Position numbers and translations under genes: made by a program | The notes under the pieces: generated by a model | Told to the model about the DNA's origin: nothing | Database searches by the model: none | The model's input: the letters and a program-made list of their open reading frames with translations, nothing else | IMG/VR virus record: IMGVR_UViG_3300029288_000120 | Location: 1-64,000 of that record | Length of the DNA stretch: 64,000 bases | Reading direction: 5' to 3' (one strand) | Origin: a virus | Lineage: Duplodnaviria; Caudoviricetes | Shown: positions 1 through 64,000 of the stretch, piece by piece | Layout of the letters: every line of letters starts with the position of its first letter | Numbering within the stretch: position 1 is the first letter of the stretch

Positions 1-116
1 AGGAGAAAAAGGAAACTGAGTTTATTGAGGTTACACAACTATGGAATAGTACAGGGACGATATCAAAGTATTTGCATATCAAGAGAACGTTGCTTGATAT
101 GGAGGAAGGTGATTAA
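1..116 (+). CDS. 3' end of a hypothetical protein truncated by the window start
   Basis: Open frame EKKETEFIEV...DMEEGD ending in TAA at 114-116, just before the RBS of the next gene. Confidence 0.4.
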   Translation, partial: EKKETEFIEVTQLWNSTGTISKYLHIKRTLLDMEEGD

Positions 117-126
117 GGAGGATTAG

Positions 127-987
127 ATGCGAGTATTGATAACTGGTGCAGGTGGATTCATCGGTAGTCATATGGTGGATCGTTGTAAACGAGATGGTCA
201 CCACGTAATGGCATTGGACATAAAGTACATCGATGATTGGATTGTGGGTGAACAGGCGCCAGATGAAATCTATGATGAGGCAGACGTAGTTGACGTTTTG
301 TATGACGCAGGCCAATTCGATGTGGTCTATCACTTGGCTGCAGAAAGCAGGATCCAACCGTCGTTTGACATACCTGTTGAATGTATACGCAGTAATGTTT
401 TAGGTACCGCTGCTGTACTTGATTGTGCAAGAAAGTATAAAGCGAGGGTAGTCTATGCCGGTAGCAGCACAGCAGATGATGATGTGGCAAAGAATGTCTA
501 TGCCACTTCCAAGTTCCAGGGAGAACGATTGTGTAAAACGTGGGCCAACTGTTTTGGAGTATCAGTAGGTATTGCTAGATTCTACAATGTGTACGGTCCG
601 AGACATATCAAGGATGGAAGATATGCTACAGTGATTGGTATCTTCGAAAGACAATTTGATAATGGTGAGAAGTTGACCGTCACGGGTACAGGTGCTCACA
701 AAAGGGATTTTACTCACGTAAATGACATTGTAGAAGGATTGGTACAGATATCGAAACAGACGGACAATGATGAGTACGCATTGGGGTCTGGCGTAAACCA
801 TAGTATATTGTCAGTGGCGAAGATGTTTGTTAGGGATGACAGAATCACGTTTATAGATCGTCCTCCAGGTGAATCGGAGGTGACCTTAGCTAACATTTAC
901 AATACCCGAAAGAAATTGAAATGGTTTCCTTTCCATGTTCTGGAGAGTTACATAAACGAATACAAGTGTGGTCAAGTCCCTTGCTGA
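127..987 (+). CDS. NAD-dependent epimerase/dehydratase (extended SDR)
   Basis: GAGGFIGSH Rossmann motif, YATSK catalytic YxxxK, RFYNVYGP, RDFTHV; AGGAGG RBS. Confidence 0.93.
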   Translation: MRVLITGAGGFIGSHMVDRCKRDGHHVMALDIKYIDDWIVGEQAPDEIYDEADVVDVLYDAGQFDVVYHLAAESRIQPSFDIPVECIRSNVLGTAAVLDCARKYKARVVYAGSSTADDDVAKNVYATSKFQGERLCKTWANCFGVSVGIARFYNVYGPRHIKDGRYATVIGIFERQFDNGEKLTVTGTGAHKRDFTHVNDIVEGLVQISKQTDNDEYALGSGVNHSILSVAKMFVRDDRITFIDRPPGESEVTLANIYNTRKKLKWFPFHVLESYINEYKCGQVPC

Positions 988-995
988 GAATTACA

Positions 996-1442
996 ATGTC
1001 TAAACAAAATCTGTTAAATGTACTAAAAGAAACGGCACAGGCCTTACGAGGTTTGAAATTCAATCCATACCATGATCCTGGTAGTGGTCGATTTAGTACT
1101 GGAGGTGGACCAAAACTAGCACCGGATACTGGTGGTGGTACTGGTGGCGGTTCAGCAGGAACCAAACCTAAGAAGCCTGAAAGTTCTTCTGGTAGTCTAA
1201 GTAGTTTAGCAAAGCCACAGAAGCATAACGTAGACCTACCCAAAGACAAGCGGAAGATGAATATAGGACCAGCAGAAAAGGCTCTTCAACAGATGGGTTA
1301 CAAGTTGAATATGGGTGGGATGAAACCTGTGAATGGTAAACTGACGACGTTCTACAACATAACGGATAAGAATGGTAAGAAGGTAAGCGTGGATGCCACT
1401 ACACTAAGAGATTTCATTTACTCGAATCATAGCAAGGAATAG
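996..1442 (+). CDS. FNPYHD-tagged putative virion cargo protein 1 (unknown C-terminal domain)
   Basis: Start moved to ATG 996, after the upstream stop; N-terminus matches that of 3120..3881 (LKETAxALxxLKFNPYHD..GRF..PDTGGGTGG). Confidence 0.7.
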   Translation: MSKQNLLNVLKETAQALRGLKFNPYHDPGSGRFSTGGGPKLAPDTGGGTGGGSAGTKPKKPESSSGSLSSLAKPQKHNVDLPKDKRKMNIGPAEKALQQMGYKLNMGGMKPVNGKLTTFYNITDKNGKKVSVDATTLRDFIYSNHSKE

Positions 1443-1446
1443 AATT

Positions 1447-2244
1447 ATGAGTATGGTAGATATCAGCGAGGTTTTGCTAGATTTGGGATTGTCTTCATCT
1501 GTAACGGATGAAGAGAGGGCCATTGCAGCTAGTTCCATTAGAAGAGCAGAGGCGGCGATAAAAAGGTTTTTGGGATATGATCCATATCAAAAAGAAAGAA
1601 CTGAGTTTTACCCCCAACAAGACTTCTCGATGGATAATGGCTCTTTTGTTTGGGAAGTAAACGATGCAGTAGCCTATCAGAGACAACTATCAGAAGGGGC
1701 TACTAATGTACTGATGGTACAACACATACCCATTCGTAGTGTCAGTGCTCTGTATATTGACTATGATGGTAGGGGTGGATCAAAAGCAGGTTCTTTTGGT
1801 TCCGATAGTTTGAAGACAGAGGGAACTGATTTCTGGCCCAATTATAATATGGTTGACGATGATGGTAACAGCATGTGTACTGATGGCATACTACGAAGTG
1901 AGGGATTATGGCCTACAAATCCAGGAACTGTTAAAATAGTGTATACTGCTGGGTATTCCTCGAAAGAATTACATGGTCAATGCTCTCTTGTTGATGCTAC
2001 ACAAATACTGGAAGCAGTTGTAGATGAATCAGTTAGGAGAGCAAAAAAGGTTTTCCTTACTAAGAAACAGACGGGAAAAGGATTTGTTGCAGGTACTGTT
2101 ACCAGCGAAAGTTTGGGGGATTACAGTTACAGTATTGATGGTTCTTCAGCAGCCAGTAACTTTGGGGGGCAGTATGATTTGTTGGGAGATACGATTGACA
2201 GGTTGAATGACTTTGTAAACTTGGGGTACAAAATTGGTGGATAA
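1447..2244 (+). CDS. Head-tail connector/adaptor protein
   Basis: Adaptor-like pattern: N-terminal helix AEAAIKRFLG, then VKIVYTAGY and C-terminal SESLGDYSYS. Confidence 0.7.
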   Translation: MSMVDISEVLLDLGLSSSVTDEERAIAASSIRRAEAAIKRFLGYDPYQKERTEFYPQQDFSMDNGSFVWEVNDAVAYQRQLSEGATNVLMVQHIPIRSVSALYIDYDGRGGSKAGSFGSDSLKTEGTDFWPNYNMVDDDGNSMCTDGILRSEGLWPTNPGTVKIVYTAGYSSKELHGQCSLVDATQILEAVVDESVRRAKKVFLTKKQTGKGFVAGTVTSESLGDYSYSIDGSSAASNFGGQYDLLGDTIDRLNDFVNLGYKIGG

Positions 2245-2959
2245 GAGAACTATACGTTTTGGTATTGCCCTTACTTACAACTGTAATATGGCCTGCCCGG
2301 GTTGTAACAGGTTTCTGGATGTATCCCCCTGGAAAGACTCAAACATTACATTGGAAGGCTTACAGGAGGGCTACGAGAGGGCAATTGCGTGTGTAAACAT
2401 TGAGAAGGTAAGGGTTAGTGGGGGTGAACCTTTGCTCCATCCACAGTTTGCAGAGTGTATGAATATCATACAGAATTCGTGGAATAAAGAGTATGGTGGA
2501 AGAACCTGTGTATTTACCAATGGAAAGATACAACCCCCACCAACAAAAGGATGGCGATACAATACTTCTAGTTCTTCTAGTAAAGAAATATATTTTCAAC
2601 CACCTATGATATCTCCCCATGATTTGGGATTGGAACCATCCATACCTCTAAATGCTGGGTGTCGTAGGCAAGCCGGTTGTGGGAGATTATTTGATGCGTT
2701 TGGTTTTTCTTGCTGTATGTTTGCTGGGGCTATTGGTCGGTTATTGGGTATTGACCCATACAGTCCCACGCCAGTAATAGATGGGATGTACTCTATTTGT
2801 AAGCACTGTGTATTTGCTCAAGGTATAAAGAAAGCATTCGCATTATTTAAGTCAGCAAATGAAGGGGAGTTTGAGTATCCCACTCGTACCTACAAGTATG
2901 GGTTGCAGAGGTTGGAACTGTATGGATCAGACACATTGAAGAAATTTTCTGAAAGGTAA
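2234..2959 (+). CDS. Radical SAM protein
   Basis: CNMACPGC (CxxxCxxC), SGGEPLLHP, FTNG, Cys-rich C-terminal region. Confidence 0.85.
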   Translation: MVDKRTIRFGIALTYNCNMACPGCNRFLDVSPWKDSNITLEGLQEGYERAIACVNIEKVRVSGGEPLLHPQFAECMNIIQNSWNKEYGGRTCVFTNGKIQPPPTKGWRYNTSSSSSKEIYFQPPMISPHDLGLEPSIPLNAGCRRQAGCGRLFDAFGFSCCMFAGAIGRLLGIDPYSPTPVIDGMYSICKHCVFAQGIKKAFALFKSANEGEFEYPTRTYKYGLQRLELYGSDTLKKFSER

Positions 2960-2964
2960 GTATT

Positions 2965-3099
2965 ATGCCAAAAGATAGAGTGCAACCCAAGAAACCGGAT
3001 GACAGAAAAGTAAGGGCAGAAAGATTCTATGAGGATGATCCTGATGCCTTTGAAGTTGTAAAGCCTAAGAAGGAAGAAAAAGAAGAAACTAATGAGTGA
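2965..3099 (+). CDS. 44-aa charged microprotein upstream of the ART gene
   Basis: MPKDRVQPKKPDDRKVRAERFYEDDPDAFEVVKPKKEEKEETNE fills the intergenic gap; GAAAGG upstream. Confidence 0.55.
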   Translation: MPKDRVQPKKPDDRKVRAERFYEDDPDAFEVVKPKKEEKEETNE

Positions 3100-3119
3100 G
3101 TTTGGGAGTTTCTAAATAG

Positions 3120-3881
3120 ATGAAAAACAAACAACTATTACTGCCTGTTCTTAAAGAAACAGCCAAGGCTCTCAAGGATCTTAAATTCAATCCTTACCAT
3201 GACAGCCTAGGTCGCTTCGGAACTGGGGGAGGCGGAGCCGGACCCAAACTCACTCCCGATACAGGAGGAGGTACTGGAGGGAGTACAGCAGAAGATAAAC
3301 CAGAGGCGAAGGAAGTTGCTTATGAGGAAAAGTTAAAGGATTGGAAGAAGAGTATTGCTGGGGAGGAACTCAATTCGATACGAGAATATACTGGTCCTAC
3401 ATACAAGAACATACGATCATACCAAAATGAAGGTAAGGGATGTAATGAGAAGATAACAAAGCATATGACAAATTTGAGTCGAGCTTTGGAAAGAGCCCCT
3501 AAGTATGAAGGGGAAGTATATAGGGGGATCGCTTTCACTTCAAAAAAGAAGTTGGTAGAGTTTGTAGCATCCGTGCAGAAGGAAGGTTTCTTAACAGAGA
3601 AAGGATTTACATCCACTTCAACATCAAAGTCGGTAGCAACAAAGTTCACCAAGAAGCAGAAAACAAATTCGTTTGAGGCTGGTCTTCAACAGGAGAAGTC
3701 CATACTGATTAAATTGAAGACGAAAACAGGTGTAGATATATCGGATGTATCTTCCTATCCTAAGGAGAAAGAAGTTCTTATAAAGCCCCCTTCCAAGTGG
3801 AAGTTGAGTAGAGTAACTTCTGCTAGTATTCCTAGTGTAGTAGGAGGAAAGATGACAGTCCTTGAGATGGAGGAAGTATAG
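3120..3881 (+). CDS. FNPYHD-tagged ADP-ribosyltransferase (R-S-E clade, VIP2/C3-like)
   Basis: EYTG..Y..I, VYRG (R), FTSTS (S), EKEVL (ExE); N-terminal FNPYHD tag. Confidence 0.85.
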   Translation: MKNKQLLLPVLKETAKALKDLKFNPYHDSLGRFGTGGGGAGPKLTPDTGGGTGGSTAEDKPEAKEVAYEEKLKDWKKSIAGEELNSIREYTGPTYKNIRSYQNEGKGCNEKITKHMTNLSRALERAPKYEGEVYRGIAFTSKKKLVEFVASVQKEGFLTEKGFTSTSTSKSVATKFTKKQKTNSFEAGLQQEKSILIKLKTKTGVDISDVSSYPKEKEVLIKPPSKWKLSRVTSASIPSVVGGKMTVLEMEEV

Positions 3882-3882
3882 T

Positions 3883-4047
3883 ATGTCAAGTAAAGAAGAA
3901 GTCAATGAGAATCAGAATAGAATGATAGATGTTGACGATGAAGTTTTTACAACATTTGGTTTGAAAAGTAAGCCTACCGAAGAGGAATTGAAAAAAACTA
4001 GCAAACTATTACAAGAGTTGGGTGTAATAGAAAAAGAGGAAGATTGA
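3883..4047 (+). CDS. Small acidic protein, candidate ART immunity/partner
   Basis: 54-aa ORF starting just after the ART stop; GGAGG RBS. Confidence 0.55.
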   Translation: MSSKEEVNENQNRMIDVDDEVFTTFGLKSKPTEEELKKTSKLLQELGVIEKEED

Positions 4048-4048
4048 A

Positions 4049-4390
4049 ATGTCGATACTGGAAAATCTTCCACACCTCTGTTCAGCTTATTTGAAGACAA
4101 AATCTCAAGGATCTATGGGTGGAGGAAAAGACACCTTATCTCTAGTCTTTGCCGATAGAGACTGTTGGAGACAGCCTGCTGGGGACAGAGAACAGGTATT
4201 GGCGTTAAAGAAGGGAATTGACATTACCCACAAAGTGTATTTTACCAGTGATCCCTTGCTTGACAACCGTCATGTATTGGTATTTAGCGATGGAACTTAT
4301 GATGTTACCAGCAGGCCAGTTCCGGATGCTAGTGTTGGTCTTGGGGTAGTATGGCGAGTTATGTTAAACTATAATTCAGCAAAGGATTGA
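4049..4390 (+). CDS. Head closure protein (SPP1 gp16-like)
   Basis: Size and beta-rich pattern (GSMGG, CWRQPA, THKVYF, YDV). Confidence 0.6.
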   Translation: MSILENLPHLCSAYLKTKSQGSMGGGKDTLSLVFADRDCWRQPAGDREQVLALKKGIDITHKVYFTSDPLLDNRHVLVFSDGTYDVTSRPVPDASVGLGVVWRVMLNYNSAKD

Positions 4391-4392
4391 GA

Positions 4393-4731
4393 ATGAGAAT
4401 AGTAACAAAATCAGTAGAAGACTTCATTACTAATATACAGAAATGTGTATTGGTTGATAATACAGTGTGGATAAGCAAGTCATCCAACCACTTGGGGGAA
4501 AATCCTAACAACTCAGTAAAGTTTTTGATACTATTACAAGCTTCTGCTGTTAAGATATTCTCTGATGGGGGTGAGTGTTTGGTGGAGATGGGTATAGATT
4601 GTGGATATGATTACCGTGATGCAACTCAGAGCTATGAAGGATCGGAACAAGCCGATGAGTTAAAACAATCTTTGCTAGAGTTTTGTGAGCAACAAGGTTT
4701 TGTAGTGAAACCTGGTATTTTGGATATGTAA
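4393..4731 (+). CDS. Hypothetical protein
   Basis: Tightly packed ORF within the operon. Confidence 0.6.
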   Translation: MRIVTKSVEDFITNIQKCVLVDNTVWISKSSNHLGENPNNSVKFLILLQASAVKIFSDGGECLVEMGIDCGYDYRDATQSYEGSEQADELKQSLLEFCEQQGFVVKPGILDM

Positions 4732-4749
4732 CTTTTAAGGAGAACTAAA

Positions 4750-5214
4750 ATGGAAAAAGAACATCAGAGTAAAGAAGAAGCAATCAGTCATTTTGTAAAA
4801 GAAATGACAGAGAAAGCAGCAGCTAGTGATGGGTTTGTTGCCTGTCTTATAACGAAGAAAGGAGGGGCATTGGAAGTAGCCATTCGAACTACCTATCAAT
4901 TTCCAAGGGGTGATTACGTTGCAGTATTGTCTTTGTTGGCTGAGAACTTGCATGGAGATATCTTGTCCGTTGAGAAGAACAAACTACCCCCTCCCTTGCC
5001 TAGGGTAAACAAAGAAGATCTTTTGAGAGAATTGCCTGATCTGCCTAATCATAGGGCACCGATGGATAACTCAGGTTTAAGAATGCCCAGACCAGCAGTT
5101 CAAAAACCTGGTATGCCTGGTATGAACATACCTCCTCATTTGCGTACCCGTTTTGTTGATGAGAATGGGGCTAGTCAACAACAGGATCAGGGAAATAAAG
5201 AGGAAAAACCATGA
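4750..5214 (+). CDS. Hypothetical protein with Pro-rich C-terminus
   Basis: AAGGAG RBS; operon packing. Confidence 0.65.
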   Translation: MEKEHQSKEEAISHFVKEMTEKAAASDGFVACLITKKGGALEVAIRTTYQFPRGDYVAVLSLLAENLHGDILSVEKNKLPPPLPRVNKEDLLRELPDLPNHRAPMDNSGLRMPRPAVQKPGMPGMNIPPHLRTRFVDENGASQQQDQGNKEEKP

Positions 5215-5597
5215 AGTTTTTTACACTACTAAAGCAACTCATGGCTAAGGTTGAGTATAGTAGGGCTCAACGGTTTGCTAAGGAGTGGGAAAAGTCTGCA
5301 AAAGAATTGATAGCTGTACTAGGGAAGAAAGAAGATATTCTAATTTCCAAATCGGTTGCTATCAAGGAGCTAATAGCAACAATTGAAGACGAACTTAAAA
5401 AAGCCAAAGCTCTCAATGTTAAGTATGAGACAGCTTTGGATGCTTTGCGAAATGAAAACAAGGTTATGTCCGAAGTAACAATCCCAGCACTGACAGCTTC
5501 TTGCCAGTTGGGACTTGAGCGTTGGCGGGCAGAAACAGCCATTCAAGTTCGTAGACAAGTAGCCGCTTCCAATATCAATAAGGAGTCGAGTAGATAA
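5211..5597 (+). CDS. Coiled-coil hypothetical protein
   Basis: Heptad-rich; overlaps both neighbours (ATGA, TAATG). Confidence 0.65.
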   Translation: MKFFTLLKQLMAKVEYSRAQRFAKEWEKSAKELIAVLGKKEDILISKSVAIKELIATIEDELKKAKALNVKYETALDALRNENKVMSEVTIPALTASCQLGLERWRAETAIQVRRQVAASNINKESSR

Positions 5598-7204
5598 TGA
5601 GTACCTTGATGGATTCTATGGAAGCCGAAAAGGCTTTCATTTCTAGTGTTAGAGCACATGCTTTGGAACTCAAAGCTGCTGGTAATTTACCATTGGATTT
5701 GTCTGTTGATGGTTCTTTTGGGTCAATCAACGAATGGCAAAGTAGATCCAGGTATCAACAGCGTTATGCTTTGAATAGAGGGGTTCTTTACTCAGCAGTA
5801 AATGCACTTGCTATGGAAGGTGCTTCTCAACCAGTAAATGTAAAGAGGTTGGTTTCAAAAGCAAAACCAAAGGGAAAGAAAAGTGCAGAAGAAGAAAAGG
5901 AAGTAGTAACAGATCATCCCCTTGTTGAAGCCCTCAAAAAACCAAACTCGATACAAAACAAATGGCAGTTTATCTATTCTTTCATAGCCAGTATTAGTCT
6001 TACCGGATGGGGATACATTATTGGGGAAGTAGATAAAGATGGCAAGATAGAGTTGTACTCCATTCCCACTACTTGGATAACACCAGATCACACCAAGGGA
6101 CCATTCTCTGCTTTCAAGCTAGCGAATCCAAACAAACCTGGAAGTGAATCCAAGACATTGGATGCTAGAAATGTGGCTTTTGCTTACTTACCTGATCCGT
6201 CAGATATGCTTTCTGCGTTGTCCCCTGCTTCTACACAATTACCTGCTATCAAATCAAATGATAATATCTGGGAAAGTCGTTTGCAGTTTTTCAAGAATGG
6301 CATCTTTCCTGGTGCTATAGTTACAGTAGGGGGAAATCCCCATCCGGGTGTTCCTGCTGGGGTAAGACCCAGATTGACAGCAGCACAAAGACGAGCAGTA
6401 TATGCTGTCATAAAGAAGTTGATGGGCGGTATAGCTAACCATGGCAATCCTGCCATTGTTGATGGAATGATTGAAAAAATTGAACGGCTATCAATGGATA
6501 GTAAGGAGATGGGTTGGGAGAAGTCAGAACCAGCTACCAAAGCAGCTATCCTCAGTGCTTTCTGTGTTCATCCTTACATTCTTGGGGAAGCTGTAAGTGT
6601 AGGAGGTTATGCTCAGGTAGCAAACATTGAGAAAAGATTCTACAAGCGTATAAATACTTATTTAGAAATGCTCAGTAACCTTCTTACAAACTTCATCAAA
6701 AATCTCACAGAAGAGGAAGGACTTGAGATAGAAGTTGAGCCTTGTGTAGCAACAGATCCAACATTAGAGTGGAGCAATTGGAAGTATGCAAGGAGCAATG
6801 GGGATATCACGCAGAACGAACTAAGGGAAAAACTTGGATTACCTCCAGATGAGGATGACAACCAATCTACAATTTCCCCACAACTATTGCAACCAATTGT
6901 ACAATTGCTTGCTCAAAAGGCTGCGGGGTCTGTAACAGTTGAGCAAGTAAAGGGATTACTAGTGGGATTGGGATTGCCTGAGGATATAGCAAGGGTTATA
7001 GCTGGTAAGGAATTGCCTCCTCCAGCAACACAACCACAACCTCAAGAACAAATAAGACAAGAGCAGAAACCAATTCCAGGCACACCCGTTATTGGAAAAC
7101 CAAAACCCGCAACAGTGCAAGCTTTGCAAGAGGCAGTAAAAGAGTTGAGAGAAGTTCCCAAGGTTGAGATGTCCAGGTTGGAAAAAATCTATGAAAGTGT
7201 CTGA
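5597..7204 (+). CDS. Portal protein (HK97-like)
   Basis: LYSAVNALA, HPL..L..PN, LTGWGY, FFKNG..PG, ILSAFCVHP..LG, ITQNELREKLGLPP. Confidence 0.9.
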   Translation: MSTLMDSMEAEKAFISSVRAHALELKAAGNLPLDLSVDGSFGSINEWQSRSRYQQRYALNRGVLYSAVNALAMEGASQPVNVKRLVSKAKPKGKKSAEEEKEVVTDHPLVEALKKPNSIQNKWQFIYSFIASISLTGWGYIIGEVDKDGKIELYSIPTTWITPDHTKGPFSAFKLANPNKPGSESKTLDARNVAFAYLPDPSDMLSALSPASTQLPAIKSNDNIWESRLQFFKNGIFPGAIVTVGGNPHPGVPAGVRPRLTAAQRRAVYAVIKKLMGGIANHGNPAIVDGMIEKIERLSMDSKEMGWEKSEPATKAAILSAFCVHPYILGEAVSVGGYAQVANIEKRFYKRINTYLEMLSNLLTNFIKNLTEEEGLEIEVEPCVATDPTLEWSNWKYARSNGDITQNELREKLGLPPDEDDNQSTISPQLLQPIVQLLAQKAAGSVTVEQVKGLLVGLGLPEDIARVIAGKELPPPATQPQPQEQIRQEQKPIPGTPVIGKPKPATVQALQEAVKELREVPKVEMSRLEKIYESV

Positions 7205-8648
7205 TTCAAAAAAAGAGACAATAACTCCTCTTCTGCTAGATACAGCTACTACTATCATAAGACTCAAAGCTGCTGTGTTGAAACGACAAATACGTCGAGA
7301 TGCTGCGAGAAAAATACACAGTAAGCAGATAGTAGAAGTTGAAAATAGATTAGCAAAAGCTGTAGCAGAAGTAATCAAAGAAGAAGTGGTTAATACTGCT
7401 AAGAAGTTAGAGAATCTAGTAGAGCAGAAATCTAAAACCAATCCTGTAGCAGCAGACCTCACAGCTCAAGTATTTAATTCAAAAGATAATACATTCAAGA
7501 GCAAGATTATAGATGCAATGCTACCAATACTGGCTGTTGGTATGTTGAAGTCGATGAAGACAGTACAGTTAGAGACAGGAGTTAAATCTTTCAAAGGCTT
7601 AAAATTTAATCCTTACCATGACTCAGAAGGTAGGTTTACTACTGGTTCCGGTTCAGGCGCCCATCTCGCTCCTGATACAGGAGGGGGTACAGGGGGTAAT
7701 AGTGGATTGGTTAGTGGTAATGAAATCTTAAAAGAGGTGTTGTTACTCTGTAAAGATGCAGACAAACGAAAAAAAGAACAAAGTGGGCAACGAAAAGAAA
7801 TTACTGATAGAAAAGATGGTTTGCATGGGAAGGTAAAGAAAGTAGCACAAGAGGCTACCAGTGAGTCTACAAATGAGAAGAAACAAACTTGGTTGGATTC
7901 TTTTGAGAAATTAAAAGGGGATGAGAAGGAAAAAGAAAAAAGGAAAGTACTATGGGATGATTATGATAAGCACAGGAATTCTGATTTAGAAAGTAACCCT
8001 GAGTATAAGAAGTTATCAGATGAGTACGACAAGACAGTATTGGAGTTGGCAACTTTTGAGGAGAAAGTAAAAAGTGAGAATAAGCTGACAAACACAGAGA
8101 TAGAAAAGATTTTAACCGTACCAGAAAGTGAAAGAATATCTATAAGTGTTAATGTAGAAAATGGCTTAAACAAAAAGGCTGTTTTGCGGTCGGTAGAAAA
8201 ATTAAGTAGTTTTGTTAGTAAGAATGCTACAGAGGGAAAAGAAGTCTTCATTGGAAAAGGTGGGAAAAGAAGTCATTACCATGAAAGTACCAGAGAAGTT
8301 TTTATAGGAAAAGTAAGCGAAAAATCTATAATACACGAAATGGGGCATTGGTTAGAGCACAGTAATCCTCATATAATGAGGGCTATGGGTACTTATCGGA
8401 AAAAGGTTACGGAAGGGGCAAAAACTGAGCATTTGGGTGCTGGTTACGAACAGGGAGAAATTTACAAAAAAAGAACAGATAAAAAGAAGTGGATCAATGA
8501 CTATATGGGCAAGATATACCAAAACAGTGGAGCTACTGAGTTGTTGTCAGTGGGATTGGAACACTACACGAGCTCGCCTGTCATGCTGGCAAAAAAAGAC
8601 CCTGAGTTGTTTGTTTTAATAGCAAATGCAGTGAGAGGAAACCTGTAA
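7191..8648 (+). CDS. Helical (MuF N-terminal-like) region + FNPYHD tag + zincin metallopeptidase-like domain
   Basis: Directly after the portal; LKFNPYHD at 7599; HEMGH (HExxH) followed by YMGKIY and TELLSVG. Confidence 0.75.
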   Translation: MKVSDSKKETITPLLLDTATTIIRLKAAVLKRQIRRDAARKIHSKQIVEVENRLAKAVAEVIKEEVVNTAKKLENLVEQKSKTNPVAADLTAQVFNSKDNTFKSKIIDAMLPILAVGMLKSMKTVQLETGVKSFKGLKFNPYHDSEGRFTTGSGSGAHLAPDTGGGTGGNSGLVSGNEILKEVLLLCKDADKRKKEQSGQRKEITDRKDGLHGKVKKVAQEATSESTNEKKQTWLDSFEKLKGDEKEKEKRKVLWDDYDKHRNSDLESNPEYKKLSDEYDKTVLELATFEEKVKSENKLTNTEIEKILTVPESERISISVNVENGLNKKAVLRSVEKLSSFVSKNATEGKEVFIGKGGKRSHYHESTREVFIGKVSEKSIIHEMGHWLEHSNPHIMRAMGTYRKKVTEGAKTEHLGAGYEQGEIYKKRTDKKKWINDYMGKIYQNSGATELLSVGLEHYTSSPVMLAKKDPELFVLIANAVRGNL

Positions 8649-8884
8649 TGACTACAGTGATTCTACTAAATGGTGAATGGGCAGAATTGACAGATTGGAA
8701 ATGGTCATCATCCAATGAAGAACTTGCTAAAAAACTTAATAGTTTACTAGATGAAACAGGAACAAGTCCAGCAGATCCAAATCCTGAACTTACTGAAGCA
8801 AAAAGAATAGTAGCTATGTTGGGGGGAGAAATAATCCATATAGATGAAGTGCCTGTTAGTAATGTTCCTGGAAGAATTTACTGA
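8648..8884 (+). CDS. Small protein, candidate immunity/partner of the zincin effector
   Basis: TAATG coupling to the effector gene; homologous to 9942..10259. Confidence 0.6.
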   Translation: MTTVILLNGEWAELTDWKWSSSNEELAKKLNSLLDETGTSPADPNPELTEAKRIVAMLGGEIIHIDEVPVSNVPGRIY

Positions 8885-8908
8885 ATTTGCATACACTAGG
8901 AAATCTAA

Positions 8909-9595
8909 ATGCCCTCTACAGCATCAGAATGGCTAGCCAATAATCCAAATCAAGCAGAAGAACTGGGGGAAGTTCTAATAGCTAATGGGGTATCTGTTGA
9001 TTTTCTAACCGAATACCCAGATTGGATGATGGATAGCATAGCCCAACAACTAACAGATACTTTTGGGCAAGACTACTGGGATGATATTCAAGCCACTTTT
9101 GGTACCGATGTTAATCAGATTCTCGATGCTGGTATTAAGAATGGTAAATCAATTAGACAGATAGCAGAAGAGTTAAGGGATATAGGTGATGAGTATTCGT
9201 TGTCAAGGGCAACTAATATAGCCCGTACAGAAGCCGGTAACGCTTTGAATGGCGCCCGCAAAGCCTCAATGGATGAATTGACAAGCGATCCCCAGCTCAT
9301 GGGCACACTGAGGCCTGTATGGCTTTCTGTGTTGGGTACAACAACAAGGGCCACACATGCCAATCTTGATGGTGTTCCAGCAGACAAAGATGGTATGTGG
9401 GAATTAGCAGGATATAGAATACCCTGGCCCGGTCATTATAGTTTGCCTCCTGGTGAGAGGTGTAACTGCCAATGCACACCTAGGCTTGAGTACGGGTTGC
9501 AGGATCAAGATGCTGAGGGTTATATAGAGGAGTACAACAATAGAGTAAGTGAATACAACGAAGGCAAGATGTATAACCAAAAGGAACAACAATGA
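8909..9595 (+). CDS. Phage head morphogenesis protein (MuF / SPP1 gp7 domain)
   Basis: RATNIARTEAGNALN, W.S....TRATH..LDG, PG...LPPGERCNCQC. Confidence 0.9.
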   Translation: MPSTASEWLANNPNQAEELGEVLIANGVSVDFLTEYPDWMMDSIAQQLTDTFGQDYWDDIQATFGTDVNQILDAGIKNGKSIRQIAEELRDIGDEYSLSRATNIARTEAGNALNGARKASMDELTSDPQLMGTLRPVWLSVLGTTTRATHANLDGVPADKDGMWELAGYRIPWPGHYSLPPGERCNCQCTPRLEYGLQDQDAEGYIEEYNNRVSEYNEGKMYNQKEQQ

Positions 9596-9897
9596 GCAGG
9601 TTGTTGAGTGAAAAAATACAAAGGGAAGTGCTGAGGCTAAAAGATACTACTTCGAATAGAGCTATTGGTAGAATGTTGGGAATCTCAAGGTTAACCGTAG
9701 CAGAAATCATAAAGAGAAACTGCATTAAGTACTACACAAAGAAACCTACAGAAGAAACCATAGATGATCTAGTTTATACCACATCTGGAGAAATGGGAAG
9801 ATGCCCTATCTGTGGAGCTAAAGCAATACTACCCTGCCGGGAATGTATAATAGGGGAGTGGAAGAAAAAACACACAATGAAAGCAAATCAATCATAG
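9592..9897 (+). CDS. HTH + zinc-finger protein
   Basis: SNRAIGRMLGISRLTV HTH; CPICG...CREC. Confidence 0.7.
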   Translation: MSRLLSEKIQREVLRLKDTTSNRAIGRMLGISRLTVAEIIKRNCIKYYTKKPTEETIDDLVYTTSGEMGRCPICGAKAILPCRECIIGEWKKKHTMKANQS

Positions 9898-9941
9898 TAC
9901 AATCACTATAGGGAAAGCATCTATCTATCAGGATACAAACA

Positions 9942-10259
9942 ATGCAAAAAATAAGCATAGATAACTCCATTGCAATACTAGAATGTGGTGTCTGGAAATC
10001 AACAGATACAAAGCTACAAAACATGCTTAACAGTATGATGTCATTCGAAGAAAAAACAGATAGGAGACTGGAAAAAGGAACAGCCATGCGACTGGCAAAG
10101 ATATTTGATGGATACTACTGTAGGGAAGAAGAAACAAATAGTATCCCCCTAGAAAACAACACGAATAACAATAACGACGAAACAGTAGAAGAACGTGTGA
10201 GAAGAAGAGGTATGTGTACCATACTAAGGGAAAGGTTAAGAAACCTCAAACAAGAATAA
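9942..10259 (+). CDS. Paralog of 8648..8884
   Basis: AILECGVWKSTDTKLQNMLNSM aligns with AELTDWKWSSSNEELAKKLNSL. Confidence 0.6.
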   Translation: MQKISIDNSIAILECGVWKSTDTKLQNMLNSMMSFEEKTDRRLEKGTAMRLAKIFDGYYCREEETNSIPLENNTNNNNDETVEERVRRRGMCTILRERLRNLKQE

Positions 10260-10275
10260 AGGAATAACAGTGATA

Positions 10276-10599
10276 ATGGCTAGAAGAAACAATGTGATAC
10301 ATAATAATGTTCTGCAAACTAGTGACCAAGATACCATACAGTTGTGCTTAGCAGTACAAGACAGGTTTATTGCTATTACTGGATCTTGGTTAAGAGTTAC
10401 TGGAAATCAGCTTATTCCCCCTAAAAACATGGATAAAGACATGTTACTATGGAGGAAGATGGTAGCTAGGTTTAGAAGGCATGACTATAGGAATACAATA
10501 GACGAACTAGCAGCCACAAGGCGTATAGCACAGTGGACAGTTGATATGAATAACAAGCTACGAAACCAGCCAGAGAAAAAAGTGGAATGGAAGAAATAG
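10276..10599 (+). CDS. Hypothetical protein
   Basis: ORF with RBS within the operon. Confidence 0.55.
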   Translation: MARRNNVIHNNVLQTSDQDTIQLCLAVQDRFIAITGSWLRVTGNQLIPPKNMDKDMLLWRKMVARFRRHDYRNTIDELAATRRIAQWTVDMNNKLRNQPEKKVEWKK

Positions 10600-11258
10600 C
10601 AAAGGTAAAATCCATTAAACATACAATAGGGAGACAAAGAAAAATGTGGCCTTGGAATGGAGTAAATGAGATCCTCACAAAGTTGATTCGTTTGGAGGAT
10701 AAAGTCGTACAGGGATTCAGTTGTATAGGCAACGAATTACTTAGCTTGAAAATCAAGTTAGACAGTATAGAAGCGGCTGTTAGAGTTGTTATCTTCAGGT
10801 TATTAGAGCCTGAAGAATTTGATGTTACGTTACTTTCCCAGAAGGAGGAAATCATTATGGGACAAAAGAAGCAAGTGTTTACTTATCAGGTTGCAATCAA
10901 TGCTCCAAAAAAGAGCGATGTTGCAAACCAGCAATTTGTGGCTCGTGGGGTTTTTGAAAGTGTTGAAAAGCCTGTTACCGAGCTGGTTTGGAATTTGGAC
11001 CCTGTAGCTCAAGTGTTGCAAGTCAAGGCTATCCTTGACGAGTCTGTAACTCTGGAATTGAGCTATACAGATGCAGCAGGGAATCCTACTACACCTCGGT
11101 CCACAACGTTCAAGGTTGAGGACAAGGTATCTCCAGAAGCACCCGATGTTGATTCCTTCAACATTACTCAATTGCCTATTCAGGAGGAAGTTGAGTTGCC
11201 AGATCCTACACCGGAGCCTGAACCTGAACCTGAGGAAGAGTCAGACGATTCTTATTGA
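10587..11258 (+). CDS. Hypothetical protein with Ig-like beta domain and PE-rich tail
   Basis: YTDAAGN...DKVSPEAP motif typical of Ig-like domains; strong internal RBS and ATG at 10857. Confidence 0.6.
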   Translation: MEEIAKVKSIKHTIGRQRKMWPWNGVNEILTKLIRLEDKVVQGFSCIGNELLSLKIKLDSIEAAVRVVIFRLLEPEEFDVTLLSQKEEIIMGQKKQVFTYQVAINAPKKSDVANQQFVARGVFESVEKPVTELVWNLDPVAQVLQVKAILDESVTLELSYTDAAGNPTTPRSTTFKVEDKVSPEAPDVDSFNITQLPIQEEVELPDPTPEPEPEPEEESDDSY

Positions 11259-11278
11259 TTGAAAGAGTGTCGGTCAGG

Positions 11279-11356
11279 GAGTAGAAGCTGGACGTGTATT
11301 TTGGTTGCTTTAATGCTGTACGCCAAAATGCTCTAGAGCTTCTACTCTTTTTCTTT
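11279..11356 (+). terminator. Long-stem intrinsic terminator
   Basis: GAGTAGAAGCT(11279-89)/AGCTTCTACTC(11337-47) stem, inner ATTTTGG/CCAAAAT stem, then TTTTTCTTT. Confidence 0.75.
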
Positions 11357-11365
11357 GTAGGGGAA

Positions 11366-11371
11366 TATAAT
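11366..11371 (+). promoter_or_regulatory. -10 promoter element
   Basis: TATAAT immediately after the terminator and before a new gene block; no clear -35. Confidence 0.5.
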
Positions 11372-11396
11372 AAGGGACACGAAAGGAAGAAAACAA

Positions 11397-11492
11397 ATGA
11401 AAGAAGATGATACCCCCTTAATATCGTTACTGTTATCCCAACTAATACTCTGGTTGGTTGTTGTATGGACAATTGTAAGGCTATACAGTTAA
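11397..11492 (+). CDS. 31-aa single-TM peptide
   Basis: MKEDDTPLISLLLSQLILWLVVVWTIVRLYS; AAGGA RBS. Confidence 0.55.
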   Translation: MKEDDTPLISLLLSQLILWLVVVWTIVRLYS

Positions 11493-11507
11493 AAGGAGGA
11501 AAATACC

Positions 11508-11744
11508 ATGAACCAAAACATGCCCAGATTGGCTGAGGTTAGTTGTAGCAGGTTGAAATTTGACCCTGGAGATAAATTGTTGGTAAGAACAACCTTTCGT
11601 TTGGATGCTACACAAGAGAAGAATTTGAGGGCACAAATTTGTAAGTGGGCAGGTTGTGAAGTGGCCATATACATATATTGTGTGCTTGATATGGATATAC
11701 AGGTTGGAAAGAAAATGTCTGAACAGTTGAGTATTCCCCGATGA
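11508..11744 (+). CDS. Hypothetical protein
   Basis: AGGAGG RBS. Confidence 0.65.
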   Translation: MNQNMPRLAEVSCSRLKFDPGDKLLVRTTFRLDATQEKNLRAQICKWAGCEVAIYIYCVLDMDIQVGKKMSEQLSIPR

Positions 11745-12040
11745 AAGAGAAATTGCCTTTTACAAGCACAACCATGCCAAAACTTAGTTGGCCTATGTAC
11801 GTGTGTAGTGAATGCAGCATACCATTGACTGAGAGAGAAGCAGTATTTCTTGACTCACTCAACAACATAACAAAATACCCAGTTTGTGGATCTTGTTACG
11901 AGAGAAACATAAGGATGTCATGTAGTCAATTTTCTACTATGGCCAGACGATCAGATTACTTCAATCAAAGAAGACCTTGTGCTGTTGATAGAGGAAAGAC
12001 TAGGACTTTTGACTTTTCCCAAACGGAAGAACAAAAATGA
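11741..12040 (+). CDS. Zinc-finger hypothetical protein
   Basis: CSEC...CGSC; ends RTFDFSQTEEQK. Confidence 0.6.
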   Translation: MKEKLPFTSTTMPKLSWPMYVCSECSIPLTEREAVFLDSLNNITKYPVCGSCYERNIRMSCSQFSTMARRSDYFNQRRPCAVDRGKTRTFDFSQTEEQK

Positions 12041-12366
12041 ATAATTTCTTGTCACCATTAAAAATGGGTACCTGTGTTACTGTAGAGATAACCAATGAAA
12101 AAGGGGAAACAGTATCTTTCCAGGCCACTGGTGTTGATTATAATGTGTCCTACAATGAATCTAATTTTGCTACCGAAGATGGGCAGATGTACAGAATCTC
12201 GGGAAGACCTGAAAGAATACTTACCTTGAGTCTCCTGAATGATGAAGTAACCATGAAGAGAAAAAGTAAAGGTAAGGAAAAGGTAGAACAGGTACAAGCT
12301 CAGGAAATCTTTACTAAGAGAAGATCTTTTGACTTTTCTCAAACAGAAGAACAAGAGGAGATATAA
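12037..12366 (+). CDS. Hypothetical protein
   Basis: ATGA overlap; ends RRSFDFSQTEEQEEI. Confidence 0.6.
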   Translation: MNNFLSPLKMGTCVTVEITNEKGETVSFQATGVDYNVSYNESNFATEDGQMYRISGRPERILTLSLLNDEVTMKRKSKGKEKVEQVQAQEIFTKRRSFDFSQTEEQEEI

Positions 12367-12371
12367 TAGGG

Positions 12372-12617
12372 ATGGCAGCAAATGCAAACTACAAAGAGGT
12401 AATCAAGGATGATGAGTCGTTGGCGATATTTATAAGAAGCATGTCCAAGTTTGAGAAGAGTTTCTGTGAGGCAATGGTAGCAGGTATCGACTTCACTATG
12501 AAGATGGAGATACACGGAAACAAGGGAGAGTTAATTCATTGTAGAGTATACAATGATGGGTTTGAGAGACCCAAAAGGTTTGAAACCAGAGAATCACAAA
12601 GGAGAACACAAGAATGA
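12372..12617 (+). CDS. Hypothetical protein
   Basis: Operon packing. Confidence 0.6.
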   Translation: MAANANYKEVIKDDESLAIFIRSMSKFEKSFCEAMVAGIDFTMKMEIHGNKGELIHCRVYNDGFERPKRFETRESQRRTQE

Positions 12618-13051
12618 AAAACAAGAGATGGGTGGTGGAAACCCCAGTGTTGAGATACTACGATTGGATGAGGGCTTTCGAACTGATAGTATGTGACCCA
12701 TCAGAAAAAGAGTATCTCGATAAATTTGATCGCGATAAATTTGTTGTGGGATATCATTTTCTAAGTCTGATGTTTGATATGAAGGATGTGGTTAATAAGG
12801 GAGTAGTTATTGCCAACAAAATCTCATTAAGGTTTTCCTCCACACCATCAAAACAATCTGTACCAGTTAGAGTGAGAAACTTTGGTGACTTTGGTGGATT
12901 GAGATGGAAGAAAGAAAGTGGGCATCGTCAATATAGTTTTTTGTGGCAAGGATTTGAGGAATGGTTAAGTGACCAGAAACCATTCTGTAATCTAAAAAGA
13001 GATGAGTCTATTATTGCTCATGTTACGATGTATATACATCCAGAAGAATAA
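12614..13051 (+). CDS. Hypothetical protein (paralog A)
   Basis: Aligns end to end with 13065..13442. Confidence 0.65.
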   Translation: MKNKRWVVETPVLRYYDWMRAFELIVCDPSEKEYLDKFDRDKFVVGYHFLSLMFDMKDVVNKGVVIANKISLRFSSTPSKQSVPVRVRNFGDFGGLRWKKESGHRQYSFLWQGFEEWLSDQKPFCNLKRDESIIAHVTMYIHPEE

Positions 13052-13064
13052 GGAGGTAAACAAA

Positions 13065-13442
13065 ATGAAAAACTTCAGGTATGAAACCCCAGTACTTTAT
13101 AGAGAGTCACTTTGGGGTACGTATGATGACAATGATGGAAATATGTTTTTACCGGATGACCAAGTAAGTGCTCTCTATGAGGTAGGGGAAGAACTACCAG
13201 AAAGAATCTCGTTAGTAGTTTCCAGTAAACCCACAAAACAAGCAGTACTCATGCGTATAAAAAGGTATGATGATACTTACTGGGATACCTTTTTAATGAG
13301 GGAAGAACTCAACAAGAGTTGTAAGTACTTTCGTACTTATAGTGGACTCGGAGAGTTCTTAGATAACCTAGAACCCTTCAAAAGTATGGGTCACAGCGAA
13401 ACCATTCTTGTGTATGTCACTCTTTACATACACTCAAAATAA
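13065..13442 (+). CDS. Hypothetical protein (paralog B)
   Basis: AGGAGGT RBS; ETPVL, ISL..SS.P.KQ and VT.YIH shared with 12614..13051. Confidence 0.65.
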   Translation: MKNFRYETPVLYRESLWGTYDDNDGNMFLPDDQVSALYEVGEELPERISLVVSSKPTKQAVLMRIKRYDDTYWDTFLMREELNKSCKYFRTYSGLGEFLDNLEPFKSMGHSETILVYVTLYIHSK

Positions 13443-13526
13443 TTTTCTAAAGTCCCTATTGTGACCGGTTTCTCAGTTCTATATATTTATAGTCATAAGA
13501 GAAACACATCTAGGCGTTCCAAATAG

Positions 13527-13569
13527 AAGCTGCGATGGATAAAAGACAAAGTCCGTCACAGCTTTTTTT
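13527..13569 (+). terminator. Intrinsic terminator
   Basis: AAGCTG-C-GATGGA / TCCGTC-A-CAGCTT stem followed by a T-run. Confidence 0.7.
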
Positions 13570-13587
13570 ATTCTATGGAGACAAATA

Positions 13588-14316
13588 ATGTCAAAGAATG
13601 TTACGTTTGGTTTGGGGTTACCAGTAGGATTGGCAACAAGACAGTTGACCATTTCCCGCATGATGAAGGCAGGAGATGACACGGTTCCTGCTGCTACCCA
13701 TGATGCCGATGCAGGAGCTGCCGCTACAAGTGTGGTAGTTAACCTAGCAGACAACACAATCTGGCAGGCAGTGTTGATAGATACAAAATCTACTGGGGAA
13801 GTAAGCACACCCGATATTTTGAATTTCCATACAGGGTCGTTACAATTCCCTGGACCATCGTCTGGGGATCGCTTGTCAATTCTCTCCATGGAAGATCTGT
13901 CCAGCAGCTCTAGTTCTAGCAGTACTAGTGCTAGTAGTGCTTCCAGTGTATCGAGTAGTTCTAGCAGTGCATCGAGTGAAACATCTGAATCGAGCAGCTC
14001 GTCCAGCACATCCAGCACATCCAGTGTCAGTAGTGCCTCGACCAGCTCGTCGCCCAGCTCCAGCAGTGCTTCGAGTGGAAGTTCCAGTAGCCCCTCCAGT
14101 TACTCGAGCAATTCCAGTATTTCTACAAGTGTTTCCAGCGTCAGCAGTGTCAGTAGTATATCGACAAGCAGCCAATCTGCCAGTAGTCAATCTGCTAGCA
14201 GCATAAGCAGTTCTAGTTGGAGTAGTTTGTCAACAAGTCAGTCTTCTGCTAGTAGCATTTCCAACAGTAGTTCGTCGAGCAGCATAAGCAGTTCCAGCTT
14301 CTCGTCGCCTTGGTAA
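13588..14316 (+). CDS. Putative virion protein: ~100-aa beta domain + ~135-aa poly-Ser tail
   Basis: GGAG RBS; first gene of the capsid block; Ser encoded by mixed TCN/AGY codons. Confidence 0.7.
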   Translation: MSKNVTFGLGLPVGLATRQLTISRMMKAGDDTVPAATHDADAGAAATSVVVNLADNTIWQAVLIDTKSTGEVSTPDILNFHTGSLQFPGPSSGDRLSILSMEDLSSSSSSSSTSASSASSVSSSSSSASSETSESSSSSSTSSTSSVSSASTSSSPSSSSASSGSSSSPSSYSSNSSISTSVSSVSSVSSISTSSQSASSQSASSISSSSWSSLSTSQSSASSISNSSSSSSISSSSFSSPW

Positions 14317-14332
14317 GAAAGGAACATAGAAG

Positions 14333-14617
14333 ATGTTAGAGTTACCAAAAAACCATTTCAACAATGTAATCAGGGCTATTAAACTTGGTGAAATTGTTCG
14401 GGTTAGAGAAATCCGAACGGCAACGTTCAATACCCTGAAAAGATTGGGTGTTGAGCGAGACCTGAAATGTGGTATCAGGAAAACCCCGGCTGGTTCAGAC
14501 CAAGTGGATATAGGTTCCATTGTTACTTGGTTAAAGAAAATCACTGCAGATGACACCGCTGCCATTAAGCAGTTGGTGACAATTGATGCCACGGCTTGTA
14601 AAAGGATGAATGAGTAG
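14333..14617 (+). CDS. Hypothetical protein
   Basis: RBS; operon packing. Confidence 0.6.
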   Translation: MLELPKNHFNNVIRAIKLGEIVRVREIRTATFNTLKRLGVERDLKCGIRKTPAGSDQVDIGSIVTWLKKITADDTAAIKQLVTIDATACKRMNE

Positions 14618-14906
14618 TATGTTTATCTCTTTTGAACAAGTTTCCGCCACTGCCACATTGAAGACTGCTGCTGATTTGACTATACCAGCTAACGCTACCT
14701 CAGTAGAGTTGCAGGCAACAAGTCAAAATGTCAGTTACACAATGGACAACACAACTACTCCCACACAGACTGCGGGTATGATGTTGTTGACCACAGCAGA
14801 ACCCAAAATGTTTGATATAGATGATTTGCGACGTATCAGATTTGTAAGAGGGGCGGGATCTGATGGGGCACTAAACATACACTACGCAGCAGGAAGGGAT
14901 GTATAA
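14610..14906 (+). CDS. Small beta-rich putative structural protein
   Basis: A/T/S-rich; V.YT.D..TPT...G pattern; located in the capsid block. Confidence 0.55.
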   Translation: MSSMFISFEQVSATATLKTAADLTIPANATSVELQATSQNVSYTMDNTTTPTQTAGMMLLTTAEPKMFDIDDLRRIRFVRGAGSDGALNIHYAAGRDV

Positions 14907-14909
14907 AAC

Positions 14910-16820
14910 ATGCCAATTCCAAAGCCTAAAACTGGAGAGGAAAAAGATAAGTTCGTATCCAGGTGTATGGCTGATAGTGTAATGAACGAGGAATACCCAG
15001 ATAACAAGCAGAGAGCTGCTATTTGTTACTTACAATGGAAGTCAAAATCTATGTTAGATAATGATTGGTTGATAGATCAAATTCGTGGTAGAAAAGAAAA
15101 GCTTACCAGTTTTGGTCGAGGCATTACTACAGCAGATAACTATGTCAAGACCTTGGCAGATGCTGCTGGACTAGATGTCTGCTATAAGAGATTAGCAACT
15201 CGCAGCATTAGTTTTGACGACATTCTGCAAAAGGCAGCTCAGACACTGGTATATAGCAACGATGAGATGGAATTGGAAAGCAAAGCCGATTCTAGTCATC
15301 GTTTCAAAGAGATAATGAAGGGATTGCCCCGGGACATCAAGTTGCCTAAGAATACCTTGATGTTGTTCGTTCACAAACTTACAACTTCAATAGAGGATCG
15401 GGATAAGGATATTCTTCACTCCGAAGGAATGGAACTGGATCCCAAAATGCTACTTTTGTGGCAGCATATACATACGATGCCAATTGGCAAGTACTTGTAT
15501 ACCATATCCCAAAACGATAAGAGCGTGCGGGTATTGTCAGCTATTGTGGATATCAATGACACTTCCCATGATGCTGCCGTTATGGTAGACAACGGGATGG
15601 GAAGATTCAGCCACGGTTTCAAGGCAACAGAATTCCAGAAACGCAAATCAGTAAATGGAAAAGAGACAGGTGGATTTGAAATTCACAAGGCAGAAATAAT
15701 GGAAGAATCTCTCGTGAGTGTTCCTGCCAATCCTGGGGCGGAGACAGAGGATGTCTTGTTGTCCTTGATTGAAGGAGGGAAACTAACATCCCCCATTATG
15801 AAATCCATAGGACAGACATTGCGTGAGAAGAAGCCCACTATGGTTCCAGGTATTACATATCGGGAAGTAAATGGGAAGTGGGGTAAAGAAGTTACCTGTG
15901 CGTCGTTTGATGAACTAAAGAAAATGGCCGATTATGGTATACTTATCGGCATAAAGAAGGAGGAAGAAAATGAGGACTTGTCGGGAACTGGAACAGGAGA
16001 GGGAGAGGCAGGAGAAGAAGAGAACACAACCAGCACACCAGAAGAAACCGATGACAATGGAGACGAAGTCAGCAACGAGGAAGAAAAGTCAGCCAGTAAC
16101 AAGGAAATGAAAGCAATGAGCACTTACAAGTGTTCGAGTTGTGGCTATAAGCAACAGGGAAATGAGCTTCTAAAGGATTCAATTTGTCCCGAGTGTGGTG
16201 GTCCCATGTTGAAAGTGGGAAAAGAAGCAGAAACAGAAGAGAAGTCAATGTATGTAAATCCCAGTGGATCATATGAAGATATTTCCCAGAAGTTAAACAA
16301 GTCCATTCGAGATACATATGGTGAGAAATCCAGTGTTTCAGCAACATTCCCAGACAAAGTCATTTTCCAAAAAGAATGGGATGGTCCTTACTTCTCAGTA
16401 AACTGGCAAATGTCCGGTGATAGCATCGAATTCATAGGGGAGCCTAAAAAGGTAAAAGTCGATATTACCAAGTCGTTTCTCAATATGGAAACAAAACAAG
16501 GAAGAACGATTTCGAAGTCAAACGAAACCAAGATTAAGGATGCTCGTGAAGACATAAAAGAAGCATCTCGTGTAGAAGGTTTGACTCGTGGTTGTCTGGC
16601 CTTGTTGAACAAAGCATTTAACTCCCTTGGAGAAGTACTCAAGTCATTGGGTACAGAAGAGGAAGTTACAAAGGAACTTTCAATAGAGGAGGCAAAGGTT
16701 GTCTTCCTAAAGAATGCAACAACAGATGACAGAGAACAGATGCAAAAGCTTCTGAAAGCTTTGTCTGTTGTTGAAGAGCGGAAACAAACCACCAAGTGGT
16801 TTAAGTCGCTGAAGAAGTAA
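14910..16820 (+). CDS. Prohead protease (HK97 gp4 / S78 type) with N- and C-terminal extensions
   Basis: DRDKDIL, LLWQH...PIGK, FSHGF, EESLVSVPANP; internal CSSC..CPEC ribbon; directly upstream of the capsid gene. Confidence 0.88.
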   Translation: MPIPKPKTGEEKDKFVSRCMADSVMNEEYPDNKQRAAICYLQWKSKSMLDNDWLIDQIRGRKEKLTSFGRGITTADNYVKTLADAAGLDVCYKRLATRSISFDDILQKAAQTLVYSNDEMELESKADSSHRFKEIMKGLPRDIKLPKNTLMLFVHKLTTSIEDRDKDILHSEGMELDPKMLLLWQHIHTMPIGKYLYTISQNDKSVRVLSAIVDINDTSHDAAVMVDNGMGRFSHGFKATEFQKRKSVNGKETGGFEIHKAEIMEESLVSVPANPGAETEDVLLSLIEGGKLTSPIMKSIGQTLREKKPTMVPGITYREVNGKWGKEVTCASFDELKKMADYGILIGIKKEEENEDLSGTGTGEGEAGEEENTTSTPEETDDNGDEVSNEEEKSASNKEMKAMSTYKCSSCGYKQQGNELLKDSICPECGGPMLKVGKEAETEEKSMYVNPSGSYEDISQKLNKSIRDTYGEKSSVSATFPDKVIFQKEWDGPYFSVNWQMSGDSIEFIGEPKKVKVDITKSFLNMETKQGRTISKSNETKIKDAREDIKEASRVEGLTRGCLALLNKAFNSLGEVLKSLGTEEEVTKELSIEEAKVVFLKNATTDDREQMQKLLKALSVVEERKQTTKWFKSLKK

Positions 16821-16885
16821 AGAGTGGGAATTGTATTTTCGCTACTCTTTTGTTTTTACTCGTAAAGTAGAGGAGGTAGTCCATA

Positions 16886-18499
16886 ATGGATATTACCAAA
16901 AAGTTGAAGAAGTGGGCACAAGCGAACCTCGATGTCAAGGAAACTGCTGATGACAACGAGTACAAAGAAGCCGTCAGCAAAGCCTTGGTGTCAGGCGAAT
17001 TGACAACCAACAAGTACATCGAACTCACCAAAAGTGATGAAGATGAAGAGTCGGAATCATTCGCCAAGCAGTTTGGTCGTCTGGCTGACAACCTTGAGAA
17101 GGCTATTGAAAGTCTTTCCAAGGAAGACGAAGTTCCCGAAACCAAGACTGAGGAAACCCAAACCAAGGAAACCGAAGTTAAGACAAAGGAAACCAAGCCC
17201 CAGACGAAAGATACCAAGACGGTATCTAAAATGGCCAAAATGATGGTTGAGTTGGGTGGAGTTGCCGAGACAGAAGACAGCCCGGTTGACATTCGTGTCA
17301 AAGAGGCTGTTGAGTCCTATGACAATACCCATACAGCTATGATGTTCCCCAAGTATACGAAGGGATACAAACCACATCCCTTGGCTGGTCAGCCTGTCAC
17401 AAACTTGGGTATGGCTGTCAATACTCCCAGTGCTTGTGATAAGGCGTTGGCAGGAGTTTGGGCCAAGTTCCAGATCTTGTCTGTAACGCCTCGATTGGCA
17501 GGCAGTCCCCAACGTGCTTGGGAAACTTTGACCGAGCATGAGAAGTCGCTCTTGGCCCACTTGGCCGAGAAGGGAATGTGGGATGATTCCATGCAAGGGA
17601 AGACCAGAACTTGTACTGGCTACCCTGGAGGCATCAAGGCTTTGATCGACGATGCAACAAGTGGTGGCACAGAAGCCGCTCCTATTGTATTCGACGATCA
17701 GGTCATCACCACACCTTTGCTAAATGGTGAGTTGTATCCCTTGGTGAATGTCAAGCCTTTGGATCGTGGTCGACGAGTCGAAGGTGTTGCCACTGGAACT
17801 GTTACGAGCAGTTGGGGAGGTGTTGACGATACTTCGATAGCATTGTTTGACACCACTTCCTACATCTCGGCATTCGATACAACCATTTTCCGTTGGGAAG
17901 GTTCGGTTCGTATCGGTCTCGATTTCCTCAGTGACACACCGATTGACTTCGGTGCTCATATCACTGCCCAGTATGGTCAACGATTGCTGGAAGATTTGGA
18001 TGACGTCATTGCCACAGGCAATGGTACTACCCAACCGGAAGGCATTGTCAACAAGACTGGCACCACTGCTGTTGCATGGGGAGGTACCACAAGCATTGGT
18101 AATTACGAGTCCTTGCGATTCGGTGTTGCCAAAGCAGAGCATTCTGCTGCTGTAAAATCCTCCGCCGTCTTTGTTGGTACTGAAACCAGCTATGCACGAG
18201 CACGAGCACTCAATGTTGGAACAACTGATGCACGTCGATTGTTTGGCATGGATTATGATTCGTATTCGATTATGGAGCGTCCTTACAAGATCAACGAAAG
18301 TATGGACAACACCGACATCTTTTACGCAATCATGGCCCGCTATCGCATGTATCGCAGAAAGGGACTAACCGTTCGTACCTCTACGGAAGGTGACACCCTT
18401 ATGCGACGCAACGAGATGTTGATTGTCTGCATGGCCCGTTATGGTGGGCAGTTGGAGCGTGGTGGAGCAGCGGCTCTTACTACTTCAGCTCCCGCGTAG
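16886..18499 (+). CDS. Major capsid protein (HK97 fold) with N-terminal scaffold region
   Basis: DFLSDTPIDF, LDDVIATGNGTTQPEGI, RYGG; charged N-terminal region; GAGGAGG RBS. Confidence 0.92.
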   Translation: MDITKKLKKWAQANLDVKETADDNEYKEAVSKALVSGELTTNKYIELTKSDEDEESESFAKQFGRLADNLEKAIESLSKEDEVPETKTEETQTKETEVKTKETKPQTKDTKTVSKMAKMMVELGGVAETEDSPVDIRVKEAVESYDNTHTAMMFPKYTKGYKPHPLAGQPVTNLGMAVNTPSACDKALAGVWAKFQILSVTPRLAGSPQRAWETLTEHEKSLLAHLAEKGMWDDSMQGKTRTCTGYPGGIKALIDDATSGGTEAAPIVFDDQVITTPLLNGELYPLVNVKPLDRGRRVEGVATGTVTSSWGGVDDTSIALFDTTSYISAFDTTIFRWEGSVRIGLDFLSDTPIDFGAHITAQYGQRLLEDLDDVIATGNGTTQPEGIVNKTGTTAVAWGGTTSIGNYESLRFGVAKAEHSAAVKSSAVFVGTETSYARARALNVGTTDARRLFGMDYDSYSIMERPYKINESMDNTDIFYAIMARYRMYRRKGLTVRTSTEGDTLMRRNEMLIVCMARYGGQLERGGAAALTTSAPA

Positions 18500-18542
18500 T
18501 TTCGTAGCCCCGGTAGAAGCAATGTAATTCTACCACTGCAAA

Positions 18543-18581
18543 CCATACTTGGTAGGTTTGTTCTTCGCCTACCAAGTATGG
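18543..18581 (+). terminator. Hairpin after the capsid gene (terminator or mRNA stabiliser)
   Basis: Perfect 14-bp inverted repeat CCATACTTGGTAGG/CCTACCAAGTATGG; weak U-tract. Confidence 0.6.
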
Positions 18582-18624
18582 ATATTAAATTGAAGAACAC
18601 AAACAAAAGGAGAACGAAAGAATT

Positions 18625-19230
18625 ATGTCAACACAAGTAAAAGAAGAAATCATCATTTCCCCCTTCACAATAGAAGCCGATCATCCCCGTTCATCGGATT
18701 TGCTGTTGCAAGCTATACCTAATTGTAGACTTCGATCTGCAATCAAGGCCAGCAGAACCACAATACGCAATCCCCAAAGTCCAACTAATGAGCCTGTTAT
18801 ACCAAAAGATCAAGCTCGGCATTTAGGTTCATTACCTGTAATACCAGGGATGAAGTTGTCAGTTGATCCAGCAAATCTCACTTATGAGATAACGGACCCA
18901 TTATGTGACAACCCGGAATTGTGTGACAGGATTGAGAGTGCCTTGAATTCAGATGATAGGCCCCTCAGTATTGACAAGATCAAGGGGGTGCCAGCACAGA
19001 AGGGAGAACTCGACGTACACAGAATGAAAACCTTGTGTCGAGAAATCGTATGGCTCCTGAAAGACAAACACGTTAAGATGTCAAAAGGACCACAACCTGA
19101 TATGGATGATGTTGATGAACTGCCTGGTAAGTACCTTTTGAATCCCGGTAGTAGGGTTCCCAACAACCAGCCTGTATTCGAAGATGATATGCCTGAGTAT
19201 GTTGATAACTTGAAAAAGTCAGGTGGTTAA
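18625..19230 (+). CDS. Hypothetical protein (head/neck region)
   Basis: AAGGAG RBS; position after the capsid gene. Confidence 0.65.
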   Translation: MSTQVKEEIIISPFTIEADHPRSSDLLLQAIPNCRLRSAIKASRTTIRNPQSPTNEPVIPKDQARHLGSLPVIPGMKLSVDPANLTYEITDPLCDNPELCDRIESALNSDDRPLSIDKIKGVPAQKGELDVHRMKTLCREIVWLLKDKHVKMSKGPQPDMDDVDELPGKYLLNPGSRVPNNQPVFEDDMPEYVDNLKKSGG

Positions 19231-19742
19231 TGGCGATGTTTTCTCCGGCTGTACTAGCTGCACAAGAACGTAGGTGGCGAGATCAAGCAGCTAGTACAGC
19301 ACGTTTTGAATGGTTTATTGACAAGGTAATGTCAAAAACCAGAATGACGTTGAAGAAGCGAGTAACAGTAGCAACACAGTATTTAAGAGACAAAATTGTT
19401 CAAAATATCAGTGTTCCCGTTACCAAGGAAGAACGTACTAGGTATTTTTTGGTCGAGGGGAAGGATGGAAAGAAAGTACAAAAGAAATCAACTAGGATAG
19501 TTGTAACAGAGAGATCGAAACCAGGAGAATTTCCCAGGGCTGACACAACACTATTGATGAAGACAATTTTTTCAGAAGTGAAAAGTCAAGGGACAGACAT
19601 AGTAGATGGATACATTGGTACACCTTTGAAGTATGGTCTGATTTTGGAAACAAGTTTGAGATTGAAAAGATCGTTTTTGCGAAGAACCCTTAATGAAGAG
19701 ATTCGTAACATCGAACGAATCATAGATGGACCTATTGAGTAA
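19230..19742 (+). CDS. HK97 gp10-like neck/tail completion protein
   Basis: RSKPGEFPRADT..L, IGTPLKYG..LE, RSFLR. Confidence 0.7.
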   Translation: MAMFSPAVLAAQERRWRDQAASTARFEWFIDKVMSKTRMTLKKRVTVATQYLRDKIVQNISVPVTKEERTRYFLVEGKDGKKVQKKSTRIVVTERSKPGEFPRADTTLLMKTIFSEVKSQGTDIVDGYIGTPLKYGLILETSLRLKRSFLRRTLNEEIRNIERIIDGPIE

Positions 19743-20225
19743 ATGGTAGTAGCAACAGCAGATTTAGATACAGCAATAGTAGCAGCATGGAATGCAAGTT
19801 CCCTGGATACTATATTTGCAGCTCTTGGAGGAACAAGTCCCCTTTTATGGGATGAAGAAGCACCAGCAGGGCAAGCTTTTCCTTACTGTGTCATGGAGAC
19901 AGTAGATGTTAGTAGGGAAGCCAGAATGTCGTCGTTGGTTGGTACTAGGGAAGTAAGACGTGTCAACAAAAAGTTTAGTGTGGTAGCCAAGGAAGTTTCA
20001 GGGGATAGCAGAACAGCAAAAGAGATAGCAGCTTACCTAGTAGAAGAGGTAATGAAAGTTTATGGAGGACACCCTACACAAGCCCCAACTGGTGTGGTTA
20101 CACTAAGCAATGGCAATCACATTACAACTTTCTACGACACGGATATGGGAATCAGGATTGACGATGCTATTTATCAATGGGACATTAGCTATTTATTCGT
20201 AGTAGATGTACCAGTAGCAGGATAA
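19743..20225 (+). CDS. Tail terminator-like protein
   Basis: DEEAP....FPY pattern; size and position. Confidence 0.6.
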   Translation: MVVATADLDTAIVAAWNASSLDTIFAALGGTSPLLWDEEAPAGQAFPYCVMETVDVSREARMSSLVGTREVRRVNKKFSVVAKEVSGDSRTAKEIAAYLVEEVMKVYGGHPTQAPTGVVTLSNGNHITTFYDTDMGIRIDDAIYQWDISYLFVVDVPVAG

Positions 20226-20238
20226 AAGGAAAACATAG

Positions 20239-21141
20239 ATGACAAGAACTTTATCAGGACCAAAACTCAACGTCAAGTTGTCGGGAACTTATCAAAATAC
20301 CCTGACGGACTTGGCTGTTGTATCTATTACACAACCCACACTCAACTACAGCAAGACTCTTACAGGTGGAGTTAGTGTCAATCAAGCAAACCGTGTATGG
20401 GAAAGCAAAAATCGTACACTTGCAGATACCTATCAAGAGATTATTGATATTTATGACTTTACTGGTGTTGACATAGGAGCAGGAGTAGGGAAAGATGCCC
20501 TTGGCTTAGATATTATTATGGAAGAAGTAATAGCTATTGCCATTGTCAACGAGAATCTTGTTACCGATGATGGCCAGTTGGAAGTCTTCCCATCTTCTTC
20601 TAATGGATGGCAGGCTATAGGAGCTCACACTGTAGCTAATGGGGGAGCTCTGTTGGGACAAGGTTGTTTGTTTAAGTCTAATGTAGCAGAGAATGGTTTT
20701 AATGTAGAGAAAGATGAAGGAAGCAGAATTACGTTAAGGGCAAGTGGAGGAGCAGTTACCTATTCGATTTACATACTGGGACGAAGTGACGATGAGGAAT
20801 CTTCTTCATCGAGTAGCTCTACTTCTTCGATGAGTACATCGTCAACAAGTGGAAGCAGTAGTTCCTCAAGTAGCAGATCCAGTATTTCCACAAGTTCTAC
20901 AAGCTCTTCAAGCACCAGTGTATCTACCAGTAGCATATCTACCAGTAGCATTTCTACAAGCAGCTCTTCAACCAGCAGTGTATCTTCGAAGAGTTCTTCA
21001 AGTAGTTGTGTTTCGGTTAGTAGTTTGTCGAGTAGCAGTACAAGCAGTGTATCTTCCATGAGTCAATCTTCAGTAAGTTCCAATAGTAGTTCTTCACAAA
21101 GTGAGTCGTCGAGTAGTATTTCTGTAAGCAGTATTTCCTAA
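20239..21141 (+). CDS. Putative tail-associated protein with ~110-aa poly-Ser tail
   Basis: Beta-rich ~185-aa domain followed by a Ser/Thr tract; lies between the terminator and tube genes. Confidence 0.7.
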   Translation: MTRTLSGPKLNVKLSGTYQNTLTDLAVVSITQPTLNYSKTLTGGVSVNQANRVWESKNRTLADTYQEIIDIYDFTGVDIGAGVGKDALGLDIIMEEVIAIAIVNENLVTDDGQLEVFPSSSNGWQAIGAHTVANGGALLGQGCLFKSNVAENGFNVEKDEGSRITLRASGGAVTYSIYILGRSDDEESSSSSSSTSSMSTSSTSGSSSSSSSRSSISTSSTSSSSTSVSTSSISTSSISTSSSSTSSVSSKSSSSSCVSVSSLSSSSTSSVSSMSQSSVSSNSSSSQSESSSSISVSSIS

Positions 21142-21158
21142 CCATAGGGAGGATATAA

Positions 21159-21590
21159 ATGTCCAGTGAAAATACATTATCAGGAAAGAATGGAAAGTTT
21201 GTTGTTGGCACTTCTCAATGTGCTAGAACAACACAGTGGGCTGTAAACCCCAAGATCACTACGGTTAGTGAATGGGGAGACAGTGATTCCGAAGGCTATA
21301 CAAACCGTCTAGCTGGTCGCAAGGATGCTACCTTTACAGCGGAAGGCAAGTTCGATACAGCAGATGAGGTTTATGACCTCTTTGATATTGGGGACATTGC
21401 CATAGCTGTATTGTGGCTAGATGCTTCGGCATTGTATTGGGATTTCCCGAGGGCTTTGTGTTCTGACTTCAATCTCACAGTCAACGTTGATTCTGGTGAG
21501 GTTATAGGATGGACATCGAGTTGGGGAGCCGATGGTAAGTTCTACTTCCCAGGCCAATCTGGAGCAACCAGCAGAACATTGCCCACGTAA
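21159..21590 (+). CDS. Major tail tube protein
   Basis: SGKNGKF start, DSDSEGY...LAGRKDA, W..DG; upstream of the chaperones and tape measure. Confidence 0.8.
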   Translation: MSSENTLSGKNGKFVVGTSQCARTTQWAVNPKITTVSEWGDSDSEGYTNRLAGRKDATFTAEGKFDTADEVYDLFDIGDIAIAVLWLDASALYWDFPRALCSDFNLTVNVDSGEVIGWTSSWGADGKFYFPGQSGATSRTLPT

Positions 21591-21626
21591 CCAACAACAA
21601 TTTACCTGACTAAAGGAGAAGAACTA

Positions 21627-22250
21627 ATGTCAGAAGATATGGCTAGGGCGTTGAAAGCAGATCGCCCTCTTACAGTAACTTTTGGAGACAAAGAATGCAC
21701 TGTTCGCCCATTGTCGATAAAGGAATTGACAGAAGCCGAGCAGCTTTGTCTTGAGCAGTACAGAGAAAAGTATCTAAAGGTCTGGAAAGAAAATTCACCC
21801 TCGAATGAGATACTGTTAGAGAAGATTGAAGCGGCAGCAAGATGGGATGTCAGTGATTTACCACCAAAGCAAGCATTTGATCCAGGTGCTATAAAAGTTA
21901 CAGAGGAGCTGAAAAAGTTTGTAGCAGAAGAGTTGTCATTGGATGCTACAAAACTTATGGAAGGTCGTACCAAACAACTTGCAGCAGCCTTGTTGGATCA
22001 GGGTATACTCAAGCCTGAGACTTATAAGAGCCTGGCAGGTAGATCAATTTACCCTGTAAAGATCCCCTATGTGAGCTGGTGGGTTACGGGGTGTTTTGAT
22101 GGTATGATTACAGTGGTGTGGTTGTGCTTCAAAAAGTATGGGGTCACAAAAGAACAAGTCATTGAGAAGATGGCTGAAGATCAAGCGTTGTTGATTGATG
22201 TAAGTAGAGAAGTAGAAAGAGCCAGTACGCCTGACTTGGGAAATGGATGA
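21627..22250 (+). CDS. Tail assembly chaperone (gpG-like)
   Basis: Between tube and tape measure; VRPLSIKEL; ends at a slippery site. Confidence 0.75.
   Translation: MSEDMARALKADRPLTVTFGDKECTVRPLSIKELTEAEQLCLEQYREKYLKVWKENSPSNEILLEKIEAAARWDVSDLPPKQAFDPGAIKVTEELKKFVAEELSLDATKLMEGRTKQLAAALLDQGILKPETYKSLAGRSIYPVKIPYVSWWVTGCFDGMITVVWLCFKKYGVTKEQVIEKMAEDQALLIDVSREVERASTPDLGNG
22238..22244 (+). other. -1 programmed frameshift slippery heptamer G GGA AAT
   Basis: X XXY YYZ in the correct frame at the end of the chaperone gene; the -1 frame reads into 22247..22666. Confidence 0.8.
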
Positions 22251-22666
22251 GGCTCGCTGTTGAAGAAGAGACCAAAGACAGTGAGCCGCGAGAATTACCT
22301 GTTGGTTTGCTTTACGGCATAGGTCCACGAGAAATACGGTTACTTTGCGACGATCCTTGGGAGGGTGGTAGAGGCAAAAGTTTAGCAGAAGTAGCGGATA
22401 TGTCATTGGACCAGATCTATATGCTGTTGACCGACAAGAAAAATCTTAGAAGCATTAAAGGTAGAGTGGAAAAAAGCTCTACTATGTCTGTTGCTTCAAA
22501 AGCTGATAAGGATGGACTGATTCCGGGTAGAGCTTCTGATGGTACAGCAATCAAAGCCAGGATAACTGGTAAGTCGTTGGCTAGTAGATTGATGGAGCAA
22601 GAGAAAGCCAAGGAAGTAAAGAGTACTTGTAGGCAGAGAAAAAAGAGGCGTCGTCATGGGAATTGA
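22247..22666 (+). CDS. Tail assembly chaperone extension (gpT-like)
   Basis: In the -1 frame of the upstream ORF; abuts the tape measure gene. Confidence 0.7.
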   Translation: MRLAVEEETKDSEPRELPVGLLYGIGPREIRLLCDDPWEGGRGKSLAEVADMSLDQIYMLLTDKKNLRSIKGRVEKSSTMSVASKADKDGLIPGRASDGTAIKARITGKSLASRLMEQEKAKEVKSTCRQRKKRRRHGN

Positions 22667-24914
22667 ACTAGGCAAAGCTTGGATACGTGTGCGGGGCGAT
22701 TCTTCCGGATTGAAGAATGATCTAACCAATGCCAAGGGAGAGACGGAAAAAGCTGTTGGTCAGATGAGTGCTACAGTGGGATCCCTTGTTGCTCCCTTCC
22801 TGGCTGCTGCTGCCTCTCTCACAACATTAAGAAGGGCATTGATGGCATCGGGGCAATTCGAGCAGACTACCATAGCCTTCGACACAATGCTCGGTAGTGC
22901 AGAAGAGACGAGAAAGACGTTGGCTTCTCTAACAGAATTCGCTGCCAAGACACCTTTCGAGATGCCTGAGATATTACAAGCTGCTCGTGGATTGATTCAA
23001 TTCGGGGAACGTGGTGATGACTTGATGCGTACCTTGAATATGTTGGGTAATGCAGCATCAGGTACCAGTACACCATTTGGGTTCCTGGCATTAGTGTTCA
23101 ACCAAGTGCGGGGTGTTGGCAAGCTACTCACACAAGACTTCCGTCAGTTAAGTACTCGTGGTATTTTGTCGTTACAAGACATTGCAAAGTATTACAAAGT
23201 AACCACCCAAGAAGCCCAGAAGATGCTTTCTGCTGGAAAGATTTCTTTTGAGGATTTGAAGAAAATAATCGAATCATTAAGTATGGCAGGTGGTAGGTTT
23301 GCAAACTTGATGGAGAAGCAATCTAAGTCCCTGTTGGGTTTATGGAGTACATGGAAGGATGCTCTAGGCATTATGACTCGGTATTTGGGTGATACAGTTG
23401 CTCCTGCTGCCAAGCATGTTCTTACTATAATGATAAGATGGGGTGAAGTTATAAGAGCATTCATAGGGGATCATGCTGAGTTGGTCAAGAATTTGTTTAT
23501 TGCCATTACTGTTGTAACTACGTTGGGTATTGCTTTCAAGGGCTTGTCTATAGCTGCTGCCATGGCTGGAACTACTATTAAGGGATTGATTGCAGCAGCT
23601 ACGATAGGAACTGGAAGTTGGTTGGCTATAGTAGGTTTGGTGGCCCTTGCCGTAGCAGGTTTAAGTTGGTGGTGGGGGGAGGTGAGTAAGGGAACAAGTG
23701 ATGCTAGTAAGGAATTGGATGATTATAATACAAAGATGGATGAGGCTATAGAAAGAAGAAAGAAACTGGAAGAAGAAGGCAGGAAGAAACCAGAAGTGAA
23801 GGAGCAGGAAATAGCAATAAAAACTACTTTGGATGACTACAATGCTGCTTTGGATCGTAGAAATAAAGCCACTGAAGAATCAATCAAGTTGGACCAGAAA
23901 GCAAGGTCAATGAGAGCTGGTCCTGGAGTTGCTTATGCTGAAGCTTCTCCTGTTGTTAGGGAAGAGATACAGAAAAAACGGATAGAAATGGAAAAGCTGA
24001 AAAATGAGATAGTGGGGATAGAAAAAGAACTTTCTCAAGCACAGGATAGATTTGGAAATGCTCCTGAAGTTTCTGCTGCTGGTAATGTGATTAGTAATCT
24101 GAAGTCTGATATAAATGTACGTAAGGAAAGAATAAATGTGTTGATGAAAGAATTGCCAATCACGAGCCAAGTAATAGATGCCATCAATGCTGAAGCAGTT
24201 GCTATAGAGAGACGCAACAAAGCTCGTGCAGAAGCACCAGAAAAAGAAGCAACAAAACAACAGCAGTTGATCTTGGAGTATCAAAAGAAGTATCAAAGAG
24301 AATTAGAATGGATGCGACAACGACAATGGGAGGGGAGCGATCAGTACAGAAGGTTGAACATACTCTCCCCGATATTTGGTCAAGAAGATCCGCTGGGAGG
24401 AGCACAAAAATGGATATACGAAATCACTGAGACACCAGCAAGACAATTTCAAGAGCTGGTAATGAAGATAAATGCTTGTACTAAGGCTGGATTAGGATTT
24501 GCAGATGCTGGTAGGATTATTAAGGAAGCATGGCAAAAGACACCTATGTATGAGCCTACCAAGCAACTAGATGAGCTGAAGCAGAAGTTGTGGGACATAC
24601 AAAACAAAACAACAGAAGCACAGAAAGCCACAAGAGAGTTTGCAAAGAATCCATACGCTACAGAACAACAGATAGCCGAGTATGGCAGCATATCAGCACA
24701 GATTGAAAAGTTAGAGGCACTTAAAAAACAAAAACCTACATCATTGATGGAAGCAGGTAGGTTTGGATTTTCTGATTTCTTCAATCAGTTTCAGGATGCT
24801 TTGCTCAAGAAAGAAGATCCCCAGAAAAGGTTGGTGGAACAAGGAAAAGAATCTTTCAAAGTACTTTCTTCCATTGAACGAAATACCAGGATTTCTGTAG
24901 GAGCATTAAAATGA
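22656..24914 (+). CDS. Tape measure protein
   Basis: FEQTTIAFDTMLGS, FAAKTPFE tape-measure domain, hydrophobic middle, coiled coils. Confidence 0.92.
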   Translation: MGIELGKAWIRVRGDSSGLKNDLTNAKGETEKAVGQMSATVGSLVAPFLAAAASLTTLRRALMASGQFEQTTIAFDTMLGSAEETRKTLASLTEFAAKTPFEMPEILQAARGLIQFGERGDDLMRTLNMLGNAASGTSTPFGFLALVFNQVRGVGKLLTQDFRQLSTRGILSLQDIAKYYKVTTQEAQKMLSAGKISFEDLKKIIESLSMAGGRFANLMEKQSKSLLGLWSTWKDALGIMTRYLGDTVAPAAKHVLTIMIRWGEVIRAFIGDHAELVKNLFIAITVVTTLGIAFKGLSIAAAMAGTTIKGLIAAATIGTGSWLAIVGLVALAVAGLSWWWGEVSKGTSDASKELDDYNTKMDEAIERRKKLEEEGRKKPEVKEQEIAIKTTLDDYNAALDRRNKATEESIKLDQKARSMRAGPGVAYAEASPVVREEIQKKRIEMEKLKNEIVGIEKELSQAQDRFGNAPEVSAAGNVISNLKSDINVRKERINVLMKELPITSQVIDAINAEAVAIERRNKARAEAPEKEATKQQQLILEYQKKYQRELEWMRQRQWEGSDQYRRLNILSPIFGQEDPLGGAQKWIYEITETPARQFQELVMKINACTKAGLGFADAGRIIKEAWQKTPMYEPTKQLDELKQKLWDIQNKTTEAQKATREFAKNPYATEQQIAEYGSISAQIEKLEALKKQKPTSLMEAGRFGFSDFFNQFQDALLKKEDPQKRLVEQGKESFKVLSSIERNTRISVGALK

Positions 24915-25891
24915 TAGACAAGTCACAATGGCGATTGACCACTTCTGGGGGGGTAAAAGTAAGGCTTCTCAAACGCTCTGGGTCTGTTTCCAGAGAAGTA
25001 GCCAGTGCCATAGAGGAATACTTGTTGGCATCAGAGGATCTTGCTGACTTCATCAATGAGTTTCTTCCCAGGCCTGTAGCAGCCTTGGGAGGTATACAGT
25101 ATTTGGCTAGAGTCTATTTTACAGGTATTCCCTCTTTAATTGTTGACAGCATAAATTTTGAATCATTTACGGATTCAAAACCTATAGATCCATTTTCACA
25201 GGATTCTTCTGCTCCCGATGGTACTTATGAGGAGTATGTGAAAGCAGTAGTAAATTATAAACCTGCAAACAAGACAAAGAATTCACAGGACTCAGACCCT
25301 AACGATCCTAGAACATTCCTTGAGATATCGAGTGACATTAGTGGGGAGTATGTATGTGATAACCTTACTGGTAGGTACTGGTGGTATGACTTTGATGGGG
25401 GTTATGATGCAACGAGAGATAAGTGGATAACAACAAAGCCCGCTACGGAAATAGATTCCCCAGATACAATACAAACAATAGTATCTCCGATAAAGGAATG
25501 GTCGGTAACATGGCCTCAAATACCTTACGATTTCTTTTATGATACGTTAGCACCTAAGCTGGATGCTACTATAGGGTGTATAAACAGTAAGTCAGTGGAG
25601 ATTTTTCATGGTAAGAAGCTACCCAGGACACTTTTGTTGGAAGGGTATTCAACTAGGGAAGAGTTTACCTATGATGTTGAAGACGTTAGGTACCCATTAC
25701 TTTCCTTGACTATGAAGTTCAAAGAGAAAGGATTTTGGTCTACTAATACTGATGGGGTTGTATTTGTTACCTGGAACCATTCCTATGTCAAGGGAAAAGG
25801 TTGGAGAGCCATATGTACGGGGGATCCAATACAGTCTGAGGTAGGAAAGCTTCTGGTGCAGGAAGTAGATTTTAATGATATTTGGAGTTAA
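24911..25891 (+). CDS. Putative distal tail/baseplate protein
   Basis: First gene after the tape measure; beta-rich. Confidence 0.55.
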   Translation: MIDKSQWRLTTSGGVKVRLLKRSGSVSREVASAIEEYLLASEDLADFINEFLPRPVAALGGIQYLARVYFTGIPSLIVDSINFESFTDSKPIDPFSQDSSAPDGTYEEYVKAVVNYKPANKTKNSQDSDPNDPRTFLEISSDISGEYVCDNLTGRYWWYDFDGGYDATRDKWITTKPATEIDSPDTIQTIVSPIKEWSVTWPQIPYDFFYDTLAPKLDATIGCINSKSVEIFHGKKLPRTLLLEGYSTREEFTYDVEDVRYPLLSLTMKFKEKGFWSTNTDGVVFVTWNHSYVKGKGWRAICTGDPIQSEVGKLLVQEVDFNDIWS

Positions 25892-26559
25892 TGATGGAGC
25901 CTAGAGATTTACCAGAAAAGAAACCAGGTGATTTCTTAGAAGCTTCTCATGTTAATGTTCTATCTGAAGCTGCTAAGAGATCAGGTATAGTTTTACCTGG
26001 AGCTGGTCAAGCGGGAATGAAGATGGGGGGTTCCTATCACATTTCTAACATACCAGCGGTTCCAAATGAGACATTTCGAGTAACCCAGAGTCTTGGCAAC
26101 AGCCTCTACAAAGGGCACAGGCTATGGTATTCTCAGGAAGATGAGGAGTGGAAGCCTTCACTAAACGACTGGTTAGCAGGCAATATAAATGATACCACAA
26201 ACAAAGAATGGACTATTGACGCTACTGGTATTAACATATCTTTGGCAATAGGTTCCTATGTAAATGTATCCTACAACAAACAACGCAGTGCTTACGTTCC
26301 AGTTATGACCAACTTCCGGGAGTTTGTGTTGGGTAGTCTGTTGGAGAATTTGCAAGCAGGTGGATCGGCACTAGCAATTGCTCATACTGATTATGTGGAA
26401 GGATATGGGCCTGTTGCCGGTTCTTATGCTGACCAGTTTAGGGTCTATGATTACTTCCATCGAAATTCTAGGCTACATTTATCTATATACTCAGATATCT
26501 TGGCTATGTTCTACCTTCCATTCAATCGGTATGTATTGGTTAATGCAGGGAATTACTAA
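25891..26559 (+). CDS. Putative tail tip protein
   Basis: Position; KPGD.L.AS..N.L N-terminus. Confidence 0.5.
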   Translation: MMEPRDLPEKKPGDFLEASHVNVLSEAAKRSGIVLPGAGQAGMKMGGSYHISNIPAVPNETFRVTQSLGNSLYKGHRLWYSQEDEEWKPSLNDWLAGNINDTTNKEWTIDATGINISLAIGSYVNVSYNKQRSAYVPVMTNFREFVLGSLLENLQAGGSALAIAHTDYVEGYGPVAGSYADQFRVYDYFHRNSRLHLSIYSDILAMFYLPFNRYVLVNAGNY

Positions 26560-29500
26560 TGACCTCTCAGCCGAATTGGTTTCTTAATCCCCCTGGAGCA
26601 GCAAACTCCGGTTATATCTTTGTTGATGCTTTCTCCAGTTATGATCCTGGTTTGGTATCTGAATCAAACACCAAAGAATGGGATCCTGATGGAAGATGGG
26701 AAGTACTAGAAGGTACTTGGGAATTGGGGGAGGCTTATCCTGGGGAAGTTGACTACCAAAAGCAGGAATATGTATGGGGAACTCAGCCACAAGCACTTGT
26801 AGGTGGTGGGGGTTTCAATCTGGGTCCACAATGGTGGTGTGTTCAGGATTATTGGTATTATGGAAAGATATACGACTGGTATGCAGTTCCTTACGATTCA
26901 AGTAAGCATATTGTATTTGGTACTTTTACTTCCGATTATATAAGGCCCCCTGATTATATTCTCTATGTAGTTATAGAGATGGATAATGAGAATTTTTATC
27001 TTCGACCAGGAGAGTTGGTTTATTATGACTATGTAATGACGGGGGAAAAGGCACAAGGAACCACGTGGGCTAATTATGGATACCGTTCTAGGGTACAATC
27101 AGTAGAAGCAAAGTATGTAACAATAGAAATGGCTTTCTTCTATGACACACCCCCTGGTATTTATGCACTACAATCAGCAAACTACAGAGCATATGGAAGT
27201 TACAATGGTAGAATAGGAGCTTTTCCAGATATTTCCAAGTACTTTTCTATGGGTGTAATTAAGAATGTACACCCAGATCACTCAATAGATATAGTACTGG
27301 ATGACAACCATCAAGTGGAAAAGTACAATCCTTACTGGGAAGGTTCTGAAACCAAGTTCTATGTGGAAATTGGTTTTTTGTATTATAGAAATGTAACTAC
27401 CCAACCATTTTTTGAAAGAAAATATAGTTACTTTACTGAGATTGAATATGGTGTAGATCAAAATGATGGTACTTACAAAGATGAGTTGCACATACATTGT
27501 CCCACACAATGGTATGATGATGACTATTGGCAATTCTGGCCGGAACCAGGCACAAAAGTATGGATTTCCCAGTATTATGTTCCTCTAAAGGGATGTCCAT
27601 TTCGATTTTGTAGTACTACAGAAGCAGCTTTCAAAATAGAATCATTCGAGTGGCCTTATGTTTTAGCTTCTTGCCCTGGACATAACTATGAAGTGGGGGA
27701 GATTCTAAATACCTTCTTTTCTGGAACGACAGTATCTGGTATTTCTAAAGTGCTCTCTGTCAATGGTGACAGTTTGATTTTGGACCTCAGTGTTACAGAT
27801 TGGTATTATGCTCCTATTTATTTATCTGTTGATGTTGGTTATGGAGGGCAGAGTTTTTCTTACTATTGGTTCAACAGACTAGAAAGAGTATCAGACTTCA
27901 ACAACTGTTACTTAAACGACGAGACTAAAAACTACAAAAGATATCCATGGTGGCTGACATACGCAGTGGGGGAGTTTCGGGATCTCAATATACCCTCTTC
28001 CCGAGCAACCTCATTTACTACGGACACAGAACATCCTACCAATCTTCCCAAAATAGAAGGGGAGTATGAAGGTCAGAGGATTTTACATCCTACAAGGACT
28101 CATAAGTTTCTACGGGGAACTGGAATAATCAAACTCAGTACTCCTGTATTGGATGAGAACATACACATAGAAGTACACATACCTAGGGATAAACAACAGA
28201 ATACCGTAAGGTTGTATTTTGGGTGTACAGAGAATTTTGTTACTGGATATTGTCTTGAGTATGAACCTTATCCTGCTGGGGAATCCTTGACTTTTACGGG
28301 TGTAATTACTCAGGAAGTAATTTCCTCGTCCCCTGGTTATGTGGGACTAATAGCAGGATACTACATTAGGATTGTACCATCCCCTAGAACCTATGGGGAG
28401 CATGTTGTTGATATTTCTTGGGCTGGTGGAATACGCAGGGACATTCATATGCCCAGATGGATGCCTAGTGCGTGTGGGGATCTTACTGGCACTGATTGGT
28501 TTGTATATGTTTCTCAGGGGTGGGGAGATGTGTTTCCTGGGGTAGGAACAGTTGTAACCATTACTACAAAACCTTGGGGATTGCTAAGGCTATATGGTCC
28601 AAGTGGTGTGTTTGACCAAACAGTAGTGGGAGCAGGGGAGAGTTTGAAGTTATCCCTTTGGAGGGATGGCTCAGGCAATTTGATAGCCACAGCTAGACAG
28701 AAGGTTGAATACGTATCTTCATGGCCTTCTTTGTTTACCTATGACTATGCACCAGGGTTTGCAGGTTTATCAGGTATACACAAAACTCCCGCAGCACTAG
28801 AGGTATATCTTGGTGATAGTGATTATGTACTTCCAGGAAACTATGTAGGTTTGGGGGGCAATGGAGCAAACATTGATTGGATAACAATAGAGAAGATAGA
28901 ACCAAGTGAGGTCTATAAGTTATCAAGTGGTATTGGAACAATGACTATCTGGGGGGGTTCTGATATCGGGGCCATTTCCAGAACTCCTGATCCAGTATTT
29001 CTTCCTGGAACCTTACCAAACTGTCTGAAAGTAGTAATAACAGGAAATCACAATGACGGGCTAAACGTTGGGGAACCGGAAATTTACCCATGGAAGTTTT
29101 CTGATAGACTTGGTACATACTACTTACCGTTAAGAAAAAATGGAATAGGTCTGGATTTTTCTTATTTTGATATGTTGGATGTACGTGCTTCCTGTTGGAT
29201 ACTGGACAAAGTGGGTGGTCCTATTTGTCCTCCTATAGCAGTTGCACTTGGACGTAGTGGAACAAGTCAAGCTTATGGTGGGTTGGGGGAATACTCTTGG
29301 GGAATTACAGGACTAAAATCCACTAACGGAATACACTATCCTGTATTTGGGCCTTCCACTGACTACAATATATACACCGCTCCAGTAACAGAATGGTCTT
29401 CTAGTAGTTGGAGTTCTACTTCCATTACCACTGCTTCTAACTCTAGTGCCAGTGTATCATCCAAAAGCAGCAGTTTTTCTAGCACTTCCAGTAGTACTTC

Positions 29501-30614
29501 TGCTTCCAGTCATTCTAGCTCAAGTTCAAAATCTGCTTCTTCTTCGCTTTCATCAGAGTCAGAATTGTCGAGCAGTTCAAAGTCTAGTAGTTCCTCTACC
29601 AGCTCTATGTCTTCTGAATCTTCCAGTTCAACCAGTTCTTCTAGTGTACTGCTAGCAAACTTGATTGATGGCAGAAACTTTGAGGTAGTGATAACATACG
29701 AACTTGATTACTACGCCCATGTAGCCAATACTGATTGCATATTCTGTAGATTCATATGGCAAGATCAATACATAGAATACTCAGATGGCTCTACTCTATA
29801 CATTCCACCTATGTGGATGTTTAGTGAAATGTCATCCTGCAATCTGGCAGCTAATCCCGATTGCTACGATCAATATCCTTACAACCAATTCTGTGTTTGC
29901 AGCGTCAACTCTCCTCCATTTGATGGCACATATAATGGCCAGACGGTGGATTTTCCTTGCGATCAACAATGTTGGCCTGGAGAAGCTGCTACTATTACGG
30001 AGACCTGGACAATAACACCAGCACATAACCATGAACCTACAATTATAGATGGGGAGTGCTTCTGTGATGATACCCCATTGGAAAGTTCTTACTCAGGATC
30101 GTTCTCCAGTATATCTGTTTCCAGTAAATCTAGTACGTCTGATATTTCTAGCCCATCAAGTAAGTCCAGTTTGTCCTCGTCGAGCCCCACTAGTGTTTCT
30201 AGTCCATCAAGTCAATCAGCTTCCAGTCCATCAAGTCAATCAGCTTCTAGTCCTTCCAGTCAAAGTGTTTCCAGTCCCAGCAGTCAATCACTTTCTAGTA
30301 TCAGCAGTCCAAGTAGTCCCAGCAGTCAATCACTTTCTAGTATCAGCAGTCCTTCTAGTCCAAGTAGTCCAAGTAGTCCATCAAGTCCAAGTAGTCCATC
30401 AAGTATTTCCAGTAGTCTTAGTAGTGTCAGTTTCAGTAGTCAAAGTCTACAAAGTGAAATATCTGGATGCAATTATTGTTGGTGGTTCATGCAGTTTGAA
30501 TGGATGCGAATGGATGCACAATCTGACTGTGATTTTGGTATTTGTGGATGTGATCCACCAGACTATATTGGTGAGGAAGATGAGTGGGCACAGACTCCTT
30601 GTGTTCCTTCCTAA
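26559..30614 (+). CDS. Large tail tip/receptor-binding protein with two poly-Ser tracts and Cys-rich domains
   Basis: 1351 aa, Y/W/G-rich beta composition; Ser tracts at ~29397-29646 and ~30084-30447. Confidence 0.65.
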   Translation: MTSQPNWFLNPPGAANSGYIFVDAFSSYDPGLVSESNTKEWDPDGRWEVLEGTWELGEAYPGEVDYQKQEYVWGTQPQALVGGGGFNLGPQWWCVQDYWYYGKIYDWYAVPYDSSKHIVFGTFTSDYIRPPDYILYVVIEMDNENFYLRPGELVYYDYVMTGEKAQGTTWANYGYRSRVQSVEAKYVTIEMAFFYDTPPGIYALQSANYRAYGSYNGRIGAFPDISKYFSMGVIKNVHPDHSIDIVLDDNHQVEKYNPYWEGSETKFYVEIGFLYYRNVTTQPFFERKYSYFTEIEYGVDQNDGTYKDELHIHCPTQWYDDDYWQFWPEPGTKVWISQYYVPLKGCPFRFCSTTEAAFKIESFEWPYVLASCPGHNYEVGEILNTFFSGTTVSGISKVLSVNGDSLILDLSVTDWYYAPIYLSVDVGYGGQSFSYYWFNRLERVSDFNNCYLNDETKNYKRYPWWLTYAVGEFRDLNIPSSRATSFTTDTEHPTNLPKIEGEYEGQRILHPTRTHKFLRGTGIIKLSTPVLDENIHIEVHIPRDKQQNTVRLYFGCTENFVTGYCLEYEPYPAGESLTFTGVITQEVISSSPGYVGLIAGYYIRIVPSPRTYGEHVVDISWAGGIRRDIHMPRWMPSACGDLTGTDWFVYVSQGWGDVFPGVGTVVTITTKPWGLLRLYGPSGVFDQTVVGAGESLKLSLWRDGSGNLIATARQKVEYVSSWPSLFTYDYAPGFAGLSGIHKTPAALEVYLGDSDYVLPGNYVGLGGNGANIDWITIEKIEPSEVYKLSSGIGTMTIWGGSDIGAISRTPDPVFLPGTLPNCLKVVITGNHNDGLNVGEPEIYPWKFSDRLGTYYLPLRKNGIGLDFSYFDMLDVRASCWILDKVGGPICPPIAVALGRSGTSQAYGGLGEYSWGITGLKSTNGIHYPVFGPSTDYNIYTAPVTEWSSSSWSSTSITTASNSSASVSSKSSSFSSTSSSTSASSHSSSSSKSASSSLSSESELSSSSKSSSSSTSSMSSESSSSTSSSSVLLANLIDGRNFEVVITYELDYYAHVANTDCIFCRFIWQDQYIEYSDGSTLYIPPMWMFSEMSSCNLAANPDCYDQYPYNQFCVCSVNSPPFDGTYNGQTVDFPCDQQCWPGEAATITETWTITPAHNHEPTIIDGECFCDDTPLESSYSGSFSSISVSSKSSTSDISSPSSKSSLSSSSPTSVSSPSSQSASSPSSQSASSPSSQSVSSPSSQSLSSISSPSSPSSQSLSSISSPSSPSSPSSPSSPSSPSSISSSLSSVSFSSQSLQSEISGCNYCWWFMQFEWMRMDAQSDCDFGICGCDPPDYIGEEDEWAQTPCVPS
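30142..30410 (+). repeat. Imperfect coding tandem repeats (SSPSSQS / SSP)
   Basis: Repeated AGTCCA(T/A)(C/G) units, plus a duplicated CCCAGCAGTCAATCACTTTCTAGTATCAGCAGTCC. Confidence 0.8.
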
Positions 30615-30636
30615 AGCAAGAAAGGATAACTAATGT

Positions 30637-31113
30637 ATGCAGTGTAATTGGAAACGATCGAAGTCAAGAAATGTTTCTAATGCTATTGTGTTTGAGTGTG
30701 GCGTTTGTAACTTGCGGATAGGTATATCCCCTCAATTATTAGACAAGAAGTATGGGGGGGATTTGCAGAAGTTTTTAGATTCAAAGCCTGACTGCAAAGG
30801 GGCAGAAGCAAAGGAAGAGAATAAAGAGCGGTTTGAGAAAAAACCATGTAGGGATGAAGATGGGGATGAAGGAATTACCTGGGACAAAACAAAAAGATGG
30901 CTCAGTGCTGTAAAAAAATGGACTCTAGCAGGTTTTCCTATTAGGTCATTAGAAGAGATTGAAGAGGTATACAATAACAAATGTATTGTCTGTGACCATG
31001 TAAGTAAACAAGGTTCTTGCAAAATATGTGGTTGTAAGATCTCAAAACTCAGGATAGCTCTACTCAATAAGATAAGAATGGCGACAGAGCACTGCCCAAT
31101 AGAAGAATGGTAG
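30637..31113 (+). CDS. Cys-rich protein, tandem paralog 1
   Basis: C-terminal CxxC..CxxCGC...K...CP..W domain. Confidence 0.7.
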   Translation: MQCNWKRSKSRNVSNAIVFECGVCNLRIGISPQLLDKKYGGDLQKFLDSKPDCKGAEAKEENKERFEKKPCRDEDGDEGITWDKTKRWLSAVKKWTLAGFPIRSLEEIEEVYNNKCIVCDHVSKQGSCKICGCKISKLRIALLNKIRMATEHCPIEEW

Positions 31114-31136
31114 ATATATGATAATGGTGTTAATAC

Positions 31137-31613
31137 ATGAGTAAGTGTGTTTGGAAAGAACCAGAAAACAAAACAGCAGCATCTGTAATTGTTTTTGAGT
31201 GCAGTGTTTGTAATCGTAGAATAGGGTTATCTCTCGAAGAACTAAACACAGTTTTTCATGGTAATACACAGGAGTTATTTGACAGGCAGCCTGACTGCAA
31301 AGGGCCAGAAGCAAAGGAAGAGTATACAACAAAGTATGAAGATGGTTGTAATGGAAACAAAGAAAAAGGCATTACCTGGGACAAAACAAAAAGATGGCTC
31401 AAAGCAGTCAAAAAATGGACTCTAGCAGGCTTCCCTACTAGATCACTGGAAGAAATAGAAGACATATACAATAACAAATGTATAGTTTGTGATAACATAC
31501 TAAAACTCACAGGATCTTGTAGGCTTTGCGGTTGTAAAATTTCAAAACTAAGGATAGCTTTACTCAATAAGATTAGAATGGGCACGGAACATTGCCCAAT
31601 AGAAAAATGGTAG
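31137..31613 (+). CDS. Cys-rich protein, tandem paralog 2
   Basis: Same length and motifs as 30637..31113; C-terminal halves nearly identical. Confidence 0.7.
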   Translation: MSKCVWKEPENKTAASVIVFECSVCNRRIGLSLEELNTVFHGNTQELFDRQPDCKGPEAKEEYTTKYEDGCNGNKEKGITWDKTKRWLKAVKKWTLAGFPTRSLEEIEDIYNNKCIVCDNILKLTGSCRLCGCKISKLRIALLNKIRMGTEHCPIEKW

Positions 31614-31621
31614 GATAAAAC

Positions 31622-32692
31622 ATGGGTAAATGTGTGTATCAAGGAGAAGGCACAGAAACAATTCTTTCGGAATGTTTTCTAAAACAAACATGCAATAGAG
31701 AGGAAGAAGCTGAGTGCAAAGAAAGGCTTGAAATAGGAGATGCTAAGTTTCTTCAAAATTGGAAGGATCCTCTTGTTGTCCTCGATAGAAGTAAAAATCC
31801 CACAACAGCAATCAGAAACTTACTTGCTGGGGGACCAGCCTTCCTTGTAGGGGGAGGGCCATCGACAAAAACACAGCCATTAGAATTACTAAACAACCGG
31901 GGTATTTTTTCTTTGGCAGTAAACAATTCAGCAGCCCATCCGAGATTCCGAGCATCTGCTTTTGTATGTTCAGATCCTCCCTTGAAGTTTTCTAACTCCA
32001 TATGGTTTGATCCTCATGTAATGAAGTTTGTGCCCTCCCCCAAAATGTCAGGTAACAGAGAGCGGCTAAGGGAGAAACGAAATGGTATCTTCGAACGCTC
32101 AAAGAAAAAGGTAACAGATAGTCCCAATATATGGGGATTCAAGAGATTGAGCTGGTTATGGCCTGACGAAAGGTTCTTTCTACAGGATGGTGCTTGCTGG
32201 GGAAACCATGATGTAGGAGTAGTTAAAACCAAGGAATCTAAGACAGTTTGTACCTTACTTTTGGGTTTGAGATTACTATACTTTCTTGGAGCGAGAACTA
32301 TATTTCTGGTGGGTGTGGACTTTCTTATGAAACCCGATGGGGTGTACTCCTTTGACCAGAACAAAAGTGTAGGAGGATGTGAGTCAAACAACCGACAATT
32401 TGAAGTAGTAAACGGTTGGCTTTGTAGAATGGAAAGTAATGGGGTATTTGGAAAGTTTGGATTGAAGATTTTCAACTGTTACGAGAATAGTGGTTTGCGT
32501 GCATTTCCATACGTGCCTTTTGATACTGCTATCGAAATAGCCACAAAGGATGTAGAGCAGAAACCTGACTTATCTGGATGGTATGAAAAAGGAAAATGTG
32601 ATGCTTGTGGATCTGAGCATCTAAAATGGGGAGAAGAGGTTGAGTGTTTGGATTGTGGGGAAGTCGTAAAGATTTTCAAGATTATCGACTGA
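31622..32692 (+). CDS. Maf/DUF115 (MptE-like)/CstII-like glycosyltransferase-fold protein
   Basis: AFLVGGGPS, LAVNN, LGARTIFLVGVDF, IFNC...S.L.AFP. Confidence 0.7.
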   Translation: MGKCVYQGEGTETILSECFLKQTCNREEEAECKERLEIGDAKFLQNWKDPLVVLDRSKNPTTAIRNLLAGGPAFLVGGGPSTKTQPLELLNNRGIFSLAVNNSAAHPRFRASAFVCSDPPLKFSNSIWFDPHVMKFVPSPKMSGNRERLREKRNGIFERSKKKVTDSPNIWGFKRLSWLWPDERFFLQDGACWGNHDVGVVKTKESKTVCTLLLGLRLLYFLGARTIFLVGVDFLMKPDGVYSFDQNKSVGGCESNNRQFEVVNGWLCRMESNGVFGKFGLKIFNCYENSGLRAFPYVPFDTAIEIATKDVEQKPDLSGWYEKGKCDACGSEHLKWGEEVECLDCGEVVKIFKIID

Positions 32693-32699
32693 TTGGTGT

Positions 32700-32728
32700 T
32701 TGAAGAAACACAATCACTCATATATAAT
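32700..32728 (+). promoter_or_regulatory. Sigma70-type promoter
   Basis: TTGAAG-17 bp-TATAAT in an intergenic gap. Confidence 0.65.
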
Positions 32729-32775
32729 AAGAGGGACAGGAGTAAGAGTTTAAGGAAATAAATCTGTTTACAAGG

Positions 32776-33240
32776 ATGAGAAAAATGAAGAACATGCAGA
32801 AAGTTGATTACCGGCCGTTTGTTGTTAATTGGTTGTCTTGTGAGGAGAAGTTACCTACAGAAGGCAAAACTCTATTCTTTACAGATGGTAAGTATATCTG
32901 GTTGGGCAAAAGATGTGTTGATGACTTCGGTGACAGTATATGGCATCGGTGTGAGCTTGTTCCCATCTGGAGTATAAGAAATGAAGTGTGGGAATCAGAA
33001 TGTAGTCTTGCTATAAAGACTCCTACACACTGGGGTGGGTTACCAACAATTCCACAGAAGAGAGAATTTTCAAAACACTCTGCCAAGGCTTTCCAAGTTG
33101 CTTTCTTTGTTTTGCTTCTCTGTGGATTCTTTATACTGGGTTTTCGCAATGTGCTGCACTTGGGAGACATTGTACCGGTAGTTTCCATTGCCATCAGTTC
33201 CTTCTTTCTTGGACATTTATCAGAACATGACAACATTTAG
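32776..33240 (+). CDS. DUF551-like domain with two C-terminal TM helices
   Basis: W.S.EEKLP...PTHW..LP; hydrophobic C-terminus. Confidence 0.55.
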   Translation: MRKMKNMQKVDYRPFVVNWLSCEEKLPTEGKTLFFTDGKYIWLGKRCVDDFGDSIWHRCELVPIWSIRNEVWESECSLAIKTPTHWGGLPTIPQKREFSKHSAKAFQVAFFVLLLCGFFILGFRNVLHLGDIVPVVSIAISSFFLGHLSEHDNI

Positions 33241-33257
33241 CAAGGGAAAGAACTGAT

Positions 33258-33635
33258 ATGCTACCAACGCACAATATACCGCCCATCGGTCCCAGGCAAG
33301 GAAAAGTGTGGGGAAAGACACAGTTAGTATTTGCCCATAATTCTACTGAGACGCATATAATAGAAGCAAAGGCTGGTTACAAGTGCAGTTGTCACAGTCA
33401 CCAGTATAAATGGAATCGTTTTGTTGTCATCTCTGGGCGCCTAGCAATCCGCTTGTACCAGGATGAGAACTCAATAGACGAAACAATACTGGGGCCTTGG
33501 CAGGTTACCGATGTACCACCTGGTACCAAGCATACATTTGAAGCTATGGAGGATACAGTGGCAATTGAAGTCTATTGGGTAACACTTGATGCCCAAGACA
33601 TAGATCGTCATGGTACAGTTGGAGGAAAAGTATAA
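33258..33635 (+). CDS. Cupin (sugar isomerase-like)
   Basis: KVWG, CS.HSHQYK...F.V.SG, VPPG..H.F.A. Confidence 0.8.
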   Translation: MLPTHNIPPIGPRQGKVWGKTQLVFAHNSTETHIIEAKAGYKCSCHSHQYKWNRFVVISGRLAIRLYQDENSIDETILGPWQVTDVPPGTKHTFEAMEDTVAIEVYWVTLDAQDIDRHGTVGGKV

Positions 33636-33752
33636 TGGAACTGAGAGAAGCTTTCTATAAATTCAATTCATACAGTCCTGAAATACAGGAGTCCATAAGC
33701 AGAAAGGTTGTTTCTTTCCAGGTTCCATGAACTATTTGATTGAAAGTGACTG

Positions 33753-34532
33753 ATGTTTACTGACTATACAATTGTCTGTGGTGTTGATAAAAAACACCTA
33801 AATCAACTTCGTTGGGTCTACCCCACCTGGATCAAGAGCAAGCCATCTCTATTGAAGCAACCCATGTTGTTGTTCTACGACCAGAAACAACTAACTTATG
33901 GGGAGGTCAGTCAAGAAATCAACCACCCTGATATAACCATTGTGCCTTGGCCTCCTGGGGAGGTAGTATATGAGGGTATATCTGATGATAAATGGTATGA
34001 TCCCCAGAGATACAAAATGCTGGCCGGGTTTGTTCACGTTCCTCACCAACACATAGCTACCAATTACTGGCTGAAGTTAGACACAGATACAGTTGCTACT
34101 GGTCAGGATGATTGGATTGATGAAAGTTGGTTTGAGAGTGGTCCCGCTATAGTGTCTCAGCCATGGTCATTTACAAAACCAGCTAATCAGATGTTACTGC
34201 TTGATGGCTGGTTGTGTTTACACCCTTCTTTGAAAAACCTAACACCGCTAAATTTGGTTCCAAAAGAAGGTTCTGATAGACTAGGACACAAGAGGATCAT
34301 AAGTTGGTGTGGATTTTTTAAGAGGACATTTACCGAGCATTGTTCTCAGTGTGCTATGTTTTTTGGTGAACCAAAACTTCCTGTTCCCTCACAAGATGGG
34401 TATATGTGGTATATGGCACAAGTGATGGGAATGGAAGTTAAAAGAGTACAGATGAAAAGTAGGGGATGGGAGCATTGGACAACTGATTGGAATATACGTT
34501 CTGCTGTAGAAAGGGTTATGTATGGCAAGTAA
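33753..34532 (+). CDS. GT-A fold glycosyltransferase-like protein
   Basis: WLKLDTDT DxD motif, SQD, C-terminal H. Confidence 0.6.
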   Translation: MFTDYTIVCGVDKKHLNQLRWVYPTWIKSKPSLLKQPMLLFYDQKQLTYGEVSQEINHPDITIVPWPPGEVVYEGISDDKWYDPQRYKMLAGFVHVPHQHIATNYWLKLDTDTVATGQDDWIDESWFESGPAIVSQPWSFTKPANQMLLLDGWLCLHPSLKNLTPLNLVPKEGSDRLGHKRIISWCGFFKRTFTEHCSQCAMFFGEPKLPVPSQDGYMWYMAQVMGMEVKRVQMKSRGWEHWTTDWNIRSAVERVMYGK

Positions 34533-35217
34533 GTTACTAAGGCGTTCAGGTGTAGCCGTTGGTCTTGTTCTGGACCAACTACAATGGATACCAGATTTGG
34601 TTGTACAAGTGGGTATTGGTTTTTTCCATGAGGAATGTGATGTACTTCATCAAGAATGGCCTAATACCAAATTCATCGGTTTTGAAGCTCATCCCGACAT
34701 TGCTTCCAAGGTAAAGGATTACCCAGGGCAACTGATTAGCAAGGCTGTTGGTAATAGATGTGGAAGGGCTTTACTTAATTCTAAGTCGAAGCACAAGGAT
34801 GGCTCCTCTTTCTACGAGTTCAAAGAAGACATAGATTCTATCAAAGAGATAGAAATAGATGTTATAACACTGGATTCGATCATCAACCATGAAGAGGTTG
34901 ATAATGTGCTTCTCTGGTTGGATTGTGAAGGCTCCGAACTGAATGCTTTGTTTGGTGCTTCTTATCTGTTACAAAAGGTAAAAGCAATCAACGTCGAAAT
35001 GACTGCTAATCCTCCTAGTCTTTACTGGCCTAGTACAATAGAAGTACACAACTATTTGAAGGATCTAGGATTCTTTAGGCAATGGATACATACACTTCGT
35101 GGGGGGCAATATGACGCTATCTACGTTAGAAAGGAAATCTTCAAACCAGAGTATTGTTGTTGTCCTTATACAATAGTAGAGTTCCAAAATAGAAACGGAA
35201 GGAAAGCACTTTTATGA
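34522..35217 (+). CDS. FkbM-family methyltransferase
   Basis: FIGFEAHP, ITLDS, LWLDCEGSEL.AL.GA. Confidence 0.85.
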   Translation: MASKLLRRSGVAVGLVLDQLQWIPDLVVQVGIGFFHEECDVLHQEWPNTKFIGFEAHPDIASKVKDYPGQLISKAVGNRCGRALLNSKSKHKDGSSFYEFKEDIDSIKEIEIDVITLDSIINHEEVDNVLLWLDCEGSELNALFGASYLLQKVKAINVEMTANPPSLYWPSTIEVHNYLKDLGFFRQWIHTLRGGQYDAIYVRKEIFKPEYCCCPYTIVEFQNRNGRKALL

Positions 35218-36158
35218 GAAGTGAGAGAATCTTTTATCTGATGTCTGGTGCTGCTCATTTACCATATCTTATTTGCTCCTTACATACACTGAGAGATCAT
35301 TATGATGGGGAGGTATTTGTGTATGCTTGGTCAGAATCCATTGACATTGTGGAGCAGATAGCCAAGGATCCCAGGTTAAAGATAGAACCCAGGTACAGAG
35401 AGCCAGCTCATAAATTGAAGAATGCCCAGTTCATGGACAAAATACAATTGGCATGGGATCAGCAAGATGCTGTACGTAGAGTACTCTACTTGGATGCTGA
35501 CACAACCATACATGGGAGGCTCGATAGACTGTTCGTAGAGGCGAAGAAGGAAGGATTTGCAGCTACGCAGTTCTGTGATTGGAAAAGCAATCATGGAATT
35601 CCCTTGCGAAGGATAGTGAAGTTGAAAAACTATCGGGGAATTAACCAAGCTGCTGTGGATAGTTGTTGCAATAACCCTTGGCCTAGCGTAAACGGGGGTG
35701 TATGGGCAGCTGATACTTCCAGTGAAGTACTAACACTATGGTACAAGTGGACAAAGGTTGCTCAAAGCGAGTTCATTGCTGATGAAGTAGTACTACACAC
35801 TCTGGTACCCATATTCTTTGAAGATGGAATGTCAATTGTGGGCAGTATGGGTGAATACAACACCAGTCCCAAGTTTCAATGCAAAGACTTGCCAGATGAT
35901 GAAGTTGTAGTATATCATTTTCATGGGGACAGTAATGTCAGACCAGACAAGACAGAGAAAGGATTCAACCTGTGGTGGCCTCTCTACAAGCATTGTTTGG
36001 AGGCGAACATCGGCAGGATGGCTGATTGGATAGATAAGATTGATAACAAGTGGATGAAACCTTTACAAGAAAGAGACAAAGAAAATGAGAGAAATGGACT
36101 TACAGAACAGAAGCCAATACCAGTTCACCCGGAATTGGTTCCTGAACAGAAACCTTGA
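35214..36158 (+). CDS. GT-A fold glycosyltransferase (GT8/GT77-like)
   Basis: LYLDADT, NGGV, DE..L, YN, HFHG. Confidence 0.7.
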   Translation: MRSERIFYLMSGAAHLPYLICSLHTLRDHYDGEVFVYAWSESIDIVEQIAKDPRLKIEPRYREPAHKLKNAQFMDKIQLAWDQQDAVRRVLYLDADTTIHGRLDRLFVEAKKEGFAATQFCDWKSNHGIPLRRIVKLKNYRGINQAAVDSCCNNPWPSVNGGVWAADTSSEVLTLWYKWTKVAQSEFIADEVVLHTLVPIFFEDGMSIVGSMGEYNTSPKFQCKDLPDDEVVVYHFHGDSNVRPDKTEKGFNLWWPLYKHCLEANIGRMADWIDKIDNKWMKPLQERDKENERNGLTEQKPIPVHPELVPEQKP

Positions 36159-36711
36159 TACATTCAGGAAGTTCATTTATCCAGAATGGCAAGGGAAGCC
36201 AATAACATACCTAGAGATAGGTGTGTTTGAAGGTATGAGCTTGACCTGGATGCTACAGCATGTTTTGACCCATGCAGAATCAAAAGCAGTGGGGATTGAT
36301 CCCTGGCTTATGACTACAAAACTGGACTCTGATGTTATGACGAAAGTTATGGTCAGGGCCTACCAAAACACATTGCAGTGGCAGCAGGAAAATCGTTGCA
36401 CTTTAGTACAGGGAAATAGTGCTGAAGTTTTGAGAAGGATGGTAGCAAAAGGCCATGTTGGAATCAAGTGTGACAGTGTTGATCTTTGCATGATTGATGG
36501 CAACCACAACGACTATGCTGCCTATGATGATGCGAAACAGTGTCTTGGCTTGATAAAGCCAGGGGGATGGATGTTGTTTGATGACGTTGAGAATCAAGTC
36601 AACAAAAAGGAACACGTCAAGCAGGGATTGGAAATGTTTGTAAAGGATTATGGTAGTAGGGTTGAGTTCCTTTGGAAAGATAAGTATATGGAGTGTTACA
36701 AAGTACTATGA
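36085..36711 (+). CDS. Class I SAM methyltransferase (Methyltransf_24-like)
   Basis: LEIGVFEGMS, IDPW, IDGNH, KPGG...FDD. Confidence 0.85.
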   Translation: MREMDLQNRSQYQFTRNWFLNRNLDTFRKFIYPEWQGKPITYLEIGVFEGMSLTWMLQHVLTHAESKAVGIDPWLMTTKLDSDVMTKVMVRAYQNTLQWQQENRCTLVQGNSAEVLRRMVAKGHVGIKCDSVDLCMIDGNHNDYAAYDDAKQCLGLIKPGGWMLFDDVENQVNKKEHVKQGLEMFVKDYGSRVEFLWKDKYMECYKVL

Positions 36712-37274
36712 TTTGTACCAGCATGTCTCAAAATAGGATTGTATTGAATAAATATAACTTGATGCGAAAGTCGTACCTTGAAATAGTTCATGCAAATATA
36801 CAAGATCCTATAAGAGGATGTGAAGTTGGTGTTTTTGATGGTGTCTTATCCAATATGCTACTTAGTAGATTCTCTAATCTACACTTGTACATGGTGGATT
36901 GCTATATGAAGGCATCATATAGGTATACACTTGAGGTTATGTCTGAGGCAATGAAAACAGCCCACTTAAATACTGCTAAGTTTGTCAATAGAGCAACTAT
37001 GTTGATAGGTTATTCTCATCAGGTGGTTGGTTTGATACCTGACAGGTCTCTTGATTTTGTATACATAGATGCCAACCATATGAAAAGTCAAGTTGCACGT
37101 GATATAAAATGTTGGTATCCTAAAGTAAGAAGGGGAGGTCTTGTGAGTGGGCACGATTATGATGTTAAAAGAGGAAAGTATAAAGGTGTTGTACTAGCAG
37201 TAGATAAGTTTGCAAGGGACAATGATTATACTGTACATATCAATGATACCAATTGGTGGTTTACGAAACATTAG
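36708..37274 (+). CDS. Class I SAM methyltransferase (Methyltransf_24-like)
   Basis: CEVGVFDG, DFVYIDANH, WYPKVRRGG..SGHDY. Confidence 0.85.
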   Translation: MICTSMSQNRIVLNKYNLMRKSYLEIVHANIQDPIRGCEVGVFDGVLSNMLLSRFSNLHLYMVDCYMKASYRYTLEVMSEAMKTAHLNTAKFVNRATMLIGYSHQVVGLIPDRSLDFVYIDANHMKSQVARDIKCWYPKVRRGGLVSGHDYDVKRGKYKGVVLAVDKFARDNDYTVHINDTNWWFTKH

Positions 37275-37309
37275 CAGAATACAGATACATGGGGGTACTG
37301 TAAAGTACT

Positions 37310-37852
37310 ATGAACAGAACACAGAAAACCCATCTTGTTGTTGAGAATTTGGTTAAAAGCCTCAACAAAAAATGGATACTAGGTTGTGAGGTAGGGGTAT
37401 GGAAAGGGGAGTTATCCAAACACCTGCTGGAAAAGTTTCCCCATCTATTACTGTACATGGTGGACTTTTACCAGAAGCATTCTTATGCAGATCAGGAAGA
37501 AACTTCCCAAGCATTACTAGCAGCACAAGCAAACACTTTTCTGTTTGCTGATAGAAGAGCATTGTTAGTAACTACTTCTGCTAAAGCTTCCTCCTTAATA
37601 CCTGATAGGTCTCTACACTTTGTTTACATAGACGCCAACCATACCTATAACTATGTTAAACAGGATTTGGAATTGTGGTATCCTAAAATAACAAGGGGAG
37701 GCATTTTATGTGGGCACGATTATGGTGGAGTGGGAGATAAAAAGGGTTTCTTTGGTGTGAAGAAAGCTGTGGATGAATTTGTAATGGAAAACAAGTTGAA
37801 GTTAACCATACCAGGGAGTCTAGTATGGTATGTTAGGAGAACAAAAAAGTGA
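37310..37852 (+). CDS. Class I SAM methyltransferase, paralog of 36708..37274
   Basis: CEVGVWKG, FVYIDANH, WYPK..RGG..CGHDY. Confidence 0.85.
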   Translation: MNRTQKTHLVVENLVKSLNKKWILGCEVGVWKGELSKHLLEKFPHLLLYMVDFYQKHSYADQEETSQALLAAQANTFLFADRRALLVTTSAKASSLIPDRSLHFVYIDANHTYNYVKQDLELWYPKITRGGILCGHDYGGVGDKKGFFGVKKAVDEFVMENKLKLTIPGSLVWYVRRTKK

Positions 37853-38361
37853 TTGATGTTGAACTTTTTCAATTTGCAGCACCCCAATCTGCTGGGGTGG
37901 ATTACTACCTGAGGGTTTTGAAGGCAGTGGGCTTAGAAGTTGGCTTGCCTTCTGAAGCCCTTGAACCTTGGAAGGAGAAGGAGAAATCTAAGGGTATCTT
38001 GAGGGTATCATTAGTAAGACATCCATTGGATTTTATGTACAAGGGATGGCAGTTGCAAAAGAAGCAACATCCCATGACTCCCAATTTCTGTGATTGTATG
38101 CTTTTATACGTTAGGGGAAATTGCTCAGTAAATGTAGCGAAGATTTACGAGTCATATGATGCCAACGTTGTGCAAAGATGGGAAGACTGCCCTTGGGCAT
38201 TGATTGAGTTTTTTGATTCCCTAGGAATTCCCAGGTCATTATCAATGAAGGCAAGAAATGTGGAAAAGGAAGTCAGTGTAATTCCTCAATTACCCAAGTA
38301 CCTGCTGGAGGAATTCAAACAGTTAGAACAAGAAGTTTACAATAGATACGATTATTGGTAG
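37849..38361 (+). CDS. Degenerate sulfotransferase-like protein
   Basis: LVRHPLD (3'-PB-like) and RWED; 5'-PSB loop degenerate. Confidence 0.45.
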   Translation: MIDVELFQFAAPQSAGVDYYLRVLKAVGLEVGLPSEALEPWKEKEKSKGILRVSLVRHPLDFMYKGWQLQKKQHPMTPNFCDCMLLYVRGNCSVNVAKIYESYDANVVQRWEDCPWALIEFFDSLGIPRSLSMKARNVEKEVSVIPQLPKYLLEEFKQLEQEVYNRYDYW

Positions 38362-38372
38362 GAAGAACAATT

Positions 38373-39116
38373 ATGAGAGTAGATTTCGTTACACATTGCT
38401 ATGCAAAGCAGTTTCCCCACTTTGCTGCTGCCTTGTACTTACAGTTATCGACAATATGCAATCAGGTTTCAACCAAGCACCAAGCAAGTATTACTGTTTT
38501 CTATTGTGAGGAAGATAGACATACTTGCAATGTTTTGAATCTATTTAGTGATAGCAAAAGAACAAAGTCAGCTACTTTGGCTTGTGTTCCTATGAGAGTA
38601 GAGAATCTAGGAAGGAGATCAATAGGAAGAAACTTTGCAGCAGAAAATACCAGTGCTGATTATGTATGGTTTACCGATGTAGATTATTGGTTTGATGCAA
38701 ATGTAGTCGATGATTTGTGTACTATGCAGTGGCCGAAAGATGCTGTAATGGTATTCCCTCAAAATATCAATATCAGCAAGACGCACGAACTTGGTGACAA
38801 ATTACTAAAGTACTATGCAGGAGTTTATGAAGGTACTACTGGTTCTGTTCCTTACACACCAAATCTACAGGTGAGGGACTATTGTGATAAAACCTACTAC
38901 AAAGCCATTGGTGGCGTACAAATCGTTAAAGGATCATTTGCTACAGAGAATGGTTATGTGCGTGGAGGTAAATGGCAGATACCCTCCACCAAGCCATTCG
39001 GGGACTTCAAGGATGACATAGCATACCGAAATGCTTGTCGTCTGTTAGGAAAAATAGTACCAGTTGAATTGAAAGGTGTCTACCGTATAAGACATACGGA
39101 GACAAGTTATCAGTGA
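38373..39116 (+). CDS. GT2-like glycosyltransferase
   Basis: RSIGRN.AA...ADYVWFTDVD, GG, DD..Y, H. Confidence 0.7.
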   Translation: MRVDFVTHCYAKQFPHFAAALYLQLSTICNQVSTKHQASITVFYCEEDRHTCNVLNLFSDSKRTKSATLACVPMRVENLGRRSIGRNFAAENTSADYVWFTDVDYWFDANVVDDLCTMQWPKDAVMVFPQNINISKTHELGDKLLKYYAGVYEGTTGSVPYTPNLQVRDYCDKTYYKAIGGVQIVKGSFATENGYVRGGKWQIPSTKPFGDFKDDIAYRNACRLLGKIVPVELKGVYRIRHTETSYQ

Positions 39117-39787
39117 GATATCTTAGTGAGTCAAAAGCATTGATTCTACATATACCCAGGACAGGGGGAACATGGGTAGAAAAAGCAATACAACTCTGTA
39201 ATATAGAGTCTAGTCGATGGGTATCAAAACAACCAAACAACTTACCTAAGAAGCATTGTTTGTTGCCTCACATTGCACGCAGGCATGTTTCTGATATAGA
39301 TTTTGTTGCTGCGTTTGTAAGACATCCCATTCCGTATTATGAATCTGTTTGGAAATGGATGAGTAAAACAACTCGAAGTCATATACTGCGAAAGAGATGG
39401 ACTTGGCATCCTCATAAGTGTGCTATTGATGTCTTCAAAAAGAACAAGGATTTCAATGAATGGGTATATAATATGTCTGAGAAACATCCTGGATGGTATT
39501 CCAGGATGGTCAAGATGTATGTAGGACCTCAGGGAGGAGAGTTTTGTGGGTATATTGGTAGAACAGAATCCCTTGTTGATGATTTCTTGGAATTGCTTAC
39601 TGGTTTGGGTTATAAACAACATATGGCAATAGAGAATGAAATAAGAGCGATGGCTGTACCCAATTCTATAGAAGCAAAGATAAACTGGTGTGGGGAGTTA
39701 AAGGGTAAAGTATTGGAACAAGAGCATCAAGTTATCGAAAGATTTTATAGAGGGGAAAATTTACATCGAAGATGCTATACACTTTGA
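39113..39787 (+). CDS. Sulfotransferase family 2 protein
   Basis: LHIPRTGGT (5'-PSB), FVRHP...YES, IGRTESL..D. Confidence 0.8.
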   Translation: MRYLSESKALILHIPRTGGTWVEKAIQLCNIESSRWVSKQPNNLPKKHCLLPHIARRHVSDIDFVAAFVRHPIPYYESVWKWMSKTTRSHILRKRWTWHPHKCAIDVFKKNKDFNEWVYNMSEKHPGWYSRMVKMYVGPQGGEFCGYIGRTESLVDDFLELLTGLGYKQHMAIENEIRAMAVPNSIEAKINWCGELKGKVLEQEHQVIERFYRGENLHRRCYTL

Positions 39788-39802
39788 TATTGGATTGTAA
39801 AA

Positions 39803-40075
39803 ATGGGTGAGCTAACTAGCGTAAAGTACAACAAAATTCTTCTATCTTATGCTGAGTTGCGAAAGGTATTTGGATCTCGTCTTGCTTCAATAAGAAAGAA
39901 CCGGGGATGGACGCAGGAGGTACTGGCATCCAAGTTTGGCACCACCCAAGAAACCATTGCTATATGGGAAGGCAACAAGCAACTCCCCTCACGAAAGAAC
40001 GTAGACAAACTCTGCAAACTCTTGCACATTGACAGGTTCTTTTTCGAACGTGTTGAATCTAATGTGCTTAAATAG
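39803..40075 (+). CDS. XRE-family HTH regulator
   Basis: IRKNRGWTQEVLA...TQETIAIWEGNKQLP. Confidence 0.85.
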   Translation: MGELTSVKYNKILLSYAELRKVFGSRLASIRKNRGWTQEVLASKFGTTQETIAIWEGNKQLPSRKNVDKLCKLLHIDRFFFERVESNVLK

Positions 40076-40193
40076 ATAGTATATCTCTAATATACACTAT
40101 GTGATTTTCAGGGGATTTCTTAGTTTATAGGAAAATTCCTAGAAAAATTCTTGTTTATTTTGGTTATTTTTGCACCATTTCTCCCTGTTGGTA

Positions 40194-40222
40194 TGGACAG
40201 TTATATGGTTTTGACACATAAT
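40194..40222 (+). promoter_or_regulatory. Sigma70-type promoter for the ncRNA and early operon
   Basis: TGGACA-17 bp-CATAAT preceded by an AT-rich tract. Confidence 0.55.
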
Positions 40223-40225
40223 GAT

Positions 40226-40240
40226 AACATCATTGATGTT
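40226..40240. promoter_or_regulatory. Palindromic operator candidate
   Basis: AACATCA-T-TGATGTT over the predicted transcription start. Confidence 0.45.
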
Positions 40241-40650
40241 TGAAATCCTGAAAGGCAGCCGATTGGCAAGGAGTATTTTGCATAGCCCATTTGAGTCCGA
40301 GCGGAGTTAGGGTATGCAAAAGAAAGAACCGGAAATGACCGGGCAAGGGGAAGTTAGTAACGAACGTGAAAACTCCCATTCGCAGTCGATTGGCTCCCAG
40401 CCTAACAAAGCAGGTTTCACCAGGAACCATGAACAATGAGCCTGGTCCCCCTGAGATCAACAGTAGTTGCTAGGGTGAGTTGAAGCTGAGCAGTGGAGGG
40501 TTGGTGACACAAGAGTGTCACTTTCAAACAAAGGATAGTTGTGGTCGACTAACACGGGAATGATTCGATCATAATTGAGCACAGTGGGTAAGCAGTAGCA
40601 AGAATCGAAACAGTCGAAACAATCCCAGTCGAACGACAGAGTGGATTGTT
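40229..40650 (+). ncRNA. Large structured non-coding RNA of unknown class
   Basis: No + strand ORF in the track; about ten nested or serial stems, several with G-U pairs; bounded by a promoter and a hammerhead cleavage site. Confidence 0.6.
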
Positions 40651-40689
40651 CACTGTAACTGGCTATTACAGTGCTGATGAGACAAGCCA
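40613..40689 (+). ncRNA. Type II hammerhead ribozyme
   Basis: GAAA 40616-19, CUGAUGA 40674-80; stems I (8 bp), II (3 bp) and III (7 bp); GUU cleavage triplet; loop I-3' tail pseudoknot. Confidence 0.88.
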
Positions 40690-40719
40690 AGCAAACTCTT
40701 ATTTTAGGAGAGAAGAACA

Positions 40720-41382
40720 ATGTTAGATTTAGTAGTGGGACAAAAAGTCATTTATATTCCACATTATGGTGAAATGCCAAGAATAGCAACGATTACTAAG
40801 GTGTTGAAAACACGTTTCGAAATCAAGGATGAGAATGGCATAATCAAAACAAGATTTGAAGTGAATAGCTGTGGAGTGGATGGGCAAACATTTTACGCAT
40901 ATGGAACTAGAAAGAGCGGGATGGTTGTTGTTTACACTGAAGAGAACATGAAGAAGTTTACGGAAATGGCCCAACAGGAGATTAGCAGAGAGAAAGAAAA
41001 GAAGGAACGACAAGAGAAGGCTAGACTTGAACGAGATATCGAACAGAAGAAACAGATTGAGGAAGTAAAAGAACTGTATCTGCCTGATGACTGGAATGAA
41101 AGAATTCAAAATGAGATTCTCCCAGGGGATCAAAAGATGTATGTCATCAATATGCCAATCCATCCACGATATGTGGAAAACAAAGGATCGTGGGAAAGAT
41201 TAATTGTCAGAATCAAGAAGGAAGAAAGTTGGAGTTGGCAAAAGGCGGGGATGGCATATATGACGTATACTACTTGGGCAAACGAGAAAAGTCAATCCTT
41301 CTCTTCCTGTACAGGTATCAACTATGAGACAGAGGAGGAGGCATTGTGGGACAGTATTCGTAGATGCTACTTTTCATGGTAA
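40720..41382 (+). CDS. Hypothetical early protein
   Basis: AGGAG RBS; first gene after the ribozyme. Confidence 0.7.
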   Translation: MLDLVVGQKVIYIPHYGEMPRIATITKVLKTRFEIKDENGIIKTRFEVNSCGVDGQTFYAYGTRKSGMVVVYTEENMKKFTEMAQQEISREKEKKERQEKARLERDIEQKKQIEEVKELYLPDDWNERIQNEILPGDQKMYVINMPIHPRYVENKGSWERLIVRIKKEESWSWQKAGMAYMTYTTWANEKSQSFSSCTGINYETEEEALWDSIRRCYFSW

Positions 41383-41394
41383 AAAAGGAAAGAT

Positions 41395-41571
41395 ATGAGA
41401 ACAGCTATTAGCACAAGACAACCAAAAGTAGCAGTCGAGTATGACTGCTACAATACCAGAGCTACTAAGGAGTTTACAAATCCTTATGAAGCTCGTAGAT
41501 TTTATGTACTTAAACTTAAACAGGGTAAGAACCCAAAAATCAAGAAGGAGAGCGATCATGCAAACGATTAG
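41395..41571 (+). CDS. 58-aa hypothetical protein
   Basis: MRTAISTRQPKVAVEYDC...; AAGGA RBS; fills the gap. Confidence 0.55.
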   Translation: MRTAISTRQPKVAVEYDCYNTRATKEFTNPYEARRFYVLKLKQGKNPKIKKESDHAND

Positions 41572-41965
41572 TGAGAACATTTACAGACAAATAGGCAGAG
41601 CAAACGAGGTAGCTATGTTTCAGCCACCATTGATGAGAACTGGCGGTGATGGATCAATGATGGAGACATTCACGATAAAACTTGACGGCGTGGATGTTGT
41701 TCAAGTAACCTTCAACACTGGCCAGACCTTCAAAATGGAGAGGGAAGCAATTTTCTCAACACTCCGGAGAATCGTGAAGTCAAGCAAGGAGAAATACCCA
41801 GAGGAGCCTGTTGTGTTGCAAACCTATCGTGTATGGTTTGGTGACAGTGCCGTTCTGGTAAATGCTGCTAATGAAGGTGAAGCAAAATCAAATGTCTGTA
41901 ATCTAGCAGCGGTAAGAAATTACTTACAAGAAGATGGCACTTCTCTAAAAGTAGAGAAGCTATAA
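41558..41965 (+). CDS. Hypothetical protein
   Basis: Start moved to the ATG preceded by AAGGAG. Confidence 0.6.
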   Translation: MQTISENIYRQIGRANEVAMFQPPLMRTGGDGSMMETFTIKLDGVDVVQVTFNTGQTFKMEREAIFSTLRRIVKSSKEKYPEEPVVLQTYRVWFGDSAVLVNAANEGEAKSNVCNLAAVRNYLQEDGTSLKVEKL

Positions 41966-41984
41966 TAAGAGAAAGGAGAACTAC

Positions 41985-42293
41985 ATGCCTTGTTACGAAG
42001 TACGAATGATAAGTGTCAAGTTCAAGATAGGAAATGCTTCCTTGCTTGAACAAGCACTCAAGTCACTGGGCTTGATGCACACAGTTTTTCCAAACCGGAA
42101 ATTGATAACGACAGAAGGCATTTCCCTTGACCTGGAATCGGGCAAAGCCATTGTTTTGGATGGTTACCAAGACAGGTTAAACCAAATCAAACAAGCCTAT
42201 AGCCGCGAGGCGGTCAAAGTAGCGGCCAAGAAGTTTGCCTGGGCAACAAAAACTCAGGGCAGTAACATCACAGTCAACAAAGTGAGGTGGTAA
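41985..42293 (+). CDS. DUF1257/Ycf35-like protein
   Basis: LLEQALKSLG ... IKQAYS...V...AKK..W; near the AAA ATPase. Confidence 0.55.
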   Translation: MPCYEVRMISVKFKIGNASLLEQALKSLGLMHTVFPNRKLITTEGISLDLESGKAIVLDGYQDRLNQIKQAYSREAVKVAAKKFAWATKTQGSNITVNKVRW

Positions 42294-42294
42294 G

Positions 42295-42561
42295 ATGAAA
42301 AGCAGACTACAATCAGATGATAGGATGAGCAATACTGGCTATCATCAGAATGGGGAACCAAACTGGTGGGCCATGGTAGAAGGGAAGGGAAGCCCCCCTC
42401 AGTGGATTGACATACCCAAAACAAGAGGGGATAAGAGATTGAATTGTGTTGTGGATTTACCCCCTGGTACCAAAGTCTATTGTGGGGCCGGTAAAGGAAC
42501 ACACAAAACTGTTCGGTGTCATGTTGTAACTACAGTTTTGGAGGAAGAAAACAATGCCTAA
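42295..42561 (+). CDS. Hypothetical protein
   Basis: Operon packing. Confidence 0.55.
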   Translation: MKSRLQSDDRMSNTGYHQNGEPNWWAMVEGKGSPPQWIDIPKTRGDKRLNCVVDLPPGTKVYCGAGKGTHKTVRCHVVTTVLEEENNA

Positions 42562-42769
42562 AAATTCTTTCAACATCAATATACTAGAGGATGGTATCCT
42601 TAGTATCAACACGGATGACTTCAGTCCAGAAGTACACAAGCAGGCAGATGAGTTCATCAAATACCTTGGTGAACTTATGGGGGGAGAAATGGTTGTGAAG
42701 GAAAAACACACACACTCAAAGCAACACCAACACAGCCACGATCACGGAAAAACTTTTCATACCCATTAA
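42554..42769 (+). CDS. DUF2997-like small protein with His-rich tail
   Basis: INILEDG.L.I.TD.F...; LGELMGG; gene context. Confidence 0.5.
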   Translation: MPKNSFNINILEDGILSINTDDFSPEVHKQADEFIKYLGELMGGEMVVKEKHTHSKQHQHSHDHGKTFHTH

Positions 42770-42797
42770 CAGACGCTAAGCGTTAGGAGAACAAGAA

Positions 42798-42998
42798 ATG
42801 AGACTTATGGGCACGGATGAAATCATTGAGAAGGAAATACAGGATGTTGTCGGTGTGTTTGGTTATACCAGAAAGCAGGCTATCGAGTACCTTGTTACAA
42901 TTGCTGAGGTACAGGGATTCCGTATTGGTATACCCAAGTCACTGGAGAAAGAAATTCTAACCAAGCTGAAAAAGGAGAAACAAAATGGTGGATTTTAA
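42798..42998 (+). CDS. Hypothetical protein
   Basis: AGGAG RBS. Confidence 0.55.
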   Translation: MRLMGTDEIIEKEIQDVVGVFGYTRKQAIEYLVTIAEVQGFRIGIPKSLEKEILTKLKKEKQNGGF

Positions 42999-43632
42999 CC
43001 GACAACCAAAACCAGAGGACATAACAAAGGAAATCCTCAGTGTGTTTGAGTTGATGGAAAAAGAGATGAAGGAAAAGTTTCTACACAGTAGTAGGAGAAT
43101 ACAAGACAAGTCAGACAGGTTTGACGGCAAAGAGTGTGGGGATGTTGATGTAGTTGCTGCTTACATTGCTGCCTCCCTCACTTCAAAGCATGGGGAGAGT
43201 ATTGATTTTGGCAGAATGATGCACAACATATTCGTTTCGTTGTACAAAGCAGGTTACATGGATGGGAAGAAAGATATGTCACCAAGAACTGTGACTGTCA
43301 ACAAGCTGAAGATTTACGACAAGTGTTTGACCAAGATGTTGGAAGCTTGGAGAAAGCTCAGTTATATAATCACCAGTGACAAAGTTTGGCATAGTTTACA
43401 TGAAAAGGACATCGAAGAATTCGATGTCGCCAATACCTTGAAGGATCAAGTATCAGATTCCTTTGCCAGTACTTATTTACATGGAACCAAGGCAATCAAA
43501 GAACTGGCAGATCAGCAAGTAGCCCCTCCACGAGAAGTTTTGCAAGCACTGATGCTCCCTGATTACGATCCCCGGGCAGCTAGAGTCAGAGCAGGATTTC
43601 CCGAGATATTTTACCCCTGGAAAGAAGAATAA
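42985..43632 (+). CDS. Hypothetical protein
   Basis: AAGGAG RBS. Confidence 0.6.
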   Translation: MVDFNRQPKPEDITKEILSVFELMEKEMKEKFLHSSRRIQDKSDRFDGKECGDVDVVAAYIAASLTSKHGESIDFGRMMHNIFVSLYKAGYMDGKKDMSPRTVTVNKLKIYDKCLTKMLEAWRKLSYIITSDKVWHSLHEKDIEEFDVANTLKDQVSDSFASTYLHGTKAIKELADQQVAPPREVLQALMLPDYDPRAARVRAGFPEIFYPWKEE

Positions 43633-43660
43633 CACAAACTCAAAATAAGGAGAACAAAAG

Positions 43661-45142
43661 ATGAATCTAATAGAAAGACTTCGACACGCTCGTCAAGCAG
43701 GTGTACCACTGGTATCAATTGGTACACCTGATGCAGCGGCTACCATACGTCGTGTGGTTAAAGAGCTCAACAACTCACCCATTCTATCATGGGATGTGCA
43801 GAGAGGAGTTCTATCAGCAAACGAATCTGGTCAAACAGCTCTTGGTCAGATAAATAGTGATGATACCAAGGGGAATCCCCTGGGATTGATTGATGAAGCA
43901 ATCAAGCTACCTGAGAAGACCATGCTCTTCATAATGAATGCTCCAAAAGTTGCAGAAGCCACTGGTCTGCCTTGGATTCAGGGAGTATGGAATCTCAGGG
44001 ACGAGTTCAAAGCAGACCAAAGGATGGTGATACTCCTGGGTAGGTCTTCAACAGTTCCCCCTGAGCTGGAAGGGGATGTAGTTTGTATGGAGGAGGAATT
44101 GCCAACAGTAACACAACTCACCAGCATAGTCGATTCATTGGATGATGACGCCTCCCTGGCCAGACCCAAAAGAACACCCACACCAGAAGAAGTAATCAAT
44201 AAGGCAGTGGATGCCGTTTCGGGGTTGTCAGCTTTCTCAGCAGAACAAGCTGTAGCAATGGCCATCCGAGCAGATGGCATAGATCTGGACCTTCTCTGGG
44301 ACATCAAGCGGACAATGATTGAGGAAACCCCTGGGTTATCTTGTTGGAGAGGGGGGGAAAGATTCTCAGATATTGGTGGACTTAAAAACGTCAAAGGGTA
44401 CTGCCAGTCGATGGTCAACGGTCGCAAGAAGTATGGGGCTGTGGTATTCATTGACGAGATTGAGAAGCTATTGGCAGGGGCTACAGAGGGCACTGGGGAC
44501 AGTTCCGGTGTAAGCCAGGGTTTCTTACAGGTACTCCTTACGTACATGCAAGACCACAATGTAAGTGGGATGATTTTCATCGGGCATCCAGGGGCCGGCA
44601 AATCAATGGTAGCCAAGAGCATAGGAGCCGAAGTTGGTATACCCACAATTGCCTTGGATGTCAATGCGATGAAGAGTAGTTTGGTAGGTTCAAGTGAGCA
44701 ACGTATACGAGAAGCAATGAAAGTTGTTACAGCAGTAAGTAATGACAAGCCTTTATTCGTTGCCACTTGCAACAAAATTGCAAACCTTCCCCCTGAGTTA
44801 CGGCGACGATTTACTGCTGGTACATTTTTCTTTGACCTCCCAGATTCCTCAGAGAGAGATGTCATTTGGACATACTACATGGAAAAGTATGAGTTGGAAG
44901 AACAGGAAGGTCCACTAGACGAAGGATGGACAGGGGCTGAAATTAAAGCCTGCTGTCAAGGAGCATGGGAACGCAACGTGTCACTCTTGGAAGCAGCCAA
45001 GTTCATTGTTCCAGTAGCCAAGGCTGATCCAGCCAGGATAAAGAAGCTACAAGATGAGGCTGTTGGTCGTTACATATCAGCCTCATCTGATGGAACATAC
45101 AAAACAGTAAGCACAGAGAAGAAGAGAGTAGTTCGTACTTGA
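43661..45142 (+). CDS. Ycf46-like AAA+ ATPase with permuted Walker motifs
   Basis: DIGGL, VFIDEIEK, GHPGAGKS, LVGSSE, FVATCN..LPPEL.RRF, FFFDLP, WTGAEI. Confidence 0.85.
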   Translation: MNLIERLRHARQAGVPLVSIGTPDAAATIRRVVKELNNSPILSWDVQRGVLSANESGQTALGQINSDDTKGNPLGLIDEAIKLPEKTMLFIMNAPKVAEATGLPWIQGVWNLRDEFKADQRMVILLGRSSTVPPELEGDVVCMEEELPTVTQLTSIVDSLDDDASLARPKRTPTPEEVINKAVDAVSGLSAFSAEQAVAMAIRADGIDLDLLWDIKRTMIEETPGLSCWRGGERFSDIGGLKNVKGYCQSMVNGRKKYGAVVFIDEIEKLLAGATEGTGDSSGVSQGFLQVLLTYMQDHNVSGMIFIGHPGAGKSMVAKSIGAEVGIPTIALDVNAMKSSLVGSSEQRIREAMKVVTAVSNDKPLFVATCNKIANLPPELRRRFTAGTFFFDLPDSSERDVIWTYYMEKYELEEQEGPLDEGWTGAEIKACCQGAWERNVSLLEAAKFIVPVAKADPARIKKLQDEAVGRYISASSDGTYKTVSTEKKRVVRT

Positions 45143-45197
45143 TTTTAAGTTTGAGAAAATTGTTATTAGTAACCCCCCTTAATAAGGAAGAACGAAG

Positions 45198-46040
45198 ATG
45201 AGTAAGTTGTTTGAGAAAACCGTATGTCTGTCAGTTACGTTTCATATGGCTGGAGACAGTAGAGTTGGTGATCTTACTAGCATAGAAACCGATGCTGACA
45301 GATCGCGACTGAACCTGAGCAAGAAGATTTTTCAGTCGAAGAACTACAGGAAGATGAGGCGTTTGCGATGGCTCACGAAGCTGTGGATAATGAATCGAGC
45401 AGTTCCCTCCCCTTTGCGACATGGAACATTCTTGATTCCTCAACCCCTCGTAGAGGAAGTGTTGGGAAAAATCAATGAAGCGGAGGAACAATTCAACAAG
45501 CTCGCTGATGAGTTCATTGAAGAGTACCCAGTGTTGGTCAAGGAAGCGAAAGACCTTCTCCAATCTCAGTTTCGAAAAGAGAATTACCCAAACCCAAAAT
45601 CCATGCGGAGTAAGTTTTGGGTATCTCGAATGTTTGTTAAGTTCGAGAACGTCAAAGGAGTTGACCAAAACAAAGAGATACAAGATGCCATTGAGGATAT
45701 CAGAGGCACTCTTCGTATGGGAATGTTAGAGCTAGTGGAGAAGCTTGGTAAGATGCTTGGTGAAGGAAAGAATGGCAGAAAGAGTGTGGTTCGAAAAGAA
45801 GCCATACAAGCCTTCAATGATTGGATGGAGTTGCTGCCCAAGCGTAATGTTTTGGATGACGAGGAGCTAAAATCCCTTGCTGAGAAGGCCAAGTCATTGA
45901 TGAAAGGGAACACCCAAAGTGATCTACGGGATGTGGAGGGCATACGCAACAAGGTTCGCAAGGGTATGGGAGATATCAGTAAGCAGCTAAGAACCATGAT
46001 TGAAGCTGCTCCCCGTCGTTCGTTTAGTTTTGAGGAGTAG
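45198..46040 (+). CDS. DUF3150-like protein
   Basis: Helical; FLIP, F..EYP.L, YP....+..KF; follows the AAA ATPase. Confidence 0.5.
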   Translation: MSKLFEKTVCLSVTFHMAGDSRVGDLTSIETDADRSRLNLSKKIFQSKNYRKMRRLRWLTKLWIMNRAVPSPLRHGTFLIPQPLVEEVLGKINEAEEQFNKLADEFIEEYPVLVKEAKDLLQSQFRKENYPNPKSMRSKFWVSRMFVKFENVKGVDQNKEIQDAIEDIRGTLRMGMLELVEKLGKMLGEGKNGRKSVVRKEAIQAFNDWMELLPKRNVLDDEELKSLAEKAKSLMKGNTQSDLRDVEGIRNKVRKGMGDISKQLRTMIEAAPRRSFSFEE

Positions 46041-46052
46041 TATTTGTCTTTT

Positions 46053-46089
46053 GAGGGATTGGTATGCTGATTTTACCAATCCCTCTTAT
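46053..46089 (+). terminator. Hairpin terminator
   Basis: GAGGGATTGGTA/TACCAATCCCTC 12-bp perfect stem; short T-tract. Confidence 0.65.
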
Positions 46090-46145
46090 ACACTTTCAAA
46101 CAAAAGATACCATAAGAATAATGAGTAAGAAAGGAGGTGATGAAG

Positions 46146-46268
46146 ATGTATGATGACTTGTTTCAACCCAAGAAATTTTGTAGCATGGTTATAGCTACTA
46201 TCGTGCTTCTATTGGTCATGTTGTACCTGCCCAAGTTGATTGAAGAATCCATCAGATTTTTTGGCTAA
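46146..46268 (+). CDS. 40-aa single-TM peptide
   Basis: AAGGAGGTGA RBS; MYDDLFQPKKFCSMVIATIVLLLVMLYLPKLIEESIRFFG. Confidence 0.65.
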   Translation: MYDDLFQPKKFCSMVIATIVLLLVMLYLPKLIEESIRFFG

Positions 46269-46332
46269 TGGGCTTTTTCTTTATAGGTCAAACCATTATA
46301 ATACACCCATAATTCTTTCAAGGAGGCTGGTT

Positions 46333-46506
46333 ATGGAATCTAAGTATCTGGCCCAAGTTATTGTTTACAACGACAGAACATCCGACAAAGTCATTGTAGT
46401 TGGTACCAGAACCAACACAAAGGAAAAAGCACGGAGAGCCATTGTAGACAAAGTCTTTTCCCAGGGTTACTGGATTAGACAATTCAAAACCTTTTCCAAA
46501 GTTTAG
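46333..46506 (+). CDS. Hypothetical protein
   Basis: AGGAGG RBS; TATAAT at 46297. Confidence 0.6.
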   Translation: MESKYLAQVIVYNDRTSDKVIVVGTRTNTKEKARRAIVDKVFSQGYWIRQFKTFSKV

Positions 46507-46515
46507 GAGAACAAA

Positions 46516-47040
46516 ATGGAATCTGTGGTTATTGATGCAAAGAACGAGACCTACTGTGACATAGAGAAGATGCTCTACAAGATGGCTTGGCAAACTACGA
46601 AGAAGTTTGGGGGTGATTTTGAAGAGTATCTTTCAGCAGCAAACGAAGCATTTTCTGACGCCTACCTAACTTATAGGGAGGGCATGAATACATCCTTTAG
46701 TACATGGGTGTATTGGCAAGTTCGTGGCAGACTTCAACGTTCGACATTCAAGAACAAAATGGATAAGCACACAGTCAATACTGGGGAAGACATTGACCTA
46801 TCTATCTTTTCTTGTAGAGATAGTTTTGATGTATCTTCATTACTCAACGAGGTCTCCCATGATGCTCGTGTAGCCATAGAACTGATTATAGATAGCGATT
46901 TTGTGGACTTGAATCTCTCAAGCGAAATGATGTCCTGCATTCGCAGTGGCTTGTTGGTCAAACTACAAGAGATGGGTTGGTCAGTTGCCAGGGCAGTTGA
47001 TACCTTTTTTGAGATAAGGGAAGCTCTATGTCAAAGCTAG
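46516..47040 (+). CDS. Sigma-70-family (region 2) sigma factor-like protein
   Basis: DFEEYLS.A..AF..A...Y......FSTWVYWQVRG. Confidence 0.75.
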   Translation: MESVVIDAKNETYCDIEKMLYKMAWQTTKKFGGDFEEYLSAANEAFSDAYLTYREGMNTSFSTWVYWQVRGRLQRSTFKNKMDKHTVNTGEDIDLSIFSCRDSFDVSSLLNEVSHDARVAIELIIDSDFVDLNLSSEMMSCIRSGLLVKLQEMGWSVARAVDTFFEIREALCQS

Positions 47041-47225
47041 AGGTAAAAAGGTTGGGAAAGTACTGGTGGGTGATTGGTCTCATGGATGGTAAAGAAGAAT
47101 ACGGTCCAGTTGGCCCATATAATAACAGAAAGGAAGCAGTGGAAGGTAAAAGAGGCATGATAAGTTTTGAACGTAACAAAGATAAACCAGGATACATTAC
47201 TTCGGAGAGTCTAAGATATGAATAA
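47028..47225 (+). CDS. Hypothetical protein
   Basis: GPYNNRKEA motif; operon packing. Confidence 0.6.
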   Translation: MSKLEVKRLGKYWWVIGLMDGKEEYGPVGPYNNRKEAVEGKRGMISFERNKDKPGYITSESLRYE

Positions 47226-47508
47226 CCAAAACGAAAGAAAGTTACTCAGCAAGCTGTTGGAAGGATCAACTAGCAATGGTCTGACAAGCCAAGATTGCCA
47301 TGATCTATTGAAGTTGGTAATGGATACAACAGATCCTACCAAGCCTCAATTGAATGACAGCTACAACCGTCGTTGTAGGGTGTGTAACATTAGTGTAGTG
47401 CATAAGCACAGTTCGACAGGTATATGTACTGATTGTGCTATGGCTGCCCGTGCGGATGGCACATACCCACTAATAAGTGGTAGAGAAGTGTGTGATTTGA
47501 ATATATAG
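47218..47508 (+). CDS. Zinc-finger hypothetical protein
   Basis: CRVC...CTDC. Confidence 0.55.
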   Translation: MNNQNERKLLSKLLEGSTSNGLTSQDCHDLLKLVMDTTDPTKPQLNDSYNRRCRVCNISVVHKHSSTGICTDCAMAARADGTYPLISGREVCDLNI

Positions 47509-47512
47509 GAAA

Positions 47513-47959
47513 TTGAAAATGAAAGAAATCATAGAACAATATATCGTGAAAGATAACAAGACAACTGGCACTTGTCATTTTGAATCCGATGGAAAAGACA
47601 TGGGTGATAAATTCACTTTGTTTGCTAGTAGATTCAAACCGGATACTATGGTTCAAGTTACAGTAATAACTTCCGATAAAGTAGTAGCAAGACCCCATGA
47701 AGCAACTTTCATAAGAAGTAACACGTCAAAGGAGGAGACTTGGTTTTTGATTGCTATAAATCCCCTCACGTGTACTTTTGAAGAGATCGGAAAAGTTTGG
47801 AAAGACCATGAAAAGGGAGGTAATCACTGGAAGTGGGAGTTTCTTAATGGGGATGTACATTGTGAGATCTCTAGGGCACAGTGTTTATTCAGTATGGAAA
47901 CTCTGGCTGCTGAACAAAATGTATTTGGTTATGCTTTTACCTATGTTTGGAATGAGTAA
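47513..47959 (+). CDS. Hypothetical protein
   Basis: Operon packing. Confidence 0.55.
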   Translation: MKMKEIIEQYIVKDNKTTGTCHFESDGKDMGDKFTLFASRFKPDTMVQVTVITSDKVVARPHEATFIRSNTSKEETWFLIAINPLTCTFEEIGKVWKDHEKGGNHWKWEFLNGDVHCEISRAQCLFSMETLAAEQNVFGYAFTYVWNE

Positions 47960-48164
47960 AATGGATCATGTATTCGAAGCACTGCGAGCCATGGCTTGGG
48001 AGAGGGCCAAGGGGGAATTGCGATCAATATCACAGATAGGACCAGCTTTTTTCTGTGAGAAAGATGGAATAGTAATGGAGAATGTTAGAAGTAAGGAATT
48101 TATGAAGTTGGTGGATGACTTTATAGAAGCAGTGGAAGATGAAGAACTTTACTCTTACAAATAG
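47952..48164 (+). CDS. Hypothetical protein
   Basis: Start moved to the ATG overlapping the upstream gene end. Confidence 0.55.
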   Translation: MSKMDHVFEALRAMAWERAKGELRSISQIGPAFFCEKDGIVMENVRSKEFMKLVDDFIEAVEDEELYSYK

Positions 48165-48191
48165 TCAACAAATTCAATACTGAGAAAAACA

Positions 48192-48470
48192 ATGGTTAGG
48201 CGAACTCTAAAATACATTTGGTTGTTCTTGAGGTTTCTTCCCATACTAAAATGTCCTGTATGCAAGGGAAAGGGAGGATGGTTTGATTATTACCATGAGT
48301 GGGATGAGTGCACTGCCTGCACAACTGATTTTTCAAACAACCAACTTGATAGTTATCTCTGGTTAGTTGATTATTCAGATTCTCGTTTGCTGGGAAGAGT
48401 ATCGCCTTGCCAATGGTTTAGAATCAAAAAGCTAGTTGAGAATTACAAAAAGGTAGCAGAAAAGTGGTAG
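48192..48470 (+). CDS. Zinc-finger hypothetical protein
   Basis: CPVCKGKGG...CTAC. Confidence 0.55.
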   Translation: MVRRTLKYIWLFLRFLPILKCPVCKGKGGWFDYYHEWDECTACTTDFSNNQLDSYLWLVDYSDSRLLGRVSPCQWFRIKKLVENYKKVAEKW

Positions 48471-48500
48471 AGAAGGAAACTAAACCTAAGGAGACTTAAA

Positions 48501-48980
48501 ATGAAAACACAAAGAGATATTGGAACAGCTCGTGTTGTAAAGTTTTGTAACGGACTACACAAAACGCTTTCACCCATCGGTCACGAAGCGGACGATGATG
48601 GTTGGGATGGGGCACTTGTGGACATTCCAGTAAACACAATAGTCAAACTTTCCATCGAAGAAGAAGTCGAGGAAGCCGAGCCGAAACGCATACTGATCGT
48701 GCCGGAAAATGTTGTGATTATTCAGGTTGGAACTTACGCTCACATATGTCTGGTTACTGAAAAATTAGGGCTAGCAATTGGTAAGTTTGCCATGGACGGT
48801 AGCTGGGAAGTAAATGGTTTCTCTGGGACGCATCGTGGTAGAGCATTAACAGAATCATCCGCCAAGCAAGCCGCTCTCGAATGTCTTGCAAACATCAACG
48901 AGCACGGTTTCGGCTGGACTGCCGACGGGCAGGTGGACTTGTTGAAGAAGTTGACGAAGGAGGAGGTTAAAAATGGATGA
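48501..48980 (+). CDS. Hypothetical protein
   Basis: AAGGAG RBS; weak similarity to 49664..50116. Confidence 0.6.
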   Translation: MKTQRDIGTARVVKFCNGLHKTLSPIGHEADDDGWDGALVDIPVNTIVKLSIEEEVEEAEPKRILIVPENVVIIQVGTYAHICLVTEKLGLAIGKFAMDGSWEVNGFSGTHRGRALTESSAKQAALECLANINEHGFGWTADGQVDLLKKLTKEEVKNG

Positions 48981-49182
48981 TAAGAAAACACTCATTATTG
49001 CTATCAATTACAAAGCAGCGAGAAAATGGGCACGCCGTGAGAAAGTGCATGATTGGGAATTTATCAGCCGACCAGAACAACTAGTTGGGCTATCCTGTAA
49101 GGATTTTCATTGGGTTGCTATGTATGGCTGGTGGGATAATCCCGCGGCCGAAGAATGGGAAAGGTGGATTGCAAATGGCTGA
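48973..49182 (+). CDS. Hypothetical protein
   Basis: AGGAGG RBS. Confidence 0.6.
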   Translation: MDDKKTLIIAINYKAARKWARREKVHDWEFISRPEQLVGLSCKDFHWVAMYGWWDNPAAEEWERWIANG

Positions 49183-49363
49183 ACAAAAAGAATGCTGCGG
49201 CAAGTGCCGATTTTGGTTAGAGAAGATTCCAAATTCAACCGATAACTGGCCTGGCACTTGCCGCAGATTTCCACCAGATATGTGGTGCAGTTCTGCGAGT
49301 GACGAATGGTGTGGTGAATATGAGCCGGTGAAGGAAAAGGAAAGCGAGGCAAGCAATGTCTAA
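49175..49363 (+). CDS. Small Cys-rich protein
   Basis: CGKCRFW...CRRFPP...WCGEY. Confidence 0.6.
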   Translation: MAEQKECCGKCRFWLEKIPNSTDNWPGTCRRFPPDMWCSSASDEWCGEYEPVKEKESEASNV

Positions 49364-49661
49364 GTGTTTGCGATGTGGTGCAGGATCAGACTGGATTGAA
49401 GGGAAGGTGCCTGCAAAACCTAGGGATGACGAGATATTTGACTTACGTAATGAAGTGGAGCGACTGCGAACGATCATTACAGAACTGAGAATTATTCTTG
49501 ATAATGATTGGGATAAACACAATCCAAACAAACCAACTCCAGATTGGGAAATGATTGCTCTATCAGCAGCTGATATTAAGAGTGGAAGATATCAATTACT
49601 TGATGAGTTTATTGGTAAGTTAAAAATTGAAGACTCTGAAGTGTCGAGAAAGGAAGGATAG
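49356..49661 (+). CDS. Hypothetical protein
   Basis: CLRC plus coiled coil. Confidence 0.55.
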   Translation: MSKCLRCGAGSDWIEGKVPAKPRDDEIFDLRNEVERLRTIITELRIILDNDWDKHNPNKPTPDWEMIALSAADIKSGRYQLLDEFIGKLKIEDSEVSRKEG

Positions 49662-49663
49662 CA

Positions 49664-50116
49664 ATGTCAGTAATTTCTGAGTATACGGTCCAAGAACGGG
49701 GAGACCAAAACTATTTTGTTCCTAATTCAGAATTGGATGGAAACGCCAGAGGTTGTATAGGTATACACTCAGCAAGCGATTTTCCTATTGGAACCAAGAT
49801 AGTAATCACTGCCATCGAGCCGGAAATGCAAATCGTGATGCCAGAGGGAATGCGATGGATAGAAAATGAAAACTGTAATAAGATTTTGTGTACAAAAGAT
49901 GGTGCAGCAATTGCTCGTGTGTGTCGTGATGGAAATCCTAATTATAGTGAACCCAGAACATTCCAGTGGAAACTTCTAGAAGAGCAAAATTCACAAGTAG
50001 AAGGACAACAGGCTATACTAGAGTTGTTTGCAGAAAAAGGTTGGTATGGTGTTCGCCATAAGTATGCGAACAAGAAAGAAAAACAACTTCCCCCCACGAT
50101 ACCAACAATTTACTAA
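49664..50116 (+). CDS. Hypothetical protein
   Basis: Operon packing. Confidence 0.55.
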   Translation: MSVISEYTVQERGDQNYFVPNSELDGNARGCIGIHSASDFPIGTKIVITAIEPEMQIVMPEGMRWIENENCNKILCTKDGAAIARVCRDGNPNYSEPRTFQWKLLEEQNSQVEGQQAILELFAEKGWYGVRHKYANKKEKQLPPTIPTIY

Positions 50117-50135
50117 ACAGAAAGGGAGATCAATA

Positions 50136-50465
50136 ATGTCAGTTTACGTCGATGAACTGCACATTGTTCTTCCTGGAACTAAGCAGAATTTCAAATACCC
50201 AGAATCCTGTCACCTCATGGCAGATTCAGAAAAAGAGTTAGAAGATTTTGCTAAGAAACTTGGTCTGAGAAAGGCTTGGAAACATGAGGACCATTATGAT
50301 CTCACGCAAAACAAGAGACAGAAGGCAATCAAGCTTGGAGCTATTGAAACTACATCCAGAGAACTTGCTAAGAAAAGAAGAGTGAAAGCACTAGCAGTTA
50401 GTCAGACTGAAGGATATGTTATTGACTTTAATGCACCTGTTCTCATCAAAAGAATGGGAGAGTGA
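50136..50465 (+). CDS. DUF4031-like protein
   Basis: VYVD, CHLMADS..EL..FA..LG, HYDLT..KR..AI.LGA. Confidence 0.75.
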   Translation: MSVYVDELHIVLPGTKQNFKYPESCHLMADSEKELEDFAKKLGLRKAWKHEDHYDLTQNKRQKAIKLGAIETTSRELAKKRRVKALAVSQTEGYVIDFNAPVLIKRMGE

Positions 50466-50728
50466 GGCTGAAAATGGGTGATATTAAATGCGTAGAAGAC
50501 AACATAACCACAGTTGGTCAGTTAAGGGAATACCTTAAACAATTTCCAGATGATTTGGCGATTGGTGGCAGTGATGACCAGCAAAGACTTGATTACTGCC
50601 ATTTAAGTTTTTACTTATCTGATAGGAGTAAAGATACCATAGAGGAGTTTAATCCTGATGATCCACTACTAAATGAGTGGTGGGAAGGTCCTCCTCCTAT
50701 TAAAGTGTTGGTAATAGATACAGAATAA
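50462..50728 (+). CDS. Hypothetical protein
   Basis: TVGQLREYLKQFPDD, a motif common in small phage proteins. Confidence 0.6.
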   Translation: MRLKMGDIKCVEDNITTVGQLREYLKQFPDDLAIGGSDDQQRLDYCHLSFYLSDRSKDTIEEFNPDDPLLNEWWEGPPPIKVLVIDTE

Positions 50729-50770
50729 CAATCTTTATAATAGCAGGATATAATAGGGTTGCCCCTATCA

Positions 50771-51127
50771 ATGCCAGAACAAATAGATTGGAGAATAGAA
50801 TCAATGTACTCTGAAGATTACCTCACTGAATTGAAGGCCGGTGGTGATTTGCTAAAACAACTAAAGGTACTTGCAGCAGAGTATACTGGTCCTTGTTCCC
50901 AAAGCATGCTCGTGATGCAGGCAAATCAAATAAAGAGACAAGCATTACTAGATGCAGTTAGCAAAATTGAGGTACTACAAACTGATTTAACAGAAGCAAT
51001 AACTTGTCTTCGCTTGCTTGACCAAGCAGGGGCTATTCCCCAACTAGACTCTTTGCCTAAGAAGACAGTAACAGCCATTGGTGGAGTTACACGAATGACA
51101 AGGACATTGCTTTCTAGATACATATAA
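50771..51127 (+). CDS. Hypothetical protein
   Basis: ORF after TATAAT at ~50748. Confidence 0.5.
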   Translation: MPEQIDWRIESMYSEDYLTELKAGGDLLKQLKVLAAEYTGPCSQSMLVMQANQIKRQALLDAVSKIEVLQTDLTEAITCLRLLDQAGAIPQLDSLPKKTVTAIGGVTRMTRTLLSRYI

Positions 51128-51134
51128 TAAGAAT

Positions 51135-52505
51135 ATGAGCGATATAAAACCATTCAAGTTCCAAAAAGAATGTATTGAAGAACTAGAAAGGTTTAACGGC
51201 AGGGCTTTGTTAAGTGCAGATATGGGTCTAGGTAAGACCCTAATGTCCCTGTGGTCTCTGCAGAAGAACCTTAGCAGAGCCCTGCCAATCATTGTTGTTT
51301 GCCCCGCATCCATAAAATATCAGTGGAGAGGAGAAATATGGAGATGCCTTGAAATAAAGGCGTTCGTAGCAGAGGGCAGGAAGGCCACAAGGAAACAAAC
51401 AAATCCCAAGGTTATAGTAATCAACTATGACATTCTTAAAGATTGGTTACCTTGGTTAAGATCTAAGAAACCAGGTTCTGTAATACTGGACGAGTGCCAG
51501 TTCATTTCCAATCACAATACTCTACGCACCAAAGCAGTAAAGGCTCTTTGTCTTGGTGTGAATCATATCATTGCCCTTTCTGGCACACCCATGATGAACC
51601 GTCCTATGGAATTGTTTACAGTACTCAATATCTTGAAACCTGTTACTTTTTCCAGTCGTTGGTCTTACGGAATGAAATACTGTGATGGCAAAAAGAATCG
51701 CTGGGGATGGGAATTCAAAGGAGCAACACGAGTAGAAGAGTTAAATGACTTATTGTTGAAGACCTGTATGGTACGTAGAAGAAAATCAGAAGTATTGAGT
51801 GAGTTACCCAACAAGATGAGGCAAGTGGTACCGTTCAAGTTGGATAATATATCTGAGTACCAAAATGCCGATGATGATTTTATGGGTTGGTTAGAAAAGA
51901 GAGATCCAGAAGCTGTGTATAGAGCAGAACGAGCACAAACACTTGTGAAGGTTGGGTACTTACTACGACTTGCTGCTGAGTTGAAATTGAAGTATACCAT
52001 TCAATGGATAAACGACTTTCTGGAATCCACTGATAGAAAAATAGTAGTATTCACCAAGCATAGAAATATGCTAGCTGAGTTGAGAAGTGGTATTAAGTAT
52101 GTGTCTGTTACAGTTGCTGGGGGTATGAATGCTATCAAGAAGAATCAGGCAGCAAAAGCTTTTCAAACAGATGAGAACATCAGAGTGTTCTTGGGAAATA
52201 TAGAGGCAGCAGGAATAGGTTTGAATCTAACAGCAGCATCTGATGTTGTCTTTGCTGAAATGGCTTGGCGACCTACAGATCATACACAAGCTGAAGATCG
52301 CTGCCATAGAATAGGGCAGACAGATACAGTATGGGCACATTATTTGATTGCAGAAGATACAATAGAGGAAAAGCTCTGCAAGATCATCCAGGACAAGCAG
52401 AGTGTCATTTCTGACATACTGGATGGCAGGAAGATGGAAGGAGACCTGGATGTGTTTGATAGATTGATGAGATCAATTACGAAAGGAAAAGGATTGATAA
52501 AATGA
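51135..52505 (+). CDS. SNF2-family (HARP-like) helicase/translocase
   Basis: DMGLGKT, LDECQ, LSGTP, GLNLT, QAEDRCHRIGQ. Confidence 0.93.
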   Translation: MSDIKPFKFQKECIEELERFNGRALLSADMGLGKTLMSLWSLQKNLSRALPIIVVCPASIKYQWRGEIWRCLEIKAFVAEGRKATRKQTNPKVIVINYDILKDWLPWLRSKKPGSVILDECQFISNHNTLRTKAVKALCLGVNHIIALSGTPMMNRPMELFTVLNILKPVTFSSRWSYGMKYCDGKKNRWGWEFKGATRVEELNDLLLKTCMVRRRKSEVLSELPNKMRQVVPFKLDNISEYQNADDDFMGWLEKRDPEAVYRAERAQTLVKVGYLLRLAAELKLKYTIQWINDFLESTDRKIVVFTKHRNMLAELRSGIKYVSVTVAGGMNAIKKNQAAKAFQTDENIRVFLGNIEAAGIGLNLTAASDVVFAEMAWRPTDHTQAEDRCHRIGQTDTVWAHYLIAEDTIEEKLCKIIQDKQSVISDILDGRKMEGDLDVFDRLMRSITKGKGLIK

Positions 52506-52762
52506 TTCCAGTAACACAGTTTCTTAGAGCAGATGGAATTAGAAGAAACTTACAGATAAAACTTTCACAGGATTATGAGAAGAAGGCAGCAAAAATAATT
52601 GAAGATGGCTGTTGCTTTGAGTGTGAAGTGTTGAATACACTTGAAGTATCTTTTTCTATATCCGATGGAGAAGGGGATATCTACATCGCAGTAGCAAGAA
52701 AACAACCAAAGGCTCTTGAAGCATTGGAAAAAATAATAGATGACTACTTTGCAGATGAGTAA
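52502..52762 (+). CDS. Hypothetical protein
   Basis: Operon packing. Confidence 0.6.
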   Translation: MIPVTQFLRADGIRRNLQIKLSQDYEKKAAKIIEDGCCFECEVLNTLEVSFSISDGEGDIYIAVARKQPKALEALEKIIDDYFADE

Positions 52763-52767
52763 TTGCT

Positions 52768-53646
52768 ATGGACATAACCGAGATTCTTGCAGAGAGTAAT
52801 ATAGAGTACAAAGAGGCAGGTGCCCACCATCATACCCGACCGGGATGGGTAAACATTGATTGTCCAATGTGTGGTAGGGGATCAGGTAAATTCCATTTGG
52901 GTATAAACATCTCTCATGGTTATGCCAACTGTTGGAAGTGTGGACCTATCTCTCTCTTTACTATACTAAGGGAATTGACCAGTGCTTCTTATGAAGAGAT
53001 AAAGGAAGTAACAAGGGGCTATCATGGAAGAGTAGAGAAGGGCAAGAAGAAAACAGGCAAGTTAAAGATTCCTGATAACCTCACACCTTTATCAAAACAA
53101 GCTATAGAGTATCTTGTTAGTAGAAACTTCAATCCCAAAACCATAGAGAGATTGTGGCAGGTAAGATCAACAGGTTGCATAGGTCGTCTGCAATGGAGGA
53201 TATGGATACCCATATACTATCAAGGACAAGTGGTAAGCTGGACAACAAGGGCTATAGGCAATGATTCTACCAGGTATGTTACAGCTAAGCCAGAAGAGGA
53301 AAGCATGTTCCACAAGCACCTGTTGTATGGTGAGGATTATGTGAGGCATTCGATTGTAGTTACTGAGGGACCCCTTGATGTATGGGCCCTCGGCCCCGGG
53401 GCTGTTTGCACGTTTGGGCTAAATTTTTCGATTGAACAGGTGGAAAAGATATCCAAATATGCAGTTCGCACTATATGCTTTGACGCCGACAATGATCCCA
53501 AAACGCAGCAGAGGGCTAGTATGTTGTCAAAACAATTGGAGCCGTTCCCTGGTGTCACAAACGTCGTTAAATTGGAGTCTGGCAAGGATCTGGCTGAGTG
53601 TGCAGGGTGGGAATTGAATGATATTCGCAGATTATATTTAATATAG
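52768..53646 (+). CDS. DNA primase (Zn finger + TOPRIM)
   Basis: CPMC...CWKC, VTEGPLD, CFDAD, KD. Confidence 0.85.
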   Translation: MDITEILAESNIEYKEAGAHHHTRPGWVNIDCPMCGRGSGKFHLGINISHGYANCWKCGPISLFTILRELTSASYEEIKEVTRGYHGRVEKGKKKTGKLKIPDNLTPLSKQAIEYLVSRNFNPKTIERLWQVRSTGCIGRLQWRIWIPIYYQGQVVSWTTRAIGNDSTRYVTAKPEEESMFHKHLLYGEDYVRHSIVVTEGPLDVWALGPGAVCTFGLNFSIEQVEKISKYAVRTICFDADNDPKTQQRASMLSKQLEPFPGVTNVVKLESGKDLAECAGWELNDIRRLYLI

Positions 53647-53685
53647 AATATTTAATATGTGATATTTAATACATTAAATATTCTA
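53644..53685. repeat. AT-rich 13-bp inverted repeat with ATATTTAAT repeats
   Basis: TAGAATATTTAAT ... ATTAAATATTCTA. Confidence 0.7.
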
Positions 53686-53718
53686 AAAAATCCCTATTTG
53701 GACTACTTTTTATTTGAC

Positions 53719-53886
53719 TATAATAAGAGGAGATTTGAAAAACAAAAGGCGTTGTGGCACTCAATGTCTTTCCAAAAACATGAAGCAAGCCAATGCTATT
53801 ATCTTTTGAAATTATGATTACTTGCTGGCTGTTTTTGGAAAGCCACTTGACCCACCCCGGTGCCAAAATGGGGTGGGTTTCTTTTT
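53719..53886 (+). promoter_or_regulatory. Promoter + structured leader + terminator (attenuator or sRNA) before the replication genes
   Basis: TATAAT 53719; 13-bp stem 53768-80/53830-42; terminator ACCCACCCC/GGGGTGGGT followed by TTCTTTTT. Confidence 0.6.
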
Positions 53887-53897
53887 CCGTATAGCAT

Positions 53898-54488
53898 ATG
53901 GGCATAAATATGATAGATGACTACAACTCTTTTACAATTGAAGGATATGGTGTATCTGCCAGGATACACAATCTATTCAAGAATGGTGTTATCAACTCAA
54001 AGGAAATGATGCTTCTCGCTCTGGTAGATTCCTATACTAGCGAGGATGAAGATGATGAGCGTGAAGAATACTTGTGTATAGATGCTTGCCTACTGGCAGA
54101 TTTTCTTGGCATTTCCGAAGCCAGAACACATAAAAGCATACGTCATCTCATAAGGCTACACTTACTACAAGTGTTACAAGATGAGGATGACGATCTCTGC
54201 CTCAAGGTATTAGATCCCAAGCAGAAGGGAATTGGTTTGTGGATATCTGAGTATGCCATGAGGAGGTTTTATGATGGTGATGTAAATCTAAGGGAGGCTG
54301 CAATGCTTTCAATCATTGAAGACTTTACAATGGAGAACAGAGAATGCCCCATTTCTAACAGTGAGTTTGCTCAAAGACTGAGAGCATCCATCCCCTCAGT
54401 ACAGGTTATGTTACAACACTTGCAAAAGCAGGGTCTAGTTGAGAGAATTAGATATGATGGAAAAATTCGTTATCTAAAAATTTGTTAA
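53898..54488 (+). CDS. Tandem winged-HTH protein related to the initiator N-terminus
   Basis: Two internal repeats (IN..E..LL..., LA..LGIS) matching the N-terminus of 54518..55552. Confidence 0.7.
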   Translation: MGINMIDDYNSFTIEGYGVSARIHNLFKNGVINSKEMMLLALVDSYTSEDEDDEREEYLCIDACLLADFLGISEARTHKSIRHLIRLHLLQVLQDEDDDLCLKVLDPKQKGIGLWISEYAMRRFYDGDVNLREAAMLSIIEDFTMENRECPISNSEFAQRLRASIPSVQVMLQHLQKQGLVERIRYDGKIRYLKIC

Positions 54489-54517
54489 TTTCAAGTTCTA
54501 ATCAAAAGGATAAGAAA

Positions 54518-55552
54518 ATGGCTAAAGAAAAAGAATGTGGTATTTGGATCTCACCCACTGTAAGAAAATTGATGAAAATGAAAATCATCAATTGCATGGA
54601 AGGTTTGTTGCTAGCACATATTGAGTACCTAGAAAACGGAGAAGGTTGCTTTGCTTCCAACAGTTACTACTCAGAAGAATTGGGTATTAGCACCACTTGG
54701 GTGAGTGTAACAATTGCTAAATTGAGGAAGAAAAAATTGATAGTACAGACTGGACCAAACAACAAAAAAAGGCACTTGAAAGTGTGTTTTTCTGGGGTGG
54801 AATGCTTTGAAGTACCCTTAAAGGCCCGCTTTGAAGTACCCTTAAAGGCCCGCTTTGAAGTACCCTTAAAGGCCTATAATAATAAAGAGAATGAATATAG
54901 AGAAATAAAAGATAAATTTATTGACATAAATTTATGTCCGGCTGAAAGCCAGACACTTGCTGAAGAAACTTCTGAAATACTTAATGGAGGAGATGATACA
55001 GTGAAGAAATTAAGTAAGGCCATTTCAAGTAATCAAACTGGTTTTGGTTTAGTTGATAATACCAAAAAGAAGTCATCCACCAAAAAATCAGAATTCCCAT
55101 TATCTGAGTTTGATAAAGAGCAAGGAGTTGAGTTAAGAACTATTTTAGTAGAGCAAGGTTCAGATTTGGTCACTACAGGTTATAAAGCATCACCAGGAAA
55201 ATGTAAGAAAGGCAGTAAAAGACCAAAAAGAAACTATTCAAAGGCAGTTACCCCAGAGACATTGGCAGAGAACTTTTACTTACTAAGAAAGGAGAGAAAT
55301 GTTTCTGAGAAAGAGATAATGGAAGTAATGGAATTCCTTTCCAGAGAATCCAATGGTCAATTTACTCCCAAAGTGTATGCCGCTATGGATCTGTACAATA
55401 AGTGGGAAAGGTTTAGAGATGCTGTGAAGAGATCAGAAGATAGGGAGTTATGTGGAAGTGGAAGTTCCCCAAGAAATAATGCAGTAGGAATGCTTAAGCG
55501 GGCTGGATTTTCTAGAGAGGAGATACATGAGTATGTCTACGGGAAAAACTAA
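54518..55552 (+). CDS. Replication initiator (lambda O-like architecture)
   Basis: CFASNSYYSEELGIS wHTH; internal iterons; upstream of loader and DnaB genes. Confidence 0.75.
   Translation: MAKEKECGIWISPTVRKLMKMKIINCMEGLLLAHIEYLENGEGCFASNSYYSEELGISTTWVSVTIAKLRKKKLIVQTGPNNKKRHLKVCFSGVECFEVPLKARFEVPLKARFEVPLKAYNNKENEYREIKDKFIDINLCPAESQTLAEETSEILNGGDDTVKKLSKAISSNQTGFGLVDNTKKKSSTKKSEFPLSEFDKEQGVELRTILVEQGSDLVTTGYKASPGKCKKGSKRPKRNYSKAVTPETLAENFYLLRKERNVSEKEIMEVMEFLSRESNGQFTPKVYAAMDLYNKWERFRDAVKRSEDRELCGSGSSPRNNAVGMLKRAGFSREEIHEYVYGKN
54804..54874. repeat. Three 24-bp iterons; probable replication origin
   Basis: GCTTTGAAGTACCCTTAAAGGCC(C) x3, followed by an AT-rich tract and the palindrome GACATAAATTTATGTC. 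Confidence 0.8.
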
Positions 55553-55898
55553 GAAGAAACTGTTAATTGGTTTGGCTGAGTGTTATGGCAAGAATTTTTC
55601 AGAAAATGCTTTGGAAATAATGCTAGATGCTCTAGATGATGTTAGTGAAGAAGAGTTTCAGATAGCAACAAAAAGAGCACAAAGAAAATCAAAGTGGATG
55701 CCAACAGTAGCACAACTCAGGCAGATAGTAAAGAGGCATAGATTCAATGTGGGAGAAAAGATAATACCTGAGATAAGAAGAAGATTGGAAAAGGTAGGGG
55801 AGTATCAGATAGGGGAACAAACATGGCAGGAAGATGTGGATAGGGTGTTGGCCGAGATGGGCTACAGTGAAGGTTATGTTGACTCTAATAGGGTGTAG
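55527..55898 (+). CDS. Putative helicase loader (G39P/lambda P-like)
   Basis: KWMPTVAQLR motif; between initiator and helicase. Confidence 0.55.
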   Translation: MSMSTGKTKKKLLIGLAECYGKNFSENALEIMLDALDDVSEEEFQIATKRAQRKSKWMPTVAQLRQIVKRHRFNVGEKIIPEIRRRLEKVGEYQIGEQTWQEDVDRVLAEMGYSEGYVDSNRV

Positions 55899-55933
55899 TT
55901 TCAAGGATAAGATAGAGATGCTAGTAGGATATT

Positions 55934-57307
55934 ATGAAAGTCAAGTCATACGAAGGATCGGAGACAAGGAAAATCTTGTCGGCCATGATAACAAACCCTA
56001 CTGTGTGTGCAAGGGTAGCAAGTCAGTGGAAAAAAGAAGGGCTGTTCAATTCCAAGTGGGCAGATTTAGTAGGGGGTTGGTGTGTTAAACATTTCAATAA
56101 GTATGGGGAACCACCAAATGGTCAACTCAAGGTTATATTCGATAAATGGGCAGACTCAACCAAGTCAGATGAATCTACCGTTAGACTTGTCTCTAGTTTC
56201 CTGGAAGAGACCTCCAATGAGTATGACCGAGAAAAGGTTCAGGAATCAACAGAGTTTCTCCTTGACCGTGCCGGTGAGTTATTTAATAAGCAAAGAATGC
56301 AAAAGGCCATCGAGGATGCTGAGTATGAGTTAGGGCAATCCAACACTTCCAAAGCCAGAGACTTTTTAGCAAACGGAATCGAAAAAGTAGAGCTAGGAGA
56401 AGGGGCTCTCATAAAACCGGGTGAAGATTATGAGATATGGAGGGAAGCTTTTGATAAGGAAGAGACAGAACAACTTATAAGATATCCAGGGAAGGCAAAT
56501 GACTTCATTGGATCTGCAATGGTTCGTGACAGTTTGGTTTCCTTTATGGGACCAGATAAAAGTGGTAAAAGTATGTTCCTTTTAGATGCAGCTTGTAGAG
56601 CTACAAGAAACAATAGAAGAGTAGCATACTTTGAAGCAGGGGATATGAGTCAAAACCAAGTCATGCTAAGGCTGGGCCAGAGGGTGTGCAGAATGCCCAA
56701 GAAAAAAGGTAGGGTAAACATCCCCACTGATTTTGAGGATGGTAAGGTATCATGGAAGAGCAAATTGTTTGAAGAGGTGGTTACACCACAGAGAGCATTC
56801 AAAGAGTTTAAGAGATTTAGCAAGAACAAGGATCTTTTCAGGCTGAGTTGTTATCCTAACAGCACAATTGATGTTACCATGATTAACAGTGCAGTATCTG
56901 GGTGGGCGAGGGAGGGCTGGGTGGCTGACGTTGTTATAGTTGATTATGCAGATATACTTGCACCCCCACCCATGGTAAGGGATCCATTGGATCAAATTGA
57001 CACAACTTGGAAAATGCTTAGGAGAACTAGTCAGGAATTACATTGTTTGGTACTGACAGCTACACAAGCAAGTGCTAGTGCTTACATGGCTAAGGGGTTA
57101 CTGGGAAAGAGACATTTTTCAGGTAGAAAGACAAAGTTAGCTCACGTAAATGGTATGATAGGTATAAATGTCTCCGAGTATGACAAGAAAAAAGGTATTA
57201 GTAAGCTTAACTGGATTGTGAAGCGAGATGGTTTTTACATGGAGAACCGGTACGTAACTGTAGTGGGTAGTTTGAAGATCTGTAACCCTTGCATTGTTAG
57301 TGGATAA
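55934..57307 (+). CDS. DnaB-like replicative helicase
   Basis: GPDKSGKS Walker A, IVDYAD Walker B, TATQ. Confidence 0.88.
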   Translation: MKVKSYEGSETRKILSAMITNPTVCARVASQWKKEGLFNSKWADLVGGWCVKHFNKYGEPPNGQLKVIFDKWADSTKSDESTVRLVSSFLEETSNEYDREKVQESTEFLLDRAGELFNKQRMQKAIEDAEYELGQSNTSKARDFLANGIEKVELGEGALIKPGEDYEIWREAFDKEETEQLIRYPGKANDFIGSAMVRDSLVSFMGPDKSGKSMFLLDAACRATRNNRRVAYFEAGDMSQNQVMLRLGQRVCRMPKKKGRVNIPTDFEDGKVSWKSKLFEEVVTPQRAFKEFKRFSKNKDLFRLSCYPNSTIDVTMINSAVSGWAREGWVADVVIVDYADILAPPPMVRDPLDQIDTTWKMLRRTSQELHCLVLTATQASASAYMAKGLLGKRHFSGRKTKLAHVNGMIGINVSEYDKKKGISKLNWIVKRDGFYMENRYVTVVGSLKICNPCIVSG

Positions 57308-57333
57308 AATTTACCAAAATTTTTGTACCCCCC

Positions 57334-57362
57334 TTGGTAATTTTGTTTTGGTGGTATATAAT
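57334..57362 (+). promoter_or_regulatory. Sigma70-type promoter
   Basis: TTGGTA-17 bp-TATAAT; TTACCAA/TTGGTAA inverted repeat overlaps the -35. Confidence 0.6.
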
Positions 57363-57422
57363 AGGTATGTGAAGAGGGCGTAATGCCCAAGTTTATTAAC
57401 ACTTTTTACTTTTAGGAGAACT

Positions 57423-58127
57423 GTGATGAAAGTTGTGCGAAAAGATCTTGTGTCGTTGTGTGTGGCCCTGGGATACAAGGCTGCTGCAAAATGGAACAAA
57501 GCCAGGATGGAGCGTAAATTGCAGGAGATCGCTGAGTTGGGAAAGGATGCAGATCTCAAGGTGGAGGAAGGAACCGAAGATGAGGAGAAGCTAAACAAGT
57601 TGTTGGAATCTCTCATCAAGGCCAAGGGGGCGGTGGACATCATTGTGGAAGATGATGATGAGGAAGAAGCTGAAGAAGAGGATAAGGCTCCTGTAAAGGA
57701 AGCTGAAGAAGAAGAAGAAGAAGAAGAGGAAGCTGAAGAAGCTGAGGATGAAGCCCCTGCAAAGGAAAAGAAGGCCAAGAAGGGGAAGAAGGCAAAGAAA
57801 GAAGCTGAGGAGGAAGCTGAGGATGAAGCTGAGGAGGAAGCTGGGGAAGAAGAGGATAAGGTTCCTGTAAAGGCCAAGAAAGAAAAGAAGGTCAAGAAGG
57901 AGAAGAAAGCAAAGAGGGAGGGGCCTTCCAACAAGGAGCAGGTGTACAAGATGTACTTAAAAATCGAGGATCGAAAAGAGCAGTCCCCCAAGAAGTTGGC
58001 CGTTGAGTTCAACAAAGTGGTAACAGGTGTGCAGTTGAATACAATTGCCATTTGGGTGTCGATGTGGAATAAGGGAAAAGGACTCCCTGCTTGTGCTAAG
58101 AACAAGGCCAAGAAGGAAGAAGACTGA
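57423..58127 (+). CDS. Low-complexity Glu/Lys-block protein
   Basis: Alternating poly-E and KKAKK blocks between two folded-looking ends; AGGAG RBS. Confidence 0.7.
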   Translation: MMKVVRKDLVSLCVALGYKAAAKWNKARMERKLQEIAELGKDADLKVEEGTEDEEKLNKLLESLIKAKGAVDIIVEDDDEEEAEEEDKAPVKEAEEEEEEEEEAEEAEDEAPAKEKKAKKGKKAKKEAEEEAEDEAEEEAGEEEDKVPVKAKKEKKVKKEKKAKREGPSNKEQVYKMYLKIEDRKEQSPKKLAVEFNKVVTGVQLNTIAIWVSMWNKGKGLPACAKNKAKKEED

Positions 58128-58170
58128 CAGACACGTTCATAAGTAAGAACCCAACGGAAGGAATTTAGTT

Positions 58171-58566
58171 ATGAGAGTCACAAAACGGGTTGAGTTTGAT
58201 TCTGCACACAGACTTTATGGATACTCTGGTCCTTGTGCAAGACTTCATGGGCATAGGTATGTTCTTGAAGTCACTCTAACAGGACAAGATTTGGATGACC
58301 TGGGAATGCTAGTGGATTTCAAGGAAGTATCACAGCAAGCCAATGGATGGGTGCAAGAAAAGTGGGATCACAGAACAATCCTTGCTTATAAGGATCCTCT
58401 GCGTGAAGTTGTAGAGGATTGTTACGTGATGCACCTGGGAAGAAATCCAACAGCAGAAAATATGTTGCTGGAGTTTAGTGATGCTTGGAAACCCATAAAG
58501 GGAACCAAGCTTCACAGTCTTAGGCTCTATGAAACCCCTGACTGTTGGGCAGATTTGATCCTGTGA
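58171..58566 (+). CDS. queD: 6-carboxy-5,6,7,8-tetrahydropterin synthase
   Basis: FDSAHRL..Y.G.C.RLHGHRY, GML.DF, WDH, NPTAEN, ETP. Confidence 0.93.
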   Translation: MRVTKRVEFDSAHRLYGYSGPCARLHGHRYVLEVTLTGQDLDDLGMLVDFKEVSQQANGWVQEKWDHRTILAYKDPLREVVEDCYVMHLGRNPTAENMLLEFSDAWKPIKGTKLHSLRLYETPDCWADLIL

Positions 58567-59210
58567 ACACACAAATACCTGAAAAAATCGACTACGATCC
58601 AGAAGGAAGTTTGGACGTAGTCGATATCTTTTATTCCATTCAAGGAGAAGGCCCCCTTGTAGGAACACCAGCAGTATTTATTAGGCTTGCTGGTTGCAAT
58701 TTTTGGTGTAGATTCTGTGATACTGACTACACCACTGGTAGACATAGAATGTCTGTAGAAGATATAGTTGGGGTGGTGAAGAATTTCCCAACTTGTTCTC
58801 TAGTAGTATTAACTGGAGGGGAGCCTTTTAGGCAAAACGTAGCCCCATTGATTTCCAAGTTAGGATGTATGGTCCAAGTGGAAACCAATGGTACCCTAGA
58901 TCCACAGGGAATAGATAAAGACCAGTTTTCTTGGCTAAATATAATTTGCAGTCCCAAAACAGGCAATGAATCCATTTCCGATGTCATAAGAAAAAATGCT
59001 TCTGCTATCAAGTATGTAATAGATGTGATGAGGATAGATGGGCAAGATGGATTGCCAAGGGGATTGGCAAGGTTTACGGGTATTCCTGTGTTTGTACAAC
59101 CTATGGATAATGAAGACTATAATAGGAATGTACAGGCAGCAGTTGATAGCTGTTTGAAGTTTGGGTACCGTTTATCACTTCAAATGCACAAGATAGTAGG
59201 AATAAAATGA
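58545..59210 (+). CDS. queE: 7-carboxy-7-deazaguanine synthase (radical SAM)
   Basis: FYSIQGEG...G.PAVFIRLAGCN..C.FCDT, TGGEP, VETNG, SPK, LSLQMHK. Confidence 0.93.
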   Translation: MGRFDPVNTQIPEKIDYDPEGSLDVVDIFYSIQGEGPLVGTPAVFIRLAGCNFWCRFCDTDYTTGRHRMSVEDIVGVVKNFPTCSLVVLTGGEPFRQNVAPLISKLGCMVQVETNGTLDPQGIDKDQFSWLNIICSPKTGNESISDVIRKNASAIKYVIDVMRIDGQDGLPRGLARFTGIPVFVQPMDNEDYNRNVQAAVDSCLKFGYRLSLQMHKIVGIK

Positions 59211-60112
59211 AAACAGTTGATTTAACATGGTGTGCGTTAAGATCACGTGCAGAAGCTGTAGTAAAGGACATCTTACTCCGTCCCTTCCATGACCATGATA
59301 GACTATATGCCTACCCGGTTCCTCGGGGGGGTGTTTATGCTGGTCTAATCTTGCAGGAGGTTGGAAAAGTTGTTGGGTTGGATATTGAGTTGGTAGACGA
59401 TCCAGCAGTAGCTCATATTTACATAGATGATATCATTGACTCAGGCGAAACTAGAGAAAGATACCAGAAAAAATCATGCAAACGATTTTATGCTTTAATA
59501 GATAAGACAGCAGATCTTGAAAGTATTTGGTATACATTTCCTTGGGAGAGACTAAGTGGGGAGAATGGTCCACAGGAGAACGTCAGACGGTTGCTGGAGT
59601 ATATAGGGGATGATCCCAATAGGGAAGGTCTGAAAGATACTCCAGATAGAGTGATAAGATCTTTTGAAGAACTTTACTCAGGGTACAAGACACAGCCAAG
59701 TAACATTTTGACTGTATTCAAAGATGGCACTTGTAATGAGATGGTTGTTCTGAAAGATATAGAGTTTTACAGTACTTGCGAGCACCACATGCTTCCATTT
59801 TTTGGTAAAGCTCACATTGCCTATATTCCCAACGGTAAGGTTGTTGGCATATCGAAGTTGGCAAGATTGTTAGAAGTATTCAGTAGGAGATTGCAAATAC
59901 AAGAGAGAATCTGTCAGCAAGTAACAGCTTCTCTTGATAAGAATTTGCAACCTATGGGATCTGCTTGTATTCTACAAGCACAACATTTCTGCATGACTAG
60001 TCGGGGAGTGCAGAAGCAGAACTCTATTATGGTGACAAGTTCACTGACTGGGGCATTTCTGGAATCTGATAGGGTTAGGCAGGAATTACTTAGTTTGGTT
60101 GGAAAAGGATAG
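59207..60112 (+). CDS. folE: Phosphoribosyltransferase-like domain fused to GTP cyclohydrolase I
   Basis: N-terminal VPRGG, IDDIIDSGET, FPWE; C-terminal REGL.DTP.R, CEHHMLPF, GISKLAR, RLQIQER, HFCMTSRG. Confidence 0.92.
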   Translation: MKTVDLTWCALRSRAEAVVKDILLRPFHDHDRLYAYPVPRGGVYAGLILQEVGKVVGLDIELVDDPAVAHIYIDDIIDSGETRERYQKKSCKRFYALIDKTADLESIWYTFPWERLSGENGPQENVRRLLEYIGDDPNREGLKDTPDRVIRSFEELYSGYKTQPSNILTVFKDGTCNEMVVLKDIEFYSTCEHHMLPFFGKAHIAYIPNGKVVGISKLARLLEVFSRRLQIQERICQQVTASLDKNLQPMGSACILQAQHFCMTSRGVQKQNSIMVTSSLTGAFLESDRVRQELLSLVGKG

Positions 60113-60121
60113 GAAGCTTGT

Positions 60122-61087
60122 ATGGATGTAGATCTTTCCCCTTTTAGTGATATCCTGGAAGAAAAAAAGCTGTACAGTCCCGGACCAGTTCCACAAAGAA
60201 TGGTCATAGATGTAAGTTATAGTCATAGAAGTATAGAGTTTAAGAATCTCTACAGGGAGATTTTGCGACTTTTACGAGAGAAGTATCAAGTACCATCAGA
60301 GTATGGTGTAGTTCTCATACAAGGTAGTGCTACCAGTGCTATTGAGTCTGTTCTGTACAGTCTTTCACATATCAAGTTTAGATTTCTCTGTACGGGGGTA
60401 TTTGGGCAGAGAGCCGAGAAAATCTATACTAGGATAAGTGAGAGACAGAATACCAAGAAAGTGGGAAATGGACTCTACTATGTACAGTTTGAGACCAGTA
60501 AAAGTAAATACTCTTCTTTAGCATACAATCTGGATGATTATGATTTGGTTGTTGCCGATTGTGTTAGTGGATTTGGTTACTACCCTCTTCCTAAGGTTAA
60601 TGTAGCTATCACATCTTCTGCAAAGATATTGGGTGGCTTGCCAGCCTTGGGAATAGTTATATATGATGAGAAAGCACTTAGTTACTTTAAGGGTGGTATT
60701 GACTACTTGGACATTTTGAAGTATATAGAATTGGGTGTAGATTTTCAGACCCCACATACCCCCATGCTTCCACAGATGATGAGTCTGCAGAAACAACTGG
60801 AAGATCCCATAAGCAGAAAGCAAATTGAGACAAACAGCAACAGTTTAGTATCAAGTAAGATAGTATTTTGTGGGGAAACCAAATCTCCAGTTTTAACAGT
60901 ATGTAGTCCTGGATATTCCAGTGTAAAAGATACTTTTCGGGAACATAATATAGAGGTGTATCATAATTCTGCTTATATGGAAGATCAGTTTCAGGTAAGT
61001 ATGTACAACTACAGGGATGAGAGATACTACTCTCTTCTTCGAATTCTCTTGGAAGGGATTATTGATGAAAATCGTCTGTCAGCTTAG
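60122..61087 (+). CDS. PLP-dependent class V aminotransferase-like protein
   Basis: SPGPV, SHRS.EF, GSAT.A.E, G.FG.R, ETS, DCVSG, SSAK.LGG.P, TPHTP. Confidence 0.85.
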   Translation: MDVDLSPFSDILEEKKLYSPGPVPQRMVIDVSYSHRSIEFKNLYREILRLLREKYQVPSEYGVVLIQGSATSAIESVLYSLSHIKFRFLCTGVFGQRAEKIYTRISERQNTKKVGNGLYYVQFETSKSKYSSLAYNLDDYDLVVADCVSGFGYYPLPKVNVAITSSAKILGGLPALGIVIYDEKALSYFKGGIDYLDILKYIELGVDFQTPHTPMLPQMMSLQKQLEDPISRKQIETNSNSLVSSKIVFCGETKSPVLTVCSPGYSSVKDTFREHNIEVYHNSAYMEDQFQVSMYNYRDERYYSLLRILLEGIIDENRLSA

Positions 61088-61715
61088 TGGTGGAGCAGAT
61101 AGTGCTTTGGCTCTGATAAAGACCAGAGAGAGATGGCCCGATGCTGAAGTACACACTTTATTTATAGACTACAATCAGGTTTGTAGGGAACAAGAATATA
61201 GAGCAGCTCTTTCTATCTCTAAGAAGTTGGGGATAGAGGAATTGCATTGTTTACGTCTACCCAATCTCTGGAAATCTGGGGGAATGATAGAGGGGGAGTA
61301 CGCTTCAGAAGCTAATGTTTATACTCCGTTGCGGAACTTGGTGTTATTGGGGATGTCCCTTGCGTATGCTGAGAGCATTGGAGCGGATACTGTGGTTACT
61401 GGAAGCAAGGGTCACAGTAAGGTAGAGGCAGATCCACATAGTTACTACGACAGTACATTAGCATTCCATACCCTTATGGAAATGGTTTGGTTTTACACCA
61501 CGGAAAAGAAAAGAAATGTGCAGATTGTGCCCATTCTATCACAAGGACATAAAAACACCTTATTGAAGGAGGAAGTGTACTCGCAGTTGATACAAAACGG
61601 CATAAAATATGAGGACACTTGGAGTTGCTTTAGAGGGGGTGAGTATGAGTGTGGGGAATGTACAAACTGTATAGTGAAAAGAAGATGCTATGAAACAAAA
61701 AACAATGCTGGATAG
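61065..61715 (+). CDS. queC: 7-cyano-7-deazaguanine synthase
   Basis: LSGGADS, DYNQ, PLRNL, TWSCF, CGECTNC. Confidence 0.9.
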   Translation: MKIVCQLSGGADSALALIKTRERWPDAEVHTLFIDYNQVCREQEYRAALSISKKLGIEELHCLRLPNLWKSGGMIEGEYASEANVYTPLRNLVLLGMSLAYAESIGADTVVTGSKGHSKVEADPHSYYDSTLAFHTLMEMVWFYTTEKKRNVQIVPILSQGHKNTLLKEEVYSQLIQNGIKYEDTWSCFRGGEYECGECTNCIVKRRCYETKNNAG

Positions 61716-62703
61716 TGGGGCGTACTCTGTTTACAGATTGGGAATAGAAATTGATCTGGATGAGTATATAGAGTACTGTGCAACCTGTCCACAAGTATCC
61801 TATTTTGTTAATCTAGATGTGATTCCAGGGGTATATGGGAATCCAGCTAGCATAAACGGCACAGAAATAGAAAGATGTAGTCAGGCTTCTTGGAACAACT
61901 ATAGGAAGATGATAAAAACACTACCTATAGAAAAAGTCATACCAGTTTTTCACCAAGGGGATGAAGTAGAATGGTTGAAAAGGTATATCAAGTTTGGAAC
62001 CCCTTATATTGGTCTATCCCCAGATAAGAATCTCTCAATAGCGAAGAGAATGAAGTGGATGAGGGGTTTGCAAGGCATCATCTCAGACAATGGAAAGCCC
62101 ATAGTAAAGACCCACATATTTGGAACAACATTTCCATCCTTCTTGTTTGCGTTTGAGTGTTACTCAGTAGATTCAACACTCTGGTTGAGACATGCTGCTT
62201 ATGGAAAGCTTCTGGTTCCTAGATCGAAGGGAGGAAAGTATGATTACTCCTTATCCCCTTTTAGCTTGGCTGTATCAAAGCAGTCCCCTGATATAAAGAG
62301 GAAAGGGGCTAGTATAGATAATGTGAGGGGAAAAGAAAGAAAGTACTTCTTGGATTATATAGAATCGTTGGGAGTACCGCTGGGGGAGAGTGATATAGTC
62401 AAGGTGAAAAGCCTTGACTATGAGTTAAAAGACAATGAAGAGTGGCTAAATAAGAAGAAATTGCAGATTCTTCGCAAAAAGGTTTTGGGGCTAACAAACT
62501 ACTACGTCAGCAGACACTTGGCAAATGTGCGTTATACCAATGCACTACAGAAAAATAGTTGGGTTCGTCGTATTTATTTTGCAGGAGCTAGTTCTACCAA
62601 AGAAGAAGTGTTAAGAGAGATAAAAAGCTACTTTTACGCTTTTTCAGAGTACAAACAAAAAGGAAATGGTAATGGAAGTAGGAAGAAAAGATCTTCTGGA
62701 TAA
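61690..62703 (+). CDS. dpdA: DpdA/TGT-like DNA deazaguanine transglycosylase
   Basis: LDSGAY, NLDVI, IPVFHQG, HIFG, SVDST; adjacent to que genes. Confidence 0.75.
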   Translation: MKQKTMLDSGAYSVYRLGIEIDLDEYIEYCATCPQVSYFVNLDVIPGVYGNPASINGTEIERCSQASWNNYRKMIKTLPIEKVIPVFHQGDEVEWLKRYIKFGTPYIGLSPDKNLSIAKRMKWMRGLQGIISDNGKPIVKTHIFGTTFPSFLFAFECYSVDSTLWLRHAAYGKLLVPRSKGGKYDYSLSPFSLAVSKQSPDIKRKGASIDNVRGKERKYFLDYIESLGVPLGESDIVKVKSLDYELKDNEEWLNKKKLQILRKKVLGLTNYYVSRHLANVRYTNALQKNSWVRRIYFAGASSTKEEVLREIKSYFYAFSEYKQKGNGNGSRKKRSSG

Positions 62704-63670
62704 GTTAAAGAAGTTGTCCTTGGGGTTATCACAGCGAGAAATCATTGAGCAAGCTTCATGTTTCGTTATTAAGGATGGTATGATCCATTCGTTTAATGAC
62801 GAAATCTCTTGTCGGTGTCCATGCGAGTTGAAAATGGATGGGGCTTTCAATGCCAATACTCTTTTAGCAATTCTTGGAAGAATGGATGAGAAGAAGATTG
62901 ATATAGAGTGCGTGGATGAGAACATTGTGATACAAGGCAAGAAAAAGAAGGTTAGGATTGTTCTTAATAAGGAAGTTTTGCTAGCCATTGACAGTGTAGA
63001 AATGCCTAAGAAGTGGAGGAAACTTCCTGAAGAGTTTGTGAAGGCAATTTCTTTGGCAAGGCAATGTGTTTCTAGGGATGAATCCCAGTTCATAGTAACC
63101 TGTGTGCATATCCATAAGGATTGGATAGAAGCATGTGATGATTTTCAAGCTATCAGGTATACCATGAGCACTGGATTTGATAGTTCCATTCTAGTTAGAG
63201 GTGATTCTATCAAGGGAATATTGGATTTGGACATTAAGGAGTTTGGGGAGACAGAACACTGGGTACACTTTAGGGATGGTTCTGGGTTCATTATGAGTTG
63301 TAAGAGATACATGGAGAAATACCCAGATACGTCAAAGATATTTGAGATTGAAGGTGTTCCTATGAAGCTTCCGGAGGGTTTAAGCGAGGCGGCCAAAAGG
63401 GCACAAGTTTTTTCTAATGATGGTTCTAATGAGAGTCTATTGACTCTATCATTGAAAGAGGGAAAACTAAAAATTACTGGAAAGGGTGTTACTGGTTGGT
63501 ATGACGAAATAAAGGAAGTAGAGTATGAAGGACAGCCGATTTCTCTTTTCATATCACCTAGCATTTTGATGGATATATTCTCATATGGAAGAAAATGTGA
63601 AGTTAGTAAGGATAGGCTGAAGATAAGAAGAAAAAACTACACCTATGTTGCTGTTGCAAGCAAGGAGTAG
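62666..63670 (+). CDS. DNA polymerase III beta sliding clamp-like protein
   Basis: ~330 aa; ACDDFQ (cf. ATDGHR), KYPD; clamp-like repeat pattern. Confidence 0.7.
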   Translation: MVMEVGRKDLLDKLKKLSLGLSQREIIEQASCFVIKDGMIHSFNDEISCRCPCELKMDGAFNANTLLAILGRMDEKKIDIECVDENIVIQGKKKKVRIVLNKEVLLAIDSVEMPKKWRKLPEEFVKAISLARQCVSRDESQFIVTCVHIHKDWIEACDDFQAIRYTMSTGFDSSILVRGDSIKGILDLDIKEFGETEHWVHFRDGSGFIMSCKRYMEKYPDTSKIFEIEGVPMKLPEGLSEAAKRAQVFSNDGSNESLLTLSLKEGKLKITGKGVTGWYDEIKEVEYEGQPISLFISPSILMDIFSYGRKCEVSKDRLKIRRKNYTYVAVASKE

Positions 63671-63675
63671 GAGGA

Positions 63676-64000
63676 ATGGGTTTCTTTTCATCTGAGTTGC
63701 GTGATAGTTATTCCTTGTTAAGTACTCAGTGTGGTAAATGTAAATTGGATCGTGGCTGCATCACACCCAAAATGCAACCAACAGGAGCAGGTAGGAAGGG
63801 TATTCTGATAGTTGCGGAAGCCCCTGGAGAAAAGGAGGATAGAGAAGGTATACAGTTAATAGGAAAAGCAGGGCAGTTGTTGAGAAAGTATCTTGGGGAA
63901 CTCGATATTAAACTGGATAGGGATTGTTGGAAAACCAATGCAGTAAACTGTAGACCAAAGGAAAACAGAACTCCAAAACCCAAGGAAATAGAAGCTTGTC
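63676..64000 (+). CDS. Family 4 uracil-DNA glycosylase domain (truncated at the window end)
   Basis: CGKCKL, VAEAPGEKED, GKAGQLL, TNAVNCRP..NRTP...EI.AC; AGGAGG RBS. Confidence 0.85.
   Translation, partial: MGFFSSELRDSYSLLSTQCGKCKLDRGCITPKMQPTGAGRKGILIVAEAPGEKEDREGIQLIGKAGQLLRKYLGELDIKLDRDCWKTNAVNCRPKENRTPKPKEIEAC

Follow-up and report, generated by a model that had tools for sequence, protein, structure and literature searches.

A long folded RNA between a promoter-like site and a hammerhead motif: a candidate self-removed leader of a phage early operon

Genomic setting of the non-coding region

The DNA analysed here, referred to as the window, comprises the first 64 kb (64,000 nucleotides) of the 93,208-bp viral record IMGVR_UViG_3300029288_000120 (Caudoviricetes). 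All credible genes of the window are located on the + strand, and positions 40076–40719 (644 nt) form the longest gap of this strand lacking an ORF of at least 60 aa. The next-longest gaps by the same measure are 330, 251, 245 and 199 nt, in agreement with an earlier sequence-only reading of the DNA, which had described the region as the sole long ORF-free stretch. The 330-nt gap (63671–64000) lies at the cut end of the window, where an ORF runs off. The main features of the locus are as follows:

39803–40075, + strand: gene of an XRE-type HTH regulator, 90 aa (Pfam HTH_19/HTH_3, PHROG transcriptional regulators), directly 5′ of the gap
40194–40222, + strand: sigma-70-like promoter TGGACA-17-CATAAT, 10/12 consensus positions in the promoter scan
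40229–40650, + strand: structured leader RNA (about 422 nt) expected as the 5′ product of cleavage, recognized by its fold z score, its bounds and its low divergence from the related contig L102
40612–40691, + strand: type II hammerhead motif (RF02276, 32 bits, E 1.6e-4 in the isolated 711-nt region)
40651–40719, + strand: 5′ UTR remaining on the mRNA after the predicted cleavage, with a predicted 5′-OH and the stem I hairpin
40720–41382, + strand: first early gene, an orphan of 220 aa without Pfam or PHROG match

Late and modification genes are found upstream of the gap and the HTH gene. Farther 3′ of the 220-aa gene follow an AAA ATPase, a DUF3150 protein and a protein with a weak match to a sigma-factor PHROG. 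The position of the leader, with the late, modification and XRE genes on one side and the AAA ATPase, DUF3150 and possible sigma-like genes on the other, fits an early operon. The homologue search with the HTH protein recovered its own cluster alone, and the first early protein had no relatives in viral contigs, with its own cluster as the only return from 5.8 billion proteins. The GC content of 40229–40650 is 47%, compared with 41% across the window, and its base composition is purine-rich (G 28%, C 19%).

Search for known RNA families

Rfam 15 gave no match over the whole window at gathering thresholds, and with the isolated region 40050–40760 (E up to 10) it returned only noise for the body of the RNA (40229–40612). 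ARAGORN detected no tRNA or tmRNA. These searches, which included RNase P, introns, 6S and riboswitches, agree with the sequence-only reading, which could not assign the RNA to tRNA, tmRNA, RNase P or an intron. Moreover, the gap had no blastn match among 50,697 phage records and no nhmmer match in 755 kb of related loci. The long helix described below supplied a 17-mer that retrieved five viral contigs; these were rejected as chance hits with matching confined to 17–18 nt. Overall, the ribozyme at the 3′ edge is an ordinary one and the RNA body is new.

Hammerhead motif at the 3′ boundary

The RF02276 score of 32 bits is under the Rfam gathering threshold of 37 bits, a shortfall caused by a 12-nt insertion in the stem III loop. 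The core nucleotides are complete (CUGAUGA at 40674–80 and GAAA at 40616–19). Stem III (40619–25/40643–49) has 7 bp with an A–U closing pair and an inserted hairpin, stem I (40651–58/40666–73) has 8 bp and a 7-nt loop, and stem II (GUC/GAC) is open. Loop I (CUGGCUA) can form a 4-bp pseudoknot, GGCU/AGCC, with the tail AGCC (40685–88), which agrees with the tail AGCCaAAg of the RF02276 model (PMC3088659). By its core with the A15.1–U16.1 pair and a non-G nucleotide at the cut, its stem topology (I and III looped, II open) with the G10.1–C11.1 pair, and its pseudoknot, the motif belongs to type II. The cleavage triplet is GUU, and our descriptor scan predicted the cut after U40650.

The same scan, run over both strands of the window, found this motif as the sole type II candidate. 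Two type III candidates (54935–54979 and 63540–63635), weak and with 2-bp stems, were taken as chance occurrences. RF02276 gave no match in the whole 93-kb record at E up to 1. Rfam likewise gave none on 32000–64000 at E up to 1, where even the known hammerhead was missed, so that this pass is uninformative on further ribozymes. Within the leader, the search for additional hammerhead cores or modules found only a 71% repeat of the 5′ half of the ribozyme at 40383–40406.

With the promoter and the hammerhead as its bounds, the expected 5′ cleavage product is about 422 nt long and carries a terminal 2′,3′-cyclic phosphate. The mRNA would retain a UTR of 69 nt, which includes the Shine-Dalgarno sequence AGGAG (40706–40710). 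In the minimum free energy (MFE) structure of the uncleaved precursor, hammerhead stems I and II are absent (P 0.01 or less), and segment 40578–40600 competes with stem I. Cleavage would therefore need co-transcriptional folding.

Promoter and 5′ end

The sigma-70-like promoter, with its -10 hexamer at 40217–22, places the predicted start near 40229. Both hexamers are identical in L102, and more distant relatives have a comparable promoter in the same relative place. The two boundaries that had been postulated from the letters alone, a promoter on the 5′ side and a ribozyme on the 3′ side, are thus both recognizable in the DNA, the former as a predicted site and the latter as a complete type II core with a predicted cut.

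The RNA begins with UGAUGUUUGAAAUCC at the place where the leaders of one group of relatives (family 1, see below) have a boxA. Its 5′ head, UGAUGUUUGAAAUCCU (40234–40249, + strand), is a degenerate boxA-like motif with 8/11 positions of GYTCTTTAANA, a consensus for which mutants of C4 have been described (Baniulyte et al., 2017; PMC5725501). The motif, GAUGUUUGAAA, has a G at position 4, so that C4 is lost, and a boxA in the strict sense, that is GYTCTTTAANA near the 5′ end with C4 intact, was not found in the window. This G at the critical position makes loading of Nus factors doubtful in this phage. The head is also the best match in the gap of the model R1 built from relatives, with an insignificant score of 2.6 bits.

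Two segments near the ends of the RNA are predicted to pair with each other:

40230–40241, + strand: 5′ end of the RNA, predicted partner 40577–40587 (P 0.58–0.78 in the cleaved product)
40577–40587, + strand: 3′-proximal partner of the 5′ end, with an alternative pairing with either strand of hammerhead stem I

An alternative partner of 40230–40241 is the 9-nt perfect complement at 40522–30.

Predicted fold of the RNA

The + strand of 40229–40650 has an MFE of -133.5 kcal/mol and a z score of about -4.1 to -4.2 against 100 dinucleotide shuffles, compared with -1.95 for its reverse complement. Forty other 422-nt segments of the same phage, treated by the same procedure, had a mean z of -0.83 (sd 1.38), which puts the leader about 2.4 sd beyond this background. 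One of the 40 equalled it (53500–53921), likewise a non-coding leader. Folding no better than that of shuffled sequences, the outcome that would have spoken against a structured RNA, is thus far from what was found. Region 40229–40650 is non-coding and folded in a strand-specific manner. The elements of the predicted fold are listed below, all on the + strand:

40254–40397: domain A, closed by an 11-bp helix and holding three hairpins
40257–40267: 5′ strand of the 11-bp closing helix (P 0.96–1.0)
40385–40395: 3′ strand of the closing helix, partner of 40257–40267
40276–40321: hairpin A1, UUUUGCAUA.CCC / GGG.UAUGCAAAA, with an inner UCC/GGA hairpin (P 0.86–1.0)
40329–40342: hairpin A2, CCGG-AAAUGA-CCGG (P 0.99–1.0)
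40348–40377: hairpin A3, GGGA.GUU / AAC.UCCC (P 0.84–0.97)
40398–40503: domain B (P 0.92–0.99)
40504–40521: hairpin C, GUGACAC-AAGA-GUGUCAC (P 0.95)
40537–40576: hairpin D, 12-bp helix AGUUGUGGUCGA/UCGAUCAUAAUU with a 16-nt loop (P 0.93)

In domain B, CAGCCU/GGGUUG and GGUUUCA/UGAAGCU enclose two hairpins, ACCAGG/CCUGGU and CCCU..CAAC/GUUG..AGGG. A short linker joins the region of hairpin D and 40577–87 to the ribozyme. Motifs counted by eye showed no enrichment of GGA, and GCAAG occurred three times, compared with about 0.6 expected.

Ten of the 14 helices drawn in the sequence-only reading are well supported in the ensemble of the cleaved product, mostly with P 0.9–1.0. They include AGCCGAUUGGC/GUCGAUUGGCU, UUUUGCAUA/UAUGCAAAA, CCGG/CCGG, GGGA(A)GUU/AACUCCC, ACCAGG/CCUGGU, CCCU..CAAC/GUUG..AGGG and GUGACAC/GUGUCAC, each at the place where it had been drawn. 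Complementary strands make up the outermost stems of that drawing, GAAA(U)CCUG/CAGGUUUC and AGGC/GCCU, but their P is close to 0 and a fold forced to contain them is 8.3 kcal/mol less favourable. Its UAGUUG/CGACUA and AUGAU/AUCAU hairpins are displaced by the 12-bp helix of hairpin D (40537–48/40565–76). The 11-bp helix is specific to the + strand because of its three G–U pairs, as the sequence-only reading had suggested. The same helix doubles as a direct repeat, GCAG(C/U)CGAUUGGC, matching at 12/13 positions; the copies of this near-palindrome, GCAG(C/U)CGATTGGC, are 127 nt apart. For this reason, a reading at the DNA level stays alive and is weighed below.

Comparison with a close variant

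Members of the HTH-protein cluster led to several short contigs and to the 18-kb contig L102, which has the only other copy of the leader found (about 95% identical overall and 98% in the RNA). The L102 variant is the same as that in a groundwater sequencing run. The contigs L103, L104 and L105 all end at 40289, and sequencing runs X3 and X4 have no contig over 40290–40647; either a variant body or low coverage may account for this. The comparison with L102 spans about 6.3 kb, whereby the divergence forms a mosaic:

Leader RNA, 40229–40650: 1.9% (8/422)
UTR after the cut, 40651–40719: 1.4% (1 difference in 69 nt)
Promoter region: 3.9%
HTH gene: 5.5%
First early gene: 8.7%
Genes farther out: 3.7–31%, with most flanking genes at 4–17%
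ORF 38355–39116: 0.1%

The low divergence of the leader could result from recent recombination and not from selection, since ORF 38355–39116 differs by only 0.1%.

Several of the changes preserve predicted pairs. G40388A turns a U–G into a U–A pair in the 11-bp helix, and C40519U a G–C into a G–U pair in hairpin C. A40583G and G40584A exchange U–A for U–G and U–G for U–A opposite U40234 and U40233, respectively, with both pairs kept, and C40653U keeps its pair in hammerhead stem I. U40313C breaks or weakens one A1 pair adjoining a mismatch, A40548U removes a loop-closing pair, and the remaining two changes in the leader fall on unpaired or weakly paired positions. The pair is thus kept in five of six transitions at confident pairs (40388, 40519, 40583, 40584 and 40653), with about half expected by chance: a weak trend from a single close variant, not proof.

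Two antisense reading frames were considered and rejected. The 76-aa ORF (40230–40460) gains a stop in L102, all three of its changes alter residues, and Pfam gave nothing. The 87-aa ORF has four residue changes from six substitutions, and its zinc-finger match is below threshold (15.6 vs 22.7 bits).

Leaders at the same position in more distant phages

More distant relatives were gathered through the AAA ATPase encoded 3 kb downstream, their ATPases being 68–81% identical. The order of regulator gene, promoter, leader of 240–465 nt and early genes was found in L002, L004, L012, L013, L107 and L110. In L111, a leader with a hammerhead-like element follows just after a putative HTH-like reading frame. 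In L002 and L012, the gene before the leader is an HTH homologue. The leaders of these relatives have no detectable similarity to that of the window.

Family 1 comprises L004, L107, L012 (= L108) and L111, whose mutually homologous leaders extend 400–465 nt from the promoter. L004 and L012 align with a local score of 119 (shuffle maximum 44), and L004 and L107 are 72% identical over 484 nt. All members have an invariant GGGAAAGCAACC and a long-range helix in which changes are compensatory. In each of the four, a hammerhead-like element forms the end of the leader, directly ahead of the first ribosome-binding site, and its stem I covaries across all of them; Rfam gives no score to this type III-like element. 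A pattern made from this stem I found only the known relatives and chance matches. The most conserved block of the family lies at the 5′ side and reads GCUCUUUGACA in L004 and L107, GAUCUUUAACA in L111 and GUUCAUUGACA in L012, which differ from the boxA consensus at one or two positions (10/11 in L004/L107 and L111). Family 2 (L002, L013 and L110) has leaders of 240–390 nt without a terminal ribozyme, and the hairpin GGCCAUUGCNGNCUGGCC is common to L002 and L013. Type II hammerheads lie between early genes in L012 and L013.

Searches by sequence and by sequence plus structure did not connect the window with family 1. The model R1, made from the 5′ domain of L004 and L012, yielded no new match across about 90 loci and misses the window with default filters; the nhmmer profile of the four family-1 members did not match the leader of the window; and local alignments of this leader with those of family 1 scored 26–30, compared with shuffle maxima of 29–39. 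The leader is thus a sequence orphan in a conserved slot. The window has three weak, collinear similarities to L004, which coincide with the most conserved blocks of family 1. As none exceeds shuffled controls, no homology with L004 is claimed.

What the window does have in common with L004, L012, L107 and L111 is the arrangement, in which a long, folded leader without ORFs follows a promoter and ends in a hammerhead or hammerhead-like element directly before the ribosome-binding site of the first early gene. The initial guess of an antitermination RNA gains from the near-consensus boxA that heads the family-1 leaders, but it loses on the window itself, with its 8/11 motif and missing C4. Since the closest relatives have unrelated leaders at the same spot, a cis-acting leader fits the data at least as well as the discrete RNA that had been proposed from the sequence.

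Candidate functions of the leader

Taken together, the data show a non-coding stretch with a strand-specific fold, a hammerhead motif, little divergence from L102 and a layout conserved in relatives. They best fit a structured early-operon leader that is removed by self-cleavage, a reading to which we give an even chance; the start site, the cleavage in vivo and each functional step in it are what we infer. Host RNA polymerase would initiate near 40229 from the sigma-70-like promoter, and the nascent RNA would fold into two multi-hairpin domains (40254–40397 and 40398–40503) and two more hairpins, with its 5′ end paired at about 40577–87. The type II hammerhead (40613–40691) would fold next and cut after U40650, freeing the leader of about 422 nt, with its 2′,3′-cyclic phosphate, from an mRNA with a 5′-OH, the stem I hairpin, the 69-nt UTR and the ATG at 40720. 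The leader would act mainly in cis by carrying the polymerase through a long untranslated stretch. Being G-rich, C-poor and heavily paired, it is expected to be a poor substrate for Rho, and it may aid the loading of elongation factors, as the boxA-headed leaders of relatives suggest; by analogy, those leaders point to elongation control as a common theme. Its removal would give the first early message a short, defined 5′ end. Why 420 nt of specific sequence should be retained is left unexplained by a role in cis alone.

This retention is what a discrete, stable RNA matured by the hammerhead and acting in trans would account for, its length and folding exceeding the needs of a plain leader. 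Early in infection, such an RNA might serve as a decoy, sponge or anti-defence RNA by binding a factor of the host or the phage. Its defined ends and the predicted pairing of the 5′ end with a 3′-proximal segment would suit this role, as would its elevated GC content and its low divergence, the least in the locus if one recombined gene is set aside. The similarly sized RNAs of unrelated sequence in the relatives' slot would agree with the fast turnover expected of an arms race. Against these points, no partner, no clear repeated binding motif in the leader and no conserved family were found, and release is not a general requirement, since leaders of the L002/L013/L110 type have no ribozyme. 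We therefore regard a trans-acting RNA as rather unlikely. Its extension to a wider, undescribed class, in which unrelated, fast-evolving structured RNAs take the same slot between an early promoter and a self-cleaving ribozyme in many phages, has nearly the same low probability; if true, the turnover in this slot would resemble that of anti-defence proteins at fixed loci. The region could also serve as a switch, whereby a regulated ribozyme or translational repression in cis holds back the first early gene until cleavage or a permissive signal turns it on. The precursor fold, in which 40578–40600 occupies the strands of stem I and hammerhead stems I and II are nearly absent, would allow this, particularly as it also pairs UCCUGA (40246–51) with UUAGGA at the Shine-Dalgarno sequence and CAUUG (40231–35) with CAAUG at the start codon; G40584A and C40653U of L102 are compatible with a 40584–40653 pairing. 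However, these pairings are short and near-palindromic and so have several equally good alternatives, fold predictions are unreliable for RNAs of 530 nt, and the order of transcription favours the 5′ end taking 40577–87 first. Since Rfam also revealed no ligand-binding motif or riboswitch family, a switch seems improbable.

The remaining readings do without a functional non-coding RNA. The near-palindromic direct repeat within the strongest helix, the adjoining HTH regulator gene and the unrelated sequences found here in relatives would all suit operators of the HTH protein, an origin or a neutral spacer with an incidental fold. Yet the repeat occurs only twice, the difference in folding between the strands and the numerous G–U pairs indicate RNA, the divergence is below that of the coding flanks, and the presence of a ribozyme at the 3′ edge marks the region as one intended for transcription; there is little probability left for a DNA element or spacer. 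A small protein is least probable of all, indeed hardly credible: the + strand ORF of 41 aa (40314–40439, MQKKEPEMTG...) has a GGAG 7 nt upstream and is intact in L102, but its start codon and GGAG are both inside helices with P above 0.9, the single, synonymous change in L102 has no weight, Pfam gave no match, and no comparable ORF was seen in the leaders of relatives.

Comparison with known systems

Hammerheads that precede or flank phage and prophage genes were described by Perreault et al. (2011; PMC3088659), among them HHphage of the haloviruses HF1/HF2, 13 nt before the first early gene. As in those examples, the hammerhead of the window lies close to the first early start codon, a few tens of nucleotides before it, and is predicted to create the 5′ end of the early message. 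In the passages considered, that work deals with ribozymes and not with a long conserved structured RNA upstream, whereas in the window the ribozyme bounds a folded RNA of about 420 nt. The pseudoknot between loop I and the 3′ tail is typical of type II. The window has a single convincing hammerhead. The type II hammerheads between early genes in L012 and L013 follow the arrangement that Perreault et al. described. To our knowledge, the purpose of hammerheads in phage operons, known since 2011, is still unsettled, and we know of no study on the RNA that they release. The predicted cut described here would mark the 3′ end of a long, folded and unusually conserved non-coding RNA that opens an early transcript.

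The leader resembles the boxA/nut leaders of rrn operons and lambda (nutL/nutR) in having a promoter-proximal element at the 5′ end of a long leader, followed by a hairpin. It differs from them in its 8/11 motif without the C4 needed in E. coli, in that no N-like protein or boxB was found, and in the predicted cut by a ribozyme and not by a host RNase. The rrn leader is likewise removed, by RNase III. With ROOL, GOLLD and HEARO, large structured RNAs linked to phages or mobile elements, the leader has in common a length of several hundred nucleotides, a multi-domain structure, a GC content above that of the genome and a phage-borne location; unlike these, it has no match in Rfam 15, and its relatives amount to one 98% identical copy. 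Were the leader to act in trans, it would open up a class of phage RNAs, regulatory or counter-defence in role, beyond the reach of homology searches.

The early leader of T7, also several hundred nucleotides long, is cut by host RNase III at R0.3 just 5′ of the first early gene, with a defined message protected by a hairpin as the result. T7 has tandem promoters in its leader and relies on a host enzyme, whereas the window has one promoter-like site and a built-in ribozyme. If it acts in cis, the leader of the window would represent a natural counterpart of the ribozyme "insulators" of synthetic biology and a compact model of how phages get the host polymerase through long untranslated RNA.

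Putative processing elements in the early operons of related phages

In four phages with mutually homologous early leaders (L004, L012, L107 and L111), the first early gene is directly preceded by a conserved type III hammerhead-like element built of GGGUC, a stem I hairpin, CUGAYGA, G-UUACYU-C and GAAACCC. Stem I covaries in all four, stem II is a single base pair (1 bp), and the element received no score from Rfam. Type II hammerheads scoring 30-37 bits separate consecutive early genes in L012 and in L013, a member of the second leader group, every one of them having the same GGAGAC-type ribosome-binding site on its 3' side.

L004:3049-3098; L012:1021-1071; L107:1163-1212; L111:4752-4801, type III hammerhead-like element
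L012:1448-1515; L013:4876-4942; L013:5366-5441, type II hammerheads
L015:3040-3100, tRNA-like T-arm and acceptor-like 3' strand (GCUGGUUCGACUCCAGC ACGGUGGC)
L002:5184-5204; L013:3985-4005; L110:6700-6730, second leader type, without ribozyme

The tRNA-like element of another relative, L015, occupies the gap immediately upstream of the AAA ATPase gene and may serve as a site of RNase P or RNase Z processing that replaces a ribozyme. Among the three relatives with a ribozyme-free leader, L002 and L013 have in common the hairpin GGCCAUUGC(A/G)G(U/A)CUGGCC, and the L110 leader looks related to theirs by eye.

Folding, repeats and possible strain variation at the leader locus

Only one of the 40 other 422-nt windows folded was as low as 40229-40650, namely 53500-53921 (z -4.3), which includes a 251-nt leader without an ORF (53647-53897). 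Within the 40229-40650 leader region, a 71% repeat links 40383-40406, the 3' strand of the helix closing domain A with its flank (CAGUCGAUUGGCUCCCAGCCUAAC), to 40611-40634, the 5' half of the hammerhead (CAGUCGAAACAAUCCCAGUCGAAC), and UCGAAACA is tandemly duplicated at 40605-40620. A further tandem repeat upstream of the promoter, with a near-palindromic core, may act as an operator for the neighbouring HTH regulator.

40128-40150, tandem repeat TAGGAAAATTC / TAGAAAAATTC
38355-39116, gene with 0.1% divergence from L102
41985-42293, gene with 31% divergence from L102

Contigs of three assemblies (L103, L104 and L105) share an exact end at 40289, and unitigs of sequencing runs X3 and X4 restart at 40654 and 40648, adjoining the predicted ribozyme cut site; these breaks may reflect a leader body varying between strains, or else low coverage. 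Divergence from L102, the only close variant of the locus, is a mosaic, with 4-17% elsewhere than in the two extreme genes, a sign that the two phage lineages have recombined recently.

Antitermination-like signals

The early leaders of the same four relatives start with a near-consensus boxA (GCUCUUUGACA, GAUCUUUAACA or GUUCAUUGACA), preceded by a hairpin in L012 and L111.

L004:2648-2662; L107:750-764; L111:4383-4397; L012:607-621, boxA

This motif, compared with the consensus GYTCTTTAANA (PMC5725501), suggests Nus-factor-dependent elongation control of the early operons of these phages.

Follow-up and report, generated by a model that had tools for sequence, protein, structure and literature searches.

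Natural type II hammerhead ribozymes, in which a pseudoknot joins loop I to the 3' tail, were described by Perreault et al. in 2011 (PMC3088659), and fast cleavage in vitro was found to require this loop I-3' tail pseudoknot (PMC3088659). Multiple hammerheads were seen flanking prophage genes, and a role in the processing of long phage transcripts was proposed (PMC3088659). The element described here lies at positions 40613-40689 (+ strand) of a 64,000-nucleotide stretch of DNA from a metagenomic phage, referred to as the window; this stretch belongs to an IMG/VR virus record rated complete, with a genome of 93,208 bases. In every structural respect that can be tested by sequence the element fits the 2011 description, and it falls short only of the score cut-off of the corresponding Rfam family (RF02276). 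With this class it shares the circular permutation, the core, the short stem II and the UGGC/GCCA pseudoknot of the Rfam consensus, as well as the setting between phage or prophage genes (PMC3088659). It departs from the RF02276 class in its 17-nt stem III loop with an inner hairpin, in a score 5 bits under the cut-off and in its position 17, which is U where the class has C. Unlike the prophage hammerheads of Perreault et al., it is a single copy that ends a long structured leader and not one of several elements flanking genes. The hammerhead class and its intergenic phage setting were already described in 2011 (PMC3088659), and the element is an ordinary further member; a well-supported, unannotated hammerhead below the Rfam cut-off is added to the class, and knowledge of the class is unchanged.

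Inspection of the sequence found every core and helix element of a type II hammerhead, and each of the elements listed in a preliminary description of this DNA lies exactly where it had been placed. The 5'-proximal strand of stem II, GUC (40613-40615, positions 11.3-11.1), pairs with its 3'-proximal strand, GAC (40681-40683, positions 10.1-10.3), the latter assigned from sequence and covariation. The first strand is followed by the core nucleotides G12 A13 A14 (40616-40618), which together with A15.1 give the GAAA shared by 47 of the 49 distinct members of the family, and by the stem III hairpin (40619-40649), in which 7 bp (ACAAUCC, 40619-40625, with GGAUUGU, 40643-40649) are closed by the A15.1-U16.1 pair (A40619-U40649) and enclose a 17-nt loop containing a small GUC/GAC hairpin. 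U17 (40650) separates stem III from the stem I hairpin (40651-40673), an 8-bp helix of CACUGUAA (40651-40658) and UUACAGUG (40666-40673) with the loop CUGGCUA, after which come the core nucleotides C3-A9, CUGAUGA (40674-40680). Downstream of stem II, the 3' strand of the pseudoknot, AGCCA (40685-40689), pairs with UGGCU of loop I (40660-40664); the same pairing is present in the Rfam consensus and covaries in relatives.

The core nucleotides are thus all canonical (C3 U4 G5 A6 N7 G8 A9 and G12 A13 A14), and the helices around them are of 8, 3 and 7 bp. Stems I and III are capped by loops and stem II is open, which is the type II permutation, as given both by the order of the elements and by the full-length model match (1-66). 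In this type, loop I forms a pseudoknot of at least 4 bp with the nucleotides that immediately follow stem II; here it has 5 bp. Because the register of the core fixes U17, cleavage is predicted on its 3' side (40650/40651), and U40650 is in keeping with a cleavage-site nucleotide 17 that is H and not G. By folding, the hammerhead secondary structure has an energy of -19.7 kcal/mol, to which the pseudoknot duplex adds -5.8; the unconstrained minimum, -23.6, is of similar size, and the unconstrained local RNA fold is a structure that competes with the ribozyme fold. In a groundwater-metagenome contig about 95% identical over 39800-41582, the sole variant inside the ribozyme among the differences listed is 40653 C>U, so that one C-G pair of stem I becomes U.G. 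The sequence TCGAAACA occurs twice as an 8-nt direct repeat, at 40605-40612 and 40614-40621, and with it stem II and the GAAA have a second, weaker register.

A strict descriptor covering all three hammerhead permutations was run on the 93,208-base genome, where the window site was the only strong match; it has 18 perfect stem pairs, and the best of 200 Markov-shuffled versions of this genome reached 17. Hammerheads with bulges or tiny loops were missed by the strict descriptor. A compact energy-based descriptor returned seven sites in 802 kb of DNA from this phage and related sources versus none in each of 10 shuffles. The matches of a relaxed long-span descriptor were long false positives inside genes and were rejected.

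In a local scan RF02276 (Hammerhead_II) matched the element over all 66 model positions with 32.0 bits (E 6.6e-5 over 301 nt, which scales arithmetically to about 0.014 for the whole window), 5 bits short of the gathering score of 37 bits, itself an operational cut-off and not a structural feature. A scan of the window at gathering level gave no match because 32.0 bits lies under 37, and the shortfall is due to the insertion that lengthens the stem III loop. A search of the phage's own genome with RF02276 was blank up to E = 10, which is attributed to the prefilter of that search. When R1, a covariance model derived solely from the hammerhead of one related locus (L007), was searched against 767 kb, the window element scored 49 bits with E 1.5e-11. 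With a second covariance model, R2, built from five sequences and run over the whole phage genome with filters off, no second hammerhead was found.

Since the gene just downstream of the ribozyme is an orphan, the neighbouring AAA ATPase gene was taken as the anchor for finding relatives. The same hammerhead subfamily, whose hallmark is loop I CUGGCUA together with the 3' tail AAGCCA, is present in phages sharing this ATPase gene and in 17 other viral contigs. Among the relatives, type II matches were obtained with Rfam at L008:6366-6441 (37.1 bits, at the cut-off), L007:2448-2515 (36.6 bits) and L008:5876-5942 (30.4 bits). The UGGCU/AGCCA pseudoknot is common to the window, L007 and L008:6366, and loop I CUGGCUA to the window and L007, while stems I and III of L007 and L008:6366 are wholly different in sequence from those of the window. 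R2 recovered members on which it had not been trained in L045, L051 and L008 (34-39 bits), and a pattern scan of IMG/VR with the loop I, core and tail motif identified 18 loci, one of them (L105) on the same contig as L007; with the pattern-scan loci included, R2 gave 57 matches in 22 sources. The sisters of the window element are those at L007:2447-2516, L008:6365-6442, L008:9427-9501, L008:5875-5946 and L062:556-623, those of L045 and L051, and those of the 17 further IMG/VR contigs. Loop I and tail are identical to the window in L007 and the pattern-found contigs, and the stems are of equal length and differing sequence; unlike the window element, the sisters come in several copies (up to seven, in L098), mostly right after a stop codon, and mostly carry C17. 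In IMG/VR the CUGGCUA/AAGCCA subfamily also forms dense arrays on several viral contigs, among them L098 with seven copies, L104 with six and L102 with five, spaced by a few hundred bases on one strand.

The alignments used for covariation were guided by the model and replaced MAFFT alignments that were structurally wrong. In an alignment of ten hammerheads that includes the pseudoknot, 97.6% of the cells form standard pairs, and both partners vary in 16 of 23 pairs, one of these in the pseudoknot; none of 500 shuffles reaches this result, and slid partners are 36-46% paired. For the set of 49 distinct sequences the paired fraction of stem cells is 97.7%, both partners vary in 16 of 18 pairs, and a covariation score of 0.886 compares with 0.19; alignments fitted to the model favour the structure, and the margin over the slid controls is still large. 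All eight pairs of stem I and all seven of stem III change on both sides in these 49 sequences, and the middle pair of stem II is CG in 24, UA in 23 and GC in 2 members of the family. Pseudoknot cells are 100% paired in the ten-sequence alignment, with one pair that is C-G, U-A or G-C depending on the member; the pseudoknot of L008:5875-5946 differs, with 5 bp (GAACC/GGUUC), and that of L008:9427-9501 has 6 bp (UUGGGU/GCCCAA), both of them being off-register variants. The covariation in hammerheads of related phages backs the type II topology, canonical core, loop I-tail pseudoknot and predicted cleavage site after U40650 that had been proposed for the window, all of which hold. In L008:9427-9501 a U15.1-A16.1 pair replaces the near-invariant A15.1-U16.1 (one of 49 members), the remaining core being intact.

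The core nucleotides C3-A9 read CUGAUGA, CUGACGA or CUGAAGA among family members, and position 17 is C in 44 of 49, A in three and U in two; the GUU of the window is unusual but not unique within the family. In minimal hammerhead constructs, GUU is cut more slowly than GUC. It is listed among the active, cleavable NUH triplets (PMC3138052).

At the ATPase-anchored loci, oriented by the ATPase, all sisters in the related phages, the L007 and L008 members included, are on the ATPase strand, and those read in detail stand in short intergenic gaps. In the relatives read in detail (L007, L008 and L004) the hammerhead precedes an RBS and ATG by 14-47 nt, the corresponding distance to the ATG in the window being 30. 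In L008 a gene (5455-5877) is followed by a hammerhead, a gene, a second hammerhead and a further gene (6462-6656), with a third hammerhead after the ATPase, and the type II copy of L007 lies between 2443 and the ATG at 2535. In the closest relative, L002, whose ATPase is 81% identical and which is syntenic with the window, the leader (L002:5053-5380, 328 bases) contains no hammerhead and no ribozyme of any Rfam class; the hammerhead is therefore dispensable, an element that is gained and lost.

In the window, the hammerhead occupies the 3' end of a 644-base gene-free stretch between an HTH regulator gene (39803-40075) and the genes of a replication module, 30 bases ahead of ATG 40720. Upstream of the HTH regulator there are a portal gene, further long ORFs and a weak sulfotransferase-like match. 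Downstream of the ribozyme there are orphan genes, the AAA ATPase gene (43661-45142) and genes for a DUF3150 protein and an SNF2 helicase, and further on genes for primase-like and DnaB-like proteins, GTP cyclohydrolase I and a clamp-like protein; every long ORF with a protein-family match is on the + strand. Given these downstream replication genes, "early" or replication module is a reasonable label, and the earlier placement of the ribozyme in front of an early operon is a fair one, in view of the ATPase, helicase, primase-like, DnaB-like and clamp-like genes and of the common + orientation. The GTP cyclohydrolase I gene is at 59207-60112, inside the replication module.

The first downstream gene (40720-41382) is preceded by a Shine-Dalgarno sequence, AGGAG (40706-40710; with the ATG, 40706-40722, + strand). 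Its 220-aa product has no relative in the viral contigs, and its sole match in the protein collection is a 100%-identical entry with two member sequences on one contig. The HTH gene used as a search query gave one locus only and was uninformative, and no phage record was matched by 39800-41400 in blastn. A consensus scan of the region found a promoter-like site, TGGACA-17-CATAAT (40194-40222, + strand), on 10 of 12 consensus matches, and no terminator-like site; in L002, a consensus promoter (TTGACA-16-TATAAT) is present at the equivalent place after the HTH gene.

Taken together, we consider it very probable that the element at 40613-40689 (+) is a genuine type II hammerhead with a 5-bp pseudoknot, which would cleave itself co-transcriptionally at 40650/40651 and split the leader from the mRNA. 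The analysis establishes the motif, the significance of its match, its kinship with a covarying subfamily and its place in the genome, whereas cleavage, transcription start and any influence on the stability or translation of the mRNA are inferred. Its most likely function would be to detach, by this self-cleavage during transcription, an unusually structured leader of about 420 nt from the replication-gene mRNA. The transcript would start near the promoter-like site, at about 40222, or would arrive by read-through from upstream, and the nascent ribozyme would then fold and, by the transesterification of hammerhead chemistry, cut between U40650 and C40651. The 5' product would be a structured leader of about 420 nt with the stem III hairpin at its end and a 2',3'-cyclic phosphate, and the 3' product would be the mRNA of gene 40720 and of the genes that follow, with a 5'-OH on the very first base of the 8-bp stem I hairpin. 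This 3' product would keep the two pseudoknot strands, the stem I hairpin being still knotted to AGCCA. The Shine-Dalgarno sequence is 17 nt past the pseudoknot and the 5' UTR remaining after the predicted cleavage is 69 nt long, the distance between cleavage site and ATG 40720 that had been given before. In bacteria, 5'-terminal hairpins and 5'-OH ends slow 5'-end-dependent decay, so that an early mRNA stabilised through its 5'-OH hairpin end is a plausible outcome of such cleavage. The simple single-copy layout, with a promoter-like site, a leader, a ribozyme and a first gene, makes this locus a convenient case for studying the effect of a hammerhead on the RNA on either side of the cut, a question that has stood since 2011.

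The same ribozyme might instead have as its main job the formation of the 3' end of a discrete structured non-coding RNA of about 420 nt that would extend from promoter to ribozyme, with the conditioning of the mRNA as a by-product, an alternative that we regard as possible and hold only tentatively. The putative structured leader RNA (40229-40612, + strand), delimited by folding and GC content, would together with stem III make up the 5' product if cleavage occurs. The stretch 40229-40650 folds at -133.5 kcal/mol, with z = -4.2 and none of 100 shuffles reaching it on the + strand; the z-score of the - strand is -1.95, so that the excess of structure is confined to the + strand. The GC content of the leader, 0.45-0.51, is above the 0.33-0.41 of its flanks. 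A similarly structured stretch of 725 nt (z = -3.55) is ended by a hammerhead of type III in L004, and the ribozyme-less leader of L002 is both shorter and not unusual in this respect (z = -1.44), which further argues for the non-coding RNA. A z-score, however, is by itself no proof of function, and blastn and nhmmer found no homologue of the leader among phage records or 86 related loci; nor does it match an Rfam family, riboswitch, tRNA or tmRNA. Two minus-strand ORFs (40230-40460 and 40457-40720) and a 41-aa plus-strand ORF in this region match no PHROG family. Two other contigs (X3 and X4) leave 40290-40647 uncovered, and no conclusion is based on this. Set against the predicted pairs of the leader, the variants listed for the 95%-identical groundwater contig are mixed, four keeping a pair and three breaking one, and those members of the subfamily in relatives that were read in detail follow ordinary genes and not structured RNAs.

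A decayed or very slow hammerhead, kept as a structural relic without useful cutting in vivo, appears improbable. It would agree with the rarity of U17 in the family, with a stem II of only 3 bp, with a stem III loop 13 nt longer than that of the L007 hammerhead, with the presence of a single copy here versus up to seven in relatives and with its complete absence from L002; on the other hand, the invariant core nucleotides are all intact, there is no flaw in either long stem or in the 5-bp pseudoknot, and the one variant listed inside the ribozyme in a relative keeps its pair. Moreover, stem II commonly has 2-3 bp in the class (PMC3088659), and position 17, as an H, may be U (PMC3138052). We judge as very improbable a regulated ribozyme, in which pairing with the leader or a leader-bound factor would switch cleavage and thereby gate early-gene expression. 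The local minimum-energy fold does compete with stems I and II, the direct repeat of TCGAAACA offers its second, weaker register, and allosteric control was raised as a possibility by Perreault et al. (PMC3088659); against this, no conserved alternative structure could be demonstrated, the leader gave no riboswitch match and the stem III hairpin still forms as in the ribozyme when the whole leader is folded. A chance resemblance without ribozyme function is effectively refuted already, given that the shuffles did not match the stem pairs in any of 200 cases, that the model from a relative (R1) gave its very low E value and that loop I and tail are common to a covarying family, the score under the Rfam gathering cut-off being what speaks for it. 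Self-cleavage that separates the leader from the replication-gene mRNA remains our preferred reading.

Hammerheads of another permutation are found in the same phage group. The sequence at L004:3048-3101 weakly matches Hammerhead_3 (RF00008; 25 bits, E 0.34) and is homologous to L007:2022-2070, the two type III hammerheads being 85.7% identical over 49 bases. Inspection of the two copies shows A-U in one and G-C in the other as the pair that closes stem I, and four pairs between loops I and II that are maintained in both, one of them by a swap of C-G for G-C. Stem II has only one or two pairs in these copies, a length reported as common (Perreault et al. 2011, PMC3088659). Like the window element, they belong to the same phage group and are placed shortly before an RBS and ATG (14-20 bases in each case), and unlike it they have an open stem III, a loop I-loop II pseudoknot and no sequence similarity to it outside the core. 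The L004 copy ends its 725-nt intergenic stretch after an HTH gene, a layout like that of the window. Hammerheads of both types, II and III, are used across the early region of this one phage group, which is recognisable by its shared AAA ATPase. It could be supposed, although we find the proposal rather doubtful, that promoter, leader of about 420 nt and ribozyme form one unit: a structured phage RNA not described before would be produced where the replication-gene transcript begins and would receive its 3' end from the hammerhead, and in L004 the type III copy would do likewise; if it were true, the permutation of the ribozyme would be interchangeable, and selection would keep the order of structured RNA, ribozyme and first gene. 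In L007, the gene at 2085-2443 is flanked by one type III and one type II hammerhead.

What the first reader, a model, noticed from the sequence alone, without database searches (positions are those of the whole stretch)
43661..45142. AAA+ ATPase with Walker B upstream of Walker A
Seen: the order is DIGGL, then VVFIDEIEK..GDSSGVS..LLTYMQD (from 44441), then GHPGAGKS (44582-605), LVGSSE, FVATCN and LPPELRRRF. No DE motif occurs between Walker A and sensor 1. Known: in Ycf46-like and other classical AAA domains the Walker B segment lies between Walker A and sensor 1. Inference: the beta-alpha unit carrying Walker B has been transposed within an intact ORF. This is a rare internal permutation that keeps all catalytic motifs.
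Basis: partly seen in the sequence, partly recalled or inferred. Interest (0 to 1): 0.7.

Follow-up and report, generated by a model that had tools for sequence, protein, structure and literature searches.

The report
Phage AAA+ ATPase with swapped core
This phage gene encodes a protein-remodelling-type AAA+ ATPase in which the segment carrying the Walker B motif lies in front of the segment carrying Walker A; more than 500 diverse relatives share this rewiring of a normally fixed enzyme core, and all keep the catalytic residues.

Summary
ORF 43661-45142 (493 aa) reads DIGGL, then Walker B VVFIDEIEK (aa 261-269), then Walker A GHPGAGKS (308-315), then sensor 1 ATCN (368-371), then RRR (381-383). 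No DE lies between Walker A and sensor 1.

It is not an assembly artefact. All 528 aligned homologs (35-85% identity) share the order. They include cultured Tunturiibacter phage Tunturi_3 gp103 and a copy in the Nitrospira moscoviensis chromosome. D265/E266, K314, N371 and R383 are essentially invariant.

Normal-order phage relatives (Corndog gp96, RHph_I4, HJ05, Javan368) share the N-terminal domain. Swapping aa 259-303 and 304-364 back in silico raises blastp scores against them by 40-55 bits. An AlphaFold model (pLDDT 92) and residue couplings indicate that the ordinary AAA+ fold and ATP site are kept.

The protein is a Cdc48-like two-domain AAA protein with a dead first domain. It sits in a conserved module with DUF3150-like and DUF1257-like genes. 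Its function is unknown.

I found no paper describing this permutation. The scan has already reported the same family on other DNA (e1-5344617). Verdict: a real, ancient, apparently single-origin segment swap, and a new variant of a known kind.

The parts
43661..45142 (+). Whole ORF, 493 aa: two-domain AAA protein (P0001)
   Evidence: PF00004 scores 60.6 bits. The AlphaFold2 model has pLDDT 92.1. The whole model superposes on Cdc48 D1+D2 with Z 18.9 and 393 aligned residues.
43661..44326 (+). N-terminal domain (aa 1-222): degenerate AAA-like alpha/beta domain plus helical lid, with no P-loop
   Evidence: Secondary structure. It aligns to D1 when the whole model is laid on Cdc48/p97. Normal-order phage relatives share it (blastp from aa 5 or 13 onward).
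44327..44434 (+). Linker and helix alpha0 with DIGGL (aa 237-241). It is about 15-19 aa shorter than in normal-order relatives.
   Evidence: G240 is invariant.
44435..44569 (+). Displaced unit (aa 259-303): strand beta3 with Walker B D265/E266, the pore-loop-2 region GDSSGVS, and helix alpha3 ending in MQD
   Evidence: It aligns to VAT 380-429, which lies after Walker A in VAT. D265 is kept in 403/408 and E266 in 408/408 members. Strand 260-264 and helix 284-298 are predicted. Couplings 260-360, 262-366, 267-368 and 268-310 were found.
44570..44752 (+). Walker A unit (aa 304-364): beta1, P-loop GHPGAGKS, alpha1, beta2, pore loop 1 (L341 V342 G343), alpha2
   Evidence: It aligns to VAT 321-375. 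K314 is kept in 408/408 and S/T315 in 408/408 members. Secondary structure.
44753..44836 (+). beta4 with sensor 1 (T369 C370 N371), alpha4 with arginine fingers R382/R383, beta5
   Evidence: N371 is kept in 407/408 and R383 in 407/408 members. Couplings 306-391 and 307-373 were found.
44837..45142 (+). Helical lid subdomain (with WTGAEI, aa 423-428) and C-terminal tail
   Evidence: The fold alignment to Vps4 and p97 D2 runs to aa 475-480.
45198..46040 (+). Conserved neighbour: DUF3150-like protein, 280 aa
   Evidence: PF11348 E 1.1e-7. A homolog lies within 4 kb in 78/81 viral loci and 59/80 genome loci. The Tunturi_3 homolog gives E 2.9e-81.
41985..42293 (+). Conserved neighbour: DUF1257 (Ycf35)-like protein, 102 aa
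   Evidence: The family profile A2 matches the true DUF1257 set A3 by hhalign at probability 95.2%, E 2.7e-8. 20/27 members of A3 hit PF06868. A DUF1257-like gene is present in 70/81 viral loci.
42554..42769 (+). Small 71-aa gene recurring in the module. It looks DUF2997-like by eye only.
   Evidence: Its cluster occurs in 19 loci and a second small-gene cluster in 32 loci. Pfam did not confirm DUF2997.

Best explanation
The gene encodes a member of a large phage and prophage clade of Ycf46-like, Cdc48-like two-domain AAA ATPases. Two adjacent blocks of the active AAA core have changed places in the chain. The order is alpha0, then [beta3-Walker B-alpha3], then [beta1-Walker A-alpha1-beta2-alpha2], then beta4 (sensor 1), instead of the universal order with the bracketed blocks reversed.

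Shown: the order is real, it is shared by every close and distant family member examined, and all catalytic residues are under strong conservation.

Inferred, with good support: the three-dimensional fold is the ordinary one, with sheet order 5-1-4-3-2. Only three loop connections are rewired: alpha0 to beta3, alpha3 to beta1, and alpha2 to beta4. All three crossovers run in the same direction as in the normal fold. So the P-loop K314/S315, Walker B D265/E266 and sensor 1 N371 still meet at one ATP site. The arginine fingers R382/R383 of the neighbouring subunit would complete that site.

Inferred: the protein forms a ring and uses ATP hydrolysis to remodel a protein substrate through pore loop 1 (L341-V342-G343). 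It acts within a conserved phage module with a DUF1257-like and a DUF3150-like protein.

Inferred origin: one ancient event, most simply a tandem duplication of the two blocks followed by loss of the outer copies.
For: Order in the sequence.

Conservation: 120 homologs at 45-81% identity are colinear with invariant D265, E266, K314, T369, C370, N371, R382 and R383. Among 408 aligned members, E266 and K314 are kept in 408/408, and N371 and R383 in 407/408. A further 120 neighbours of Tunturi_3 gp103 show the same. In the regex scans, 71/80 IMG/VR loci and 71/80 GTDB genome loci were called Walker B before Walker A, the other 9 in each set could not be called, and none read in normal order.

Cultured carriers: Tunturi_3 gp103 and the Nitrospira moscoviensis chromosome.

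Normal-order relatives have the same N-domain. Undoing the swap in silico raises blastp bits from 92 to 133, 81 to 124, 67 to 122 and 67 to 107. The result is a nearly gap-free alignment.

Fold: the AlphaFold2 model has pLDDT 92.1 with the expected strands and helices. The AAA domain superposes on Vps4 (Z 17.2, rmsd 2.8 A, 208 aligned) and p97 D2 (Z 16.7, rmsd 2.6 A, 199 aligned of a 254-residue range). The unaligned remainder is about the size of the displaced unit.

Mean-field DCA on 408 sequences (Neff 276) gives top couplings 260-360 (rank 1), 267-368, 262-366, 268-310, 287-346, 295-357, 289-377 and 306-391. These are the contacts expected if beta3 lies beside beta4, Walker B beside the P-loop, and alpha3 between alpha2 and alpha4.

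The alpha2-to-beta4 linker is 4 aa longer than the alpha2-to-beta3 linker of normal relatives.

Single origin: permuted and normal-order sequences separate on one branch with SH-aLRT 100 and one change of state.

Module.

Independent contigs bridge all three junctions.
Against: There is no experimental structure or ATPase assay for any member. I could not read the model's coordinates, so the sheet order is inferred from couplings, secondary structure and superposition statistics, not seen directly. AlphaFold and DCA draw on the same covariation and are not fully independent. DCA cannot tell contacts within a subunit from contacts between subunits. Pore loop 1 lacks the usual aromatic residue. 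No function or substrate is known, and no physical link to the neighbouring gene products has been demonstrated. The nearest normal-order relatives found are only 22-29% identical, so the tree says little about when the event happened.
Confidence: 0.8

Rival explanations
1. Assembly or frame artefact: a mis-joined contig or local rearrangement in this one metagenomic assembly produced the odd order.
For: The window comes from a metagenome-derived IMG/VR record. The only run holding the stretch identically may be its own source.
Against: All 528 homologs from hundreds of independent assemblies have the same order and the same junctions. So do an isolate phage genome and a complete bacterial chromosome. 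Contigs of a different landfill study (X5) bridge all three junctions: 44341-44476, 44507-44656 and 44668-44895. Contigs of a groundwater study (X2) bridge junctions 1 and 3.
Confidence: 0.01
2. The upstream Walker B belongs to a separate, preceding domain, and the C-terminal AAA domain uses a cryptic acidic residue at the normal place.
For: The protein does have a preceding AAA-like domain. An invariant D333 follows beta2.
Against: The N-domain has its own five strands and lid, ending near aa 222. The segment aa 259-303 follows DIGGL/alpha0 of the second domain. D333 is equally present in normal-order relatives that have their own Walker B. No strand exists between alpha2 (342-360) and the sensor-1 strand (364-370) to carry a Walker B. 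Couplings tie 262 to 366, 267 to 368 and 268 to 310.
Confidence: 0.03
3. Segment-swapped assembly: the displaced Walker B unit inserts into the neighbouring subunit's core, so each ATP site is built from two chains in a new way.
For: DCA cannot separate contacts within a chain from contacts between chains. Only a monomer was modelled.
Against: The linkers are short and sit at strand starts: about 3-4 aa between alpha3 and beta1, and 4 aa between alpha2 and beta4. This suits the rewiring within one chain. The monomer model is confident throughout the core, with pLDDT over 90.
Confidence: 0.06
4. The protein is a catalytically dead scaffold (pseudo-ATPase) in which the motifs persist only as structural relics after the rearrangement.
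For: No activity data exist. Pore loop 1 is non-aromatic. R382 varies in about 5-13% of members.
Against: The Walker A Lys, Walker B Asp-Glu, sensor 1 Asn and R383 are essentially invariant across sequences as little as 35% identical. That pattern is the signature of selection on catalysis. Inteins have homed into the P-loop and sensor-1 sites of five members. From general knowledge, inteins typically sit in indispensable catalytic sites.
Confidence: 0.08

Closest known systems
Normal-order phage Ycf46-like AAA ATPases: Mycobacterium phage Corndog gp96, Rhizobium phage RHph_I4 EVC24_084, Aeromonas phage HJ05 gp65, Streptococcus satellite Javan368_0002 (JGI label 'SpoVK/Ycf46/Vps4 family AAA+-type ATPase')
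   Same: They have the same two-domain build with a shared N-terminal domain. They share the motif vocabulary: DxGGL, GDSGVS, (T/W)MQ(D/E), ATxN, LPxE(L/F)LRR. HJ05 and RHph_I4 have a DUF1257 neighbour. Corndog gp95 is a weak DUF3150-like neighbour.
   Different: They keep the universal order Walker A, then Walker B, then sensor 1. Identity is only 22-29%, even after the swap is undone. They fall on the other side of a fully supported branch.
Classical-clade AAA proteins: Cdc48/p97/VAT (D1-D2), Vps4, spastin/fidgetin
   Same: These are the best sequence and fold matches. The whole model fits Cdc48 D1+D2 with Z 18.9. The AAA domain fits Vps4 with Z 17.2 and p97 D2 with Z 16.7 at rmsd 2.5-2.8 A. 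The protein shares the P-loop, Walker B DE, sensor 1 Asn, paired arginines and lid with them.
   Different: The chain order of the core elements differs. The first domain is degenerate. Pore loop 1 is Leu-Val-Gly rather than aromatic-hydrophobic-Gly. The protein is phage-encoded and its substrate is unknown.
Circularly permuted GTPases (YlqF/YjeQ/YawG group; from general knowledge, not tested here)
   Same: They are a natural, family-wide reordering of nucleotide-binding motifs in a P-loop NTPase that keeps the fold and the activity.
   Different: Those are true circular permutations (G4-G5-G1-G2-G3) of a TRAFAC GTPase. Here the termini stay put and two internal neighbouring blocks swap, in an AAA+ (ASCE) ATPase.
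PHROG phrog_8638 (unknown function)
   Same: It is the best phage-family profile match, E 2.2e-45.
   Different: The match is broken into four stretches, as expected if the profile is in normal order. I could not inspect this.

Membership tests
AAA+ classical clade (Pfam PF00004) | Profile score above the curated cut-off | tested here: met
   60.6 bits against a cut-off of 21.2, but split into two stretches.
AAA+ classical clade (Pfam PF00004) | Walker A GxxGxGK[ST] | tested here: met
   GHPGAGKS at aa 308-315. K314 is kept in 408/408 and S/T315 in 408/408 members.
AAA+ classical clade (Pfam PF00004) | Walker B hhhhDE | tested here: met
   VVFIDE at aa 261-266. E266 is kept in 408/408 members. 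The motif is present but lies N-terminal to Walker A.
AAA+ classical clade (Pfam PF00004) | Sensor 1 polar residue on beta4 and the second region of homology with arginine fingers | tested here: met
   N371 is kept in 407/408, R383 in 407/408 and R382 in 388/408 members.
AAA+ classical clade (Pfam PF00004) | Chain order beta1(Walker A)-alpha1-beta2-alpha2-beta3(Walker B)-alpha3-beta4(sensor 1) | tested here: not met
   The order here is beta3-alpha3-beta1-alpha1-beta2-alpha2-beta4. It works like a classical AAA domain but departs from the family's defining topology in sequence.
AAA+ classical clade (Pfam PF00004) | Three-dimensional alpha/beta core with sheet order 5-1-4-3-2 plus helical lid | tested here: inconclusive
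   Superposition on Vps4 and p97 D2 (Z about 17, rmsd 2.5-2.8 A) and the couplings fit this fold. The model's coordinates could not be read to see the sheet order directly.
Ycf46-like two-domain AAA ATPases | Shared N-terminal domain in front of a single active AAA domain | tested here: met
   blastp to the normal-order phage members starts at aa 5-13. Sources label related proteins as SpoVK/Ycf46/Vps4 family. An Atlas neighbour cluster is named ycf46.
Ycf46-like two-domain AAA ATPases | Direct similarity to cyanobacterial or plastid Ycf46 itself | not tested
Circularly permuted P-loop NTPases (cpGTPase type) | Old termini joined and new termini opened inside the domain | tested here: not met
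   The N- and C-terminal parts (alpha0; beta4 to lid) stay in place. Only two internal blocks swap.

The most novel reading that the evidence does not exclude
This family is the first recognised natural AAA+ ATPase whose core is non-circularly permuted, with the beta3-alpha3 unit moved ahead of beta1. It folds to the normal active site and is a working motor. If so, the chain order of the AAA+ core is not a structural necessity. The move also wires the alpha3 end (M296-Q297-D298, the place of the inter-subunit signalling motif of classical AAA proteins) directly to the P-loop strand, which may change how subunits communicate.
Probability: 0.55. Interest if true: 0.75.

Novelty: new variant of a known kind. 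Interest (0 to 1): 0.62.

Why it matters
The order Walker A, then Walker B, then sensor 1 is treated as a fixed property of AAA+ and related ASCE ATPases. Profile models and annotation pipelines rely on it. Here they report a split or partial AAA domain and call the protein simply 'AAA family ATPase'.

A large, old, strongly conserved family that breaks this order while keeping every catalytic residue is a natural experiment. It bears on how tolerant the fold and its allostery are to rewiring, and on how such swaps arise. It is directly testable: a cultured phage (Tunturi_3) and a cultured bacterium (Nitrospira moscoviensis) carry it.

The finding also defines a widespread phage module of unknown function, made of the AAA ATPase plus DUF1257-like and DUF3150-like genes.

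Tried and rejected
- Complex prediction of the ATPase (A1) with the DUF3150-like neighbour (A5) gave no verdict (score 0.00, controls not run). This is no evidence either way.
- Fold searches with the DUF3150-like model (pLDDT 91.8) gave no Foldseek match with E below 0.08. VIA-wide gave only generic helical-bundle rows, Z at most 10. Its fold stays unassigned.
- The Pfam DUF2997 model (PF11211) found nothing in the phage record. Per-member Pfam scans of the small-gene family found nothing consistent. The DUF2997 likeness is by eye only.
- The Pfam DUF3150 model rang in none of five phage records, nor in the controls, so that search was uninformative. My own profile found the Tunturi_3 and (weakly) the Corndog homologs instead.
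- NCBIfam gave only local P-loop matches, far under the cut-offs (CdvC, IteA and others).
- PHROGs and Pfam gave nothing for the other close neighbours.
- I looked for relics of a duplication intermediate, meaning inserts of 8 aa or more at the three junctions, in about 528 members. None were found.
- Four literature searches for permuted AAA+ or Walker B before Walker A found no relevant paper. The library is incomplete, so this is not proof of novelty.
- No RNA holder is listed for the gene. One run whose library is described as RNA-Seq holds a 152-nt near-identical contig. I do not count this as expression evidence.
- Strict motif regexes missed many members. I replaced them with profile alignment.
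- The coordinates of the predicted model are not exposed, so the sheet order could not be read directly.

Full report
**1. What is in the sequence**

window:43661-45142(+) is a single 493-aa ORF. Reading along the chain:
- DIGGL, aa 237-241
- VVFIDEIEK, aa 261-269 (Walker B D265/E266; nt 44441 onward)
- GDSSGVS, aa 279-285
- LLTYMQD, aa 292-298
- GHPGAGKS, aa 308-315 (Walker A; nt 44582-44605)
- SLVGSSE, aa 340-346 (pore loop 1 region)
- FVATCN, aa 366-371 (sensor 1 N371)
- LPPELRRRF, aa 376-384 (arginine fingers)

No DE occurs between Walker A and sensor 1.

phmmer against PDB sequences shows the inversion directly. Query aa 302-358 aligns to VAT residues 321-375, while query aa 259-309 aligns to VAT 380-429. 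Pfam's AAA model matches well over its cut-off, but in two pieces.

**2. Not an artefact, and not a one-off**

A protein search returned 1,460 significant hits. The best 120 (45-81% identity, full-length, colinear) all carry the same order. D265, E266, E268, K269, D280, G283, K314, T369, C370, N371, R382 and R383 are invariant.

The one relative among isolate phage genomes, Tunturiibacter phage Tunturi_3 gp103 (35% identity), is permuted too. So are its 120 nearest database neighbours.

IMG/VR holds at least 277 relatives and the GTDB species genomes at least 440. The genome copies are mostly in Acidobacteriota and Nitrospirota, and also in Myxococcota, Planctomycetota and Armatimonadota. One lies in the complete chromosome of Nitrospira moscoviensis NSP M-1, which reads ...VVFLDEIEK...GPPGTCKS...IATSN.... 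A motif regex called 71 of the 80 loci fetched from each collection as Walker B before Walker A. The other 9 in each set could not be called, and none read in normal order.

A profile search of 1.84 billion cluster representatives gave 3,318 hits with E under 1e-30. The best 150 all score over 569 bits.

I aligned 408 and then 120 further members to the family profile:
- E266 and K314 are kept in every sequence.
- N371 and R383 are kept in all but one.
- D265 is kept in 522 of 528 (the rest have Glu).

Logan contigs of another landfill study bridge all three block junctions, and contigs of a groundwater study bridge junctions 1 and 3, at 90-96% identity. The window's record is an IMG/VR virus contig of 93,208 bp that CheckV rates complete.

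**3. It is a swap relative to normal-order kin**

Four more distant phage proteins share the N-terminal domain but have the universal order Walker A, then Walker B, then sensor 1:
- Javan368_0002
- Aeromonas HJ05 gp65
- Corndog gp96
- Rhizobium RHph_I4 EVC24_084

I exchanged aa 259-303 and 304-364 of P0001 in a script and repeated blastp. This raised the scores from 92 to 133, 81 to 124, 67 to 122 and 67 to 107 bits.

The rearranged sequence then aligns to the four almost without gaps. Two differences remain. The linker after alpha0 is shorter by 15-19 aa. There are four extra residues at the end of alpha2 (SNDKP against SP/AP).

All three junctions fall at the starts of beta strands.

In a maximum-likelihood tree of 46 permuted (de-permuted for alignment) and 34 normal-order sequences, the two kinds separate on one branch with SH-aLRT 100 and one change of state. 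This fits a single origin. It does not date the event, because the nearest normal-order sequences found are only 22-29% identical.

No member retains an insert that could be a leftover duplicated block. Duplication of the two blocks followed by loss of the outer copies is the simplest route, but it is inference.

**4. The fold**

An AlphaFold2 model built on 66 family sequences is confident (mean pLDDT 92.1, pTM 0.82). In the C-terminal domain it predicts, in chain order:
- helix 242-252 (alpha0)
- strand 260-264 (Walker B strand)
- helix 284-298
- strand 302-308, followed by the P-loop
- helix 314-325
- strand 329-332
- helix 342-360
- strand 364-370 (sensor 1)
- helix 378-383
- strand 388-391
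- the lid

Foldseek and VIA-align place the whole protein on Cdc48/p97/Drg1 D1+D2 (Z 18.9, 393 residues aligned). So the N-terminal 222 residues are a degenerate AAA-like first domain.

The second domain fits Vps4 (Z 17.2, rmsd 2.8 A, 208 aligned) and p97 D2 (Z 16.7, rmsd 2.6 A, 199 aligned of a 254-residue range). A sequential aligner must skip the displaced unit, and the unaligned remainder is about that size.

I could not read the coordinates, so I computed mean-field direct couplings on 408 members (Neff 276). The strongest long-range coupling is 260-360. It joins the start of the Walker B strand to the end of alpha2. These residues are neighbours in a normal chain but 100 residues apart here. 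Other high couplings:
- 262-366 and 267-368 (Walker B strand beside the sensor-1 strand)
- 268-310 (Walker B region beside the P-loop)
- 287-346, 291-349 and 295-357 (alpha3 on alpha2)
- 289-377 (alpha3 beside alpha4)
- 306-391 (beta1 beside beta5)

This is the contact pattern of the ordinary 5-1-4-3-2 sheet. By topology, all three new connections move in the same direction as the ones they replace. Right-handed crossovers and the faces on which the helices lie are therefore preserved. The four extra residues after alpha2 fit the need to step over one more strand. These last points are inference.

**5. How it most likely works**

With every catalytic residue conserved, the protein is most likely an active, ring-forming, classical-type AAA motor. 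ATP would bind between K314/S315, D265/E266 and N371, and R382/R383 would act in trans.

Pore loop 1 (L341-V342-G343, nearly invariant) and the flexible pore-loop-2 region (aa 270-283, lowest pLDDT) are kept. This points to substrate threading or remodelling.

One consequence of the swap is that the end of alpha3 (M296-Q297-D298, nearly invariant) now leads straight into the P-loop strand instead of the sensor-1 strand. In classical AAA proteins this position holds the inter-subunit signalling motif. Whether the change alters communication between subunits is open.

**6. Context**

The gene lies in the early/replication part of the phage. Nearby genes are:
- a sigma-like gene, 46516-47040
- an SNF2 helicase, 51135-52505
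- a primase, 52768-53646
- a DnaB-like helicase, 55934-57307

Across 81 viral loci the ATPase is accompanied by a DUF3150-like gene in 78 (here 45198-46040) and by a DUF1257 (Ycf35)-like gene in 70 (here 41985-42293). Small genes like 42554-42769 recur too. In genome loci the DUF3150-like gene is present in 59 of 80, and many of the rest have short flanks.

Tunturi_3 has both partners. gp102 is DUF1257. gp96, annotated 'HNH endonuclease', is the DUF3150-like protein.

Normal-order relatives HJ05 and RHph_I4 also have a DUF1257 gene about 1 kb downstream, and Corndog gp95 is a weak DUF3150-like match (E 5e-5). So the module is older than the permutation. What it does is unknown, and the DUF3150-like model matches no solved fold clearly.

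**7. Comparison and novelty**

The protein works like a classical AAA domain and belongs with Ycf46-like phage ATPases. It fails one defining feature of the family, the chain order of the core.

It is not a circular permutation of the cpGTPase kind, because the termini stay in place.

Four full-text searches found no description of such an AAA+ protein.

This scan has already met the same family on other DNA. A follow-up report, e1-5344617, reached the same reading, and first-reader notes e1-5939303 and e1-5935687 describe further copies. My analysis was made independently on this window and agrees. It adds the conserved gene module, the coupling analysis, the read check, the tree and the inteins.

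I rate it a new variant of a known kind. It is of real interest to people who study AAA+ structure and protein-fold evolution. Its biological role is still unknown.

Noticed in passing
Homologs P0129, P0221, P0211, P0203, P0231: Five family members carry inteins at three sites inside catalytic motifs. In P0129, P0221 and P0211 the intein lies between T369 and C370 of sensor 1 (IAT|C...HN|CN); two of these carry LAGLIDADG and one is a mini-intein. In P0203 it lies inside the P-loop (GPPG|C...HN|CAKS) and carries an HNH domain. In P0231 it lies between K314 and S315. The family's near-invariant C370 is the +1 residue of the first site.
   Followed up: partly
L001 / PP885686.1 67395-68354 (Tunturi_3 gp96): This gene is annotated 'HNH endonuclease', but it is the DUF3150-like partner protein of the module (tblastn 4e-22, profile E 2.9e-81). 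The annotation is probably wrong.
   Followed up: partly
window:43661-44326 (aa 1-222 of the ATPase): The N-terminal domain superposes on the D1 ring domain of Cdc48/p97 when the whole model is aligned. It lacks Walker motifs (the P-loop place reads GTPDAAAT). So the protein is a type-II-like AAA protein with a dead first domain.
   Followed up: partly
window:59207-60112: A phage-encoded GTP cyclohydrolase (phrog_2197, E 1e-66) lies next to the replication genes. In other phages this enzyme feeds 7-deazaguanine DNA modification (from general knowledge). The rest of that pathway was not looked for.
   Followed up: no
window:46516-47040: A small sigma-70 region-2-like protein (phrog_351 E 5e-5; Pfam Sigma70_r2 below cut-off) lies two genes downstream of the ATPase. 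It is conserved only in the closest relatives (6 of 80 loci).
   Followed up: no
window:44345-44495: A wastewater run whose library is described as metagenomic RNA-Seq cDNA holds a 152-nt contig with one mismatch, at depth 59, across the first block junction. This shows that the phage or a near-identical one occurs there. It is not proof of transcription.
   Followed up: no
window:26559-30614: A 1,351-aa ORF with no PHROG match at E 1e-5. It is the largest gene in this part of the window and is unannotated.
   Followed up: no

Follow-up and report, generated by a model that had tools for sequence, protein, structure and literature searches.

The phage gene cluster analyzed here raises the question of what a PLP-dependent transaminase contributes to the modification of DNA with 7-deazaguanine. 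Phage DNA is known to contain eight 7-deazaguanine derivatives, and to our knowledge each of them has been traced to a specific tailoring enzyme. In the phage DpdA systems described so far, for example, those of Escherichia phages 9g and CAjan and Streptococcus phage Dp-1, FolE, QueD, QueE and QueC occur together with DpdA, and tailoring is carried out by Gat-QueC, QueF or DpdL/M/N (PMC6884629, PMC10516641). The terms PLP, pyridoxal and transaminase are nowhere mentioned in these two papers, and 'aminotransferase' is named once, for enzymes making G+ from preQ0 (PMC6884629). We found no published description of a transaminase-QueC pairing in phage. Here, such a pairing was examined in a window of 64,000 nucleotides from an uncultured phage whose genome comprises 93,208 bp (CheckV completeness 100%). 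Our tentative reading is that the pair joins a small amine to the base; the product would be a DNA base not yet described.

The cluster consists of six genes on the + strand (positions 58171-62703, 4.5 kb), which are listed in Table 1. All six open reading frames were confirmed at the coordinates given in a preliminary description of this locus, and the profile matches agreed with its gene calls. The close packing that it had reported was also observed: neighboring genes either overlap or are separated by no more than 10 nt, and no terminator-like site was found on the coding strand within the cluster. The cluster is located in the replication module and adjoins the sliding clamp, as does the modification cluster of phage 9g.

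Table 1. Genes of the 7-deazaguanine cluster, with positions in the window and supporting matches
Feature	Position	Strand	Length	Evidence
QueD-like 6-carboxytetrahydropterin synthase	58171..58566	+	131 aa	PF01242 2e-29; TIGR03367 2e-24; phrog_2389
QueE-like radical SAM CDG (7-carboxy-7-deazaguanine) synthase	58545..59210	+	221 aa	PF04055 6.5e-8; phrog_2076 2.3e-46
PRTase-FolE fusion	59207..60112	+		PF01227 1.5e-69 and NF006825 1.3e-73, both residues 123-298 (GTP cyclohydrolase I)
Gln-type class V-fold PLP transaminase (AT)	60122..61087	+	321 aa	AF2/Foldseek, PDB profile search, SerC alignment
Atypical QueC-family PP-loop ATPase	61065..61715 (ORF open from 61017)	+	216 aa from ATG 61065	PF06508 5.7e-27
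DpdA-type DNA-guanine transglycosylase	61690..62703	+	337 aa	phrog_887 2.1e-39

On the basis of profile matches, the gene set leading from GTP to CDG (FolE, QueD and QueE) is complete, and the core pathway genes are the same as in the known phage DpdA systems. The best NCBIfam models for the QueE reading frame were all QueE models, yet their scores were below the respective cut-offs. The PRTase-like domain previously suggested on FolE could be recognized as a compact Gpt-like phosphoribosyltransferase (residues ~1-115), in which RGG and IDDIIDSGET motifs precede the FolE domain; motifs of this kind are typical of PRPP-binding PRTases. The same fusion was present in one of the related loci (L022), where the alignment spans residues 4-300. 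DpdA had no match to the Pfam TGT model at E<=0.01. By tblastn, 174 records of cultured phages matched it, 9g and Dp-1 among them, and its homology to DpdA of known systems was evident from 27-38% identity (38% to Edwardsiella phage ZHS, 32% to Dp-1 and 27% to 9g) and from the invariant Asp/Asp/His/Asp residues D8, D43, H142 and D161, which follow the same order as Asp95/Asp130/His181/Asp256 in S. Montevideo. The N-terminal segment usual for DpdA is absent, and a C-terminal tail adds ~85 aa. The cluster is thus a predicted phage DpdA-type system putting 7-deazaguanine in place of DNA guanine.

The preliminary description had noted that no queF, arcS or Gat-QueC was visible in the window. This absence extends to the whole 93,208-bp genome, in which neither QueF, GATase or HAD nor any other known tailoring gene (ArcS-type, Gat-QueC) was found. 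The sole match to a QueF model in the genome was below cut-off and located within the T-fold of FolE. Similarly, GATase_7 had no match anywhere in the genome, and no recognizable phosphatase was detected in it by searches that included phmmer.

The PLP enzyme had no Pfam or PHROG match at E<=0.01. NCBIfam models of SerC and PhnW matched it with E-values of 9e-11 to 1e-5, far under their cut-offs (the best score, 41 bits, compares with a cut-off of 253), and all of its scores were under the curated cut-offs of the class V aminotransferase families. A PDB profile search matched it to class V aminotransferases (4e-23), and Foldseek assigned its AF2 model (pLDDT 90.5) to the subgroup IV/class V aminotransferases (E 1e-17, TM 0.8), with matches to 1iug, 2dr1, PntC-AEPT, SerC, PhnW and AGXT. 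It shares the fold, the Schiff-base Lys, the cofactor Asp and the aromatic stacking residue with SerC, PhnW, PntC-AEPT and AGXT (1bjn, 1m32, 6pd1, 1h0c, 2dr1), but is ~40 residues shorter than these relatives. When aligned with E. coli SerC, K168 corresponds to the Schiff-base lysine K198, D146 to the cofactor aspartate D174 and F94 to W102. Among 14 homologues (34-50% identity), half of which had a precomputed PF00266 match (7/14), K168, D146, H35, R36 and Q291 were invariant. Its fold and the kept catalytic residues predict that AT is an intact PLP enzyme. A cysteine desulfurase (NifS/IscS, also PF00266) working with a PP-loop ATPase was rejected, as the 15-sequence alignment contained no invariant Cys that could serve as the catalytic Cys on a mobile loop, and the top structural matches were transaminases and not desulfurases.

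With regard to substrate, the SerC-like phosphate-binding motif SHRS (His35-Arg36) is retained, whereas the Arg binding the carboxylate or phosphonate in SerC/PhnW/AGXT-type enzymes (carboxylate-binding R335 in SerC) is replaced by Q291, a Gln that is invariant across what we call the Gln-type family. This family formed a clade with a support of 99, and the Cytophagales SerC-like outgroup retains Arg at the same position. Loss of the carboxylate Arg together with retention of the His-Arg pair suggests that the substrate of the transaminase may be a phosphorylated carbonyl compound.

The QueC gene likely starts at ATG 61065, and the preceding Shine-Dalgarno sequence (GGAAGGG) lies inside the 3' end of the PLP gene; the resulting overlap of 23 nt makes translational coupling likely. 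The protein scored 95 bits with PF06508 (cut-off 22) and 76 bits with TIGR00364 (cut-off 150). Canonical QueC, the preQ0 synthase, has been defined as PF06508 cluster 1 (Libby et al. 2026). The P-loop (SGGxDS), the VPxRN motif and the Zn site (C(x)8CxxCxxC) of canonical QueC could be recognized in the window protein (SGGADS, TPLRN and C-x7-C-x2-C-x2-C, with spacing as in phage 9g), but the pocket motifs YxQxHxxE and YPDC could not: the former reads YNQVCREQE, with loss of His and one extra residue, and the latter YYDS, with loss of Pro and a Cys to Ser change. A GSK insertion is also present. These two motifs map to the mouth of the substrate pocket, and Y35A and Y131A abolished function (PMC13329287). 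The same changes were found in all of the 21 distinct AT-linked QueCs: YxQxHxxE has lost its His and gained one residue, YPDC is without its Pro, and G[SN]K is present together with an insertion of 4-5 residues, while SGGxDS, xPxRN and the Zn cysteines are kept in each of them. In a tree containing only six reference sequences and in which long branches meet, AT-linked QueCs occupied one side of a branch (SH-aLRT 97), with E. coli, Dp-1, Quesadilla and three Gat-QueC sequences on the other, so that they were also apart from the Gat-QueCs. Judged by its sequence, this phage has no ordinary QueC; its QueC represents a distinct subfamily and differs from the QueC of known phage DpdA systems in its separate clade, its changed pocket motifs and its coupling to a PLP transaminase. 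Neither the atypical character of QueC nor the missing carboxylate-binding Arg of the PLP enzyme was part of the preliminary description.

Relatives of AT were surveyed at 68 loci, which represented 42 lineages (clusters at >=80% identity). QueC was located directly downstream of AT on the same strand in 18 of the 42, with AT identity down to 25-30%. The two genes abut or overlap in most of these pairs, FolE, QueD, QueE or DpdA is usually nearby, and the deep subclades of the AT and QueC trees match. No AT-QueC fusion protein was found, which is weak evidence against the amidation reading given below, and no homologue of the PLP gene was present in a collection of 50,697 cultured-phage records. 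These data bear on the possibility that the PLP gene is a bystander of the auxiliary metabolic type, boosting the supply of serine or one-carbon units by, for example, a SerC-like step, beside a QueC that makes preQ0 as usual. Auxiliary metabolic genes are frequent in phages, and the weak best matches of the enzyme were SerC and PhnW models; however, adjacency to QueC kept across 18 such divergent lineages, often with overlap, the matching subclades, the non-canonical partner QueCs and the replacement, in every member, of the Arg required by SerC to hold the carboxylate of phosphoserine make a bystander role very improbable.

AT was also found in other contexts. It adjoins a RimK-like ATP-grasp ligase and/or a HAD phosphatase in 11 of the 42 lineages, accompanied in two cases (L020 and L023) by a glycosyltransferase, and an IspD/MobA-like cytidylyltransferase plus a TagF-like transferase in another 3/42. 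All of these partner enzymes (ATP-grasp ligases, HAD phosphatases, cytidylyltransferases and TagF-like transferases) use a small amine or phospho-alcohol. On the AT tree, such branches interleave with the QueC-linked ones, and some of these contexts occur in genomes without deazaguanine genes. In addition, a HAD-like domain (DFDGT...IDD) is fused to AT in P0012, L046 and L054, two of the three being in deazaguanine clusters; the fusion is followed by QueC, a TGT-like gene and PolB in L046, and comes after FolE in L054.

A transaminase might instead act on a 7-deazaguanine intermediate (for example, converting 7-formyl-7-deazaguanine to preQ1) or on the inserted base, thereby providing an aminomethyl route independent of QueF and leaving dPreQ1 or a relative in DNA. 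Among the closest relatives are enzymes of the PhnW type, which convert an aldehyde to a primary amine and back; loss of the carboxylate-binding Arg fits a non-amino-acid substrate, and the genome is without QueF. However, the cluster contains no reductase able to make the 7-deazaguanine aldehyde, and this route leaves unexplained the remodelling of QueC, the retained SerC-type phosphate binders, the HAD fusions and the occurrence of AT with ATP-grasp/HAD or cytidylyltransferase genes in deazaguanine-free genomes. We consider it quite improbable.

Gat-QueC proteins are also without the His and have the same one-residue insertion in YxQxHxxE. Their products are known bases, and thus the His loss in AT-linked QueCs does not by itself imply a nucleophile other than ammonia. 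PHROG profiles derived from Gat-QueC fusions (phrog_1550 and phrog_10428) also matched the window QueC, and the tight coupling of the AT and QueC genes would suit a two-subunit enzyme. On this evidence, the PLP enzyme could supply or relay nitrogen to QueC like the GATase of Gat-QueC (for example, as ammonia via PLP-dependent elimination), and the cluster would then yield one of the known bases dPreQ0, dADG or dG+, with which it is compatible. Such a role is nevertheless unlikely. The PLP enzyme is closest, in fold and in sequence, to true transaminases (AGXT, SerC and PhnW) and not to lyases or ammonia-formers; the AT family, whose branches interleave, also serves ATP-grasp ligases and cytidylyltransferases, for which no ammonia is needed; the HAD fusions have no role in ammonia supply; and AT-linked QueCs did not group with Gat-QueCs on the tree. 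Gat-QueC, in which a class II GATase is fused to QueC, belongs to the dG+ route; the window QueC is not itself a Gat-QueC, as no GATase domain is fused or adjacent to it and the N-terminal extension is missing.

Attachment of an amine, made by the PLP enzyme, to the CDG carboxyl by QueC had already been suggested in the preliminary description; it is now the best-supported reading, and we put it forward tentatively. We infer the following steps. FolE, QueD and QueE would convert GTP to CDG, while the transaminase would most likely convert a small phosphorylated carbonyl compound to a phospho-amine. Dihydroxyacetone phosphate (DHAP), which would yield serinol phosphate, ranks first among the candidates; alternatives are phosphoglycolaldehyde (to phosphoethanolamine) and phosphonoacetaldehyde (to 2-aminoethylphosphonate). 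The QueC-like PP-loop enzyme would adenylate the carboxyl of CDG and take the phospho-amine instead of ammonia, and the product would be an N-substituted 7-carboxamido-7-deazaguanine, for which dehydration to a nitrile is impossible. DpdA may then swap the amidated base for guanine, or it may insert CDG first, with amidation taking place on DNA. A phosphatase, fused to the transaminase in some relatives, may strip the phosphate; as the genome has no recognizable one, the base would either keep its phosphate or lose it to an enzyme of the host.

Several lines of evidence support amidation of CDG by this enzyme pair: conservation of the pair, often overlapping, in 18 independent lineages; the separate clade and altered substrate-pocket motifs of AT-linked QueCs; the presence of the same PLP family beside ATP-grasp ligases, HAD phosphatases or cytidylyltransferases; the HAD-like fusions; and an intact AT in a genome without QueF, GATase or another known tailoring gene. 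Published precedents also support it. The QueC homologues RoyL (roseomycin A/peptidyl-deazapurines) and QatC and Cap9 (protein-deazaguanylating) ligate amines or protein N-termini, and not ammonia, to adenylated CDG (bioRxiv 10.64898/2026.04.15.718813; PMC13329287). Such amidation of CDG by a QueC-fold PP-loop enzyme would be the chemistry proposed here, with RoyL likened by its published description. On the other hand, these enzymes act in Streptomyces secondary metabolism or bacterial defence and not in phage DNA modification, and a transaminase partner is not described for them. At the motif in which the AT-linked phage QueCs have lost His, RoyL is reported to retain Tyr/His/Glu, and therefore the remodelling of the phage enzymes is unlike the one published amine-using QueC. 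The same logic is seen in the Campylobacter jejuni HS:2 capsule pathway, where Cj1437 converts DHAP to (S)-serinol-P, the C-domain of Cj1438 is an ATP-dependent amide ligase and Cj1435 is a HAD phosphatase (PMC11800397). This combination of a transaminase, an ATP-dependent carboxylate-amine ligase and a HAD phosphatase recurs among AT relatives, whereas in the phage cluster the carboxylate would be that of the nucleobase CDG, the ligase is a PP-loop QueC and not an ATP-grasp enzyme, and the genome is without HAD. Cj1437 had no entry among the 52 PDB matches of the PLP enzyme, and the likeness is one of module logic. A point against amidation is that it requires either a DpdA that tolerates a bulkier base or a ligase that works on DNA.

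The DNA of this phage may contain a hypermodified guanine that has yet to be described, an N-substituted 7-carboxamido-7-deazaguanine such as CDG amidated with serinol or ethanolamine, with or without a phosphate. Its source would be a pair of enzymes, a Gln-type PLP transaminase and an amine-using QueC, widespread among uncultured phages, and the same AT family would feed ATP-grasp modification modules in related phages without deazaguanine genes. If so, deazaguanine chemistry in phages would gain a new branch through the transaminase-QueC module, with side chains linked to the base as amides. New deazaguanine bases affect how sensitive DNA is to restriction enzymes, CRISPR nucleases and DNA glycosylases; they are also of interest as DNA labelling tools. 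The module is compact, its two genes together covering ~1.6 kb.

The window covers the opening 64 kb of a 93,208-bp virus record that CheckV assessed as 100% complete and that carries almost all of its genes on the plus strand. The six-gene deazaguanine cluster given in the preliminary description was confirmed as six tightly packed plus-strand ORFs with matching profiles (see table). It is enclosed by a replication module, with a DnaB-like helicase gene upstream and genes for a sliding clamp, a UDG-exonuclease, PolA, a clamp loader, a RecA-like protein, FEN and RuvC downstream. A promoter scan gave no more matches than shuffled sequence, and megablast of the cluster against 50,697 cultured-phage records matched nothing. 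The reported lack of queF and Gat-QueC (the GATase-fused QueC of the dG+ route) could be extended to the entire genome, in which no GATase and no QueF were found, the sole QueF match being sub-threshold and located inside the FolE T-fold. A HAD phosphatase was likewise not detected genome-wide by Pfam HAD_2 or by phmmer with HAD domains from related loci.

Coordinates of the cluster, of neighbouring features and of related loci (window positions unless a locus is named)
Feature	Location	Strand	Evidence or content
QueD	58171-62703 cluster	+	PF01242, 2e-29
QueE	58171-62703 cluster	+	Radical SAM; QueE PHROG, 2e-46
FolE, 301 aa	58171-62703 cluster	+	GTP cyclohydrolase I in last 176 residues; PF01227, 1.5e-69
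FolE N-terminal ~115 aa	59207-59560	+	Compact domain with RGG, IDDIIDSGET and FPWE
PLP enzyme, 321 aa	58171-62703 cluster (60122-61087)	+	Without Pfam or PHROG match
QueC	58171-62703 cluster (start ATG 61065)	+	PF06508, 6e-27
DpdA-like protein	61690-62703	+	phrog_887, 2e-39
ORF, 234 aa	57423-58127	+	89% conserved in related locus L001
ORF, 266 aa	57311-58111	-	Overlaps plus-strand ORF 57423-58127
UDP-glucose/GDP-mannose dehydrogenase	G000 (whole record) 79324-80688; L024 16324-17688		Full length, all three Pfam domains, E down to 5e-53
Transaminase-ATP-grasp module	L020 6980-10442; L023 6955-10860		Glycosyltransferase, Gln-type transaminase, RimK-like ATP-grasp, HAD
Transaminase-cytidylyltransferase set	L026 7860-11497; L027 7935-12815; L055; L056		Gln-type transaminase, then IspD/MobA-like cytidylyltransferase, TagF-like glycerophosphotransferase
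HAD-transaminase fusion	L046 2-1258		Followed by QueC, TGT-like gene, PolB
HAD-transaminase fusion	L054 841-2091		Preceded by FolE

The phosphoribosyltransferase domain previously claimed for FolE was also recovered. By its RGG and IDDIIDSGET motifs, the N-terminal segment is a Gpt-like phosphoribosyltransferase fused to GTP cyclohydrolase I, and the same fusion occurs in a viral contig (L022) whose protein aligns over residues 4-300. This domain could recycle DpdA-released guanine towards GTP, or ribosylate a deazaguanine base.

The PLP enzyme resembled the SerC and PhnW models weakly (9e-11 to 1e-5, far under the cut-offs), and a profile built from 14 homologues retrieved class V aminotransferases from the PDB (4e-23). 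Its AlphaFold model (pLDDT 90.5) was closest to subgroup IV/class V aminotransferases, including 1iug, 2dr1, PntC-AEPT, SerC, PhnW and AGXT (E 1e-17). When aligned with Escherichia coli SerC, K168 corresponds to the Schiff-base Lys198, D146 to Asp174, F94 to Trp102 and the SHRS motif to the phosphate-binding His41-Arg42. The enzyme looks catalytically intact, since these catalytic and cofactor residues are kept. At the substrate carboxylate site, FQVSMYNY is aligned with GGMRASIYNA of SerC, which places Gln (Q291) at the position of the carboxylate-binding Arg335. Q291 was invariant in all collected members of what we call the Gln-type family, and the Arg335 equivalent was kept in two Cytophagales SerC-like outgroup proteins. 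The substrate appears to carry a phosphate-like group and to lack an alpha-carboxylate. A cysteine desulfurase acting with a PP-loop thiolation enzyme was considered and rejected, as the conserved Cys is absent and the nearest folds are transaminases. By tblastn, no homologue of the enzyme was present among the 50,697 cultured-phage records.

Relatives of the transaminase in viral, genome and metagenome contigs comprised 68 loci, which fell into 42 lineages (80% identity clusters). QueC lay directly downstream on the same strand in 18 of the 42, usually with FolE, QueD, QueE or DpdA nearby, and the transaminases of these lineages were as little as 25-30% identical to the window protein. In 11 lineages the transaminase adjoined a RimK-like ATP-grasp ligase, a HAD-type phosphatase or both, and in three an IspD/MobA-like cytidylyltransferase was present; enzymes of the latter kind likewise have phosphorylated alcohols or phosphonates as substrates. 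Four lineages, one of them an Arg-type outgroup, had deazaguanine genes near but no adjacent QueC, and the remaining six had neighbours of none of these kinds. The Gln-type family formed a single clade (SH-aLRT 99). Because QueC-, ATP-grasp- and cytidylyltransferase-linked branches interleave inside this clade, the tree suggests that the same transaminase product supplies different downstream enzymes. In addition, in three relatives (L046, L054 and the protein P0012) the transaminase N-terminus is fused to a small HAD-like domain with the motifs DFDGT ... IDD/IDN. In L046 the fusion gene overlaps QueC by 4 nt, and the TGT-like gene that follows matches PF01702 above cut-off.

The HAD fusions, and the loci with partners other than QueC, bear on two other roles for the enzyme. 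It might supply nitrogen to QueC in the manner of the Gat-QueC GATase domain, so that the product would be a known base; both observations count against this role, which we consider unlikely. The same observations speak against transamination of a deazaguanine aldehyde to preQ1, an even less probable role.

The QueC partner is atypical. Canonical QueC is marked by SGGxDS, YxQxHxxE, VPxRN, YPDC and a Zn-binding cysteine motif, and the Y35A, R99A, Y131A and Y189A substitutions abolish its function (Libby et al. 2026, PMC13329287). We aligned 21 distinct transaminase-linked QueCs with six references, namely three Gat-QueCs, the E. coli enzyme and two canonical QueCs from phages. Each of the 21 retained the P-loop and the xPxRN motif as well as the Zn-binding cysteines. 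Every one of them lacked the His of YxQxHxxE and had one extra residue there (YNQVCREQE in the window), and lacked the Pro of YPDC (YYDS in the window). Common to all was also a G[SN]K, accompanied by an insertion of 4-5 residues; behind the PIL motif, most had an additional insertion. It should be noted that the lost His by itself is not diagnostic, because Gat-QueCs lack it as well. In the QueC tree, a branch with SH-aLRT 97 separated the transaminase-linked proteins from these references; the reference set is small, and long branches meet in the tree. The deep split within them matches that in the transaminase tree, and this mirroring points to an old partnership. In the window, QueC and the transaminase gene overlap by 23 nt, with GGAAGGG ahead of the QueC start codon, and similar overlaps were seen in several other lineages. 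A search for larger proteins (563-2000 aa) that include the PLP enzyme, as a fusion to QueC would, found none, which is weak evidence; complex prediction with each protein given as an alignment scored 0.00, neither for nor against binding. That the transaminase is a bystander metabolic gene seems very improbable, given the depth of its conservation with QueC and the remodelling of the latter.

The most likely mechanism, which we hold tentatively and at somewhat below an even chance, begins with CDG (7-carboxy-7-deazaguanine), which would be made by FolE, QueD and QueE. The transaminase would yield a small phospho-amine; serinol phosphate from DHAP would most simply match both the residue pattern and the three neighbour contexts. 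The QueC-like enzyme would adenylate CDG and form a substituted amide; DpdA would then install the amide base, or would install CDG with the amide made afterwards on DNA. Such chemistry has precedents. RoyL, a QueC homologue using amines rather than ammonia, couples adenylated CDG with lysine and further amino acids, and the QueC homologues QatC and Cap9 attach CDG to the N-termini of proteins (PMC13329287; bioRxiv 10.64898/2026.04.15.718813). In the Campylobacter jejuni capsule, a transaminase (Cj1437, DHAP to serinol phosphate), an ATP-dependent amide ligase (Cj1438) and a HAD phosphatase (Cj1435) constitute a proven route to serinol/ethanolamine amides of glucuronate (PMC11800397).

The terms PLP, pyridoxal and transaminase do not occur in the two main phage deazaguanine papers (PMC6884629, PMC10516641), and 'aminotransferase' appears once, in Hutinet 2019 (PMC6884629), for enzymes making G+ from preQ0. 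None of these four terms is present in the 2026 QueC family survey (PMC13329287). The aminotransferases in a 2026 deazapurine genome-mining preprint are class III only, in Streptomyces clusters (bioRxiv 10.64898/2026.04.15.718813), and a 2025 paper on carboxymethylcytosine contains nothing about PLP or ATP-grasp enzymes that is relevant to a transaminase-QueC module.

The window DpdA was homologous to 174 cultured-phage DpdA records (27-38% identity over residues 4-231), with D8, D43, H142 and D161 invariant in the alignment and in the same order as Asp95, Asp130, His181 and Asp256 of Salmonella DpdA (PMC10164549). Its sequence opens with the catalytic LDSGAY motif; an N-terminal segment of 35-100 residues, present in the other aligned phage DpdAs, is missing, and there is an extra ~85-aa C-terminal tail, in which IYFAG and SYFYAF are similar to N-terminal sequences of other DpdAs (blastp E 0.2-0.4 only). 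The TIM barrel may be circularly permuted. The AF2 model had a pLDDT of 59.8 overall and below 50 from residue 164, so its C-terminal half is unreliable.

Several additional features were observed. Between the helicase gene and queD, two long ORFs overlap on opposite strands, with weak capsid-like matches only. Beyond the end of the window lies a phage gene for a dehydrogenase of the UDP-glucose/GDP-mannose family, whose members produce sugar carboxylates. The melainabacterial and other MAG contigs L026, L027, L055 and L056 carry a cytidylyltransferase set, with a methyltransferase in L026 and also in another cytidylyltransferase locus, L011; the set looks as though it would provide a polymer of the cell surface with a CDP-activated amino-alcohol phosphate. 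Finally, the complete ~90-kb viral contigs L020 and L023 have helicase and SNF2 genes in common with the window phage and carry, at a comparable position, a module without QueC that is similar to the C. jejuni serinol-amide module in combining glycosyltransferase, transaminase, ATP-grasp and HAD genes, and that may be a different, undescribed modification system.
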